From assembly GCA_963755715.1 (NCBI GenBank), contig CAVWLW010000008.1, forward strand, positions 1 through 47,712: a stretch of 47,712 bases of DNA, written 5' to 3'. The notes under the pieces are model-generated. The model saw only the letters and a program-made list of their open reading frames with translations, searched no databases and was not told the DNA's origin. This document shows, piece after piece, positions 1 through 47,712 of this stretch (positions are counted from its first letter, which is position 1; every line of letters begins with the position of its first letter). The DNA is from an uncultured delta proteobacterium. Its GTDB lineage: Bacteria > Desulfobacterota > Binatia > UBA9968. The translations under genes were made by a program, and so were the position numbers.

Positions 1-1
1 T

Positions 2-688
2 TTGTTTCTCGAAAGCGAAGGGGAAGTCAAAGATAGTTCCATGCCTAACGTGTTGTTGCCGGCAGCGTCGCGAAAGCTGCCGCAGACATTATCGGGCGAC
101 GACATCCGCAAGCTGCTGGCTGAGCCCGATGCATCAAACTGGCCGCTCGGCGCGCGCGATCAAGCCATGTTGGAACTCTTGTACGCGACCGGCTTGCGGG
201 TATCGGAACTCGTTGCCCTTGAGACTCGACACATCAGTTTTCAGGGCGATTATCTGACAATCAAAGGGAAGGGGGCTAAAGTCAGGGCCGTGCCTTTCGG
301 CAAATGGGCGCGGGAAAAGCTTACGCGGTATATCAACGAGGTCAGGCCACGGCTCTTGAAGGGCGTCTTCAGTCAGTTCGTTTTTACCAACCGTTCGGGA
401 AAACGCTTGAGCCGGCAAGGCTTCTGGAAGCTTATACGCCGCTATGCGCTGACGGCGGGGATCGATAAGCGCGTGACGCCGCATACCTTGCGCCACTCTT
501 TTGCAACCCACCTGCTCGAAGGTGGCGCGGATTTAAGATCAGTACAGGCGATGTTGGGCCACGCCGATATTTCGACGACGCAAATCTATACTCACGTCGA
601 TGGCGCGCGTCTTAAAAAAATACACCGCGAACATCATCCGAGAGAGCGAAGCGGCACAAAGAAAAGGGTTAATGGAGTGACGGAGTGA
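2..688 (+). CDS. xerD: Site-specific tyrosine recombinase XerD (5' truncated by window edge)
   Basis: Contains RDQAMLELLYATGLRVSEL, KGKG, TPHTLRHSFATHLLEGGADLRSVQAMLGHADISTTQIYTHV; sits upstream of S2P-trpS-scpAB. Confidence 0.92.
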   Translation: MFLESEGEVKDSSMPNVLLPAASRKLPQTLSGDDIRKLLAEPDASNWPLGARDQAMLELLYATGLRVSELVALETRHISFQGDYLTIKGKGAKVRAVPFGKWAREKLTRYINEVRPRLLKGVFSQFVFTNRSGKRLSRQGFWKLIRRYALTAGIDKRVTPHTLRHSFATHLLEGGADLRSVQAMLGHADISTTQIYTHVDGARLKKIHREHHPRERSGTKKRVNGVTE

Positions 689-747
689 TAGAGGCGCGCC
701 CACTGGGTCGCCCGTTTCAGAGGGCAGACACGGGGGTCTGCCCCTAC
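688..747. repeat. Inverted REP doublet (GTAG-type REPIN-like)
   Basis: 722-747 reverse-complements to GTAGGGGCAGACCCCCGTGTCTGCCC (a hairpin); 688-713 ATAGAGGCGCGCCCACTGGGTCGCCC is a degenerate copy in the opposite orientation. Confidence 0.65.
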
Positions 748-834
748 ACAACTATTATAAACCGCATTCTTCCACCTTGTCTTTTCCTCGGCCTTGCCGT
801 ATTCATATTGGAGTAGTTCTCCCGCGGAACCCTA

Positions 835-1506
835 TTGGAAGAAACAATCCGTCAAATCGCGATTTGGGCGCTTCCTGTTTTGGTCGCAGTCGTGTTTCAT
901 GAAGTCGCCCACGGTTGGGTGGCGTACCGGCTCGGTGATTCGACCGCTGCGCGACTTGGCCGATTGACGCTCAATCCTTTTGCGCATGTCGATCTATTTG
1001 GCACGATTCTGTTGCCGCTGATGTTGATCGTCACCCACGCGCCTTTTGTGTTCGGCTATGCCAAACCGGTGCCGGTTAACTTTCTCAATTTGCGCAATCC
1101 CAAACGCGATATGATTTGGGTTGCCGCGGCTGGACCGGCAATGAACTTGGCGCTGGCGTTTGTTTGCACGGTGATCTGGAAGTCGCTTGCGCCGATGCTC
1201 GACGCACGGCCGGACCCAGCAGCGGGATCGGCGGCTGGCAATTACGTCACGGCGATTGTGTTGATGGCTCAGAGCGGGATTTTGATCAACGTCGTATTGG
1301 CGGTGTTCAATATGTTGCCGTTACCGCCGCTGGATGGCGGGCGGGTTTTGGTCGGCTTGCTGCCGCGCGCGCTAGCGGTGAAATTGGCGCGCATCGAGCC
1401 TTTCGGCTTCATCATTCTGATCGTATTGCTGATGACGCATACTTTGGACTACATCATCGATCCACCGACGGAGTTCTTGTTGAAGCTTTATTTGCGTGCG
1501 TTTTAG
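835..1506 (+). CDS. Site-2 protease, peptidase M50 family
   Basis: HEVAH zinc motif, AAGP, NMLPLPPLDGGR, hydrophobic segments. Confidence 0.93.
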   Translation: MEETIRQIAIWALPVLVAVVFHEVAHGWVAYRLGDSTAARLGRLTLNPFAHVDLFGTILLPLMLIVTHAPFVFGYAKPVPVNFLNLRNPKRDMIWVAAAGPAMNLALAFVCTVIWKSLAPMLDARPDPAAGSAAGNYVTAIVLMAQSGILINVVLAVFNMLPLPPLDGGRVLVGLLPRALAVKLARIEPFGFIILIVLLMTHTLDYIIDPPTEFLLKLYLRAF

Positions 1507-1519
1507 CTTCGGGCAAATT

Positions 1520-2497
1520 ATGGAAACCATCGTCAGCGGTATGCGACCCACGGGACGGCTTCACCTGGGCCATTTACACGGCGCGCTAAAAAATTGGCTG
1601 AAGCTGCAAGAACAATATCAGTGCTACTTTTTTGTCGCCGACTGGCACGCCCTGACGACCGACTACGCGAGCCCCCAAGGGATTCAGCAGAGCACTATCG
1701 ATATGGTGATGGACTGGCTGAGCATCGGTCTCGACCCGGCGAAGTCCGTCTTGTTTCGCCAATCGCGGGTCAAGGAACACGCCGAGCTGCATCTGCTCTA
1801 CTCGATGATTACGCCGGTGCCGTGGCTCGAACGCAATCCGACTTATAAGGAACAGCTCAAGGAAATCGTCGGCAAGGATTTATCGACCTACGGTTTCCTC
1901 GGCTATCCGGTTTTGCAGGCGGCCGATATCACGATTTACAAAGCCAACAAAGTTCCGGTCGGCGTCGATCAGGCGCCTCATGTCGAGCTGACCCGCGAGA
2001 TCGTGCGGCGATTCAATCAGCTTTACCAGCCGATTTTCCCCGAGCCGGAGGTTTTGCTGACCGAAACGCAAAAGATGCCGGGGCTAGACGGCCGCAAGAT
2101 GAGCAAGAGCTACGGCAACGCGGTGTTTTTATCGGACACGCCGAAGGAGATCGATCAAAAGCTCAGCCGCATGATGACCGACCCCGCTCGCGTACGACGC
2201 ACCGATCCGGGCGAACCGGAAAAGTGTCCGGCCTTTCAACTGCACAAGATTTATTGCACTCCCGAGGAAATCGCCCAGGTTTCACAAGGCTGCCGAAGCG
2301 CCGGCATCGGCTGCCTGGAATGCAAAAAAATTATGATCAAGCACGTGATCGAGGATCTGGCGCCGTTTCGCGAGAAGCGCGCGCATTATCAGGACAAGCC
2401 GGGCGAGGTCGAAGAAATACTCGAGTCGGGAACCCGACAGGCGCAAAGCGCCGCCGCGGCGACCATGACCGAGGTGAGAGGAACACTAGGGCTGTGA
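1520..2497 (+). CDS. trpS: Tryptophanyl-tRNA synthetase
   Basis: SGMRPTGRLHLGH (HIGH-like), GYPVLQAADI, VPVGVDQ, KMSKS; ATG at 1520. Confidence 0.97.
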   Translation: METIVSGMRPTGRLHLGHLHGALKNWLKLQEQYQCYFFVADWHALTTDYASPQGIQQSTIDMVMDWLSIGLDPAKSVLFRQSRVKEHAELHLLYSMITPVPWLERNPTYKEQLKEIVGKDLSTYGFLGYPVLQAADITIYKANKVPVGVDQAPHVELTREIVRRFNQLYQPIFPEPEVLLTETQKMPGLDGRKMSKSYGNAVFLSDTPKEIDQKLSRMMTDPARVRRTDPGEPEKCPAFQLHKIYCTPEEIAQVSQGCRSAGIGCLECKKIMIKHVIEDLAPFREKRAHYQDKPGEVEEILESGTRQAQSAAAATMTEVRGTLGL

Positions 2498-3267
2498 GCA
2501 CGCGCGTCCAATTGGAATTTTTCGAAGGCCCCTTGGATCTCTTACTTCACCTGATCAAGAAAAACGAGGTCAGCATCACCGATATCCCGATCGCGACGAT
2601 CACCGAACAATATCTGGCGACGTTGGAATTGATGGAAACTTTTAGCCTCGATGTAGCCGGCGAGTTTCTCGTCATGGCGGCAACGCTGATCCATATCAAG
2701 TCGCGCATGCTCCTACCGGCCGGAGACGAGGAGAGCGATGACGACGAGGCTGGGATCGACCCGCGCGATGAATTGGTGCGCCGCTTGTTGGAGTACCAGC
2801 GTTACAAAGACGCGGCCACGGAGCTGGAGCAGCGCGAGATTTTGACGCGCGACGTGTTTGTGCGCGCCCCACCGCCGGCGGAGGAGAGCGGCCCGCGCGG
2901 TTTTCGCGAGATTTCAGTCTTCGAATTGCTCGGCGCGCTCAAGCGAGTCATCGACCGGCTGCCGAAAGACAGCTTCCACGAAGTCACCCTCGATAAAATT
3001 ACCGTACGCGAAAAAATGACGCTGCTGCTCGATAAATTGCGCCATCAAGGAAGCGTTTTATTCGAGCTGCTCTTCGACGAAGCCAAAACCCGCATGGACG
3101 TGGTGGTGACCTTTCTCGCGATGCTGGAACTGGTCAAAGTACGGGCGATCCGCATCCTGCAGGAAGAGATGGCCGGGCCGATCATGATCGAAGCGGCCAC
3201 CGGGATGGACGAAGCCGCGGAGCGCGTCGTGCTCGACGAAACCGAGGAGAAACAAGATGGAGCGTGA
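2494..3267 (+). CDS. scpA: Segregation and condensation protein A
   Basis: FEGPLDLLLHLI, EFLVMAATLIHIKSRMLLP, VTFLAMLELVK; GTG start overlaps the trpS stop (GTGA). Confidence 0.95.
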   Translation: MSTRVQLEFFEGPLDLLLHLIKKNEVSITDIPIATITEQYLATLELMETFSLDVAGEFLVMAATLIHIKSRMLLPAGDEESDDDEAGIDPRDELVRRLLEYQRYKDAATELEQREILTRDVFVRAPPPAEESGPRGFREISVFELLGALKRVIDRLPKDSFHEVTLDKITVREKMTLLLDKLRHQGSVLFELLFDEAKTRMDVVVTFLAMLELVKVRAIRILQEEMAGPIMIEAATGMDEAAERVVLDETEEKQDGA

Positions 3268-3832
3268 CGAGATCAAATCCATCCTGGAGAGTCTCTTGTT
3301 TGTCGCCGATGGACCGCAGTCCGTGCAGCGTCTGGCCGAGGTGCTCGATCCGGTGGACAAAGAATTAATCCATGAGCTGCTCCATGAGCTGCGGCAGGAC
3401 TTCGAAGCGCAAAACCGGGGCATTCGCTTGGTGGAAGTCGCGGGCGGCTATCAGTTGCGCACGCCCAAAGCTAACGCAGAAGCGGTCAAGAAATTTCTTG
3501 GCGGCCGGCCTGCCAGGATGGGCAAAGCGACGTTGGAAACTCTCGCGATCGTCGCCTACCGCCAGCCCATCACTAAAGCCGAGATCGAAGCGATCCGCGG
3601 TGTCGACGTGGACGGCGTTATCACGACGCTCTTGGAACGAAACCTGATCCGCGCGGTGGCGCGCAAAGATGTTCCCGGCCGGCCGTTTCTCTACGGCACG
3701 ACGCCTGAGTTTCTGCAGCTTTTCAATTTAAAAGATCTATCTCAGTTGCCGACGCTCAAAGAAATGGAAGAAATCTCGCTGCCGGAAGTCCCCGCCGAGA
3801 CGACCTCGGTCGACCAGCTTGAAGAGACCTGA
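3257..3832 (+). CDS. scpB: Segregation and condensation protein B
   Basis: ESLLF, EVAGGYQLRT, LETLAIVAYRQPITKAEIEAIRGV, GRPFLYGTT. Confidence 0.96.
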   Translation: MERDEIKSILESLLFVADGPQSVQRLAEVLDPVDKELIHELLHELRQDFEAQNRGIRLVEVAGGYQLRTPKANAEAVKKFLGGRPARMGKATLETLAIVAYRQPITKAEIEAIRGVDVDGVITTLLERNLIRAVARKDVPGRPFLYGTTPEFLQLFNLKDLSQLPTLKEMEEISLPEVPAETTSVDQLEET

Positions 3833-3844
3833 TTGTGCCACCTC

Positions 3845-4630
3845 ATGGACCGTTTGCAAAAAATTATCTCTCGAGCCGGTTTGGCTTCCCGCCGTGAAGC
3901 GGAGCGGTGGATTGTAGAAGGGCGTGTCTCGGTCAACGGCAGCGTCATTCGCAAACTCGGCACTCAGGCAGATCCCGCCAAAGACAGCATCAAAGTTGAT
4001 GGCAAACGCATCAAGCCGGCCGTGGCGCCGCTTTACTATGCGTTTCACAAACCGCCCGGCGTTATCACGACGCTGAACGACCCGGAGCACCGTCCCGATC
4101 TGACGCCGTATCTCGCGCGCCTCGGCGAGAAAAAGCGCGTCTTTCCCGTCGGCCGGCTCGACTACAATACCACCGGACTCTTGCTTTTGACCAATGACGG
4201 CGATTTAGCCCTCCGCTTGGCCCATCCGCGTTTCGGCGTCAAAAAGCTTTACCATACAAAACTGAGCGCCTGCCCAACTGAAGAGGATTTTGCCCGGCTG
4301 CGCAAGGGGATCCGTCTAGACGACGGCATGAGCGCGCCGGCGCGCGCTCGGGTGATCGACAAGCTCAAGAAAAATGCCTGGGTGGAAATCGAAGTTCATG
4401 AAGGACGCAAACGCGAAGTGCGCCGCATGTTCGAAGCGCTGGGGTATTTCGTTGAGAAACTGATTCGCGTTCGCGTCGGTTCCGTTTCACTCGGTCCCTT
4501 GGCGCAAGGGGAGCTGCGGCCGCTAAGCCGGAGCGAAATCCAATCGCTCAAATCCGAAGTCGGCTTAGAGCGCTCCGGACATCATTCATCCGATCGAAGG
4601 CGCCTAAAAAAGAAAAGGGCGGCTTCTTGA
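3845..4630 (+). CDS. rluB: 23S rRNA pseudouridine synthase, RluB/RsuA family
   Basis: S4 domain RLQKIISRAGLASRREAE; catalytic VGRLDYNTTGLLLLTNDG; follows scpB. Confidence 0.9.
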   Translation: MDRLQKIISRAGLASRREAERWIVEGRVSVNGSVIRKLGTQADPAKDSIKVDGKRIKPAVAPLYYAFHKPPGVITTLNDPEHRPDLTPYLARLGEKKRVFPVGRLDYNTTGLLLLTNDGDLALRLAHPRFGVKKLYHTKLSACPTEEDFARLRKGIRLDDGMSAPARARVIDKLKKNAWVEIEVHEGRKREVRRMFEALGYFVEKLIRVRVGSVSLGPLAQGELRPLSRSEIQSLKSEVGLERSGHHSSDRRRLKKKRAAS

Positions 4631-4668
4631 ACCGCCCTCATCGTCTCCATTCGAAAAACATTTTCGGC

Positions 4669-5838
4669 TTAATGGCGCAGGCTGCAGAACTCTTCGTAGT
4701 CGATCAGCTCATGAATCGTCGGATGATCGCCGCACATCGGGCAATTCGGATCGCGGCGCAGATTGAGCGTATTGATCTCCATCGTCAAGGTGTTGAAGCA
4801 GAGCAAGCGTCCGACCAGGTGCTCGCCTTTGCCGAGAATAAGCTTGATCGCTTCCAAAGCTTCTATCACGCCGATCAAGCCCGGCAATACGCCTAACACG
4901 CCGGCTTCGGCACAACTCGGCGCCAGCTCTGCCGGCGGCGGCTCGGGATAGAGGCAACGGTAGCAGGGGCCTTTTTTCGGATAAAAAACCGTGGCCTGGC
5001 CTTCGAACTGAAAGATGCTGCCGTGCACGTTTGGCTTGCCGGTCAGCACGCAGGCATCGTTGACTAGATAGCGCGTCGGAAAATTATCACAGCCGTCGAC
5101 CACGAAATCGTAATCCTTGATGATTTCCATGATATTTTCGGAAGTCAGCTTGGCTTGATAAGGGATCACTTTCACATCCGGGTTGAGCGCCTCGAGAGTT
5201 TTTTTGGCCGACTCGACCTTGGGCATGCCGACCCGATCGTTGGCGTGCAGGATTTGCCGCTGCAAGTTGGAAACGTCGACAACGTCATTGTCGATGATTC
5301 CCAAAGTTCCGACTCCGGCGGCGGCGAGATAATAAGCGGCAGGTGAACCGAGACCACCCGCTCCGACCAACAACACTTTGGCTTGCAGCAGTTTCGCCTG
5401 CCCGTCCTCGCCGACCTCAGGCAGAAGGAAATGCCGGCTGTAACGGATTAACTGGTCCGGGGTATATTGAAAATCCTGAACCCATTTAAAGCCGCCATTC
5501 TTCCAAGCGCCATAGCCGCCCGCCATCGAAGAAACATTTTGATAGCCCATCTCTTTCATGACCTTGGCGGCCAAAAGCGAGCGCGTGCCGCCAGCGCAAT
5601 AAGCGATAATCGGCGCGTTTTTGTCAGGCACCGTTGTTTCCACTTTGATTTCAAGAAAGCCGCGGGGCAGGGGAAGCGCTCCTTCCAAATGCCCTTGACG
5701 CCATTCGTCGCTTTCACGAACATCAAGGATAACCGGTGACTTGCCGTTGTTTTTAAGCAGTTCGTTGACTTGCTGCGCGCTTACTTCCGGCACTTCCTTG
5801 CGCGCCTCGGCCATTATGTCTTGAAAATTCTTGGCCAT
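4669..5838 (-). CDS. moeB: Rhodanese-ThiF/MoeB fusion (sulfur-carrier adenylyltransferase, MoeZ-like)
   Basis: N-terminal rhodanese (DVRE...YCAGGTRS); RYSRH, GAGGLG, SNLQRQ, CYRC, CPMC. Confidence 0.9.
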   Translation of the reverse strand: MAKNFQDIMAEARKEVPEVSAQQVNELLKNNGKSPVILDVRESDEWRQGHLEGALPLPRGFLEIKVETTVPDKNAPIIAYCAGGTRSLLAAKVMKEMGYQNVSSMAGGYGAWKNGGFKWVQDFQYTPDQLIRYSRHFLLPEVGEDGQAKLLQAKVLLVGAGGLGSPAAYYLAAAGVGTLGIIDNDVVDVSNLQRQILHANDRVGMPKVESAKKTLEALNPDVKVIPYQAKLTSENIMEIIKDYDFVVDGCDNFPTRYLVNDACVLTGKPNVHGSIFQFEGQATVFYPKKGPCYRCLYPEPPPAELAPSCAEAGVLGVLPGLIGVIEALEAIKLILGKGEHLVGRLLCFNTLTMEINTLNLRRDPNCPMCGDHPTIHELIDYEEFCSLRH

Positions 5839-5867
5839 GATTCCTCCTAGATGGACCTTGTAGGTCT

Positions 5868-5896
5868 AAATTATGCACCGACCAGAGAAATGTCAA
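5868..5896 (-). promoter_or_regulatory. Candidate sigma70 promoter for moeB
   Basis: Minus strand TTGACA (5896-5891), 17 nt, TAATTT; AGGAGG Shine-Dalgarno just before the ATG. Confidence 0.45.
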
Positions 5897-5991
5897 GACG
5901 ACTGCCGAATCTAGTAGATTAGACTGACGTCCGGCCGTGTTTAGCGCGACATCGCTGGATTTTTTTGCGTCGTCAAGTTGCAAAGGTAAGA

Positions 5992-6246
5992 TTATCTTTC
6001 CCGGACAAAACCACGCGCTTCCAACTGCTGCGCGCAACTTTCCACCGCCGCGGCGAGCACCGCAGGGTCGCTCCTCCCCATTCGATCGCTGGCGTTGCAG
6101 TTTAGGGTTTGATCGGTTTCGGGATTGTGCATCTTGATCAATAGCGGCGGCGGTCCGGAAGCACACCCAAAAATAATCGCGACGAACACATACGTAAGCA
6201 AAAGAAGCTCGCTCTTAGAGCGATATTTACTGCGCTCTAGCCGCAT
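5992..6246 (-). CDS. Small hypothetical lipoprotein
   Basis: Basic N-terminus, hydrophobic stretch, IIFGC lipobox; a further Cys pair; start uncertain. Confidence 0.55.
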   Translation of the reverse strand: MRLERSKYRSKSELLLLTYVFVAIIFGCASGPPPLLIKMHNPETDQTLNCNASDRMGRSDPAVLAAAVESCAQQLEARGFVRER

Positions 6247-6370
6247 TGCTTGATTGGTTCGAAGAAAATTTTCCGCGTGCGAAAAATATTTCATCGCTGT
6301 TTGATCCTGCTTTGCGATAGATGCTAACAAATAACAGAGCCAACGACAAAGAAAAATCAGAATTCGTGTG

Positions 6371-6409
6371 GCCCCCGTAGCTCAGGTGGATAGAGCGCAG
6401 GATTCCTAA
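6371..6409 (+). repeat. Displaced 5' half of tRNA-Arg(CCT), att direct repeat
   Basis: 39/39 identical to 8813-8851 and ends exactly after the anticodon loop TTCCTAA. Confidence 0.93.
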
Positions 6410-6449
6410 AAGTGCTCACCCGTTCAACTGAGTTAACTCCCCGCCGCAG

Positions 6450-6803
6450 ACGAGAACAGGGAAGGGGAGATTCGCCCCCGGCGGTTCATCAGGCAACAAG
6501 AAAGCGCTCAAGCACGGCCTTTACGTCTATCAAGCCATGCTAAACGGTAAGGCCTGGACGACACCGTCAAGAACATGCTCTACATCGCCAGCCTGGATAG
6601 TTACCTGATGGGGATTGAAAAGCTTGGTGCGCAAGGGCAAGCCGCATCCCGTGTTGGCGATCAGAACGCGGCTATCCGCCCATTTGCGCGAGAATCTCAA
6701 AACCCTTGGGCTTAGGCGCGTAAGCAAGGCGCTCACCGTTACCGACGTGCTCAACGGCCACGATGAAACACCAGCAAGTCCAAATGCTGAGGGGATGCAG
6801 TGA
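6450..6803 (+). pseudogene. Phage terminase small subunit-like remnant
   Basis: GRFAPGGSSGNKKALKHGLY (GNxxAxKHG at 6492-6524) then, after frameshifts, KPHPVLAIR...LKTLGL; directly upstream of terL. Confidence 0.6.
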
Positions 6804-7045
6804 GCGGCGCAGCGCTCAGATCGTGCGCCATAAAGTCGTTAACGACTAGCAGCGGGCAATCTGACACGTGTCAGAACCCGTTCTGCAAGTCTATCATTGA
6901 GGCCTTGCCGGATGGGTGGCGCAGGACCAAGCGGCGCTACTGCTCGAACCGGTGCAAGCTCGACGGCTACGCGCTACGGCGCGCCGAGGCGCTGCTCAAC
7001 CGTGTTGGAATAGTCAGGTTCCACGATCTACTGGATCAGGCATGA
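6800..7045 (+). CDS. Hypothetical zinc-finger-like phage protein
   Basis: CQNPFC...RRYCSNRCK Cys pattern; GTG start overlaps the upstream stop. Confidence 0.5.
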   Translation: MSGAALRSCAIKSLTTSSGQSDTCQNPFCKSIIEALPDGWRRTKRRYCSNRCKLDGYALRRAEALLNRVGIVRFHDLLDQA

Positions 7046-7183
7046 CCGGGCGCGAAGTCAGACCTACTTGTTGTAAAACAGAAGAAAAAGAACAGCGCCG
7101 ACAATGAGAACCACCACTACCACCACAGTTTCAGAGTCGGCCATATAGGCGGGTAGCTTATCACAACGGCGAAAACGTTCACA

Positions 7184-7570
7184 ATGATCAAGAACGTCAG
7201 CCCGATTCACTTCATTGACACACTCGTTAGTAAAAACGAGCTGGGCCAGCCCTTCAAGCTCATCGACCATCAGCGGGAGATATTACGGCTGCCTTCGCCT
7301 TCGATAGCGCTGGCCGCTTGCCCTACGACACGATCTTGTACAGTTGCATCAAGAAGAGCGGCAAGACCACGCTCAACGGTGCAATTTCCCTCGGTTGGGG
7401 ATTCACCCGAGAGTCACCCAACGAAATTTTGATCCGTGGCAACGACCTGGAGCAAACCCTTGCCCGCGTGTTTCGCACCAGGAAGGCATTATCCAGCACA
7501 ATCCCGAGCTGCATCGCGAAGCCGAAGCAGAGCAAGAGCATTTACTTGGCCAACGGTACGATCATAACGG
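7184..7570 (+). pseudogene. Phage terminase large subunit, N-terminal ATPase fragment
   Basis: PFKLIDHQREIL adenine-binding Q motif, Walker A-like SCIKKSGKTT, NDLEQ; frameshifted and truncated. Confidence 0.75.
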
Positions 7571-7571
7571 C

Positions 7572-7775
7572 GGCGAAATTGGAATTCTTCAAGATGTGTC
7601 GATTGGTGTTTTGGTCGATACGACACTCTTTCTGTTTATCGACTACCAAGCCTTTCGATATGTGGGATCGATGTCTTTCGATGACTCCATATCTTGCCAG
7701 AAAATTTATAACCTGCTGAAACCGAACGTAGACCGCTCGATCAAAGAGATCGGTGATCTGGAACTGGAACCTTAA
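7572..7775 (+). pseudogene. 3' fragment of a hypothetical protein fused to the truncated terL
   Basis: Open frame GEIGILQDVSI...MSFDDSISCQKIYNLL...IKEIGDLELEP* with no start of its own. Confidence 0.4.
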
Positions 7776-8034
7776 ATTCTCGCCCTACGCCCGTGGCTGC
7801 GCCTTCGCGTGCAGCACGCTCTTCACTCACCGACGCCGGAGAGGGCACCAAATCTAGGGTCGACACTTTGACCTGATTCATTGTGTGCGAAAAACTTAAC
7901 AGGTAAAATTGCCGAATCTTCAACTCCCGCGCGTTGACCTAGTCTCTCCAAAGTCCGATTGAAACTGAAGGCACAATCCGTGCTCAATCTGTACTTTAGC
8001 AAGGGCAAAGAGAATCGCATTCTCGGAAGGTGAA

Positions 8035-8154
8035 ATGATGAAATTTAGAGAAATGTCACTCTGGCATAAGTTATCCATTGTCGCCGCTGTTCTTGTCGGT
8101 GGCGTAGTGACTCGCTATGCAGCACTCGTCATTATGGCCGGGGGTCATTTCTGA
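8035..8154 (+). CDS. 39-aa hydrophobic small protein (not in ORF track)
   Basis: MMKFREMSLWHKLSIVAAVLVGGVVTRYAALVIMAGGHF*, preceded by GGAAGGTG SD-like sequence. Confidence 0.45.
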   Translation: MMKFREMSLWHKLSIVAAVLVGGVVTRYAALVIMAGGHF

Positions 8155-8294
8155 CCTTCCAGCGGGCCTTTATGACATGACGAAGTGGGACGAGTACCGG
8201 CCCGAGAGAAGTAACGTGTGTGATTCGTGTATGTTCGCTGATCTGTTTAGTAGAAAGGAATAGTAATGAAATTTATTAACTTAAGCATGTTGAA

Positions 8295-8737
8295 AAGAAG
8301 GGGATAAGAGAAATTCCAATCCCGGGCGAACTCGTGACTGCTCTTAGGGAATGGAAAGACAAATGTCCGAAGAGCAGGCTCGAGCTGGTGTTCTACAACG
8401 AATTTGGCGAACCGTGCGACCGGACTGGAATCGGTCGTTATGGTTTGACGCCAGCGCTCAAACAGGCAGAAATCGAAAAGGTCAATCACGATGCACAGGC
8501 TGAGACACACTTACGCGTCCATGTTGATCCTGCTCAGAAGGCCGATCAGGGGCATGCGTAGCGATCTCGAACGGCTGATCCAAAACGGTTAGGGGTGTCC
8601 AATGGCAAATCCAATTATAAAGCGGTTCCGAGACGACAGTGACAATGAAAATCTACGCGCATTTCCTGAAAGAGAAAAAGCAGGACTCAAACGGTTCATT
8701 GATGAGGGTCTCCAGGACGGAGATGTTCAGCCGCTGA
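8295..8737 (+). pseudogene. Tyrosine integrase C-terminal remnant
   Basis: IREIPIPGELVTALREWK..CP..LVF; HRLRHTYAS at 8494-8520; KIYAHF near 8648-8665; LGH region lost; frameshifted. Confidence 0.8.
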
Positions 8738-8812
8738 CGAATGTCAGGCACAAATAGGCACAGATTGACACAGGAGAAAAAAAATATAACTGTAACTAGC
8801 TGATATTACTAC

Positions 8813-8886
8813 GCCCCCGTAGCTCAGGTGGATAGAGCGCAGGATTCCTAATCCTGAGGCCGTGAGTTCGAATCTCGCCGGGGGCA
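8813..8886 (+). tRNA. tRNA-Arg (anticodon CCT)
   Basis: Full cloverleaf: GCCCCCG/CGGGGGC acceptor, GCTC/GAGC D arm, CAGGA-TTCCTAA-TCCTG anticodon arm, GTGAG-TTCGAAT-CTCGC T arm; CCA not encoded. Confidence 0.97.
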
Positions 8887-9005
8887 TTTGAAATCAACTA
8901 AGGTGGGCGTTACTCTGCGCAAGTGTCTAATGTGTCCACGTTTTTGTTCTCTTTGAAAAAGCACTCATCGTTCGTTTCACATTTGCGCTGTAACATTCAT
9001 GGTCT

Positions 9006-9383
9006 CTAAAGGCTTTTCATCTTCAGCCGGCCTTTTGCGTTGAGAATCAATCCGGCTGGGCGGGAAATCCAGTCCGTCTTGGTTCGCGGTATCCAATGGG
9101 AATAGACTTTCAACGTGATCTGCGAGTCAGCGTGTCCAAGATAGTTCGATACTTCCGTGATCGGTGTATCCTAGAACAACAGCAGAGGCGAAGGTATCGT
9201 GGAGCGCGTGCCTATCGAGTTTTTTGACTTCGGCTCTCTACGAATCATCTGAAAAGCCCTCTTCTTAGAACCGTCTTTCGATCGTGCAGGCCCCGTCTTT
9301 CTTTGGGAATACCAAGCCCACTTAGTGATAAGGCAGGAGACCTTCCAACGTTTTAGCCCCTGCATCACCTCGCGGAGGAACAC
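9006..9383 (-). pseudogene. Second tyrosine integrase remnant, facing the tRNA 3' end
   Basis: Minus-strand pieces LKRWK, AEVKKLDRHALHDTFAS, TPITEVSNYLGHADSQITLKVYSHW; contains stops and frameshifts. Confidence 0.8.
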
Positions 9384-9573
9384 GGATGGCAGACGGTGGC
9401 TATCGTTGCTTTACCGGTTCTGTTTAGCTTAGTGCCCTTCGATCGGCATGAGTGTCACGTTCGATATCCCTGATCCGTGCCTCATTTTCGGGAGATTTTG
9501 CGGGGGACTTGCATGATGGCATTGGGTCGCTTGGCTCCCTCCATCCACTTTGGAACTAATCATCGGTGACGGG

Positions 9574-9945
9574 TCATAGGCATCGATTGTTGACTTTAAC
9601 CGTCGTTACCGGCCTTAGGAGCATTGGCCCCTGCCATCCCGGCTTAAAACTCTCAGACCAATGAGTCTTACTGCGACTTGAAAATAGCCGCGGGATGATT
9701 TGAGCTTGTAAGGGGTCTTTACCAATACCATTCATCTCCTGAAATTCATTTTCCGGTATGCCGAACGTTGCCAAAACGTAATTCAGCTTGTGGACTGACC
9801 CTGCTAGCGGAAGACTTAATTGGGCCTTGTTTTGTATGATATGAAGTAAGGTAACGCAAAGTGATCTAGACGCTGGGTCGGTATGATGCTTGGGGAAGTG
9901 CTCAGCCCACAATGTGCCGATGTAGCGGTCTTGACTAGAGTTCAT
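9574..9945 (-). CDS. Hypothetical protein
   Basis: 123-aa ORF with GGAGG SD before the ATG; no recognisable motif. Confidence 0.55.
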   Translation of the reverse strand: MNSSQDRYIGTLWAEHFPKHHTDPASRSLCVTLLHIIQNKAQLSLPLAGSVHKLNYVLATFGIPENEFQEMNGIGKDPLQAQIIPRLFSSRSKTHWSESFKPGWQGPMLLRPVTTVKVNNRCL

Positions 9946-10357
9946 TCAGTGCCTCCACATTTTGATTTAGAGTTATCTATGGAATTCAGAACGACTCAAA
10001 CGCAATAATAGGACCGCAGTGCAAATAAAGGAGATTTTGCCGCGCTATTCAGAACTTACGGTATGGAAAGCGAAAAATAAAACCTGGGCGCTTTGTCATC
10101 TGGTGTCAATTTGACGCCTAGAGTGACAAGTGACAATTCTCGTAGAACGAGCCAGCTTGTTGATCCCTGCCGGCAAAAATAACATTGATGGTATTAGCTG
10201 AGAGTCAGTGGTTGCAGGTGGACTGCATCCCTCCAACTGGAGAGTTTTCACTGAGAATTGAGCGGAGCGCGATCGGTGGTTTTTGTTTGAGTCGCCATTT
10301 AGTATTCCTGCGGGGGATAAATACCCTTGGCCTGGTCGCGATTAAATACGCTGTGAG

Positions 10358-10876
10358 ATGGCCCGCAATATTGAAATCAAGGCGCGTATCGAAGGCATCG
10401 AGGCGCTGCTGCCGAAACTGGCGGCGCTTGCGGACGAGGGGCCTATCGAAATACTTCAGGATGACTGGTTCTTTGGTTGCGAGTCGGGAAGATTGAAGCT
10501 GCGCGCGTTTTCCGACGCCGAGGGACAACTGATCTTTTATCGACGGCCGGATCAGCTGGGTCCCAAAGAGTCCTTCTACGCAATTTCTCCCACTGGTTCA
10601 CCCGATTCCCTGCGCGAGACGCTGTCTCTGGCCTACGGCACGATCGGCCGCGTGCGTAAACATCGCACGTTGTTCATGATCGGCCGAACCCGCGTGCACC
10701 TCGACCGCGTCGATGGGCTGGGACAATTCCTCGAATTGGAAGTCGTTCTTGAAAACCAGGAGACGGCGGCGTCCGGCACTGCGGTGGCGCAAGAACTTAT
10801 GGCTGACCTCGGTATCGAACCGTCGCAGCTTGTTGAAGGGGCTTATATTGATCTGCTCGCTCAAGGCCGCGGCTAA
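10358..10876 (+). CDS. cyaB: CYTH-domain protein / class IV adenylate cyclase
   Basis: NIEIKAR (ExExK-like), RLKLR, VRKHR, RVHLDRVDGLGQFLELEV. Confidence 0.88.
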   Translation: MARNIEIKARIEGIEALLPKLAALADEGPIEILQDDWFFGCESGRLKLRAFSDAEGQLIFYRRPDQLGPKESFYAISPTGSPDSLRETLSLAYGTIGRVRKHRTLFMIGRTRVHLDRVDGLGQFLELEVVLENQETAASGTAVAQELMADLGIEPSQLVEGAYIDLLAQGRG

Positions 10877-11050
10877 GGGGTCCATTGAGCGAACGTAGCT
10901 GGCCAGATCGGTTCAGGCGGTTTATAATTCAAGGCTATCGCTGATTTCATGCTATGGGCATTGCGCTTCGGCGTCTTCGTTGGCTGCTCGGAACAAGCCT
11001 ATTTGCGGATTTACGAGCGGCCAATTCGTAATTTTGGAAATTAACCGACA

Positions 11051-11581
11051 ATGATTTGGTCACGTACACGTTCCGTGATGTTCTTTATAGGCGCACTGAT
11101 CATTCTGAACTCATGCGTGAATCAACTAACGATGCACGCGCGTGACGGTGAAAGGTTGGATGGAAAATGGCGATTCGCGCGCGAAGGCAGCGGGTTGATT
11201 GAAGTCGAAGGGTCGGCCGGCGAGTTGTTGGTCGGTACTTTTAATCCCGTGCCGAGGCATATTTTTTTTGATGGCTATCAAAAGGCTTTTGGCGGCGGAA
11301 CAATCGACGCCGATGGGCCGGACGTCTCTGGATTTGGCAACGCCTTCGCCGGTGTCCTAGGAAATTCGAATGCTTTGATGGATACCGCTTATGGGGAAAA
11401 TTACAACAGCGCGGCGGGGAAGCCGGTTGTGGTAACCGGCCCACTGTTCTATTGGACGGCGAATCTCCGGGGCGACAGGAGAACAACGATGCAATGTTTC
11501 TTGATCGGCTCTTCGTACACCGGGCGCGGGCTCGGACGATGCAAAGGCGCCAGCGGTAAAGAATACACAGTACAGTTTTGA
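11051..11581 (+). CDS. Hypothetical lipoprotein
   Basis: Signal peptide with LNSC lipobox; C-terminal MQC...GLGRC. Confidence 0.65.
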   Translation: MIWSRTRSVMFFIGALIILNSCVNQLTMHARDGERLDGKWRFAREGSGLIEVEGSAGELLVGTFNPVPRHIFFDGYQKAFGGGTIDADGPDVSGFGNAFAGVLGNSNALMDTAYGENYNSAAGKPVVVTGPLFYWTANLRGDRRTTMQCFLIGSSYTGRGLGRCKGASGKEYTVQF

Positions 11582-11634
11582 GGCCGGTCGTTGTGCTTGG
11601 GCGCAGTATCGCAGCGAAAGTGCCTTGGTTCGAC

Positions 11635-12228
11635 TTAAACGATCCGGCGCCACTCTCTTTCGGTGAGAGGTAGCCGCGCGCTGTGAACGCTTCGACTCGA
11701 GGTCTTAGGCGCCGTCAGGCGATCCTGGGACTGTTTAATTTTCAACTTGATTTCCGACCATGAACAGCCGTTCTTAGCCAGCTTCATCAAAGCGACATAA
11801 CTCTTTTGCAGCGACGCTTCACTCAGCTTGGCACCGCTTCTAAGCTGTGCCGCTTTGAACTGATCAAAAGTAAAAATACTGGTCGGATCCTTCGCCCGCG
11901 CCAAATGAATTCGCGGAAGCTCTTTTGAATGTGTCCGCGACGCACGGCCTTGCAACTCCATGACCCGCCCCAAAATACGTTCGCGTCCTTTGCGCCCCTC
12001 TCCTCGCATGTGCTGCAGGCGTCGATCGATCCAGTACTTGCTGCGACTGAGCGCCAACGAAACTGCTTCAGCTTCGCTCAGGACCCGTGTCGGGAACCTG
12101 ACAAATTCAGACTCGCGAACTGGACCACTCGGCCAACTAATATCGGCCTGCGCTGCCCAGAGATTTGTCGCTGTGTCAAAACTCGGAAACGCCATGATAA
12201 CGTGCTCACGATAGCAGCGGCTCCACAT
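11635..12228 (-). CDS. Hypothetical protein
   Basis: 197-aa ORF with AGAGGAG SD; no known motif. Confidence 0.6.
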   Translation of the reverse strand: MWSRCYREHVIMAFPSFDTATNLWAAQADISWPSGPVRESEFVRFPTRVLSEAEAVSLALSRSKYWIDRRLQHMRGEGRKGRERILGRVMELQGRASRTHSKELPRIHLARAKDPTSIFTFDQFKAAQLRSGAKLSEASLQKSYVALMKLAKNGCSWSEIKLKIKQSQDRLTAPKTSSRSVHSARLPLTEREWRRIV

Positions 12229-12474
12229 GATAATTAACTCCTCTCTGGGTGGATACGATGGCAGGGCGCGAAGAGCTAATTTTTGTATTGGGCAAGGTGA
12301 AAGTGCGCAGGAACTTTATCCACCCGTAATAAGTGTGAGCCGATCGAATGCAAAAGGCAAGAGGTAAAAAACAAGTTACATAAAAATGCCCGAATTCTAA
12401 ATAACTAAGTGAATCACCCATACCTTGTGTAGGCGGCACGGGTGATTCATGTCCTTAGCGACAGGATCCCCAGG

Positions 12475-12795
12475 TTATCGGTGATCCCACCATCCCACAC
12501 CCCCATAACGGCGTCCGTTATTGTAATTGTGCCAACGATCGTTTCGCCACTCTCGTCGATCCTGCCAAATATCCCGGCGTTCGCGGGCGATGGCAGCGCG
12601 GTCTCTAGCTATTTCGCCGCGACCAGCGCCCCGACGAATATCACTACGCAATTCGCGCCGAGCAGCCGAAAGCTCCTGGCGATCACGGCGGAAATCATTT
12701 CTTCGATGGCCCCAATCCGCGGACGCAGACGCGGTAAAGGCCAATAAGCCGCTAAACAACGCCATTCCGGCGATTATATTTTTACTGGTTTTTAT
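12475..12795 (-). CDS. Small secreted Arg/Asp-rich protein
   Basis: Signal peptide ending ASA-D, RD-rich helical repeats; start at ATA 12795 (good SD) or ATG 12765. Confidence 0.6.
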   Translation of the reverse strand: MKTSKNIIAGMALFSGLLAFTASASADWGHRRNDFRRDRQELSAARRELRSDIRRGAGRGEIARDRAAIARERRDIWQDRREWRNDRWHNYNNGRRYGGVGWWDHR

Positions 12796-12912
12796 ATTTT
12801 TCTCCCTTCCGATTGTTTTGACGCAGCAGTGACCGAAATGTTTCAGCAATGCAGTGCGAATTAGAGCATGCAGATTTAGGCCGAATTCCGCGTGCTTACG
12901 AGGACGGCTTGC

Positions 12913-12952
12913 TGTAGGAAATGTTTCGGCCGCAAAAAGGAATTTTCCGACA
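12913..12952. promoter_or_regulatory. Candidate enhancer-binding-protein site (UAS)
   Basis: Inverted repeat TGTAGGAAA...TTTCCGACA about 100-140 bp upstream of a sigma54 promoter. Confidence 0.4.
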
Positions 12953-13049
12953 GAGTCAGTAAAAACCATGCACCTGTCCGAAGATCATTTTGCCAAATCC
13001 GTAAAGTTTTTACTCGGCTATCGTCTAGTTAGTCGTTCTTCCGGCGCAA

Positions 13050-13064
13050 TGGCACGGGGCTTGC
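13050..13064 (+). promoter_or_regulatory. Sigma54 (-24/-12) promoter of the DegP-like gene
   Basis: TGGCACGGGGCTTGC, an exact TGGCAC-N5-TTGC match. Confidence 0.75.
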
Positions 13065-13148
13065 GCGCGTAACCTCTGTTGTTGGCTTAGGGGAATAACA
13101 CACAGATCTTTTTCCTTTTCGGTGCCAATGAGCGTTCGGAGGATTGCT

Positions 13149-14297
13149 ATGCGCAAAACGAAAATGCCATGGTTTTTATGCCTGTTGATGTTGAGCACAT
13201 TGGGCTGCGCAGGAACTAACGGGCAGCGAGATTTAGGCGGAACGACAGGTCGAATGGCCTCGCGCAGCTCACAGCGCGGCCCGGACTTTGTCAGTCTCGT
13301 AAAAAAATTGCAGCCCACCGTCGTCAATGTGTCTGTGTCGATTGTGCCGCCGGTGACGCTGCAACCCGGCGCTCAGCGCCAGGATGATTCCGCCGATGAT
13401 CTGATGGAGAAATTTTTCGGCGTGCCGCCTTCGGCCGCGCCGGCGCCGCAACGCCAGCAGGGTTCGGGCTTCATCATCGGCTCAGAGGGAATCATTGTAA
13501 CCAATGCGCATGTCGTCGAAAGCGCAAAAAAAATCATCGTTAAATTAAGCGATAAACGGGAGTTCGAGGCCCGGGTTATCGGTAAAGATCTGCCCACCGA
13601 CATTGCCCTTTTAAAGATTGCAGTCAGCGAAACCTTGCCTACCATCGGACTCGGAGACTCCGATCAAGTCGAAGTAGGCGAGTGGGTAATGGCCGTAGGG
13701 AATCCATTTGGCCTGGAAAATAGCGTCAGCTCGGGCATCGTCAGCGGCAAAGGACGCCATATTGGCGAGGCTTACGATCGCCTCATTCAAACCGATGCGC
13801 CGTTAAATCCCGGCAGTTCCGGCGGACCGCTGATCAATCTCAATGGGCAGGTAGTCGGCATCAATAAAGCGATTGTGAGCGAAACCGGCGGTAGTATCGG
13901 CATCAGCTTCGCGACGCCCATCAACTCGGTTAAAGAAATTCTGCCGCAGCTCCAAACGACGGGCAAAGTTACGCGCGGCTGGGCCGGGTTGGCTATTCAG
14001 GAAATGAACTCAGCGCTGGCGGATACGCTCGGCGTTAAAAAACCCGGCGGTGCTCTGGTCGCCGGTATTGTGAAAGGCGGCCCTGCGGATCGTGGTGGCG
14101 TGAAGCTTGGCGACGTGATTACGGAATTCGACGGCAAGACCGTCAGCGACGCTCTCGACTTACCGATTTGGATCGCGCGCACGCCGCTGGGGAAACAAGT
14201 TCAGCTTAAAATCCAACGAGAGCAGCGCGAAATGGATCTGAATCTCACGGTCGCCGAGCTGCCCCAGGGACCGATGCAGAGAAAAGACATCGGCTGA
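13149..14297 (+). CDS. HtrA/DegP (Do) family serine protease with one PDZ domain, probable lipoprotein
   Basis: GSGFII, TNAHV, DIALLK, QTDAPLNPGSSGGPL, PDZ; TLGC lipobox. Confidence 0.92.
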   Translation: MRKTKMPWFLCLLMLSTLGCAGTNGQRDLGGTTGRMASRSSQRGPDFVSLVKKLQPTVVNVSVSIVPPVTLQPGAQRQDDSADDLMEKFFGVPPSAAPAPQRQQGSGFIIGSEGIIVTNAHVVESAKKIIVKLSDKREFEARVIGKDLPTDIALLKIAVSETLPTIGLGDSDQVEVGEWVMAVGNPFGLENSVSSGIVSGKGRHIGEAYDRLIQTDAPLNPGSSGGPLINLNGQVVGINKAIVSETGGSIGISFATPINSVKEILPQLQTTGKVTRGWAGLAIQEMNSALADTLGVKKPGGALVAGIVKGGPADRGGVKLGDVITEFDGKTVSDALDLPIWIARTPLGKQVQLKIQREQREMDLNLTVAELPQGPMQRKDIG

Positions 14298-14419
14298 GTC
14301 TTTCCCTGAAAGCATCGAAAAAAAGCCGCGAGTCGCAGGGCGCTGTGGCGGCTCCCTTGTCGAGATTTCCCAGTGCGCTATGATGGGGTCACTCGGATCA
14401 TTGGGAGGCGGCGATTTTC

Positions 14420-14719
14420 ATGGCGATGACACAACTCATTCAAAAACTTGGGCCCCTGGTTCTGGAGAGTGCGGCGGCGGTAAGCTATCTGCGAAAATAC
14501 ATGGGCGAATCCCGCTCAAACGGCGCGGAAGCGCGGCTGGCCGCGCTTGAAAATGCCATCGAGGTACAGTCGACATTCAATAAAACCGTCGAGGTGCAGA
14601 TGAATCTGATTGTCGCGCTCCTCGAAAAAGCCCAGAAAAAACTGCAACTCGCGATCCTCGCTCTGATCGCGACGGGAACCCTCGCTGCTATCGCCCTGGC
14701 TGCCGCCTTGATGAAATAG
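14420..14719 (+). CDS. Hypothetical protein, coiled coil with C-terminal TM
   Basis: GGAGG SD; hydrophobic C-terminus. Confidence 0.6.
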   Translation: MAMTQLIQKLGPLVLESAAAVSYLRKYMGESRSNGAEARLAALENAIEVQSTFNKTVEVQMNLIVALLEKAQKKLQLAILALIATGTLAAIALAAALMK

Positions 14720-14806
14720 GACCGTCGTTTATCTCGCCTCTTTTCCTTTCCGCGCGATCGTCGGTTATATTTAATTTTTGCCGGCCTTGAGTCCGAACCA
14801 ACTCGC

Positions 14807-16709
14807 ATGCCGTTATTGCGCCTTGAAAATCTATCCTTAGCTTACGGGCATCTACCGTTGTTGTTGCACGTCGACTTGCAAATCGATGCCGGCGAACGAG
14901 TCTGTCTCGTCGGCCGCAACGGCACCGGCAAGACAACGCTGTTTCGCGTTCTCACCGGCGTGGCGATTCCAGACGAAGGAGACGTCCGGCGCATGGACAC
15001 ATTGCGCATCGCTCATCTCGAACAGGAAGTGCCGCCGGATACCGACCAGACCATCTTCGAAGTCGTCGCCGGCGGTATCGGCGAGTTGGGCACGCTATTG
15101 ACCGAATATCACAACCTCACTCTGCATGACGGCTTGGCGCAGCGCGAATCGTTGCGCGCGTTGGCCGAGCTTCAAGGGCGCATAGAAATGCTCGACGGCT
15201 GGAATATCAACCAAAAGGTCGAGACGGTTTTGACCCGCTTGAATTTGCCGGAAGATAAACGGCTGGTGGACTGTTCCGGCGGCACACGCCGCCAAGTGAT
15301 GCTCGCGCGGGCGCTGGTGAGCGAGCCAGGATTTGCTGCTGCTCGACGAGCCGACCAACCATTTGGATATCAACGCGATCACCTGGCTGGAAAAATATTT
15401 GCTGAGCTACAACGGCGCCGTCATGTTCATCACCCACGACCGCACGTTCGTGCGCCGCTTGGCTACCCGGATCGTCGAGTTGGACCGCGGCAGACTCGTT
15501 TCGTTTCCCGGCGATTTCGCTGCGTACCTGCGCAAGAAAGACGAGATGCTCGAGATCGAAGAACGCGCTAACGCCAAATTCGACAAGAAGCTCGCGGAGG
15601 AGGAAACGTGGATCCGCCGCGGCATCAAAGCCCGGCGCACGCGCAACGAAGGTCGGGTCAGGGCGCTGCAGGCGATGCGCCGCGAAAAGGCGCAACGCCT
15701 CGAGGTCCAGGGAACGGCGCGCTTCGGCATCGACGCCGGTGCTTTGTCCGGCAGGCTTGTCGTCGACGTGCGCCAGGTGAGCTTTCGCTTCGGTGAGGAG
15801 CCGATCATCCGCGATCTCTCGACGCGCATTCTCCGCGGCGATCGGGTCGGCATCATCGGGCCGAACGGCTCCGGCAAAAGCACTTTGCTCAGGCTGATTC
15901 TTGGCGAGCTTGAACCGAGCAGCGGCGAAGTGGTGTTGGGGACCAAACTGCAAGTGGCCTACTTCGATCAACACCGGCGCACTCTCGACGTGGAAAAAAG
16001 CGTGCGCGAAAATATGAGCGACTCGGATTACGTTACAGTCCGCGGCCGCTCGCGCCACGTCATCGGCTATCTAAAAGATTTTCTTTTTCCGCCGGAGCGC
16101 ATCGACTCGCCGGTCAAGGCTTTGTCCGGCGGCGAACGCAACCGCTTGCTGCTGGCAAAGATATTCACCCAATCGGCCAACATGATGGTTCTCGATGAGC
16201 CGACCAACGATCTCGATGTCGACACTCTGGAGCTGCTCGAAGAGCTTTTGGCGGAGTACGAAGGCACGCTCTTATTGGTGAGCCACGACCGGACGTTTCT
16301 CGACAATGTCGTCACCAGCACGCTGGTTTTCGAAGGGGAGGGAAGATTCAGGGAATACGCCGGTGGCTACGAAGATTGGGAACGCTATCAGCGCTCGATC
16401 CCCGAAGTGCCGATCCCTGGCGCTAAAGGCTCGAGCGCGACGGCGATCTCAGGGCAACCGGAAATCAAGCCAAGCAACAAGCCACGCAAGCTGAGCTACA
16501 AAGAGCGGCGCGAGTTGGAAGCGTTGCCGGCCAAGATCGAGGCGCTGGAAACGGAGCAAGCGGAATTGCATGAGCGCATGGGTCACTCGGCTTTCTATCG
16601 ACAGCCGGGTGATCAGATAACCTCGACGATCGACCGGCTGGAAGCGGTGAAACGCGAGCTCGAAGAATCCTATGAGCGTTGGCAAACACTGGAATCGATC
16701 GCTTCGTGA
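14807..16709 (+). CDS. uup: ABC-F family ATPase Uup (frameshift near 15330, probably sequencing error)
   Basis: Two ABC domains (GRNGTGKT, LLLDEPTNHLD; GPNGSGKS, LSGGERNR), IKARRTRNEGRVRAL linker, C-terminal KLSYKE coiled coil. Confidence 0.9.
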
Positions 16710-16789
16710 TCAAACGACGTTGGCGTTGCGATCATTCTTCATGAACCCGTAGAATGTCGCGGCCGCGGGCAATCGCGCCGCATCAGTTT

Positions 16790-17807
16790 TTATTGATACA
16801 GCGCTTTAATGAAGCCGCTTTCTTCCAAAGATTTGATCAGGCTGTTGTCGATGAATGAGCTCGCATCGGCGTTTTTCGCTTTGGGAAAATCCTTGACGAG
16901 AAATTCCAGCACCGTCTTGGCGCCGTTCACGGAGGGCGCGGGAACGTTTTCAATGTACTGCGACGCGTAGAGCTGATAGGAGCGCTCCAGGTAAGTTTCT
17001 TTGCCTTTTTCGATGCGCATTTTTTTCATGAGAATTCGTATGGAGTCGTCTTTGTTTCTTTTAAAATAGGCAACGCCTTCGACAAATGCTTTCATGAATC
17101 TGAGCGCGGCATCGCGATGTGACCGCAGATAGGCGCGCGATGCGACGAGGACGTTCTGTAAATATTGAATGTCCATCGCCGCCGGGTCTGCCAGGGTTTT
17201 GAAACCGGCGTCTTCGGCCATGAAAAACGACGGGTCTTGGAGTACAGCGCCGTCGATGCCGTTCTTTTGCAGACTAATGAACATGATCGGCGATGAGCCT
17301 AATTGGACAACCTGGACATCGTCCGGATTCTGCCCCCATTTTCTCTGCAGCAGCAGCAAGGCCAGATGCCCGGACGAGCCCAGCGCCGTCACGCCGATTC
17401 TTTTGCCTTTGAGCGCCTCGGGCGTTTTGATTTCCGGTTTGACGATCAGGCGCTGTACGCCTTTATTATTCCCAGCCGCAACCATAACCACGTCGGCGCC
17501 TCCGAGCGCGGCGCTGATTGCTGCGCCGCCACCGGTCGTGCCGAACTGGAGATCGCCGGCCATTACGGCGCTGACCGCCCGGGTCGCGCCGCCGCCCACG
17601 ACGATCAACTCCGGCTCGATATCATATTTTCGGAAAATGCCTTTTTCTTCCGCGATCCACGCGGGGCTGTTGGCTAAACTCAGCGCCGAAAAACCCAGGC
17701 GCACTTTGTCGGCGGCATAAACTTGAGTGGCAAGACCGATCCAGCGCGCTGTTGAGAAGCATGGCACATAAAATCAGAATAAATGATCCCGTTGGTTTGC
17801 TTTTCAT
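16790..17807 (-). CDS. ABC substrate-binding protein, NMT1/SsuA-like (signal peptide frameshifted)
   Basis: WIAEEKGIFRKY, LKGKRIGV, FMKAFVEG; signal peptide MKSKPTGSFILILCAMLL in the adjacent frame. Confidence 0.85.
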
Positions 17808-17889
17808 CCTCGCCCATTCCTCCCGGCTGCAACGATAGAAACGCATTCACTGGCTTTTGACATCGTTCTCGCAACTGTCAAAAAACGCG

Positions 17890-18612
17890 TCATTGAACCG
17901 ACGGCCATTCCGCTAACAATCTGCCGTAATTTTTGACCGAGTATTTCAGCCCCAACCTTGATAACAGGTTCCAAATCATCGACGTGTTACTGGTAACGAC
18001 CGGCACATGGAGCCGATCTTCAATGCGCTGAATGATCGGCAGTGGGTCCATGGTTGCACCTTGAAAATAAATCGCTTGCGTCGGAGTTTTTCGGAACATT
18101 TCTTCGACAAGATTAAAGAGCTGATCCGGGCTTAGATTCAAAGACGTGCCGGGTATACGGTTGTCGAACGCGGGACCGAGATGGAGTGTGAAGCCGAGCT
18201 TATCGACGTGTGCTTTGATGCCTTCGTTCGAAGCGCGATCGAACGGCGTCATGAGCAGTACCGATTTGGCGCCGAACACCGTCAGCGCGGCGGTGGCAGA
18301 GGAAATCGCGCTGACGACTGGCAACCCGGTCGCGTCGGCAACTTTCGCTTCTATAGCGGGATTGAATAGCGTGACGAAACCGCCGGTGAGCATGAGACCC
18401 GCGACTTTGTGTTTGTTGACCAATTCGCGCGCGCGAGCCACGATCACGTCCTCTTTGCCGGCAAGATCCTGATAGGACTCGCCGAGCAAACCGAGACCTT
18501 CATGCGCGATGGACACGCCAGGAGGCAATATTCCATCAAGTGACTTGAAGTGTGGACGGTTGGGAGTTGCCGGCGAGAGAATGCCAATTTGTATCGGGCT
18601 GTTTGTTGCCAT
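17890..18612 (-). CDS. Maleate isomerase / arylmalonate decarboxylase family protein
   Basis: TGLPVVS, LMTPF, IEDRLHVPVVTSN, YGRLL; no Cys residues. Confidence 0.75.
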   Translation of the reverse strand: MATNSPIQIGILSPATPNRPHFKSLDGILPPGVSIAHEGLGLLGESYQDLAGKEDVIVARARELVNKHKVAGLMLTGGFVTLFNPAIEAKVADATGLPVVSAISSATAALTVFGAKSVLLMTPFDRASNEGIKAHVDKLGFTLHLGPAFDNRIPGTSLNLSPDQLFNLVEEMFRKTPTQAIYFQGATMDPLPIIQRIEDRLHVPVVTSNTSMIWNLLSRLGLKYSVKNYGRLLAEWPSVQ

Positions 18613-18748
18613 CGGTAAACTCCTTGATTGATGATTTCGCGTATAACACGAATGAGAAAGTCCGACCAGTCGCTCCTCGCAAAGGAGTTTGAACAAAGCG
18701 ATCGAATCTCGCATAGTGGGTTTTAGTTTCTTCGCCTGGAGGATGTTC

Positions 18749-19676
18749 GTGCAATTTCGTATCGCAGCCGTAGATCTTGGTCAGCAACACGTGCTTTCCC
18801 GCGCTCGCCGCCGATGAGTTGGGCTACTTCAAAGCGGAAGGATTGGACGCGCATATCGGACTGGCCGCGATGTTGGGCGCGACCAAGGCACTGCGCGAAG
18901 GCAGTGCGGACGCCATGATCGCCGGCTCGGTGCACGATGTGCTAACCGAATTCCCCGATTGGCAAGGCGTCAAGATCGTCGTTGCGTTGTCGCAAGGCAC
19001 GCCGTGGCTCTTGACAGTGCGCGCCGATCTTCCGGCTAAGCGCGGGGATATCAACGCAGTGAAAGGGCTGCGCATTACCGCGGCAGAGGGGCCGGACTTG
19101 GCGCTCAAACGACTGCTCCGCGGTGCGGGTATTGAACCTGGACGCGATGTGGAAATTGTCGAACTGCCCGGCGCCAAGTTACGCGATGTCTCTTTCGGCG
19201 TGTTCGCCGCGCGCGCCCTCGAGGCCCGACAAGTCGATGGCTTCTGGGCCAACGCCATGGGCGCTGAGACCGCGGTCAGTCACGGGGCGGGGAAGGTCCT
19301 GATCGATGTGCGCCGCGGCGATGATCCCGACGAAGTGCGCTATTTCACATTCGCCGGAATGGCGACGACAGATAAATTCATCGGCAAGGAACCCGACGCC
19401 GTCGCCGCGGCGGTGCGGGCGATCGTCAAGGCGCAAAAAGCGCTGCGCACCGATCCGTCTTTGGCGCGCGAAGTCGGCAAGCGAAAATTTCCTGCGGACG
19501 CGGCGGAACTGATTACCAATGTTGTCGCGCGTGACATCGAGTTCTACAATCCCGGGATTACTGAAGACGCGATCGCTAAAATGAATAGCTTCGCCCAATC
19601 GGTGGGACATTTATCGGTGCCGGTAGCGTATGACAAAGTCGTTGCGGTTCAATATCGCGACTTGTGGCAAAGCTGA
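18749..19676 (+). CDS. NMT1/THI5-like substrate-binding-fold protein (frameshift near 18777)
   Basis: ADELGYFKAEGL, VKGLRI, AAVRAIVKAQ; GTG at 18749 after GGAGG. Confidence 0.8.
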
Positions 19677-19699
19677 CAAGCGAAGTTTAGCTCGTTTGA

Positions 19700-20969
19700 T
19701 TAGCTTGCCGTCGCCGGCGGCAAGGGTTTTTTCACCAATGCATAGAGCACGCTGGCGACTAACAACAAAACCGCGCATGACCAGATCATGATCTCATAGC
19801 TCTCGAGTCCGGTCATAAATCGCCCCGGCGACGACCGGACCGATCACGCTCCCCCAGGTAGAGACAAAGCTCATCGAGCCGCGAATCTTGGCAAAATTTT
19901 TCCGCCCGAAATATTCTCCGACGCTGGACCAGTTGACGGGAAAAGTCGACTCCACCACACTAAACAACGCGACAAATATCAAGATCGCCCACTCCGCATG
20001 GACGCGCGCCAGTACGAACATGGAGATTGTCGCGAATAGCATGCACGTCGCCATAAGCTTGGGTTTGTTGAGGCGATCGCCGATCCACCCGAAAAGGAGG
20101 TGGGAAGGCACAGCCATGAACGCTTGCGCGGCTAAGAAAACCGCCGCGCGCTGCTCGCTCACGCCTTTCCACACCATGAGAGCGACGTAGTGTACATTGA
20201 TAGCGCTGAGAATAATCACGCGTATCGCGGTTGCGCTGGTTAGGAACCAAAAGGACGACGTGCGGAGCGCTTGGGCTAGGGTAAAGTTGACTTCTTCGAG
20301 CGGTTGGGATTGCCCGACAGGGGCGCTATGGGCATTGACCATCAGATCACCGTCGGGCAACAGCCCCATACTTTCCGGCGAGCGGCGCACCAAAAGAGCC
20401 AGCGGCATACCAGCAACGATAAACGCAATACCACAGCCAAAGGCCGCTTGACGCCAACCATAGGCATGCACGGCGGCCGACAACAATGGGGTAAAAATAA
20501 CTCCGCCAACGCCAATCGAGCCGCTGATCAGCGCCATCGCCATGGTACGCTTGCGAATAAACCAAGTGTTGGCGATCAACATGGGCGCATCCATGAAGCC
20601 GGCGTGAAACGACAGCGACACCACGCCCATGTAGACGATGAGCAGCATGACGTAACTACTGACGCCGGAGAGCAGCATGTGGCCGACGCCGGTCATGAAC
20701 AGCGCCAAGATCATCAATGGCCGTGGCCCGTAACGATCCATGAAGTAGCCGGCGATCGGTCCTTCGAATGCGCCTTGCGCTCGAGCTAAAGAGAACACCA
20801 GCGATGTCGATGCGCGGCTCAGGTTGAGATCCTGACTCAACGGCAGAAAAAAAACTGAGAAGCCATAAAAATACAAGCCACCGCCTAAAATCCGCAGGAC
20901 CGAGCCGACCGCAATCATGCGCCAGCCGTAATAAAGGTCGGACAATCGTCCGCGTAGTAGATGAAACAC
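19700..20969 (-). CDS. MFS transporter (3' frameshift near 19805)
   Basis: Multiple TM helices, GYFMDRYGPR motif A, EYFGRKNFAKIRG; the last TM continues in another frame to TAA at 19700. Confidence 0.88.
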
Positions 20970-21146
20970 GTCGATCCTTTTAGGAATTGAATCTATCGCA
21001 ACCGGAAAATCCCCGGTGGGACAACAGGCGTGGGAGTTTTTAAACTAACCGACTCACCGGACCTTTGCAACGAGTTCAATTTGACAGGACGGGCGGACCC
21101 CATAGGGGGCGCTCCTCCGTGTACCCAGAAATACGCAGATATAAAT

Positions 21147-21905
21147 TCACTGCTTCGTCAGTGTAGATGGCTTCGATGAAACGGGCGTGACCGTGCCGGC
21201 GTGAAATTCTTTCAACACGCTCTCCAACGTTTCAAAATCAGCCAAGGTTCGCAACGATACGAAAGTTGGAAATATCATCGGCAGTTGTCCGCGCTCATGA
21301 AGCTGCATGGCGCGCTCGGGTGCCAGCCATAAGCTATGGGTGACTTCATAAGAGGATTCCAGTGGAATTTGTTCGGGCGGCAACGCTGCGACAAAAAAGC
21401 GCGTGTCGAAGCGCTGCGAAACCTGAGAGGGGGTCTGCCAATGAGAAAAGTATCCGAGGCTTGCCAAGTCGCAGCGAAGCTCCTCGCTTTCGAGTAACGA
21501 GATGAAGCTAAGGGAGTTTTTGAGCAGCGCATCATGCATCGCCGACATTTTTCGCGCCTGCGCGACGGTGGGAAAGCGCTCGCCGGACTCGTGCGCAGTG
21601 AGCAGAATCCCGACTTCTTCGAAAAGCTCGCGAATAGCCGCGATCCAAAATCCCAGGGCTTGGCGCGGACTAAAATGGGCGCCGACGATCTTGCGTGCTT
21701 GATCAGGGGAAAGTCCCGTGCAGCGCGCGATCGCCGGCGGTGAGCAATCCTCTTTGGTGACAGAACCTCCGGGATAACAGTACCGGCCGCCAAGAAATGG
21801 CATGCTGTCGGGACGCTGGGTGAGAAAAACTTCGAAACCTTTCGGCTCCGCCGCCCGCATCAAGATTACCGTCGCCGCCGGCCGCGCTTTTACTGGGGTG
21901 TTCAC
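21147..21905 (-). CDS. NUDIX hydrolase (NUDT19-like)
   Basis: AATVIL, YPGG, AIRELFEEVGILL, HWQTP, RFDTRFF. Confidence 0.88.
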   Translation of the reverse strand: MNTPVKARPAATVILMRAAEPKGFEVFLTQRPDSMPFLGGRYCYPGGSVTKEDCSPPAIARCTGLSPDQARKIVGAHFSPRQALGFWIAAIRELFEEVGILLTAHESGERFPTVAQARKMSAMHDALLKNSLSFISLLESEELRCDLASLGYFSHWQTPSQVSQRFDTRFFVAALPPEQIPLESSYEVTHSLWLAPERAMQLHERGQLPMIFPTFVSLRTLADFETLESVLKEFHAGTVTPVSSKPSTLTKQ

Positions 21906-22666
21906 TGGACGTCGAGTGTCAGCCCGGCGCCGAAAGAATTACGGCAGGGCGCGCCGGCACAATAGAACGTAACGAATCGAGACTGCGGTTCGGCAAAAAA
22001 GACAATGCTCGAGGACACTGTGCCGGAGCTATCGCGATGAACGCAGATGGCATCCCCGGGGTTATCGGAGCCCGGAGCGAGCGAATGATCGGCCAACACG
22101 TCTTGCAATGCGGCGACGGCGTCGCTGAGATCGCCGCGCCCAAGCCGCGCCGTGATTTTCGCGTCGCCGAAAAGCGCGTAGGCGCGCTCGGCCTTCGCCG
22201 AATGCAAGTCGAATTCAGCCGCGCTACTGAAGACATGAAGTCCGGCTGGAAGCTTCTGGGTGATGATTTTCTCTTCGGCATTGTAGGAAACAAAAGCGTC
22301 GTTTTTATCGGCGAACAGCAGCGTAAATGGATTATAGTGCGCGCGCTGATGGCGCATGAAAACTTCCGCCGCTGCGCTCGACATGCAGCCGAGCAATTCC
22401 ATGCACAGCAAACCGCGGGAGCGCGCGTCCGCTACAAGGGAATTCTGCCCATCGAGATGGCGGTTGAGAATACCGACCATCAGGCCGGCGGAGTTAACGC
22501 CCAACCAGGTGCCGCCGGCACGGAGATCTCTACCCGCGATGATTTTTGGCGTTGTCTCTATCAGGCTCGGCGCTGCCGATGGCCGGTCGTAATGCTCGTC
22601 GCGGTTGGCGGCGACAATCAACGGAAAATCCTCAAACATGCGAAAGTACAAAGCCAGAGTACACAC
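21902..22666 (-). CDS. NRDE/TANGO2 family protein
   Basis: MCT start, AANRDEH, GRDLRAGGTWLG, SRG, YNPF, GTVSS. Confidence 0.9.
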   Translation of the reverse strand: MCTLALYFRMFEDFPLIVAANRDEHYDRPSAAPSLIETTPKIIAGRDLRAGGTWLGVNSAGLMVGILNRHLDGQNSLVADARSRGLLCMELLGCMSSAAAEVFMRHQRAHYNPFTLLFADKNDAFVSYNAEEKIITQKLPAGLHVFSSAAEFDLHSAKAERAYALFGDAKITARLGRGDLSDAVAALQDVLADHSLAPGSDNPGDAICVHRDSSGTVSSSIVFFAEPQSRFVTFYCAGAPCRNSFGAGLTLDVQ

Positions 22667-22766
22667 TGTTCAAGCTTTACAGAATGCTCCGAGCATCTGC
22701 AAACCGGCCGCTTGATTGTCGTCACAGATGCTTTGTGTTAGCCTCAAAAAATTGGAAAGGGCAGCT

Positions 22767-23723
22767 ATGTTTCAATCCGTAAATGACGTGATCGCGGGTT
22801 TCGGCGCGCAAAAATATATCTGTAATAACAACGTCGCGACGGTGGTTTATCTCGGCACGGCGCTGCAAAAACCAATTCTGGTCGAAGGGCCGGCGGGAGT
22901 CGGCAAGACCGAGCTAGGCAAGGTGCTCGCCGATGCGCTCGACATGGAGCTCATTCGTTTGCAGTGCTATGAGGGACTCGATGAAGCCAAAGCCCTCTAC
23001 GAATGGGAATACGCCAAGCAGTTGCTCTACACGCAGATCTTGAAGGAAAAAATCGGCGACATTCTCCAAGGTTCGCGGACGCTGCAGGAAGCTGTCGATT
23101 GCGTCGCCAATCAAGACGGCGTGTTTTTCTCGGATCGATTTTTGTTGCCGCGGCCCTTGCTGCGCGCATTACTGTCGGAAAAACGCTGCGTTTTGCTGAT
23201 CGACGAGGTCGATAAATCGGACGCGGAGTTCGAAGCGTTTCTGCTGGAAATTCTCAGCGACTTTCAAATCTCTGTGCCGGAGATCGGCACGCTCAAGGCG
23301 AAACATATTCCGTTCGTCATTCTAACCAGCAACAATAGTCGTGAAATGTCGGACGCCCTCAAGCGCCGCTGCCTGCATCTTTATATCGATTTTCCCGATT
23401 CCCAGCGCGAGATGGAGATCATCAAGCTCAAGGTCCCCGACGTCGGCAATCAACTTGCCGAAGAAGTCGTGCGACTGCTGCACCGCTTGCGCAAGTTGGA
23501 TTTGAAAAAGACGCCGAGCATCAGCGAGACTCTCGACTGGGTGCGCGCGCTCACGTTGCTCAACGTCAAACAGCTCGATCATGACCTGGTCGAAGAGACC
23601 CTTTCCACCCTGATGAAATACGAGGCGGACATCCGCAAGGCGCATCAAGAGCTCAAGGCCTACCTCGCCGAAAAGCAAGCGCAACGGCCAGGCGGCGGCA
23701 GCGAAAAAGACCACCTGCACTAG
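22767..23723 (+). CDS. MoxR family AAA+ ATPase (CoxD-like)
   Basis: EGPAGVGKT, RLQCYEGLDEAKALYEW, LLIDEVDK, LSDFQISVPE, DALKRRC. Confidence 0.92.
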   Translation: MFQSVNDVIAGFGAQKYICNNNVATVVYLGTALQKPILVEGPAGVGKTELGKVLADALDMELIRLQCYEGLDEAKALYEWEYAKQLLYTQILKEKIGDILQGSRTLQEAVDCVANQDGVFFSDRFLLPRPLLRALLSEKRCVLLIDEVDKSDAEFEAFLLEILSDFQISVPEIGTLKAKHIPFVILTSNNSREMSDALKRRCLHLYIDFPDSQREMEIIKLKVPDVGNQLAEEVVRLLHRLRKLDLKKTPSISETLDWVRALTLLNVKQLDHDLVEETLSTLMKYEADIRKAHQELKAYLAEKQAQRPGGGSEKDHLH

Positions 23724-23737
23724 AACACCCAATTGGC

Positions 23738-25144
23738 ATGGAAGAACGGCTGATTGAATTTGCCAGTGTTTTGCGGCGCAACGGCATCCGCGTATCGCTG
23801 TCGGAAAACATGGATACTTTTCGCGCGCTCGAGTTGATCGGCATTGGCGATCCGGTGCTTTTTCGCCATACGCTGCGCACGACGCTGGTGAAACGCGCGG
23901 GCGATGTCAAGCCGTTCGAAGAGCTATTCGATTATTTTTTCCTCGGCATCGGCCAAGCGCTGGACGCGATCGATCGGCGCATCATGGACGAGCTCGGTCT
24001 TTCACCCGAACAGTTCCAGGAGATGCTCGAACAGATCCAGCGGCTGTTGAAGGAAATGGAAGGCGACCTATCGGCGCTGACGCGGGCACTCCTCAATAAC
24101 AACCGCGCCGAGCTCGAACGTCAACTGCGCGAAGCCATGCAGCAGGAGATGGAGCAGGGCACGGCGGACAATTTTCGCTTGACGCCGTATACCCGCATGA
24201 CGGCGCGCTTGCAGCTCGATCGGGTCCAAAGCGAGATCGAGCGCTTTAAAGGCATGCTGCAGATGCTCGGCGAGAACGGCGAAGACTTGCAAAATGTTTT
24301 GCGCTACCTCGACGAGCGCATGCGCGATCTCAACCGCCTGTTGCGCGAGATCATCCAGCAGGAACAACGCAAGAAGGGAATCGAGCCGAGAGATTTCTCC
24401 CAGCGCAGCGCGCTGGCGGACAAAAGTTTCGCTTTTTACACCGAAGACGATATCCGGCGTATGAACGATGCGGTGGCCCGTCTGGCGCAGCGGCTAAAAA
24501 ACCGGCTGTCGGTGCGGCGCAAGAAGGCCGCGCGCGGACGCTTCAACGTCAAGAACACGCTGCGCAAAAACTTGCAGTACGGCGGCGTGCCGTTTCATAT
24601 CCAACTCGATCGGCGCAAGAAAACCAAGCCGCAGGTGATGGTGCTGTGCGATATCTCCGACTCGGTGCTCAACGCTTCGCGCTTCATGTTGCAGTTCGTC
24701 TACTCGGTGCAGGATCTCTACTCGAAAGTGCGCAGCTTCGTTTTCGTCGCGGAGATCGGCGAGGTCACTAAACTATTCGAAGAGCACGATATTCACACTG
24801 CGGTCGAGGCCGCCTTGAAGGGCGACGTCATCGATGTTTTCTCTCATTCGAATTTCGGCCGCGCCTTCGAGCAATTCTATAAAAACTTTTTTTCCGCGGT
24901 GAACGCCAAGACCACCGTGCTGATCATCGGCGACGGGCGCAATAACTACAACCGTCCAAGCGACTGGGTGCTGCGCGAGGTCCGGCAAAAGGCCAAGCAG
25001 CTCATTTGGCTCAATCCGGAGAGCCGCATGACTTGGGGCATCGGCGACAGTGAGATGCCACGCTACGCACCCCAGTGTCACGTCGCCGAAGAATGCCGCA
25101 GCATCAACCAGCTCTACAAGATCGTCGATTTGATCGTGCCGTGA
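23738..25144 (+). CDS. VWA domain protein (CoxE-like)
   Basis: LCDISDSV MIDAS, IIGDGRNN, WLNPE, WGIGDS. Confidence 0.9.
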   Translation: MEERLIEFASVLRRNGIRVSLSENMDTFRALELIGIGDPVLFRHTLRTTLVKRAGDVKPFEELFDYFFLGIGQALDAIDRRIMDELGLSPEQFQEMLEQIQRLLKEMEGDLSALTRALLNNNRAELERQLREAMQQEMEQGTADNFRLTPYTRMTARLQLDRVQSEIERFKGMLQMLGENGEDLQNVLRYLDERMRDLNRLLREIIQQEQRKKGIEPRDFSQRSALADKSFAFYTEDDIRRMNDAVARLAQRLKNRLSVRRKKAARGRFNVKNTLRKNLQYGGVPFHIQLDRRKKTKPQVMVLCDISDSVLNASRFMLQFVYSVQDLYSKVRSFVFVAEIGEVTKLFEEHDIHTAVEAALKGDVIDVFSHSNFGRAFEQFYKNFFSAVNAKTTVLIIGDGRNNYNRPSDWVLREVRQKAKQLIWLNPESRMTWGIGDSEMPRYAPQCHVAEECRSINQLYKIVDLIVP

Positions 25145-26508
25145 ATAAAAAGATCTACATCCAAACCTACGGCTGCCAGATGAATCAGTATGACTCGGAA
25201 CGGATCCTCCAAGTCATGGCGCGCCGGGGCTACGTTCCAACCGAACGCATGGACAGCGCCGATCTCATTCTGCTCAATACTTGCAGCGTGCGCGACAAGG
25301 CGGAGCAAAAGGTCTACAGCGCGCTCGGAAGGTGGAAAGAATTCAAACAATATCGGGAAGGCGTCGTCATCGGCGTCGGCGGCTGCGTGGCGCAGCAGGA
25401 AGGCGCGAACCTGCTCAAACGGGTGCCGCACCTTGATCTGGTTTTCGGCACGCACAATATTCACAAGCTGCCGGAAATGGTCGAGCAAGTCGAAGCCGCG
25501 CGCGCCCGGCTGGTGGAAACCGCCTTTTACCGCGATCCGGCTTATATGGAAGACCCCGACGGGAGAACTCAGGTCCACGGCGTCAAAGCGTTTGTCACCA
25601 TCATGCAGGGCTGCAATAAAGTTTGCAGCTTCTGTATCGTGCCGCACGTGCGCGGGCGCGAGCTCAGCCGGCCAAGCGCCAACGTCATCGCCGAAATCGA
25701 GGCGCTGGTGAAAAAAGGCGTGATCGAAATCATGCTCTTGGGACAAAACGTCAATTCTTACGGCAAACTCACGCCCGGTGAATTGAGCTTTGCTCAACTG
25801 CTCGGCCGTGTCGACGCGATCGACGGCCTGAAAAGAATCCGCTTTACCACGTCCCATCCACAGGATCTCTCGCCGGAATTGACCGACGCTTTTGCGACCT
25901 TGGAAAACCTTTGCGAGCATTTGCATCTGCCGGTCCAGTCGGGCGCGGACACGGTGCTCGCTCGCATGCGTCGGGGTTACACGCGCAGCGAATATTTAGA
26001 GCGCATCGAGCGGTTGCGCAAGCGCCGCCCCGAAGTCGCGCTCAGCACCGATATCATCGTCGGATTTCCCGGCGAGACCGACGCCGAATTCGACCAAACC
26101 CTAGAATTGCTGGAGCAAGTGCAGTATGATGAAATTTATTCGTTCAGCTATTCGCCGCGACCACAAACGGTTTCCGCAAAAATATTCGATGATGATGTCC
26201 CAACCAACGTGAAGCGAGACCGCCTGAACACCGTGCAAACGTTGCAACGTGAAATCTCGTTGAACAGGAATCGTCAGCGAATCGGAAGTCTGGAAGAGAT
26301 TTTGCTCGACGGTCAATCGAAGTTGAAAAATGGGCAAATGATGGGGCGCACGCGCGGCAACCGGATCGTCAATGTGAGATGCCCGGCAAATCTCTTGGGC
26401 CGATTGATACCGGTAAGGATTACCGGGGCGACCGCCAACTCGTTGATGGGCGAACCTTTGTCGGATAAGTTTGATTTGAAATCCCAGTTAGAAGGGGACA
26501 TGGCATGA
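25141..26508 (+). CDS. miaB: tRNA-i6A37 methylthiotransferase
   Basis: TYGCQMN, NTCSVRDKAE, GCVAQ, CNKVCSFC radical SAM motif, C-terminal TRAM; GTG at 25141. Confidence 0.95.
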   Translation: MNKKIYIQTYGCQMNQYDSERILQVMARRGYVPTERMDSADLILLNTCSVRDKAEQKVYSALGRWKEFKQYREGVVIGVGGCVAQQEGANLLKRVPHLDLVFGTHNIHKLPEMVEQVEAARARLVETAFYRDPAYMEDPDGRTQVHGVKAFVTIMQGCNKVCSFCIVPHVRGRELSRPSANVIAEIEALVKKGVIEIMLLGQNVNSYGKLTPGELSFAQLLGRVDAIDGLKRIRFTTSHPQDLSPELTDAFATLENLCEHLHLPVQSGADTVLARMRRGYTRSEYLERIERLRKRRPEVALSTDIIVGFPGETDAEFDQTLELLEQVQYDEIYSFSYSPRPQTVSAKIFDDDVPTNVKRDRLNTVQTLQREISLNRNRQRIGSLEEILLDGQSKLKNGQMMGRTRGNRIVNVRCPANLLGRLIPVRITGATANSLMGEPLSDKFDLKSQLEGDMA

Positions 26509-27029
26509 CGAAAAAGGAAGATACCATCCAAATGGCAGTTGGCGGTTTGACGTTGGACCCGGTTACGAAGACCCCCATTGTCATTCTCAAGGACACCGAA
26601 AATAAGCTTAATTTGCCGATCTGGATCGGTCTCTTGGAAGCCACGGCGATGGCCACGGAAATCGAAGGAATCAAGATGGCGCGCCCGATGACCCACGATT
26701 TGCTGAAAACGATCCTTGGCGAAGTCGGCTGCTCGGTTGAATCGGTGGAAATTACCGAGCTCAAGGAAAATACTTATTACGCCGCCGTTAATCTAAAGTT
26801 GGCGGGGCGCCAGGTGATAATCGACTCGCGGCCGAGCGATGCGATCGCCCTGGCGTTGCGCACCAAAAGTCCAATCTATGTTGCCAAAGCCGTGCTCGAG
26901 GCTTCGAGCATGCTGCAGCAGAACGAGGATGCCGAACGTCCGGTGGAAAACGTCTCCAATGTCTCCAAAGAGAAATGGGCTGAAATCCTAGAAAAAATGG
27001 GGCCCGACGATTTCAAGTACAAACAATAG
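26505..27029 (+). CDS. Bifunctional nuclease family protein (DUF151)
   Basis: LPIWIG, RPMTHDL, IDSRPSDAIALALR. Confidence 0.92.
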   Translation: MTKKEDTIQMAVGGLTLDPVTKTPIVILKDTENKLNLPIWIGLLEATAMATEIEGIKMARPMTHDLLKTILGEVGCSVESVEITELKENTYYAAVNLKLAGRQVIIDSRPSDAIALALRTKSPIYVAKAVLEASSMLQQNEDAERPVENVSNVSKEKWAEILEKMGPDDFKYKQ

Positions 27030-27117
27030 CCATTTTACCGCTGCGCTGCTTCTCGGTCGCCCTGGTGTTCGAATTAGAAGCTGAATCGTGCTTTAAACTC
27101 TCCAGTCTAGTCAAATC

Positions 27118-27801
27118 ATGGCAACCGCCAGCAAGCGACTCACACGAAAGCAACTGCGTGAACCGGATTGGTTTCAGGTCGGTTTGGAGCACGCTGTTGA
27201 ATATTTCAACGAGCATAAAGCTCTGGTGTTTTCCGCGCTTGCTGGCATCGTGATCTTGTTGGCTGCGCTCTGGGGTTGGCAGCAATTCAAAGAAAACCAG
27301 AACGTCGCCGCTTCCCAGGAGTTTACCAAAGCTCTCGCGCTCTACCAAAATCAGAAATACAACGAAGCCATACCCGCGTTCGAAAAGGTTCAAGCTTTTC
27401 GCTGGTCGCGCTATTCCGTGCTCGCGCACATTTACCTGGCCAACAGCTATCTAACGACGCATCAGTTGGAAAAAGCGCTGAGCGCTGCGGAGCGCTCCGT
27501 AGTCGCCACCAAACCGGACAGCCTTTATCGTCAAATAGCGCTGGTCACGCGGGCAGAGACTGAAGAACAGATGAAGCAGTGCAAAGGCGCGATTGAACAT
27601 TTCGCGGAAGCGGAAAAAATCACCGGCGCCTTACAATCCCGCGCGACGCTCGGCAAAGCCCGCTGCGCCGAACAAATCGGCGACATCAAGACCGCCGTTC
27701 AAGCGTATAAGGATTATCTGAAAGACAACCCGGGTTCGCCCATGGCTCTAAAAGTGACCGAGCTAGAGGCGAAATCGAGCAGCCCCGCGGTCAGCAAGTA
27801 A
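27118..27801 (+). CDS. YfgM-like membrane-anchored TPR protein
   Basis: RLTRKQLREPD N-terminus, single TM, TPR-like helices. Confidence 0.75.
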   Translation: MATASKRLTRKQLREPDWFQVGLEHAVEYFNEHKALVFSALAGIVILLAALWGWQQFKENQNVAASQEFTKALALYQNQKYNEAIPAFEKVQAFRWSRYSVLAHIYLANSYLTTHQLEKALSAAERSVVATKPDSLYRQIALVTRAETEEQMKQCKGAIEHFAEAEKITGALQSRATLGKARCAEQIGDIKTAVQAYKDYLKDNPGSPMALKVTELEAKSSSPAVSK

Positions 27802-27821
27802 AACTTTAGAGGTAATATATA

Positions 27822-27849
27822 ACGTCTGATAAGATATATTATGTAAACT
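27822..27849 (+). other. dif site (XerC/XerD chromosome dimer resolution site)
   Basis: ACGTCTGATAA-GATATA-TTATGTAAACT fits the 11-6-11 dif architecture; AT-rich intergenic location between convergent gene blocks. Confidence 0.85.
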
Positions 27850-27972
27850 TTTGTGAATTCTCCCAGATTAAACATTTGCCCAGCCCCTTCTCGCCCCTCT
27901 TCTCCCTTTGGTCGCCAGCAGTGAAAAACCAAAGCAGCAAATCTATTTTTCGTAGGAAGATTAAATAGGGAT

Positions 27973-29131
27973 CTAGAAGTAGCGCCAGAGCCACCATTTC
28001 TCAAAGCCGACCTTGGCCCAATAGATCATTCTTGATGGACCCCAGGTTCGTGGCTCGGTGGCGCCGAACGGCGGCCAGCCGGTTGGATAAGTCGTTCGAT
28101 TTGCGGCGGCGCGTCCAGCGCCGAATGCGAGCAGTCATATCGTATGCAGCCAGAGATCGACCGGTCTGCCTTTGCCGGTGATCTCAACGGCTAGATTATG
28201 CGCGAGCACGTCGGCTTCCTGATGCGCTACGCCGCCGGCCTTCGACGCCGGCATATCGGCGCAGTCGCCGATCGCATAGACGTTCTCCCACTTTGTTTCC
28301 AAGGTGTCGTAATCGACCCGGATGCCGGTTTCGGTGTCGGCGAGGCCGCTGTCGAGCAGCACTTGAGCCGGACGGTGCGGCGGCACCATCACCAATAAGT
28401 CGTAAGGGATTTTGTAATTGTAGAGCCCCTGCACGACTTTTCGCTCCGGATCGATGGAGCGCACAACAAACTCATAGTTCTGCTTGATGCCGCGCCGTTT
28501 GCTCTCGGCGTCCATCCATACCGTTGGGTCGTGCGCCTCGCCAGTGGGCTCGGCCTCGCGTGTGAAATATTCAATCGTGACCCGCTCGCGAATGCCTTTT
28601 TGGCGGAAATAACCGTCGAGCATCCATTGAGCTTCATACGGCGCCGGCGGACAGCGGTATGGCCCGAGCGGCACACCGACGACAATTCTGCCGCCGCGAA
28701 AAGCCGCCAGCGTGTCGCGCAAGCGCACGGCGGACTCCATTTCCCAGGGATGTTGCGACGACTCGGCGAAGCCCGGAACCAAATCAGGCCGCGTTTGCAA
28801 GCCCAGCGAGACGATCAAGTAATCGTAGTTGATCTTCTCCCGCTCCAGTGAAACTTCTCTGACGGGCTGGATCGATGCCGAGAATTTCCGACTGAATAAT
28901 TTTGACGTTGCGCTTTTCGAGAAGTCTCAAGCTCCGGCTGATGTCGCGCGGCTGGCGTTCACCGAGCATGATAAACAAAAACGCGGGCATGAAAATATGC
29001 TCAGCGCGGCGATCGACGAGGATCACGTCGTGGTCGGCGCCGAGCTTGCGCCCCAGGTGAGTTGCCGCTACGACGCCACCGCAGCCGCCGCCAAGGATGA
29101 CGATTTTTTTCCGCCTGGTTGAGAATTGCAT
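27973..29131 (-). CDS. Sulfide:quinone oxidoreductase-like flavoprotein, candidate selenoprotein (in-frame TGA at 28137-28135; frameshift near 28860)
   Basis: ILGGGCGG, PYRCPPAPYE, YAIGD, KAG; after TGA the frame continues LLAFGAGRA...YWAKVGFEKWWLWRYF* to TAG at 27975-27973. Confidence 0.85.
28107..28123 (-). promoter_or_regulatory. Candidate bacterial SECIS hairpin
   Basis: CGGCGC-UGGAC-GCGCCG, a 17-nt hairpin starting 11 nt after the UGA, with G at loop position 2. Confidence 0.65.
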
Positions 29132-29164
29132 GAATATTTTACGTATGGCAGGACTTATGAGTTT

Positions 29165-29344
29165 TTAGTCTTTGCGTTCCAAGCGCCGCGAGCGCAAGGC
29201 CAAACCGCGCAAATTCCGCAGCCGCTGTTCGCGCCAAAGCTCCTGCTCTCGCTTGCCATCAGGGGTCAGCTCTTTGCCGAATCGCGAAGAGGCCCGCAAT
29301 AACCAGATGACCAGTTTATCCGACAGATATTTGATCCATTCCAT
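29165..29344 (-). CDS. 59-aa hypothetical protein (below ORF-track cutoff)
   Basis: MEWIKYLSDKLVIWLLRASSRFGKELTPDGKREQELWREQRLRNLRGLALRSRRLERKD* fills the gap between co-oriented genes. Confidence 0.45.
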   Translation of the reverse strand: MEWIKYLSDKLVIWLLRASSRFGKELTPDGKREQELWREQRLRNLRGLALRSRRLERKD

Positions 29345-29410
29345 AAATCGCTGCGTTGTCAGCGCGCCGTTGGCGCCCTGCTAATTCTGCAACTCTCCGA
29401 ATCTGATTCG

Positions 29411-30379
29411 CTAACGCAGGAACGTGTCTTCCTGCCGGAGTGTGTCTTGAGCATCGAGCAAAGCTTGAGGCGTCGGCCCCGCTTCGCCGATCAAGCCGAC
29501 TTGACGCAAAAATTGGCCGATCTGCGCGTGATCGCGCGGGCTCACGGGAGCGTAGGGCCGGCAAGGGTTGCCGATATCGACGCCGAAATGCTTCATTGCC
29601 GACTTCATCACCGGCGGCAAGCCATACGCAGCCCACTTGCCGGGAAACAGCGCGTAACAACGCGCCCAAAAACGAGCTCGCTCCAAATCCCCTGCTCTGA
29701 ACGCCTTGACGATCTGTGAGCCGATGCGCGTTCCCGGTGGCGGCATCGTCGCGCCCGAGCCGCCGAGCATCAAGGTAACCAAGAGGGGCTGCATCGTGGT
29801 GAAATAATGGCCGCGTCCCGCAAGGTCGATTTGTTCGATTAATCGGGATATTTTCGTTATATCTCTCGAGCTTTCCTTAAAGTAGCGAATGTTGTCGATC
29901 TCGCTAATTTTTACGAACGCGTCCTGGGGCGGATCGGCACCGGGCCCGGGATTGTGATAGCAGGTCACCGGCAGCGGGCTCGCTGAAGCAACCTGGGTGT
30001 AAAATTCCATCAATTCGGCGATCGTCGGCTGTCCACCCCACGGCCGCAGCGGCATCAACACTTGCACCAGATCGCCGCCGACCTTTGCCGAATACTCCGC
30101 CAAATCCAAAACCTCTTTCGGCGACGGGCTCGAGCAGCCGAGGATCACCGGCACGCGTTTGTTCACCATTTCAGTCGCGACTTTTAAAACTTCTTTGCGC
30201 TCGTCGCGCGTGAGCATGGTGTATTCGGCGGCTTCGACCGCGGCGATCGTAATCGCGTCGCAATCGGCGACGATGAAATCGATTTCTTTCTCCAATGCTT
30301 TGTAGTTGACCCGATCGCTGTCGTCGAACGGAGTCAGACAAGCGCCGATGATTCCTTTGATCGGTTTGGTGAGCGCCAT
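29411..30379 (-). CDS. DapA/NAL family class I aldolase-like protein
   Basis: LTPFDD..VNY, RVPVILG, YHNP, YFKESS Schiff-base Lys. Confidence 0.85.
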   Translation of the reverse strand: MALTKPIKGIIGACLTPFDDSDRVNYKALEKEIDFIVADCDAITIAAVEAAEYTMLTRDERKEVLKVATEMVNKRVPVILGCSSPSPKEVLDLAEYSAKVGGDLVQVLMPLRPWGGQPTIAELMEFYTQVASASPLPVTCYHNPGPGADPPQDAFVKISEIDNIRYFKESSRDITKISRLIEQIDLAGRGHYFTTMQPLLVTLMLGGSGATMPPPGTRIGSQIVKAFRAGDLERARFWARCYALFPGKWAAYGLPPVMKSAMKHFGVDIGNPCRPYAPVSPRDHAQIGQFLRQVGLIGEAGPTPQALLDAQDTLRQEDTFLR

Positions 30380-30383
30380 AGGA

Positions 30384-31040
30384 TCAGTTCAAGATCTCCG
30401 CGATGATGCGCGCGTGGCCGGCGTCGCTGCCTTTGATACGCAGCGGCAGCGCCATGATGCGCGTGCGCTTGCCGACGATGCTGCCGAGATTGGCGACGTT
30501 CTCGGCAATCAAGACTTCATTGCCCAGCAAGGTTTTGTGCACTGGAAAATCGAATCCCTTCGGTCTGAGCGGCGTCGGCAAATCCACCGTGATGCAGTCG
30601 ATGCCGAACAACTTGATGCCCTTTTGCACCATCCATTCCGCGGCGTCTACCGACAAATACGGATGAAGATTGTAGTCCGGGCTATCGAATTTATCGTCCC
30701 AGCCGGTGTAGAGCATCAGAATATCGCCGCGGTTGACCGGCACGCCGGAGGCCTCAAGATCTTTTGCCGTCACTTCTTCGCCGCCTTTTTTCTTAACACC
30801 GATAACCGCCCCGGGCCCTACGAATGCATCGAGCGGCAGCTGTTCGATGGACTTACCGTTGGGCACGATGTGAATCGGCGCGTCAACGTGGGTGCCGGCA
30901 TGACATGGCAGCGACAATTCGGTCACGTTTAACGGATGACCTTTTTCCAAACTCAAAAACTTTTGCACGTGAACTTCCGGCAAGATCGGGATCTTCGGCA
31001 TGCCGTCATAAATCAGCCGCGACAGATCGACCATTTCCAT
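30384..31040 (-). CDS. Cyclase family metallohydrolase (KynB-like)
   Basis: HAGTHVDAPIH, GDILMLYTGW, GIDC, ENVANL, ALPLRI. Confidence 0.9.
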   Translation of the reverse strand: MEMVDLSRLIYDGMPKIPILPEVHVQKFLSLEKGHPLNVTELSLPCHAGTHVDAPIHIVPNGKSIEQLPLDAFVGPGAVIGVKKKGGEEVTAKDLEASGVPVNRGDILMLYTGWDDKFDSPDYNLHPYLSVDAAEWMVQKGIKLFGIDCITVDLPTPLRPKGFDFPVHKTLLGNEVLIAENVANLGSIVGKRTRIMALPLRIKGSDAGHARIIAEILN

Positions 31041-31057
31041 GATTTGACAGCTCCTCG

Positions 31058-31799
31058 TTACTTATCGTTGCGCCAGCGCGCATAAATAGGGTCTTTGTCG
31101 ACGAACGCGCGTTTAATGCCGTCGAAAGCGAGCCAAAACTGATCGAGGGTTTTTTGCACCGAAGCGCGCACCGTAGTTTGCTGCGGCTCGCTCACGGCGT
31201 AACGCTCCACCGCGAGCGGCCCGACCTTCATATGTTCTTCGTCGACGCCCATGTGCAACGTCCAGTAGCGGATGTCTTCGGACTCGCGGTCGAAGCCGTA
31301 GTGTTTAGTCAAGCCGTTGACGATGCGCGTCATGCGCTCGTTGGCGGTCCCTTCGAGACAAAAACCTTGGCAGGCATAAAGTTCCAACCAGCTTCGCTGA
31401 TACATTAGTAGCTCGCGCCAGTCGAGAAACGCCTCGCGTCTCCGGCAACGGTTCGACGCGGTCCAATTCTTCCTTGCTGTAGCCGCACGCGCCGGCAAAA
31501 CGAATAAACAAAGCTTTGTGGCTATCGGTGCCGGTGATCTCGCCCGTCCCTTCTTCGACAACATTCTCGATCCACATTTTTTCCATCTCGGGATCGTCCG
31601 GGCAGCGGCTCAACATCGCCGCGATCGGCTTGGGAAACGGCTTGGGAAAAAAAAGATAAAACTGGCCGACGAAGCCTTTGAGCTGCTCGCGGTCGAGCTT
31701 GCCTTCCTCGATCATGCCGATGATCGGATGATTTTTGGAATGCTTCGCGCGCACCATGCGCTGAATTTCGGTGACAAAATCTTTGCTCGACACTATCAT
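31058..31799 (-). CDS. Heme-oxygenase-like diiron protein, TenA/PqqC/CADD family (frameshift near 31437)
   Basis: NHP, ENVVEEG...SH, LEG, YWTLHMGVDEEH metal-ligand pattern. Confidence 0.8.
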
Positions 31800-32123
31800 T
31801 TGGCGCGACTCCCCTGTTTTTACTCCCGTGTAGGAATTTTTGAACGCACCACCCCACGATTAGGAATCCGACCGGGTGTATTCTGCTAAATCATATGAAT
31901 TCTTACCACACGGAAAAATCAGAGAAAAGCCAATCAGGCCATTTTACCAGATCACACAGCGGGGAGTTTATATAAACCGAATGTTCCGTCTCATCGCTTA
32001 ATATCGCGAAAGAGTATGGCGGCTTTTACGGAAACGGATTCGCTGTGAACCCGAGAACCTCGACGTACCAACGGAGACTTTTCTCTACGTTAGCGACTTG
32101 CCGTTATTGAGCGGGCTACGTGG

Positions 32124-33043
32124 TTATCGGTATCCGGTCGCATCCGCTGGTTTGCCGGCATCCTGGACCTCAACAACGTAGCGCCAAGCATCGGGCTGGG
32201 ACCCATCCAAATCAGTGAAGCCATAGACCTTTGCGAGCTGGCCGCTCGAAAGCGACTGACCACTCCAGCGCGCCACATCGGAATCTCCAGCAAGATGCGC
32301 GACGGCACGGCCGACGTAGCGTGGCGTTTCGGTGATGACGAAGTGCGGTTGCTTCGCGATGGCGTCACGCCAATTTGCTTCGCTGACACCGTAGGCATCC
32401 AGCATCATCTCGGAACGCAGCCAGCCGGGAGTCAGGGCAACGGCGGTGCACTGATGGGGCCGAAGCTCTTGCGCCTGCGCCCAAGCCATGCGAATGACCG
32501 AGGTCTTGGCGAGATCATAGAACAGCGACAACCGGTAGTTTGCATTGTTGTATTCGGCAGTGCCGTCCGTCATCTCGACGACCAGTCCGCCCGGATTCTT
32601 GATCAAGAGGGGTAGTGCGAAGTGGCTGGTGATGATATGCGTGTCGATGGCGAGCCGCAGCATGCGCAGCCCCTTTTCCAGGGAGTGCTTCCACACCGGC
32701 ACGTTCCACTCGATCAAGAAGTCCGCTCCCCACACATCGTTGACCAGAACATCCAGGCGGCCTTGCTCGCGCTCGATGCGCGCCACCAGCGCTTGCACTT
32801 GCGCCGGGTCCAAATGATCGACTTGCACGGCGATGCCTTGGCCGCCCGCGTGTTGCACCAGCTCGGCCGTCTCTTCGATCGTTTCGGGACGGTTATACTC
32901 GGAACGTTGCGTGCGCGTGGTGCGGCCGGTGACAGTACACCGTGGCTCCAGCCGCGCCCAGTTCGACAGCGATGCCGCGGCCCGCGCCGCGCGTTGCCCC
33001 TGCGACCAACGCCACTTTGCCCTTTAAGGACTTGACTCATCAT
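32124..33043 (-). CDS. SDR family oxidoreductase (frameshifts at 5' end)
   Basis: LKGKVALVAGATRGAGRG across frames, LDVLVND, YDLAK, LTPGWLRSE. Confidence 0.85.
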
Positions 33044-33079
33044 CCAACTCTCTTTCGCTCGTTTTCGTCTAGAATTGAT

Positions 33080-33161
33080 GCCCAACGCGATGCCGCTGAG
33101 CCGTGATCAAGAACAGCGACGGTCTTAAATCATAATCATATCGGTTCTAGCGGGGTTAGCC
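33080..33161 (-). other. Integron attC site
   Basis: Minus strand R'' GGCTAAC, L'' GCTAGAACCG, L' CGGCTCAGC, R' GTTGGGC; lies between the DUF1272 stop and the SDR start. Confidence 0.72.
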
Positions 33162-33180
33162 GTCTTGGAATTTTCAGGCG

Positions 33181-33489
33181 CTAACGCTTCTGCGGCGGAA
33201 TATTCTTGATTGGAGCCGAGAATCTTGCATGCGCCGCGGGATCAACAGGCCTGTGCTTGATCTTAGTGCTCGCCGGATCCTTGCCGAGGAAATTGTCGCC
33301 TTTCCAATTATTCGATGGCCTGATAGGCCTGGGTACAAATCCACCGCCACAGTTAGGGCAAACGTTGCCTAGGACACTATCAACACACGTGACACAGAAC
33401 GTACACTCGTAAGTGCAAATGCGCGCTTCGAGTGAGTCCGGCGGCAGAGTCTTGTTGCAGTGTTCGCAGGTCGGACGGAGTTCGAGCAT
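33181..33489 (-). CDS. DUF1272 domain protein
   Basis: MLELRPTCEHC, ARICTYECTFC, CPNCGGGFVPRP. Confidence 0.92.
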   Translation of the reverse strand: MLELRPTCEHCNKTLPPDSLEARICTYECTFCVTCVDSVLGNVCPNCGGGFVPRPIRPSNNWKGDNFLGKDPASTKIKHRPVDPAAHARFSAPIKNIPPQKR

Positions 33490-33530
33490 CGTGTCTCTCT
33501 AGACGACAAAGCCATCGATGTCGTGTGCCG

Positions 33531-33937
33531 TCATAGTTGGTCTCTGTGTTCGCTTGGGGTCTCGCTCGTCACCGTGAAGGCCGTGGCCCGCTCCGGGTCG
33601 ATGGGCCGGATCTCGTAGAACAAGCCGCAGTTCAGACACGGATTTCCTGCGGCAATCTTCGCAGCTTCCTCGAGGCTGCCGGCCACGATGAACCAGTAGC
33701 CGCCGATGACTTCCTTGGCTTCGCCGAACGGGCCGTCCGTCACCACGTTTTTCCGTGAAACCGTTTTGCCCCCGTTCGCGAGCCGTTGTCCGGTTTTCAT
33801 CTTCCCCTCGGCGACGAGCCGATCCAGCCAGACGTAGAATTGGTCGATCGCGTTCTGTATTTCCTCCGCGCGATGTCCTTGTCCCATTGTCCGCGGGAAA
33901 TGACGAGGTATTCGGATGGTGAAACTTGTTCGTTCAT
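33531..33937 (-). CDS. YciI family protein (frameshift near 33868)
   Basis: VTDGPFGEAKEVIGGYW, EIRPI; N-terminus MNEQVSPSEYLVISRGQWD in the adjacent frame. Confidence 0.82.
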
Positions 33938-34025
33938 CGCTTGCTCCTACAGGTTCGGTATAGTGCGTCCGAGGCCTGAGCCACAGCCCCACCAAAGGCG
34001 AATGTGAAAGCGATAGCGAAGATCC

Positions 34026-34170
34026 CATTTTCGATTTTGGATACTTCGACTGGGCTCAGTACAGATTTTAGATTTCGATTGTCGGAAACAGAATCCCGCC
34101 ATCGCAGCCAACATCTTCTATTCATTCTCTTCGCCCCTAATCGAAAATCGGCAATCGAAAATCTAAAATG
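34026..34170. repeat. Large inverted repeat of AATCGAA/AATCTAA heptamers with a nested REP
   Basis: Left CATTTTCGATTTTGGAT...ATTTTAGATTTCGATT, right AATCGAAAATCGGCAATCGAAAATCTAAAATG; insert CTTCGACTGGGCTCAG. Confidence 0.7.
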
Positions 34171-35159
34171 TCACTTAATCACTTGATTCGCCCGCTCGAG
34201 CACGCGGCCTGGAATTGTCAGACCAATCTGTTTCGCCGCCTTAAGGTTGATGACGAATTCAAACTTCGTTGCCTGCTGCACCGGCAAATCAGCCGGTTTG
34301 GCGCCTTTCAAGATCTTGTCCACGTAAACAGCCGCGCGCCGATAGAGGTCATCGAAGTCCGCCCCGTAGGACATGAGACCGCCCTCATCGACAAACTCCT
34401 TCTGGGGTAAATAGCCGGCAACCGGTATTTGCCGGCAAGCTCGACGATCCGCTTTCTTTCGGCGAAAAAGGGGCGAGTGGGGATCGTCATAATCGCGCCC
34501 ACCTGCTTCTGCTTTGCGGTTTGAAAGGCGCTCTCTAAACCTTTGGCGTCGGCTTGAGTCTCGATCTCCTCCAATTTTAGCTTCAGTGCCACAGCCGCAG
34601 GCCTGAGCTCTTTCAGTTGGAGGTCTGCTAGTGCGCTGCTCCCGGCGGCCGCAGAAGTCCAACTCGGGCGAGCTTGGGGACTGCGTCCTTGAGTATCTCT
34701 AGCCTTTTGGTATTTAGCTCGATCCTAAACTCGAGAGCCCGGTGACATTGCCTCCCGGCCGCGCCAGACTGGCAACCAAACCTGCACCCACGGGGTCCCC
34801 AACGCTCGTCATCACGATGGGAATGGTAGTGGTTGCTCTCTTCGCCGCTAACGCCGCTGGTCCTCCCTGTGACCACGATCAGATCAACCTTAAGACGAAC
34901 CAGGTCCGCCGCAAGCTCAGGCAGGCGCTCAGTCCTTTTGCTCTGCAAACCGGTACTCGATAGTGATATTTTTTCCCTCGATCCAGCCAAGCTTGCTCAT
35001 CTCCTGCCGGAACGCGTCCACGAGGACCGCGCTACCGGAAGCAGTGCTATTATCCAGGAAACCTATGCGGAAGACTTTTCCTGTCTGCTGCGCGTGACTT
35101 GGATTAACGGCCGCCAGAAACAAGGCTGTAAGTACGAAGACAAGAAATTTGTTTCTCAC
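34171..35159 (-). pseudogene. ABC substrate-binding protein (putative Trp/Tyr-binding ABC_sub_bind family), multiply frameshifted
   Basis: RIGFL, GWIEGKNITIEYR, KRLEILK, GGLMSYG, YVDKILKGAKPADLPVQQATKFEFVINLKAAKQIG spread across frames. Confidence 0.8.
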
Positions 35160-35249
35160 GGGTCTTCCGATGCGCTGCAGCGCCCTCGACAGTGCGGACT
35201 GCCGCGATGAACTCCTGGATGTTTTCGACAATTGTATACTACACGGAAT

Positions 35250-35322
35250 CGAGATCCTTCACTTCGTCGTTCAGGATGACACCTGCTCTTGTGTCATTCC
35301 GAGGCGGAGCCGAGGAATCTCG
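35250..35322. repeat. REP-like doublet (TGTCAT...AATCT family)
   Basis: CGAGATCCTTCACTTCGTCGTTCAGGATGACA and inverted TGTCATTCCGAGGCGGAGCCGAGGAATCTCG. Confidence 0.7.
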
Positions 35323-35372
35323 CATTTGATCTAAGCGCTCAATCAACCGCAAACCCGTCATTGGCATCAGTG

Positions 35373-36482
35373 CTAATTCAATCCATAGAGCCGCGCGCAG
35401 TTGTCCCAGAGGATCTTCTTCCGGCTCTCATTCGAGACACCGTCCATCTCGAGAAACTCCTCTACTCCCTCCGGGAAATCGGAGTCGCCGTGCGGATAGT
35501 CGGTGGAGAAAACAATATTGTCGTCGCCGATCAGATCGATGATCATCGGCAGTTCTTTTTCGTGCTCCGTTGAAATCCAGCATTGCCGCTTGAAATACTC
35601 GCTCGGTTTCAACTTCCCCGCCGTTGGAAATCGCCCCTTCGCCATGGCGTTGTCCATGCGATGCAGCAGGAACGAAACCCAGCCGCAATAACATTCCAGG
35701 AACGCCAGCTTCAATTTCGGATGTCGCTCGCACACACCGCCGCCGATGGTGTCGGCCATGGCCATCATGTTTTCCATCGGATGCGAGACGACATGGCGCA
35801 GCAGCAAATTATCGCCGAAACGATCGCCGATCTGCGCCACTTCACCGGCCGCCGTCGCTGAGTGAAAGCCGAGCGGCACGCCAAGCTCTTCCAGCGCCGA
35901 CCATAGGCTGTCGAAGTAGCGCGAGTGCCACGGTAGATTGCGCAGCGGCTCGGGCCGGGCGAACGTCCCGATAAATCCCAACTTTCCGACCGCGCGTTGA
36001 GCTTCTTTGACCGCTTCATTGGGATCATGGAGCGGGAGCATCGCTACCCCTTTCAATCTTTTCGGATCGGTTTGGCAGAAGTCGTAAAGCCAATTGTTAT
36101 ATGCGCGCGCGATGGCTGCCGCCAGTTTGGGATCCATATCGTCGCGCATCATGATGCCGAGACCGATCGACGGATAGAGCGCCGCGACGTCCAATCCTTC
36201 CCGGTCCATCGCCTGCAATTGCGTCTTCGCGTCGAAACCACGCGCCCGGTAGTCGGCGATCTCTTCGTCGATGCGCGTCGCGTCGAATATGCCGCCACGA
36301 TAACTGGGTTTGTAGCCCTGGAGAATTTTGCCTTCGATCAGCACCATCGCCGAGCTGCGCGCGGTGGAGCTTAAGATTTTCGGCGCGCGTTCGCGCCACT
36401 CGGGCTCCATATATTTGTCCCACAGATCAGCGGGCTCGCGCAGATGCATATCGGAATCCATAATCTTGAAACCGGATTTCAC
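35373..36482 (-). CDS. Amidohydrolase family protein (amidohydro_2)
   Basis: DSDMH, ARAYNNWL, PLGFH, FLEC, FSTDYPHGD. Confidence 0.92.
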   Translation of the reverse strand: MKSGFKIMDSDMHLREPADLWDKYMEPEWRERAPKILSSTARSSAMVLIEGKILQGYKPSYRGGIFDATRIDEEIADYRARGFDAKTQLQAMDREGLDVAALYPSIGLGIMMRDDMDPKLAAAIARAYNNWLYDFCQTDPKRLKGVAMLPLHDPNEAVKEAQRAVGKLGFIGTFARPEPLRNLPWHSRYFDSLWSALEELGVPLGFHSATAAGEVAQIGDRFGDNLLLRHVVSHPMENMMAMADTIGGGVCERHPKLKLAFLECYCGWVSFLLHRMDNAMAKGRFPTAGKLKPSEYFKRQCWISTEHEKELPMIIDLIGDDNIVFSTDYPHGDSDFPEGVEEFLEMDGVSNESRKKILWDNCARLYGLN

Positions 36483-36668
36483 CGTGTAGTCTCCTGTCTT
36501 ATTGTTTTTTCTGCTTGTACCGAAAATTTATTTTCGACAGGAGTATCGCCAGAACGGCTGATAGTGTCAACCGAGGAATGAACTACGGGAAGCGGGAAAA
36601 CAGTTGCTACTCGTTGCAGCTTTTGGCTTTGAGACGACGCAAAATCAATCGCGTTGGCCAAAGAATTC

Positions 36669-36747
36669 CACCACGAAGAACACGAAGTTCACGAAGGGTT
36701 CAAAAACTATGATTCGTAACTTCGTGTTCTTCGTGAACTTCGTGGTG
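36669..36747. repeat. Palindromic CACGAAG-heptamer element, copy 1
   Basis: Three CACGAAG units, a spacer, then three CTTCGTG units. Confidence 0.8.
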
Positions 36748-36768
36748 AATAAAATCAATGGTCAGACG

Positions 36769-37703
36769 TTACATCAGTTCGCGCACCAACGATTTCGCGA
36801 CGTCGGGGGAAATTCCGAGCGGCCGGCGCGCAAGCGGTCCGCCTTCGTCAAGAATCGGCTCGAGTTGATCCAGCGCCGGAAGATCTTCTCGCTTCCAGAA
36901 AAGCCCGATGGGAATCTCATCACCCCACTCGTAGCTCTTCTGTATAGCCGCGGCGAAGTCGGTCGGATCATGCCCCATGTCTTCTAACTTTTTTGTCCGG
37001 TGTTTGAAAAACTCGTGGGTGTTGTCGAGATTGAAGGTCACGCACGGACTGAAGGCATCGATGAGCGCAAACCCCTTGTGTTGAATGCCGCCTTTGATGA
37101 GATCGACAAGATGTTTTACCTGTCCGGTATATCCCCGCGCCACATAGGTCGCCCCCGCAGCAATGGCGAGCGAAACAGGAAAGATAGGATTCTCCACGCT
37201 ACCGATAGGCGTGCTCTTGGTTTTCATCCCTTTAGTGCTGGTCGGGGAGATCTGTCCGGTTGTAAGTCCATAAATCTGATTGTTCATCACAATGTAGGTT
37301 AGATCGATGTTGCGTCGCATGGAGTGAACAAAATGGTTGCCGCCGATGCCGTAGCCGTCGCCGTCGCCCCCGGTAACGATGATCTTGAGCTCGTGATTGG
37401 CGAGCTGGGCGCCGGTCGCCACTGCCAAAGCGCGTCCATGCAACGTGTGCATACCGTAGGTACTAACATACCCAGGCAGGTTGGAAGAACAGCCGATGCC
37501 GCTGATGGTCATCACCTTATGAGGGTGCAGATTCAACTCCACTAGCGCCTGTTTCAATGCTGTAAGCACACCGAAGTCGCCGCAGCCCGGGCACCAGTCA
37601 GGATCTGCCTTTCCTTTAAAATCCTTGATCGTTAGCGGTATCTGAATGCGCGCGGCATGGATCGCGCTTTAGATTCGATTTCGACCGTAGATAATGTCAT
37701 CAT
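36769..37703 (-). CDS. korB: 2-oxoacid:ferredoxin oxidoreductase beta subunit (5' frameshift near 37650)
   Basis: DWCPGCGDFG upstream of the listed ORF, SGIGCS, LHGR, GGDGD TPP motif, YGLTTGQ, SPCVTF. Confidence 0.9.
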
Positions 37704-37737
37704 TCACTCCTTTATTCGTTACGCCTTGAGTTCGTTA

Positions 37738-37815
37738 ACCACGAAGCTCACGAAGGACATGAAGATTTCGGATAACAAATATTCCGAACTTCGTGATATT
37801 CGTGTCCTTCGTGGT
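37738..37815. repeat. Palindromic CACGAAG-heptamer element, copy 2
   Basis: ACCACGAAGCTCACGAAGGACATGAAG...CTTCGTGATATTCGTGTCCTTCGTGGT between korA and korB. Confidence 0.8.
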
Positions 37816-37853
37816 GAAGACTTTCCACGCTAAACGTAGAGTAAGTAACTTTT

Positions 37854-39645
37854 CTAAACCATAATCTCATGCACCGGCACATATTTCTGTGTCTGTGCCC
37901 GCCAAAATCTCCTTCACGCCATCGACAATATGATGCGGCATAAAGGGCTCGCCATCGTACTTGCGAATGTGACCGTCGGCGACGATGCTGGTTTCGGAGC
38001 GCAGGTAGCGCGCGAACTGTCCGCTGTAGTTATTCTCTACGATGATGAGCTTCTTACACTTGGAAACTATCGCCGTGATTGCTTCGCAATGGAGAGGAAC
38101 CATCCACTTGATCTGGAGATTATTGGCGGCAACCCCTTCTTCGTTTGCTAACTTTTGCATGGCTTCGCGAATGACCCCTTCCGTTGAGCCCCAACCCACC
38201 AAGGTCACCTGCGCGTCCTCTGGTCCGAACAGCCTAGGAGGCTTCAGGAGCGGCAGAATCGACTCCATCTTGCGCATGCGCTTTTCATGCATCGCGCGGC
38301 GCTTATGGGGGTTGGTGTATTCGTCGCTGATCAACACGCCATCCTCGTCATGTTCATCGGTCGCCACGACATGCGTGTATCCCGCCGTCCCTGGCAGCGC
38401 CCTAGGAGAGATACCGATATCCGTGAGCTGATAACGATTATAGCCGCCATTGACGGGCGGGACGCTACCGTTGAGGCCGATCACTTCTCCTCTGTCGATG
38501 GGAACGTTGAAGTCTAATTCCGCCGGATCCACACTGGAACGACCCTCGGAAAGCAAGAGATCTGAAATGACGATGCCCGGACACTGAAACTTATCCACGA
38601 GGTTAAAAAGCTCGGGCACTGTCTTGAAGCAATCCGGTATGTCGGTTGGCGCGACAATAATGCGTGGGTAGTCTCCTTGCCCTGCTCCCATCACCTGCCA
38701 GAGGTCGCCCTGTTCCGTCTTCGTCGGCACTCCCGTAGCCGGCCCCGCGCGCTGCACGTTGATGCACACCAGCGGGATTTCCATCATCGCAGCCGCGCCA
38801 AGCCCTTCGGTCATCAACGCAAAGCCACCTCCCGAAGTGGCGCACATCGCCCGGCATCCTGCATGGGCAGCGCCGATGACTACGTTGATAACTCCGATCT
38901 CGTCTTCAATCTGACGCACCATGATGCCCAACTGGCGCCCATGCCGGGCCATCCAGTGAAGTACACCGGATGCAGGGCTCATAGGATAGGCACAGTAAAA
39001 ACGCACACCCGCCGCCGCTCCTCCCATCGCCAGCGCCTGGTTGCCTTCGAAGAACGCCAGTTTTTTTCCGGTGTCGGGCAGCGAGAATGCGAACGGCTTG
39101 AAATGCGCCGCAGCGTAGTCGTAACCCGCGCGCGCCACGCCGACGTTTTCATCGATCACGGCTTGGCCTTTTCTTTTGAACTGTACGCTGAGGATGTCCT
39201 CAAGGATTTTGAATTCTACGCCGATGAGCTGCAGCACCGCCGCCAGCGCGATCGTATTCTGCACCAAGTCGCCTCTGACTTTCGGCGCCAGTTCCTTCAC
39301 TGAGAATGGACAGAGCTGCACGCCAGCTGTAGCTTCGCCGGGCTTGATCTTGTCACCGTTGTAAAGCACCGCCGAGCCCGATTTCATCAATCCCAGGTGA
39401 CGATTCATCGTGTCCTGATTGAGCGGAATCATGATGTCGAGCTTGTCGCCGAAGCTAAGCACCGGCTCGTCGCTGGTCCGGAGCGTGAGAAAAATGTGGC
39501 CGCCACGCACGATCGACTGATAGGCGTTGTAGGCATTCAGGTGCAGACCCCGGCGGACGAAGATGCGCGCCAGGATATCGCCGGGCGTCGCGATGCCCTG
39601 GCCGGCGGCGCCGCCGATTGCGATCGAGAGATCGACTTTTGCCAT
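37854..39645 (-). CDS. korA: 2-oxoacid:ferredoxin oxidoreductase alpha subunit (3' end frameshifted)
   Basis: GGAAGQG, YQSIVRGG, YPMSP, EDE, ATSGGGFALM, QRAGPATGVPTKTEQGD; alternate frame ends YVPVHEIMV*. Confidence 0.92.
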
Positions 39646-39659
39646 AACGACTCCTCTTT

Positions 39660-39977
39660 TCACTTTGCTGAAGTAAAACTTCCCGCCGGTACTTTGTCGA
39701 GAATCTTGTTCATCTCAGCGGCGGAGAATGCCCGCAGAGTTTGTGTGCGAATGTTGCCGAGCGAGCCCATGCTCGCGGCGAACGCCATGACGCTATCGTC
39801 GTCGGGCGCTTCCGCGATAAAGACCGCGTCGAACGCACCCATGGTCCAGTAAATGTCTTTGATTTTGACGCCGAGATTGGCCGCCGCGTTGATCAGCGCC
39901 TTTGCTCTTTCGGTGGTCTGGCGGATTTGCCGCACGCCCTGATCGGTATAGTTTACCAGTGCAATGTAGGTTGCCAT
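39660..39977 (-). CDS. GYD domain protein
   Basis: YIALVNYTDQG, YWTMGAFD, GNIRTQTLRAF. Confidence 0.88.
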   Translation of the reverse strand: MATYIALVNYTDQGVRQIRQTTERAKALINAAANLGVKIKDIYWTMGAFDAVFIAEAPDDDSVMAFAASMGSLGNIRTQTLRAFSAAEMNKILDKVPAGSFTSAK

Positions 39978-39999
39978 GCTAGCTCCACCTTCGCCCCGC

Positions 40000-40050
40000 A
40001 AAATAAAAAAGCCAGATCACTCTTGCTTTATGAGCAAGAACGCCTGGCTT
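40000..40050 (-). terminator. Intrinsic terminator inside the 5' leader of GYD-korA-korB
   Basis: AAGCCAGGCGUUCUUGCU-CAUAA-AGCAAGAGUGAUCUGGCUU followed by UUUUAUUUU, ending ~22 nt before the ATG. Confidence 0.75.
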
Positions 40051-40151
40051 GTTGCGATCGCCGCCCTCTTGAGAACCACAGTGTGCTCTTCGCTTTGAAG
40101 TCTCTAGCTGCTTCGCCGTCTCAAAGCTGAGGGAGTCCGGTTGTGTGAACG

Positions 40152-40180
40152 ACGCTAGCAACGTCTGAAATAGCTGTCAA
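40152..40180 (-). promoter_or_regulatory. Sigma70 promoter for GYD-korAB
   Basis: TTGACA (40180-40175), 17 nt, TAGCGT (40157-40152) with extended -10 TG. Confidence 0.6.
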
Positions 40181-40337
40181 GTTTATTTCTTCTGCCGCGC
40201 CGTCCGTTTCGTGCTTGGCGCTTCAAGGCAACCCATCGAGAAAAGGTTGTCTCCATGCTTTTTTTGCGGTACGCACAAGGTTTGAATCAAAGCCCATGTC
40301 GCGGCGGACAACGAACACGAAATATTGAGGAACGCTT

Positions 40338-41453
40338 ATGTTCGACTTTCTCTTTCCCAATCATCCTTTCGGCGGGCATACATTGCGCCTTGTCGCACAA
40401 GCGCAACAAGGCGGCGGTGACGTGTTCGATATCGCGCGAGCGATGAAGAACGTCGAAGCGGGCGACAAAGCGGCGTGGGAGCGTGCTTGGTTGGAACTGG
40501 CAGAGAAAACCGAGGCGCGCGCCAAAGAAGCGCTTGCAGCGGGTCGTCAACGCACGGCGAAGCAATATTATTTTCATGCAAACAATTACTATCGAATGTC
40601 CGACGTGTCTGCTGACGATCGCCGAAGAACCGAAGCGCGGCAGAACGTTTTCGCAAGGCCCGGGACAATTTTCGCGCGGCGGCCAGCGTTCAACGAGTCC
40701 TAAGATCGAAGTCGATTACCGTCCGCTGCGGTAACGAAGAGTACGACGGCTACTTCTGTCATCCGGTGAATCCCAAACCTGGCAAATGGCCGGCGGTGCT
40801 TTTTCTCGGCGGCGCGGACGCTTACGCCGAGGAGATTTATTTCGGCGGCAAACAGATGCTCGAGCGCGGCTGGGCGATGCTGCTCGTCGACACGCCGGGA
40901 CGCGGCTCGTCGATTTATCTTAAAGGAATCAAGACTCGACCCGATTATGAAGTGCCGGGAAAGGCGTGTATCGACTATCTGGTTTCGCGTCCTGAAGTCG
41001 ATGCCGAATCGCGTCGCGCTGCTCGGCATCAGCATGGCCGGCTATTATGCGCCGCGAGTTGCGGCATTCGAAAAAAGAATCAAAGCATTGGTTGCCTGGA
41101 GCGGCTGTTACAGTGTGCTCGATGATCTTTACGACTTTTGCGTTCATCTGCAGCCGGTTTGCCAAAGACTTCTCGGAGGAGTCAGTCATGACGAAGCAAG
41201 AAAACAATTGAAAAACTACACGATGGCAGGCATTGCGCAGAACATCGCCTGCCCCACGTTGATCACCCACGGCGACAAGGATACGTTGATGTCGGTTGAC
41301 GGCGCCAAGAGGTTGTTCGCCGAGATCGGCGCTAAAGACAAAACGCTAAAAATATACACTGAAGAGGACGGCGGCGGGAGAATTCACTGCAGCCACGACT
41401 ACTGGGCGCACAACGTGCCGTACATGTTGGATTGGTTGGAGGAGAGACTGTGA
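40338..41453 (+). CDS. Alpha/beta hydrolase, FrsA/DHPON-hydrolase-like (several frameshifts)
   Basis: GGAD..AEE, VDTPGRG, GISMAG nucleophile elbow, HGDKD, IHCSHD. Confidence 0.82.
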
Positions 41454-41510
41454 AGATTGGAGTGATGGATGGGCATGGAAAAAACGACACAGCGCTGTCA
41501 TCTCGAACAC

Positions 41511-41643
41511 CAGACTATGTGAAAACACCGTTCATGGTTCGACTCGGCTCACCACGAACGGTGTGGTTTCGTTAGAAATGAAGTACTTGTCCGTTCGCCC
41601 TGAGCCTAGTCGAAGGGCTCCGATAGAGTTTTCACACAATCTG
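41511..41643. mobile_element. MITE-like element with 16-bp terminal inverted repeats and an internal REP doublet
   Basis: CAGACTATGTGAAAAC...GTTTTCACACAATCTG (14/16), flanked by AC on both sides, splitting TGTCATCTCGAAC/GCAGTGAGAGATCT. Confidence 0.7.
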
Positions 41644-41703
41644 ACGCAGTGAGAGATCTTTCCGAAATCCGAGTTTAAACAGAAAAACAACGAAGGAGTA
41701 AGC

Positions 41704-43210
41704 ATGGCCAACAACGGAGATAAGCACCATTGGGACAAAGAAGTCGACGTGATCGTCGTCGGCTACGGCGCGGCCGGCGGCATTTCCGCGATCACGGCAC
41801 ACGACGCCGGCGCGAAAGTTTTATTGATTGAAAAAATGCCGCACCCCGGCGGCATCTCGATGCTTTCCGGCGGCGGTGTCGCTTTCGCGCACAATGCCGA
41901 AGGCGCCTTTCAATATTTCAAGCGCACGTGCAACGGCACCACGCCCGACGATATCCTGCGTAAGATGGCCGAAGAGATGGTCGGCATGATCGATTGGCTG
42001 ACCGAGCTTGCCAAAGTCAGCGGCACCGAGCCGACCAAAACCGAGACCCGCGGTCACGGCACCTATCCGTTTCCGGGGACCAACGACATCGATTCGATCA
42101 AGCTCAAAGACTTTCCGGCATACTCTGAATTTCCCTGGGCCAAGGGACTCCGCGGCGGCGCACGCTTGTTCAAAGTCGTTTATGACAATGTGAATACGCG
42201 CAACATAGAGGTCATGCTCGCGACACCGGCAAAAGAACTGATCACGAATTCAAATGGCGAGGTCATCGGATTGGTCGCCGAGCACGAAGGCAAGGCGTTG
42301 CGCATCAAAGCGAAGAAAGGCGTGATCCTCGCCTGCGGCGGTTATGAAAACGACGACGCGATGAAGCTGCAATACTTCCAAGCACAGCCAGTTTATCCGG
42401 TTTACCTCGGCAACACCGGCGACGGCGTAAAGATGGCGCAGAAAGCCGGCGCCGGACTTTGGCACATGTGGCATTTTCACGGCGGCTACGGTTTCAAATT
42501 TCCCGAGCTGCCGTTCGCCATCCGCCACGTCTGGGCCGGACCGAGAAACGAAAATCGCAAAATGATCTGGATCGCCGTCGACAAATTCGGCAAGCGGTTC
42601 ATGGACGAGTATCCACCCGCGCCGCAGGACACGGGCACGCGCGCGTTGGAATTTTACGATGCCGATATCCAGGACTATCCGCGCATCCCCTGCCATCTGA
42701 TTTTCGACGAAGAAGGCCGCAAGCTCGGCCCCATCGGTATCCCGATCGTCAACGATGAGCGCTTTGAAGCAAGTTGGAGCGAGGACAATCTTCGCAGAAG
42801 TCAACAAAGGCTGGATCACGAAAGGCAATTCACTCGAAGACATCGCGGCGCAAATCGATGTCAATCCGAAAGTGCTAAAGGCCACTGTCGAGCGCTGGAA
42901 TGAACTATGCGAGAAAGGCCAAGACGACGACCACAAACGTCCGCCGAAAACCATGATGCCGATCAAAAACCGACCGTTCTATGTCATGGAAGCCTGGCCG
43001 ATCGTCAATAACACCCAAGGCGGCCCGGAGCACGACGTCGAGCAGCGCGTGCTCGACCCGATGAAAAAGCCGATCCCGCGCCTCTACGTCGCCGGCGAGA
43101 TCAGCTCGATCTACGGGCATCTCTATTTGGAAGCTGGAAACATCACGGAATGTTTTGTCGCCGGCAAGATTGCAGGGCAAAATGCGGCTGCGGAAAAGGA
43201 TTGGGAATAA
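41704..43210 (+). CDS. FAD-binding oxidoreductase, fumarate reductase/3-ketosteroid dehydrogenase flavoprotein family (frameshift near 42793)
   Basis: VVGYGAAG, SGGG, LACGGYE, NTGDG, TQGGP, IPRLYVAGE. Confidence 0.88.
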
Positions 43211-43270
43211 CACGGGAGCTAAGCGGCGCGCGCGTTTTTCGCGCCCCTTCGGTTGAACGCCATGTTACTT
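43205..43270 (-). other. Degenerate integron attC site
   Basis: Minus strand AAGTAAC-ATGGC-GTTCAACCG...GCGCGAAAAACGCGC...CCGCTTAGC-TCCCGT-GTTATTC. Confidence 0.6.
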
Positions 43271-43454
43271 AAGAGATTTGGTCCCAAAAACGGATAACGT
43301 CATCGTACTGAAGTTTTTCTCGCCAGAAAGTAGCTAGCTGTGGATCCTTAGGAAATCCGAACTTACCGTTTTCATAGGCATCGGCGATAAACTGTAGCGC
43401 TCCCTCATATTTGTTTTCAGCTGCTTTACAAATAAACGTGATGCCTACCGCCGA
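43269..43454 (-). pseudogene. 3' remnant of a Sel1-like repeat protein cassette
   Basis: ICKAAENKYEGALQFIADAYENGKFGFPKDPQLATFWREK...* ending at the attC R'' box; no start codon. Confidence 0.5.
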
Positions 43455-43468
43455 CTCTCATTGGCGGA

Positions 43469-44299
43469 TTAGAAATCGACCTCACCTTCTATGCAATCTA
43501 CGACATCTCCGCCGACCCAGACTTCGTTGCCACTCTTTCGCAAGTGAACGCGACCCGCTCGCTGCATCGCGGTGCCTTGTGCGGCGACGTACGCCGGTGG
43601 CGAAAGTCCGGCACCAATGAGCCATTGCGCCAGACTAGCATTCAGACTCCCGGTGACCGGATCTTCGTATGCCCCGTCACCGATGAACGCCCTCACTTCG
43701 AAGTCGGCCTCGTGGCTAGGTGGATGGGGCCCAACCACGCCGACCTTCAATGGATGAAGGACCGCCCAATCGGGTTGGAGCGACAGAACTTGGCTCGCGG
43801 AGGACAGCATTACCGCGCACCAGCCAGGCCCGTTGTCGACCCACTGGTGATGCCGGATATCTGACGATGTGAGCCTCAAGGCCTTGATGATCTGATGGAG
43901 GACCGCCGGCTCCAATGGACCGGTCCGGCGCAACGGGGGTGCGGCAAACTCGAGTCGCGCGCCGTCGCGACGCACGCGTACGAGCCCTACCTCGCACTGC
44001 TGCACGACGACTCTTGAGTCGTGTGGTGCTCCGCCCGCAGCGATCCATGCGTGACACGAGCCGAGCGTTGGGTGTCCTGCAAAAGGCAATTCTCCGCCGG
44101 GCGTGAATATCCTCACGCGGTAGTCGGCAGCTGCGTCCGTCGGAGCCAGCAGATACGTTGTCTCGGAAAGGTGAGTCCAACGCGCAAACGCTGCCATTTG
44201 CTCGTCGCTCAGACCATCAGCCGCGTGCACTACGGCAAGGGGATTGCCCAGGAGTGGATCGGAAGAAAACACGTTGACTTGTCGGAATGATCGCTTCAT
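43469..44299 (-). CDS. PhzF family isomerase/epimerase
   Basis: QVNVF, GNPLAVV, LSET, RIFTPGGELPFAGHPTLG, EDPVTGS. Confidence 0.93.
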   Translation of the reverse strand: MKRSFRQVNVFSSDPLLGNPLAVVHAADGLSDEQMAAFARWTHLSETTYLLAPTDAAADYRVRIFTPGGELPFAGHPTLGSCHAWIAAGGAPHDSRVVVQQCEVGLVRVRRDGARLEFAAPPLRRTGPLEPAVLHQIIKALRLTSSDIRHHQWVDNGPGWCAVMLSSASQVLSLQPDWAVLHPLKVGVVGPHPPSHEADFEVRAFIGDGAYEDPVTGSLNASLAQWLIGAGLSPPAYVAAQGTAMQRAGRVHLRKSGNEVWVGGDVVDCIEGEVDF

Positions 44300-44337
44300 C
44301 GCCTCGCTCTTCGGTGCATGCACGAGCCGGCGGGGCG

Positions 44338-44399
44338 GGCTAACGCTCGAATCATGAGTTTCGCGCTACAATGGAGCTCATCAACCCGAACCGTTCCAA
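44338..44399 (-). other. Degenerate attC site
   Basis: Minus strand R' GTTAGCC preceded by CTCATGATTCGAGC, partner GTTGATGAG; eroded R'' TTGGAAC; located between LRR stop and PhzF start. Confidence 0.45.
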
Positions 44400-44418
44400 G
44401 GCGCGAAATCTCGTGCAT

Positions 44419-45451
44419 TCATTGGTTATCTTCTGAGCCAAGCATATTCTCCCCGAACCCACCGTCGACAGACACTTTAGATCCGGCAAAAAGTGCTCGC
44501 ACGTCTCGGTTCTTACGGAAACTCCCAAGCCCTACGCTTACTCGCTTGAGAGTCGGGTGCTTAAGAAACGGCTTAAATGTTTCTGCTGAGCAATGGGGAG
44601 CGGATGTTAGCGTGAGCCACTCGAGCCGAGGAGCTTCGGTGACGGGAACAATATTTTTGAGGCCCTTAAGATGATTAAAATGTACCTCTCTCAGTTCTTT
44701 CATGGGCGCAAACGAAGGGAGCTGGGTCACATTCGGAAGATCTTGTAAGTAGAGAACTCGTAAATTCTTTGCCTTTACGACATCGTCGAGATTGGCTAAT
44801 TTGCTGACCTGCCAAATTTCAAGTTGCTTCAGATTGGCTAAGTCCCCGAGAATATCGAGATTCTTTGTACCGCCCAACTTTAGGTCCAAGAGGCGCAGCT
44901 TCTGAAGACTGCTCAAGAACGACAAGGAAGGTACCGTAATAGATCGGAGTACCAGCTCCTCGAGATTCCCAAGTTCACTTACCACATTAAGGTCTTTATG
45001 ATGTCGCTCAATATAAAGTCGCCGAAGTTTCTGAAAACGTCGGAGGGGTTTTAAACTCAAAGTCTTACTTTTTAGCCTCTTCGAGGTAGAGAACCTTCAA
45101 CGAAGGAGGCAGTCCGTCAAGGAAAGTAAAGTCGTTCAAACATTCAATTCCAATCGTTAAGTTTACAAGATTTTTGAGCCGTCCAATCTCATCGACCCCG
45201 TCGACCTCTCCACTCAAGCAGTTCACAACAAGCGTCTTCACTGACGGAATATACTGAAGCATTCGGAGATCACATGTCGTCTTGTAAAAACCGTAGAAGC
45301 GAACTTCAAAGTCAGAACGGTGACGTAATATATCACGCTCTAACGTTTCAAGAGCATCTCGGGAAGGAGGTTCGGCAAATTGGATGTCATTTGCCCTCTC
45401 CTCTCGGGCGAGTGCTGCTATTTCTTTGGCGTTTGGTGCAAGTATGCTCAT
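44419..45451 (-). CDS. Leucine-rich repeat protein (frameshift in T-run near 45070)
   Basis: Repeated LxxLxxLxL units (LKNLVNLTI, LGNLEELVL, LQKLRLLDL, LANLKQLEI); lower GC than host genes. Confidence 0.8.
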
Positions 45452-45466
45452 AAGGAAGTAGTCAGA

Positions 45467-45527
45467 AGATAACGCCCGACGCTGAGGGGCGCGCGCTGTT
45501 TGCATACGCTCCAGCGCTGGGTTAGGT
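45467..45527 (-). other. Integron attC site
   Basis: Minus strand R'' ACCTAAC containing the upstream gene's TAA, L'' GCTGGAGCG, L' CCCTCAGC, R' GTTATCT; next ATG 16 nt later. Confidence 0.8.
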
Positions 45528-46106
45528 GGCCTCAACGGTGTGATACCGCGTAGCGGATGGCATAATCTGGACCCATCGGTGTCGAAGCAGCCCGAACCAT
45601 GATCTTGAGGACAGGTACCCCAAATCCAGATCGTGGATGCCCAGGAAATACATCTTCGATCCGTCAGGATTTGCGATGGAGTCCAGCGAAGTCGCGACAA
45701 GCTTCGAGATAGCCGCGACGGCATCTTTCTGCATGGGGTTGACAGCGGCGTCCGCGATTACAAGCGGCCCGTTGTCGCCGTGATAGAACAGCGAGTAACC
45801 GATGATGGGAGAGGCCATATCTTGCACACTATAGCCGAGATCAACCATCATCGGGCCCTGTTTCTGCGTTGCCATAAGCTTGAAACGCGTTTGTCGCGCC
45901 TGAAGGTATGCCTTGCTGGCAGTGCGATTGGCGGAGGCGGATACGGGGAAAAGGCATCAGACATGAGGAAGTTCCGTCTCAGGGTATCAAGCGTGGCCTG
46001 CGGCACCCGCTTGGTATCGCCTTGTTCGGCTGGAACATTCACCTCGTGATGCAGCGATGGCGCACGCGAAGACTGCCGCGAAAACGAATGCAGCTCGTAC
46101 GGTCAT
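45522..46106 (-). CDS. Hypothetical secreted protein, first cassette (two frameshifts)
   Basis: GGAAGGAG SD, signal-like MTVRAAFVFAAVFACAIAA, continuing via ORFs 45848-46042 and 45522-45875. Confidence 0.55.
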
Positions 46107-46136
46107 GCTTGGTCTCCTTCCGCTAAATCCTCCACC

Positions 46137-46200
46137 ACCTAACTACTAAGTGAGCCGCCACAGATAGCGACAATTACTGGTCGGCTTATCTCGGCTATGG
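46137..46200 (-). other. attI-like or truncated att site at head of cassette array
   Basis: Minus strand ...GCCGAGATAAGCCGAC...CGGCTCACTTAGTA-GTTAGGT core (GTTRRRY) with no matching RYYYAAC partner. Confidence 0.45.
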
Positions 46201-46242
46201 CTCAGACAATAAATGTTCAAATTGACTGAAATATCGGAACAA

Positions 46243-47301
46243 CCGAGAGCAGCGTGCCGGCGAGCCGGCGGATGACGGCGGGATCGGCGCCGGTGACGAC
46301 GAGACCGAGCGCATGGAATGACTGCGGCGAGCGCGTCCGCGTCGCGCCGGATCGCCGCGAAGATCGCGGCGACGAGCTGCGCGGCGCAGCTCGAGCGGCA
46401 CGCGCACGACCATGCCGAAGTCGAGCAGGATGATCCGGCCGTCCTCGGCGACGTGCACGTTGCCCGGATGCGGATCGGCGTGGAAGAGGCCGTGCACGAG
46501 CATCATCCGCGCGTACAGCTCCATCACCTCGCGCACGAGGCGGTCGGGCCGCACGCGTCCCTCGCGCGACCCACTCGTCGAGCCGGTCGACGCGCCGGCC
46601 CGGGCAGTACTCCAGCACGAGCGCGCGCTGCCGGACCATCGGCTCCATGACGCGCGGGATCCACATGCCGCGCGAGCCGGCGAAGTTCGCGCGGATCGCC
46701 ACGGCGTGCGCCGCCTCGCATGGCGGAAGTCCATCTCCTCGGAGACGCGCGCGGCGAACTCCTGGATCACGACGCGCGTGCCGACGACGTGCGGATTCGG
46801 CCACCAGCGCTCGACGACGCGCGATGATGCGCTGCGCGACGCGCACGTCCTCGGCGACGAGCGACTCGACGCCGGGCCGCAGCACCTTGATCACGACCTC
46901 CTCGCCGGCGAGCGCGCGCGGTGCACCTGACCGAGCGACGCCGCGGCGATCGGTACCTCGTCGAACCGCTCGAACAGCTCGGCCGGCGGCGCGCCGTACT
47001 CCTCGCGGATGACGCGCTCGATCTCGGCGAGCGGCACCTGCGGCACCTGGTCGGTGAGCGTCGTGAGCGCGCTTCGCGTAGGCCGGCGCCAGCAGGTCGG
47101 TGCGGCCGGCGAACAGCTGCGCCATCTTCACGAACGTCGGGCCGAGCGCGGCGAGGCTCGCGACGAGTCGCTGCGCGCGCCGCTCGTGGTCGGCGCGCGT
47201 GCGCGCGCGCCGGCGCGCCGAAGAACAGCCAGCGCGCGATGATCGCGCCAGAACGCCAGCGCGAGCGGCAGCAGCCGCCAGAGGATCACGACGAGCCGCA
47301 T
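46243..47301 (-). CDS. AarF/UbiB (ABC1) kinase family protein, 3' truncated and frameshifted
   Basis: LGPTFVKMAQ, VIKVLRPG, EEMDF, GLFHADPHPGN, LLDFGMV. Confidence 0.82.
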
Positions 47302-47339
47302 GCGTCCTCCGTCGGGCGCAGCGCCGAGCGCCATCGCGC

Positions 47340-47712
47340 TCAGCGCGCGCGCATGGCGCCGGGATCGATCCCGATGCGCGCGGCACCACGCCTCGTACTC
47401 GCCGGGCAGCACCTCCGACGGCTTGATCTCGCTGCGTCCGCCCCAGAACACGTTCGTGTAGCGCACGGGAATCCCGCTTCCTCGAGGTGCGCGTCGATCG
47501 CCGCCTTGTGCGCGAGCACCGTCGCCTTCTCGGTGCCGTGCGCGACGGCCATGATGTTCACGTTCGCGAACTCCGGCCCGCCCTCGCGCCAGTACGCGTG
47601 CGTGAGGATGTGGTGACGTCCCACCTCGCGGCCCGCCTCGATCTCGCGCCCCGCCGGCACGCGCCAGTGGAACAGCGCGTTGTAGCGCGTCGCGCGCTCG
47701 CCGGCCGCCGAC
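47340..47712 (-). CDS. 3' part of Lrp/AsnC-fold protein, siroheme decarboxylase (AhbA/AhbB/NirDL)-like
   Basis: YNALFHWRVP, ILTHAYWR, NIMAVAHG, then SEIKP after a frameshift; cut by window end. Confidence 0.6.
   Translation of the reverse strand, partial: SAAGERATRYNALFHWRVPAGREIEAGREVGRHHILTHAYWREGGPEFANVNIMAVAHGTEKATVLAHKAAIDAHLEEAGFPCATRTCSGADAARSSRRRCCPASTRRGAARIGIDPGAMRAR

What the first reader, a model, noticed from the sequence alone, without database searches (positions are those of the whole stretch)
27973..29131. Candidate selenocysteine-containing sulfide:quinone oxidoreductase
Seen: the ORF track ends this gene at TGA 28137-28135 (LWLHTI*), but the frame stays open for 53 more codons: LLAFGAGRAAANRTTYPTGWPPFGATEPRTWGPSRMIYWAKVGFEKWWLWRYF*. 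Eleven nt after the UGA begins a 17-nt hairpin CGGCGC-UGGAC-GCGCCG with G at loop position 2. Established: SQR-family flavoproteins use two redox Cys, one in CPxAP (here PYRCPPAPYE) and one C-terminal in a HxxC-hydrophobic-GxGxA context, and end in a membrane-binding KxxFEKxW helix. The E. coli fdhF minimal SECIS is a 17-nt hairpin 11 nt from the UGA. Inference: UGA encodes Sec at the second catalytic Cys, giving a Cys/Sec SQR. I do not know this as a characterised selenoprotein family. Caveats: the window has many sequencing indels, including one in this gene, and no sel genes lie in the window.
Basis: partly seen in the sequence, partly recalled or inferred. Interest (0 to 1): 0.88.

Follow-up and report, generated by a model that had tools for sequence, protein, structure and literature searches.

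The report
Selenocysteine-containing sulfide:quinone oxidoreductase gene
A soil bacterium's sulfide-oxidising flavoenzyme gene has an in-frame UGA that is almost certainly read as selenocysteine at one of its two catalytic cysteine positions; such enzymes were first predicted by others in 2025, but this lineage is still filed in public databases as a shortened protein.

Summary
The minus-strand gene 29131..27973 has TGA at 28137-28135, 53 more in-frame codons, and a 17-nt hairpin 11 nt after the UGA.

TGA sits at this column in 79 of 79 related loci that reach it, at 68-99% identity. The 53-residue tail is better conserved than the body. A 75%-identical orthologue has Cys there. Stem wobble sites are nearly frozen while loop and flanking wobble sites vary freely. 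The genome has selA, selB, selD and tRNA-Sec. The column aligns with the C-terminal catalytic Cys of solved SQRs.

It is not a new kind. A Sec-containing SQR was predicted in 2025 (deep-Sep), and NCBI curates it as NF049943 (motif HxxU). This Candidatus Binatia lineage scores 260 bits against a cut-off of 525. It is separated from the NF049943 representative by Cys-bearing clades (AU p 4e-6). In 119 of the 120 best database hits it appears as a protein that stops at the UGA.

The window's copy has one extra base near 28858-28862. That base is absent from all crossing contigs of three short-read soil runs, so it is probably an assembly error. No biochemical test exists.

The parts
27973..29131 (-). 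Whole SQR-family gene: ATG 29131-29129, Sec-UGA 28137-28135, true stop TAG 27975-27973. About 385 codons if the extra base near 28858-28862 is ignored.
   Evidence: Intact 385-aa orthologue P0123 from L050. Pfam PF07992 and PF21706. NCBIfam best hit NF049943.
28135..28137 (-). In-frame UGA read as selenocysteine. It is residue 332 of the intact orthologue, in the motif H-T-I-U.
   Evidence: TGA in 79/79 loci. Cys in orthologue P0004. Aligns with the catalytic Cys in human SQOR and with Cys in 109 other rows of 132. No other letter in three short-read runs.
28107..28123 (-). Bacterial SECIS-like hairpin: 6-bp stem CGGCGC/GCGCCG and 5-nt loop UGGAC (loop 28117-28113). It starts 11 nt after the UGA and lies inside the codons for F-G-A-G-R-A-A.
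   Evidence: 99.6% of 468 cells paired. The only changes are C-to-U (giving G.U pairs) plus 2 breaks. Wobble entropy is 0.10-0.27 bits at the 4 stem sites, against 1.51-1.83 in the loop and 1.72-1.93 at the flanking four-fold sites. All four bSECIS model criteria of PMC13188914 Fig. 2 are met.
28651..28653 (-). First catalytic Cys (TGT) in PYRCPPAPYE, the partner of the Sec. It is residue 160 of the intact orthologue.
   Evidence: Aligns with the Cys in PVKCAGAPQ of human SQOR. Invariant in the 80-row alignment A2.
28858..28862 (-). Site of one extra base that shifts the frame by +1 between ORF A and ORF B in this assembly.
   Evidence: It is the only indel inside the CDS relative to L050. All contigs of runs X1, X2 and X3 that cross the site lack one base here: depth 34.4 of 34.4, 8.9 of 8.9 and 8.19 of 8.19.
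28863..29131 (-). N-terminal FAD-binding Rossmann part (KIVILGGGCGG...), in ORF A's frame.
   Evidence: Pfam PF07992 positions 1-84. NF049943 positions 1-86.
27979..28032 (-). C-terminal aromatic, amphipathic helix (IYWAKVGFEKWWLWRYF region). It is the presumed membrane anchor and is encoded after the UGA.
   Evidence: AlphaFold2 model of the orthologue: helix 367-384, pLDDT 96-98. K..FE is conserved in the family consensus. The tail is 53 aa long in 78/78 loci.

Best explanation
The gene encodes a membrane-associated, FAD-dependent sulfide:quinone oxidoreductase-family enzyme of about 385 residues. UGA 28137-28135 is decoded as selenocysteine by the organism's SelA/SelB/SelD/tRNA-Sec system. 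A small SECIS hairpin 11 nt downstream, inside the coding sequence, directs that decoding. The Sec replaces the C-terminal catalytic cysteine, the position of human SQOR Cys379. Together with Cys160 (CPPAP motif) it would form the redox-active Se-S, or Se-S-S, bridge next to the flavin.

By analogy with the human enzyme, this residue has three roles: it leaves when HS- attacks the bridge, it carries the outgoing sulfane sulfur to the acceptor, and it then resolves the Cys-flavin adduct so that FADH2 can reduce quinone. A selenolate would be both a better leaving group and a better nucleophile in those steps.

Shown here: the conserved in-frame UGA, the translated and conserved tail, the Sec/Cys orthologue pair, the constrained hairpin, the Sec machinery, and the SQR fold. 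Inferred: actual selenium insertion, sulfide:quinone activity, and any kinetic benefit. The +1 frameshift in the window's copy is most likely an assembly error (about 0.75), so the organism probably makes the full protein.
For: (1) TGA is at the same column in 20/20 loci from relatives and in 79/79 genome-contig loci that reach it. It is also present in 36/36 genome search match rows covering it (identity 70-99%). The same genes end with TGA in 25 of 78 loci, so TGA is an ordinary stop in these organisms.
(2) The tail after the UGA is 53 aa long in 78/78 loci. Its mean pairwise identity is 83.5%, against 75.3% for the 227 aa before it. Synonymous codon differences are equal (0.377 vs 0.378 per codon) and non-synonymous ones are fewer (0.165 vs 0.247).
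(3) Orthologue P0004 (385 aa, 75% identical) reads HTIC there and has lost the hairpin-encoded GAGRA (EPGKA instead).
(4) Hairpin: 99.6% of cells are paired, against 17-76% when the partner is slid. All stem changes but 2 give G.U pairs. Stem wobble sites are frozen while loop and flanking wobble sites are free. The four bSECIS criteria quoted are met.
(5) In G000, selA scores 541 bits, selB 416 bits, selD matches with its own in-frame TGA, and tRNA-Sec scores 76.7 bits. SelA is found in 38/41 relatives, and in 33 of the 35 that carry the TGA gene.
(6) The column aligns with the catalytic Cys of human SQOR and with Cys in 109 of the other 131 rows.
(7) An AF2 model of the read-through orthologue has pLDDT 95.0 and pTM 0.93, with the tail folded as three strands plus a helix. 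Foldseek finds SQRs at TMq 0.83-0.86.
(8) Contigs of three soil DNA runs from three studies keep the TGA and lack the extra base.
(9) The role of the homologous Cys in human SQOR is taken from PMC11039317 (passages).
Against: No experiment shows selenium in this protein or any SQR activity.
The hairpin shows no compensatory double change (0 of 6 pairs), and its folding energy is not better than shuffles (z +1.06).
Rfam has no matching family.
The window's own copy is frameshifted. The runs laid are Logan contigs of other samples, or of unknown relation to the source, so they do not prove that the source organism's gene is intact.
Two MAGs with the TGA gene showed no SelA: G001 (65% complete) and G009 (93% complete, 670 contigs).
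No sulfur-metabolism genes flank the gene, so the physiological substrate is inferred from homology only.
Confidence: 0.87

Rival explanations
1. This particular copy is a pseudogene. The family does use Sec, but in this genome a real 1-nt insertion near 28858-28862 has inactivated the gene.
For: The frameshift is in the assembled sequence. I could not lay raw reads of the source sample itself.
Against: Apart from this base the gene is intact. ORF B is 99% identical in protein to a relative and the region is 94.6% identical in DNA. All crossing contigs of three short-read runs lack the base. selD of the same genome, which a selenoprotein user needs, is also split by a frameshift. Two other MAGs, G020 and G021, have this gene split at other places. 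These points suggest assembly indels rather than biology.
Confidence: 0.12
2. The TGA is a true stop. The organism makes a 331-aa protein without the second catalytic residue, and the downstream 53 codons are untranslated or form a separate small gene.
For: This is how public pipelines annotate it: 119 of the 120 best database hits stop at or before the UGA.
Against: The tail is in frame, has a fixed length of 53 aa in 78/78 loci, and is under stronger amino-acid constraint than the body. It is contiguous in the Cys orthologue and in 109 Cys homologues. It folds as part of the domain with pLDDT above 90. The truncated product would lack both a catalytic residue and the membrane helix.
Confidence: 0.02
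3. The TGA is a sequencing or assembly error for TGC/TGT (Cys) or TGG.
For: The assembly has at least two frameshift errors.
Against: TGA is present in 79/79 independent assemblies and in contigs of three short-read runs.
Confidence: 0.01
4. The UGA is read through without selenium, by near-cognate Trp or Cys insertion or by a reassigned code.
For: Nothing found here supports this reading. UGA followed by C is recalled as a leaky context in E. coli, but this comes from memory and was not tested.
Against: TGA terminates 25 of 78 of these same genes, so the code is not reassigned. A complete Sec system is present. A hairpin with selectively frozen synonymous sites sits at the canonical spacing. 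The site is a redox Cys, the usual place for Sec.
Confidence: 0.03

Closest known systems
[quoted passage not shown] It was predicted as an NAD(P)/FAD-dependent oxidoreductase selenoprotein in Desulfosediminicola by deep-Sep (PMC12013277) and is listed with motif HxxU in PMC13188914.
   Same: It is the same enzyme superfamily and the best NCBIfam hit. Sec is at the same alignment column: representative P0169 scores 525.3 bits over profile positions 1-330 and ends immediately before the column. The H-x-x-U motif is shared (HTIU here).
   Different: The intact orthologue scores only 260.3 bits against the 525 cut-off, the same as its Cys orthologue at 248.4. It is about 34% identical to P0169. 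A 100% SH-aLRT branch separates the two, with Cys-bearing clusters on both sides. The AU test rejects joining them (delta lnL 112, p 4.2e-6; the group was chosen after seeing the tree). The host lineage is different (Candidatus Binatia MAGs).
Human mitochondrial SQOR (PDB 6OI5, 6OI6, 8DHK) and bacterial SQRs of Aquifex aeolicus (3HYV) and Acidithiobacillus ferrooxidans (3T31 and others)
   Same: The fold matches (Foldseek TMq 0.83-0.85) and sequence similarity is clear (E 2e-34 to human). Both catalytic positions align, and there is a C-terminal helix.
   Different: Those enzymes have Cys at both positions, whereas this one has Sec at the C-terminal one. Identity is only 21-24%. The numbering Cys201/Cys379 is from PMC11039317, and the mapping of the aligned motifs to those numbers is recalled.
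Cys orthologue P0004 (385 aa, JGI metagenome, named sulfide:quinone oxidoreductase)
   Same: It is 75% identical over the whole query, with the same length and the same C-terminal helix. It nests inside the Sec clade at 99-100% support.
   Different: It has Cys instead of Sec. The residues encoded by the hairpin differ (EPGKA instead of GAGRA), as expected if the SECIS is no longer needed.
E. coli fdhF-type bacterial SECIS and the bSECIS consensus model
   Same: It is a stem-loop just downstream of the UGA inside the coding region. There are 17 nt from the UGA to the apical loop (model: 16-37). The loop is 5 nt (model: 3-9) and the stem is 6 bp (model: 4-16). G is at loop position 2 and is followed by G. 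The hairpin energy is -11.1 kcal/mol (model: at most -7.5).
   Different: There is no sequence resemblance to fdhF, and no Rfam model matches. SelB binding was not tested.

Membership tests
Bacterial selenoprotein gene (Sec-UGA plus SECIS) | In-frame UGA aligned with Cys in homologues (Sec/Cys pair) | tested here: met
   P0004 has HTIC. Cys is present in 109 other rows of 132. The column aligns with the catalytic Cys of human SQOR.
Bacterial selenoprotein gene (Sec-UGA plus SECIS) | UGA conserved in orthologues and protein-level conservation continuing downstream | tested here: met
   TGA in 79/79 loci. The tail is 53 aa in 78/78 loci, with 83.5% identity against 75.3% for the body.
Bacterial selenoprotein gene (Sec-UGA plus SECIS) | bSECIS consensus model: loop 3-9 nt, stem 4-16 bp, G in the first two loop positions, 16-37 nt from UGA to loop, MFE at most -7.5 kcal/mol (PMC13188914 Fig. 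2 legend) | tested here: met
   5-nt loop UGGAC, 6-bp stem, 17 nt spacing, -11.1 kcal/mol. The bSECISearch program itself was not run.
Bacterial selenoprotein gene (Sec-UGA plus SECIS) | Base-pair covariation in the SECIS stem | tested here: inconclusive
   0 double changes. The partners are first or second codon positions fixed by the protein. Only G.U-compatible changes occur, and the stem wobble sites are frozen.
Bacterial selenoprotein gene (Sec-UGA plus SECIS) | selA, selB, selD and tRNA-Sec in the same genome | tested here: met
   selD is itself split by a frameshift in this assembly.
Bacterial selenoprotein gene (Sec-UGA plus SECIS) | Selenium demonstrated in the protein | not testable with these tools
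   This needs 75Se labelling or mass spectrometry.
NCBIfam NF049943 (SQR type III, selenoprotein subtype) | Whole-protein score at or above the curated cut-off of 525 bits | tested here: not met
   260.3 bits for intact orthologue P0123. The window's two pieces score 175.6 and 56.9 bits.
NCBIfam NF049943 (SQR type III, selenoprotein subtype) | Sec at the HxxU position | tested here: met
   The motif here is HTIU. Member P0169 ends immediately before the same column. The HxxU motif comes from a table in PMC13188914.
NCBIfam NF049943 (SQR type III, selenoprotein subtype) | Forms one clade with family members | tested here: not met
   (AU p 4.2e-6). Only one representative of the family was available, and its Sec is inferred from truncation.
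Sulfide:quinone oxidoreductase (SQR/SQOR) family | FAD-binding two-dinucleotide-fold flavoprotein with the SQR fold | tested here: met
   Pfam PF07992 and PF21706. Foldseek TMq is 0.83-0.86 to SQR and FCSD structures, against about 0.75 to NDH-2.
Sulfide:quinone oxidoreductase (SQR/SQOR) family | Two redox-active Cys positions (CPxAP-type and C-terminal) | tested here: met
   C160 and U332 align with the two catalytic Cys of human SQOR. C160 is invariant in A2.
Sulfide:quinone oxidoreductase (SQR/SQOR) family | C-terminal amphipathic membrane-binding helix and no cytochrome partner (distinguishes SQR from flavocytochrome c) | tested here: met
   Helix 367-384 in the model. The neighbouring genes are DHDPS-family, cyclase, TPR and bifunctional nuclease, with no cytochrome. 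Membrane binding itself is inferred.
Sulfide:quinone oxidoreductase (SQR/SQOR) family | Sulfide-dependent quinone reduction | not testable with these tools
   This needs an enzyme assay.
SQR 'type III' in the six-type classification | Type-specific sequence fingerprints | not tested
   I had no reference set for the six types. 'Type III' is only the name of the best-scoring NCBIfam model.

The most novel reading that the evidence does not exclude
Selenocysteine at the C-terminal catalytic position of SQR has arisen or been exchanged several times. The Binatia lineage would be an independent, ancestrally Sec-using clade with a rare reversion to Cys that let the SECIS decay. At least three further 50%-identity clusters (P0161, P0189, P0231) also stop exactly before this column. 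On this reading, Sec-SQR is a widespread, systematically mis-annotated soil enzyme whose sulfide oxidation depends on selenium supply. The natural Sec/Cys orthologue pair would allow a direct test of what selenium does in a flavin-linked persulfide-transfer cycle.
Probability: 0.5. Interest if true: 0.6.

Novelty: new member of a known kind. Interest (0 to 1): 0.45.

Why it matters
Public gene callers cut this protein at the UGA. That removes one catalytic residue and the membrane helix, so metabolic reconstructions of Candidatus Binatia and related soil MAGs carry a defective SQR record. NCBI's selenoprotein model for SQR does not reach this lineage either.

The stretch was held by at least 14 soil, rhizosphere or sediment DNA runs at a word share of 0.6 or more (only three were laid). 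The enzyme may therefore be common in soils. If so, it would tie sulfide detoxification or oxidation there to selenium availability.

No Sec-containing SQR has been characterised biochemically, as far as searches show. The close Sec/Cys orthologue pair found here is a ready-made comparison for enzymology.

Tried and rejected
Thermodynamic significance of the hairpin: rejected as evidence, because 178 of 200 shuffles fold at least as well.

Compensatory covariation: none was found. I used synonymous-site entropy instead.

Rfam scan of 27950-28250 at E up to 10: only two chance-level hits, naRNA4 at 14.6 bits and c-di-GMP-I-GGC at 10.6 bits.

Promoter and terminator scan of 27700-29500: at shuffle level and uninformative.

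Gene neighbourhood: no sulfur or selenium genes lie next to the gene.

Comparison with the hairpin after selD's UGA in the same genome: no obvious shared loop, so it was not pursued.

Screen for split genes in the window: the stop-to-stop frame list was noisy, and the five pairs I scanned were separate genes. The rest of the list was not scanned.

RNA run X15: two contigs cover 28473-28828 only. This does not show transcription of the UGA region or of the tail.

The Sec state of P0125, P0161, P0169, P0189 and P0231 is inferred only from proteins that end right before the column. Their DNA was not seen.

Rows dropped before the trees: proteins under 290 or over 500 aa (20 of 152) before the alignment. 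Nine short or garbled rows (P0226, P0236, P0263, P0163, P0168, P0158, P0251, P0167, P0190) were dropped. For some searches, 55 of the 123 rows were hand-picked to keep run time down.

Alignment A2 for the fold used only rows with Cys at the column, so the invariance of C332 there is by selection.

Supplements of PMC12013277 (its Table S2 and alignments) were closed. They may list further TGA-containing homologues, possibly including this lineage.
Full report
WHAT IS THERE. On the minus strand a gene starts at ATG 29131 and encodes an FAD Rossmann fold (MQFSTRRKKIVILGGGCGG...). It shifts frame by +1 near 28860 and continues as a 227-codon ORF ending ...DLWLHTI at TGA 28137-28135. The same frame then runs on for 53 codons to TAG 27975-27973. 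Pfam finds Pyr_redox_2 and the central domain of sulfide dehydrogenase flavoprotein. The best solved relatives by sequence are human SQOR, Acidianus SQR and flavocytochrome c sulfide dehydrogenases.

IS THE UGA A CODON? A six-frame search of 41 related genomes found the gene in 35. All 36 match rows that cover the column contain exactly one TGA, at 70-100% protein identity. The two rows without a TGA end before the column. In 20 of 20 fetched loci the stop follows LHTI. A scan of one genome per species returned 80 loci, mostly labelled Candidatus Binatia or 'delta proteobacterium' MAGs. Of these, 79 have TGA in H-[TV]-[IL]-TGA-L-L, and the last is cut off before the column.

The tail is 53 residues long in 78 of 78 loci. 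It is more conserved than the 227 residues before the UGA (83.5% vs 75.3% mean pairwise identity). The rate of synonymous codon differences is the same (0.377 vs 0.378 per codon), and non-synonymous differences are fewer (0.165 vs 0.247). This pattern means the tail is translated. In 25 of these 78 loci the gene's real terminator is also TGA, so TGA is a normal stop in these organisms and the internal one needs special decoding.

A protein-database search found one full-length orthologue, P0004 (385 aa, 75% identical), that reads HTIC at this place. In a 132-row alignment of more distant relatives, 110 rows have C at the column; one of these is the query, whose C stands for U. Five clusters end immediately before the column. 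The column aligns with the C-terminal catalytic Cys of human SQOR, and PYRCPPAP aligns with the other catalytic Cys.

THE HAIRPIN. In 78 distinct sequences, 99.6% of 468 stem cells pair. When the 3' partner is slid by 1-3 columns the figure drops to 17-76%. The only changes are C-to-U (giving G.U pairs) plus two breaks, and there is no double compensatory change. Covariation therefore cannot be claimed, because the pairing partners are first or second codon positions fixed by the protein. Synonymous sites give the RNA-level evidence instead. The four wobble positions inside the stem have 0.10-0.27 bits of entropy. The two wobble positions in the loop have 1.83 and 1.51 bits, and the flanking four-fold sites have 1.72-1.93 bits. 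The Cys orthologue has lost the hairpin-encoded peptide (GAGRA became EPGKA).

The element meets all four criteria of the bacterial SECIS consensus model quoted in PMC13188914 (section 5 read). It has a 5-nt loop, a 6-bp stem, G at loop position 2 followed by G, 17 nt from UGA to loop, and an energy of -11.1 kcal/mol. Against this, the folding energy is no better than shuffled sequence (z +1.06), and Rfam has nothing.

THE MACHINERY. The window's genome (7.4 Mb, 76 contigs, 93.6% complete) has selA (541 bits) and selB (416 bits). It also has selD, which contains its own in-frame TGA (G-U-AAKL), all three on contig C3. tRNA-Sec (76.7 bits) lies on C69. SelA was found in 38 of 41 relatives and in 22 of 22 high-quality ones. 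Of the 35 genomes with the TGA gene, 33 have SelA. The two exceptions are fragmented MAGs: G001 at 65% complete, and G009 at 93% complete in 670 contigs.

READS. Logan contigs of three soil DNA runs from three studies were laid on 27900-29200. Contigs crossing 28135-28137 show no other letter there. Every contig crossing 28858-28862 lacks one base relative to the window, at depth 34.4/34.4, 8.9/8.9 and 8.19/8.19. That base is the only indel in the CDS relative to a 94.6%-identical relative. The frameshift is therefore peculiar to this assembly. selD of the same genome is also frameshifted, and two other MAGs have this gene split elsewhere. An assembly error is the likeliest cause, but I could not lay the source sample's own reads.

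STRUCTURE AND MECHANISM. The intact orthologue was read through and folded with 79 relatives. The model has pLDDT 95.0 and pTM 0.93. Residue 332 lies in strand 328-337. The tail forms two more strands and a terminal helix 367-384, at pLDDT above 90 apart from one loop. Foldseek matches SQRs of Aquifex, human and Acidithiobacillus at TMq 0.83-0.85, and flavocytochrome c flavoproteins at 0.81-0.86.

In human SQOR the two cysteines carry a trisulfide. HS- attacks it, and the C-terminal Cys379 persulfide hands the sulfur to an acceptor. The Cys379 thiolate then resolves the Cys201-flavin adduct (PMC11039317, passages). By homology, the Sec here takes the Cys379 role. A selenolate would be a better leaving group and a better nucleophile in those steps. 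This is inference, and neither selenium insertion nor activity has been measured.

WHAT IS KNOWN. [quoted passage not shown] A 2026 review lists it with motif HxxU and credits the deep-Sep paper (PMC13188914). That paper predicted an NAD(P)/FAD-dependent oxidoreductase selenoprotein in two Desulfosediminicola species, with both TGA- and Cys-containing homologues (PMC12013277, passages). So the kind is known, though only as a prediction. Full-text searches found no biochemical study and no paper linking Binatia or Binatota with selenocysteine or selenoproteins.

HOW THIS ONE DIFFERS. The intact orthologue scores 260.3 bits against NF049943's cut-off of 525, no better than its Cys orthologue at 248.4. 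A true member, P0169, scores 525.3 bits over profile positions 1-330 and ends there. In a search of 1.84 billion representatives, the lineage's own clusters are followed directly by relatives of 40% identity or less.

In trees built only from columns before the Sec column, the Binatia clade (Sec, Sec and one Cys) has 100% support. It lies across a 100% branch from P0169, and each is surrounded by Cys forms. The AU test rejects uniting them (delta lnL 112, p 4.2e-6). The caveats are that the group was named after seeing the tree, that the tree used a quick search, and that Sec in the other clusters is inferred from truncation. Of the 120 best database proteins, 119 stop at or before the UGA, typically at 331 aa, under names such as 'sulfide:quinone oxidoreductase' or 'FAD/NAD(P)-binding oxidoreductase'.

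VERDICT. This is a genuine selenoprotein gene by every computational criterion I could apply. It belongs to a kind predicted in 2025, but to a separate lineage that is unannotated and apparently common in soil. The copy in the window carries a probable assembly frameshift. Counts that include the unpublished genome G005 are marked in Tried and rejected.

Noticed in passing
G000 contig C3:71086-72013 (loci L016, L017): selD of the same genome is itself a selenoprotein gene (…KAAG-TGA-AAKLGPADL…). In this assembly it is split into two frames that overlap around residues 119-125. This is a second frameshift in a gene the organism should need.
   Followed up: partly
window 28138-28140 and 28134 (minus strand), columns 7-9 and 13 of alignment A1: The Ile codon before the UGA is ATA in 77 of 78 distinct sequences (wobble entropy 0.10 bits). 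The base after the UGA is C in 78 of 80 rows. The immediate context AUA-UGA-C therefore seems to be selected as well. UGA-C being a weak termination context is a recollection and was not tested.
   Followed up: no
proteins P0161, P0189, P0231: Three further 50%-identity clusters of SQR relatives end exactly before the catalytic-Cys column. They score 210-249 bits on NF049943 and sit in different parts of the tree. They are candidate additional Sec-SQR lineages. Their DNA was not seen.
   Followed up: partly
G020:C18:80815-81658 and G021:C449:1509-2272: In two other MAGs of the genus the same gene is found as two adjacent pieces in different frames, at places other than in the window. This suggests indel errors are common in these assemblies.
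   Followed up: no
window 28473-28828: Two contigs of a soil metatranscriptome run (X15) match this part of the gene without any difference. This hints at expression in soil but is not proof, because DNA can be present in such libraries.
   Followed up: no
window 4672-5865 (minus strand): An open frame combines a rhodanese domain with a ThiF-family domain, a sulfur-carrier-activating type of enzyme. It lies 22 kb from the SQR gene, and no link between them is shown.
   Followed up: no
window 29165-29344 (minus strand): A 59-codon ORF directly upstream of the SQR gene has no Pfam match. The DNA there aligns with the relative L050 with small indels, so it may not be a gene.
   Followed up: no
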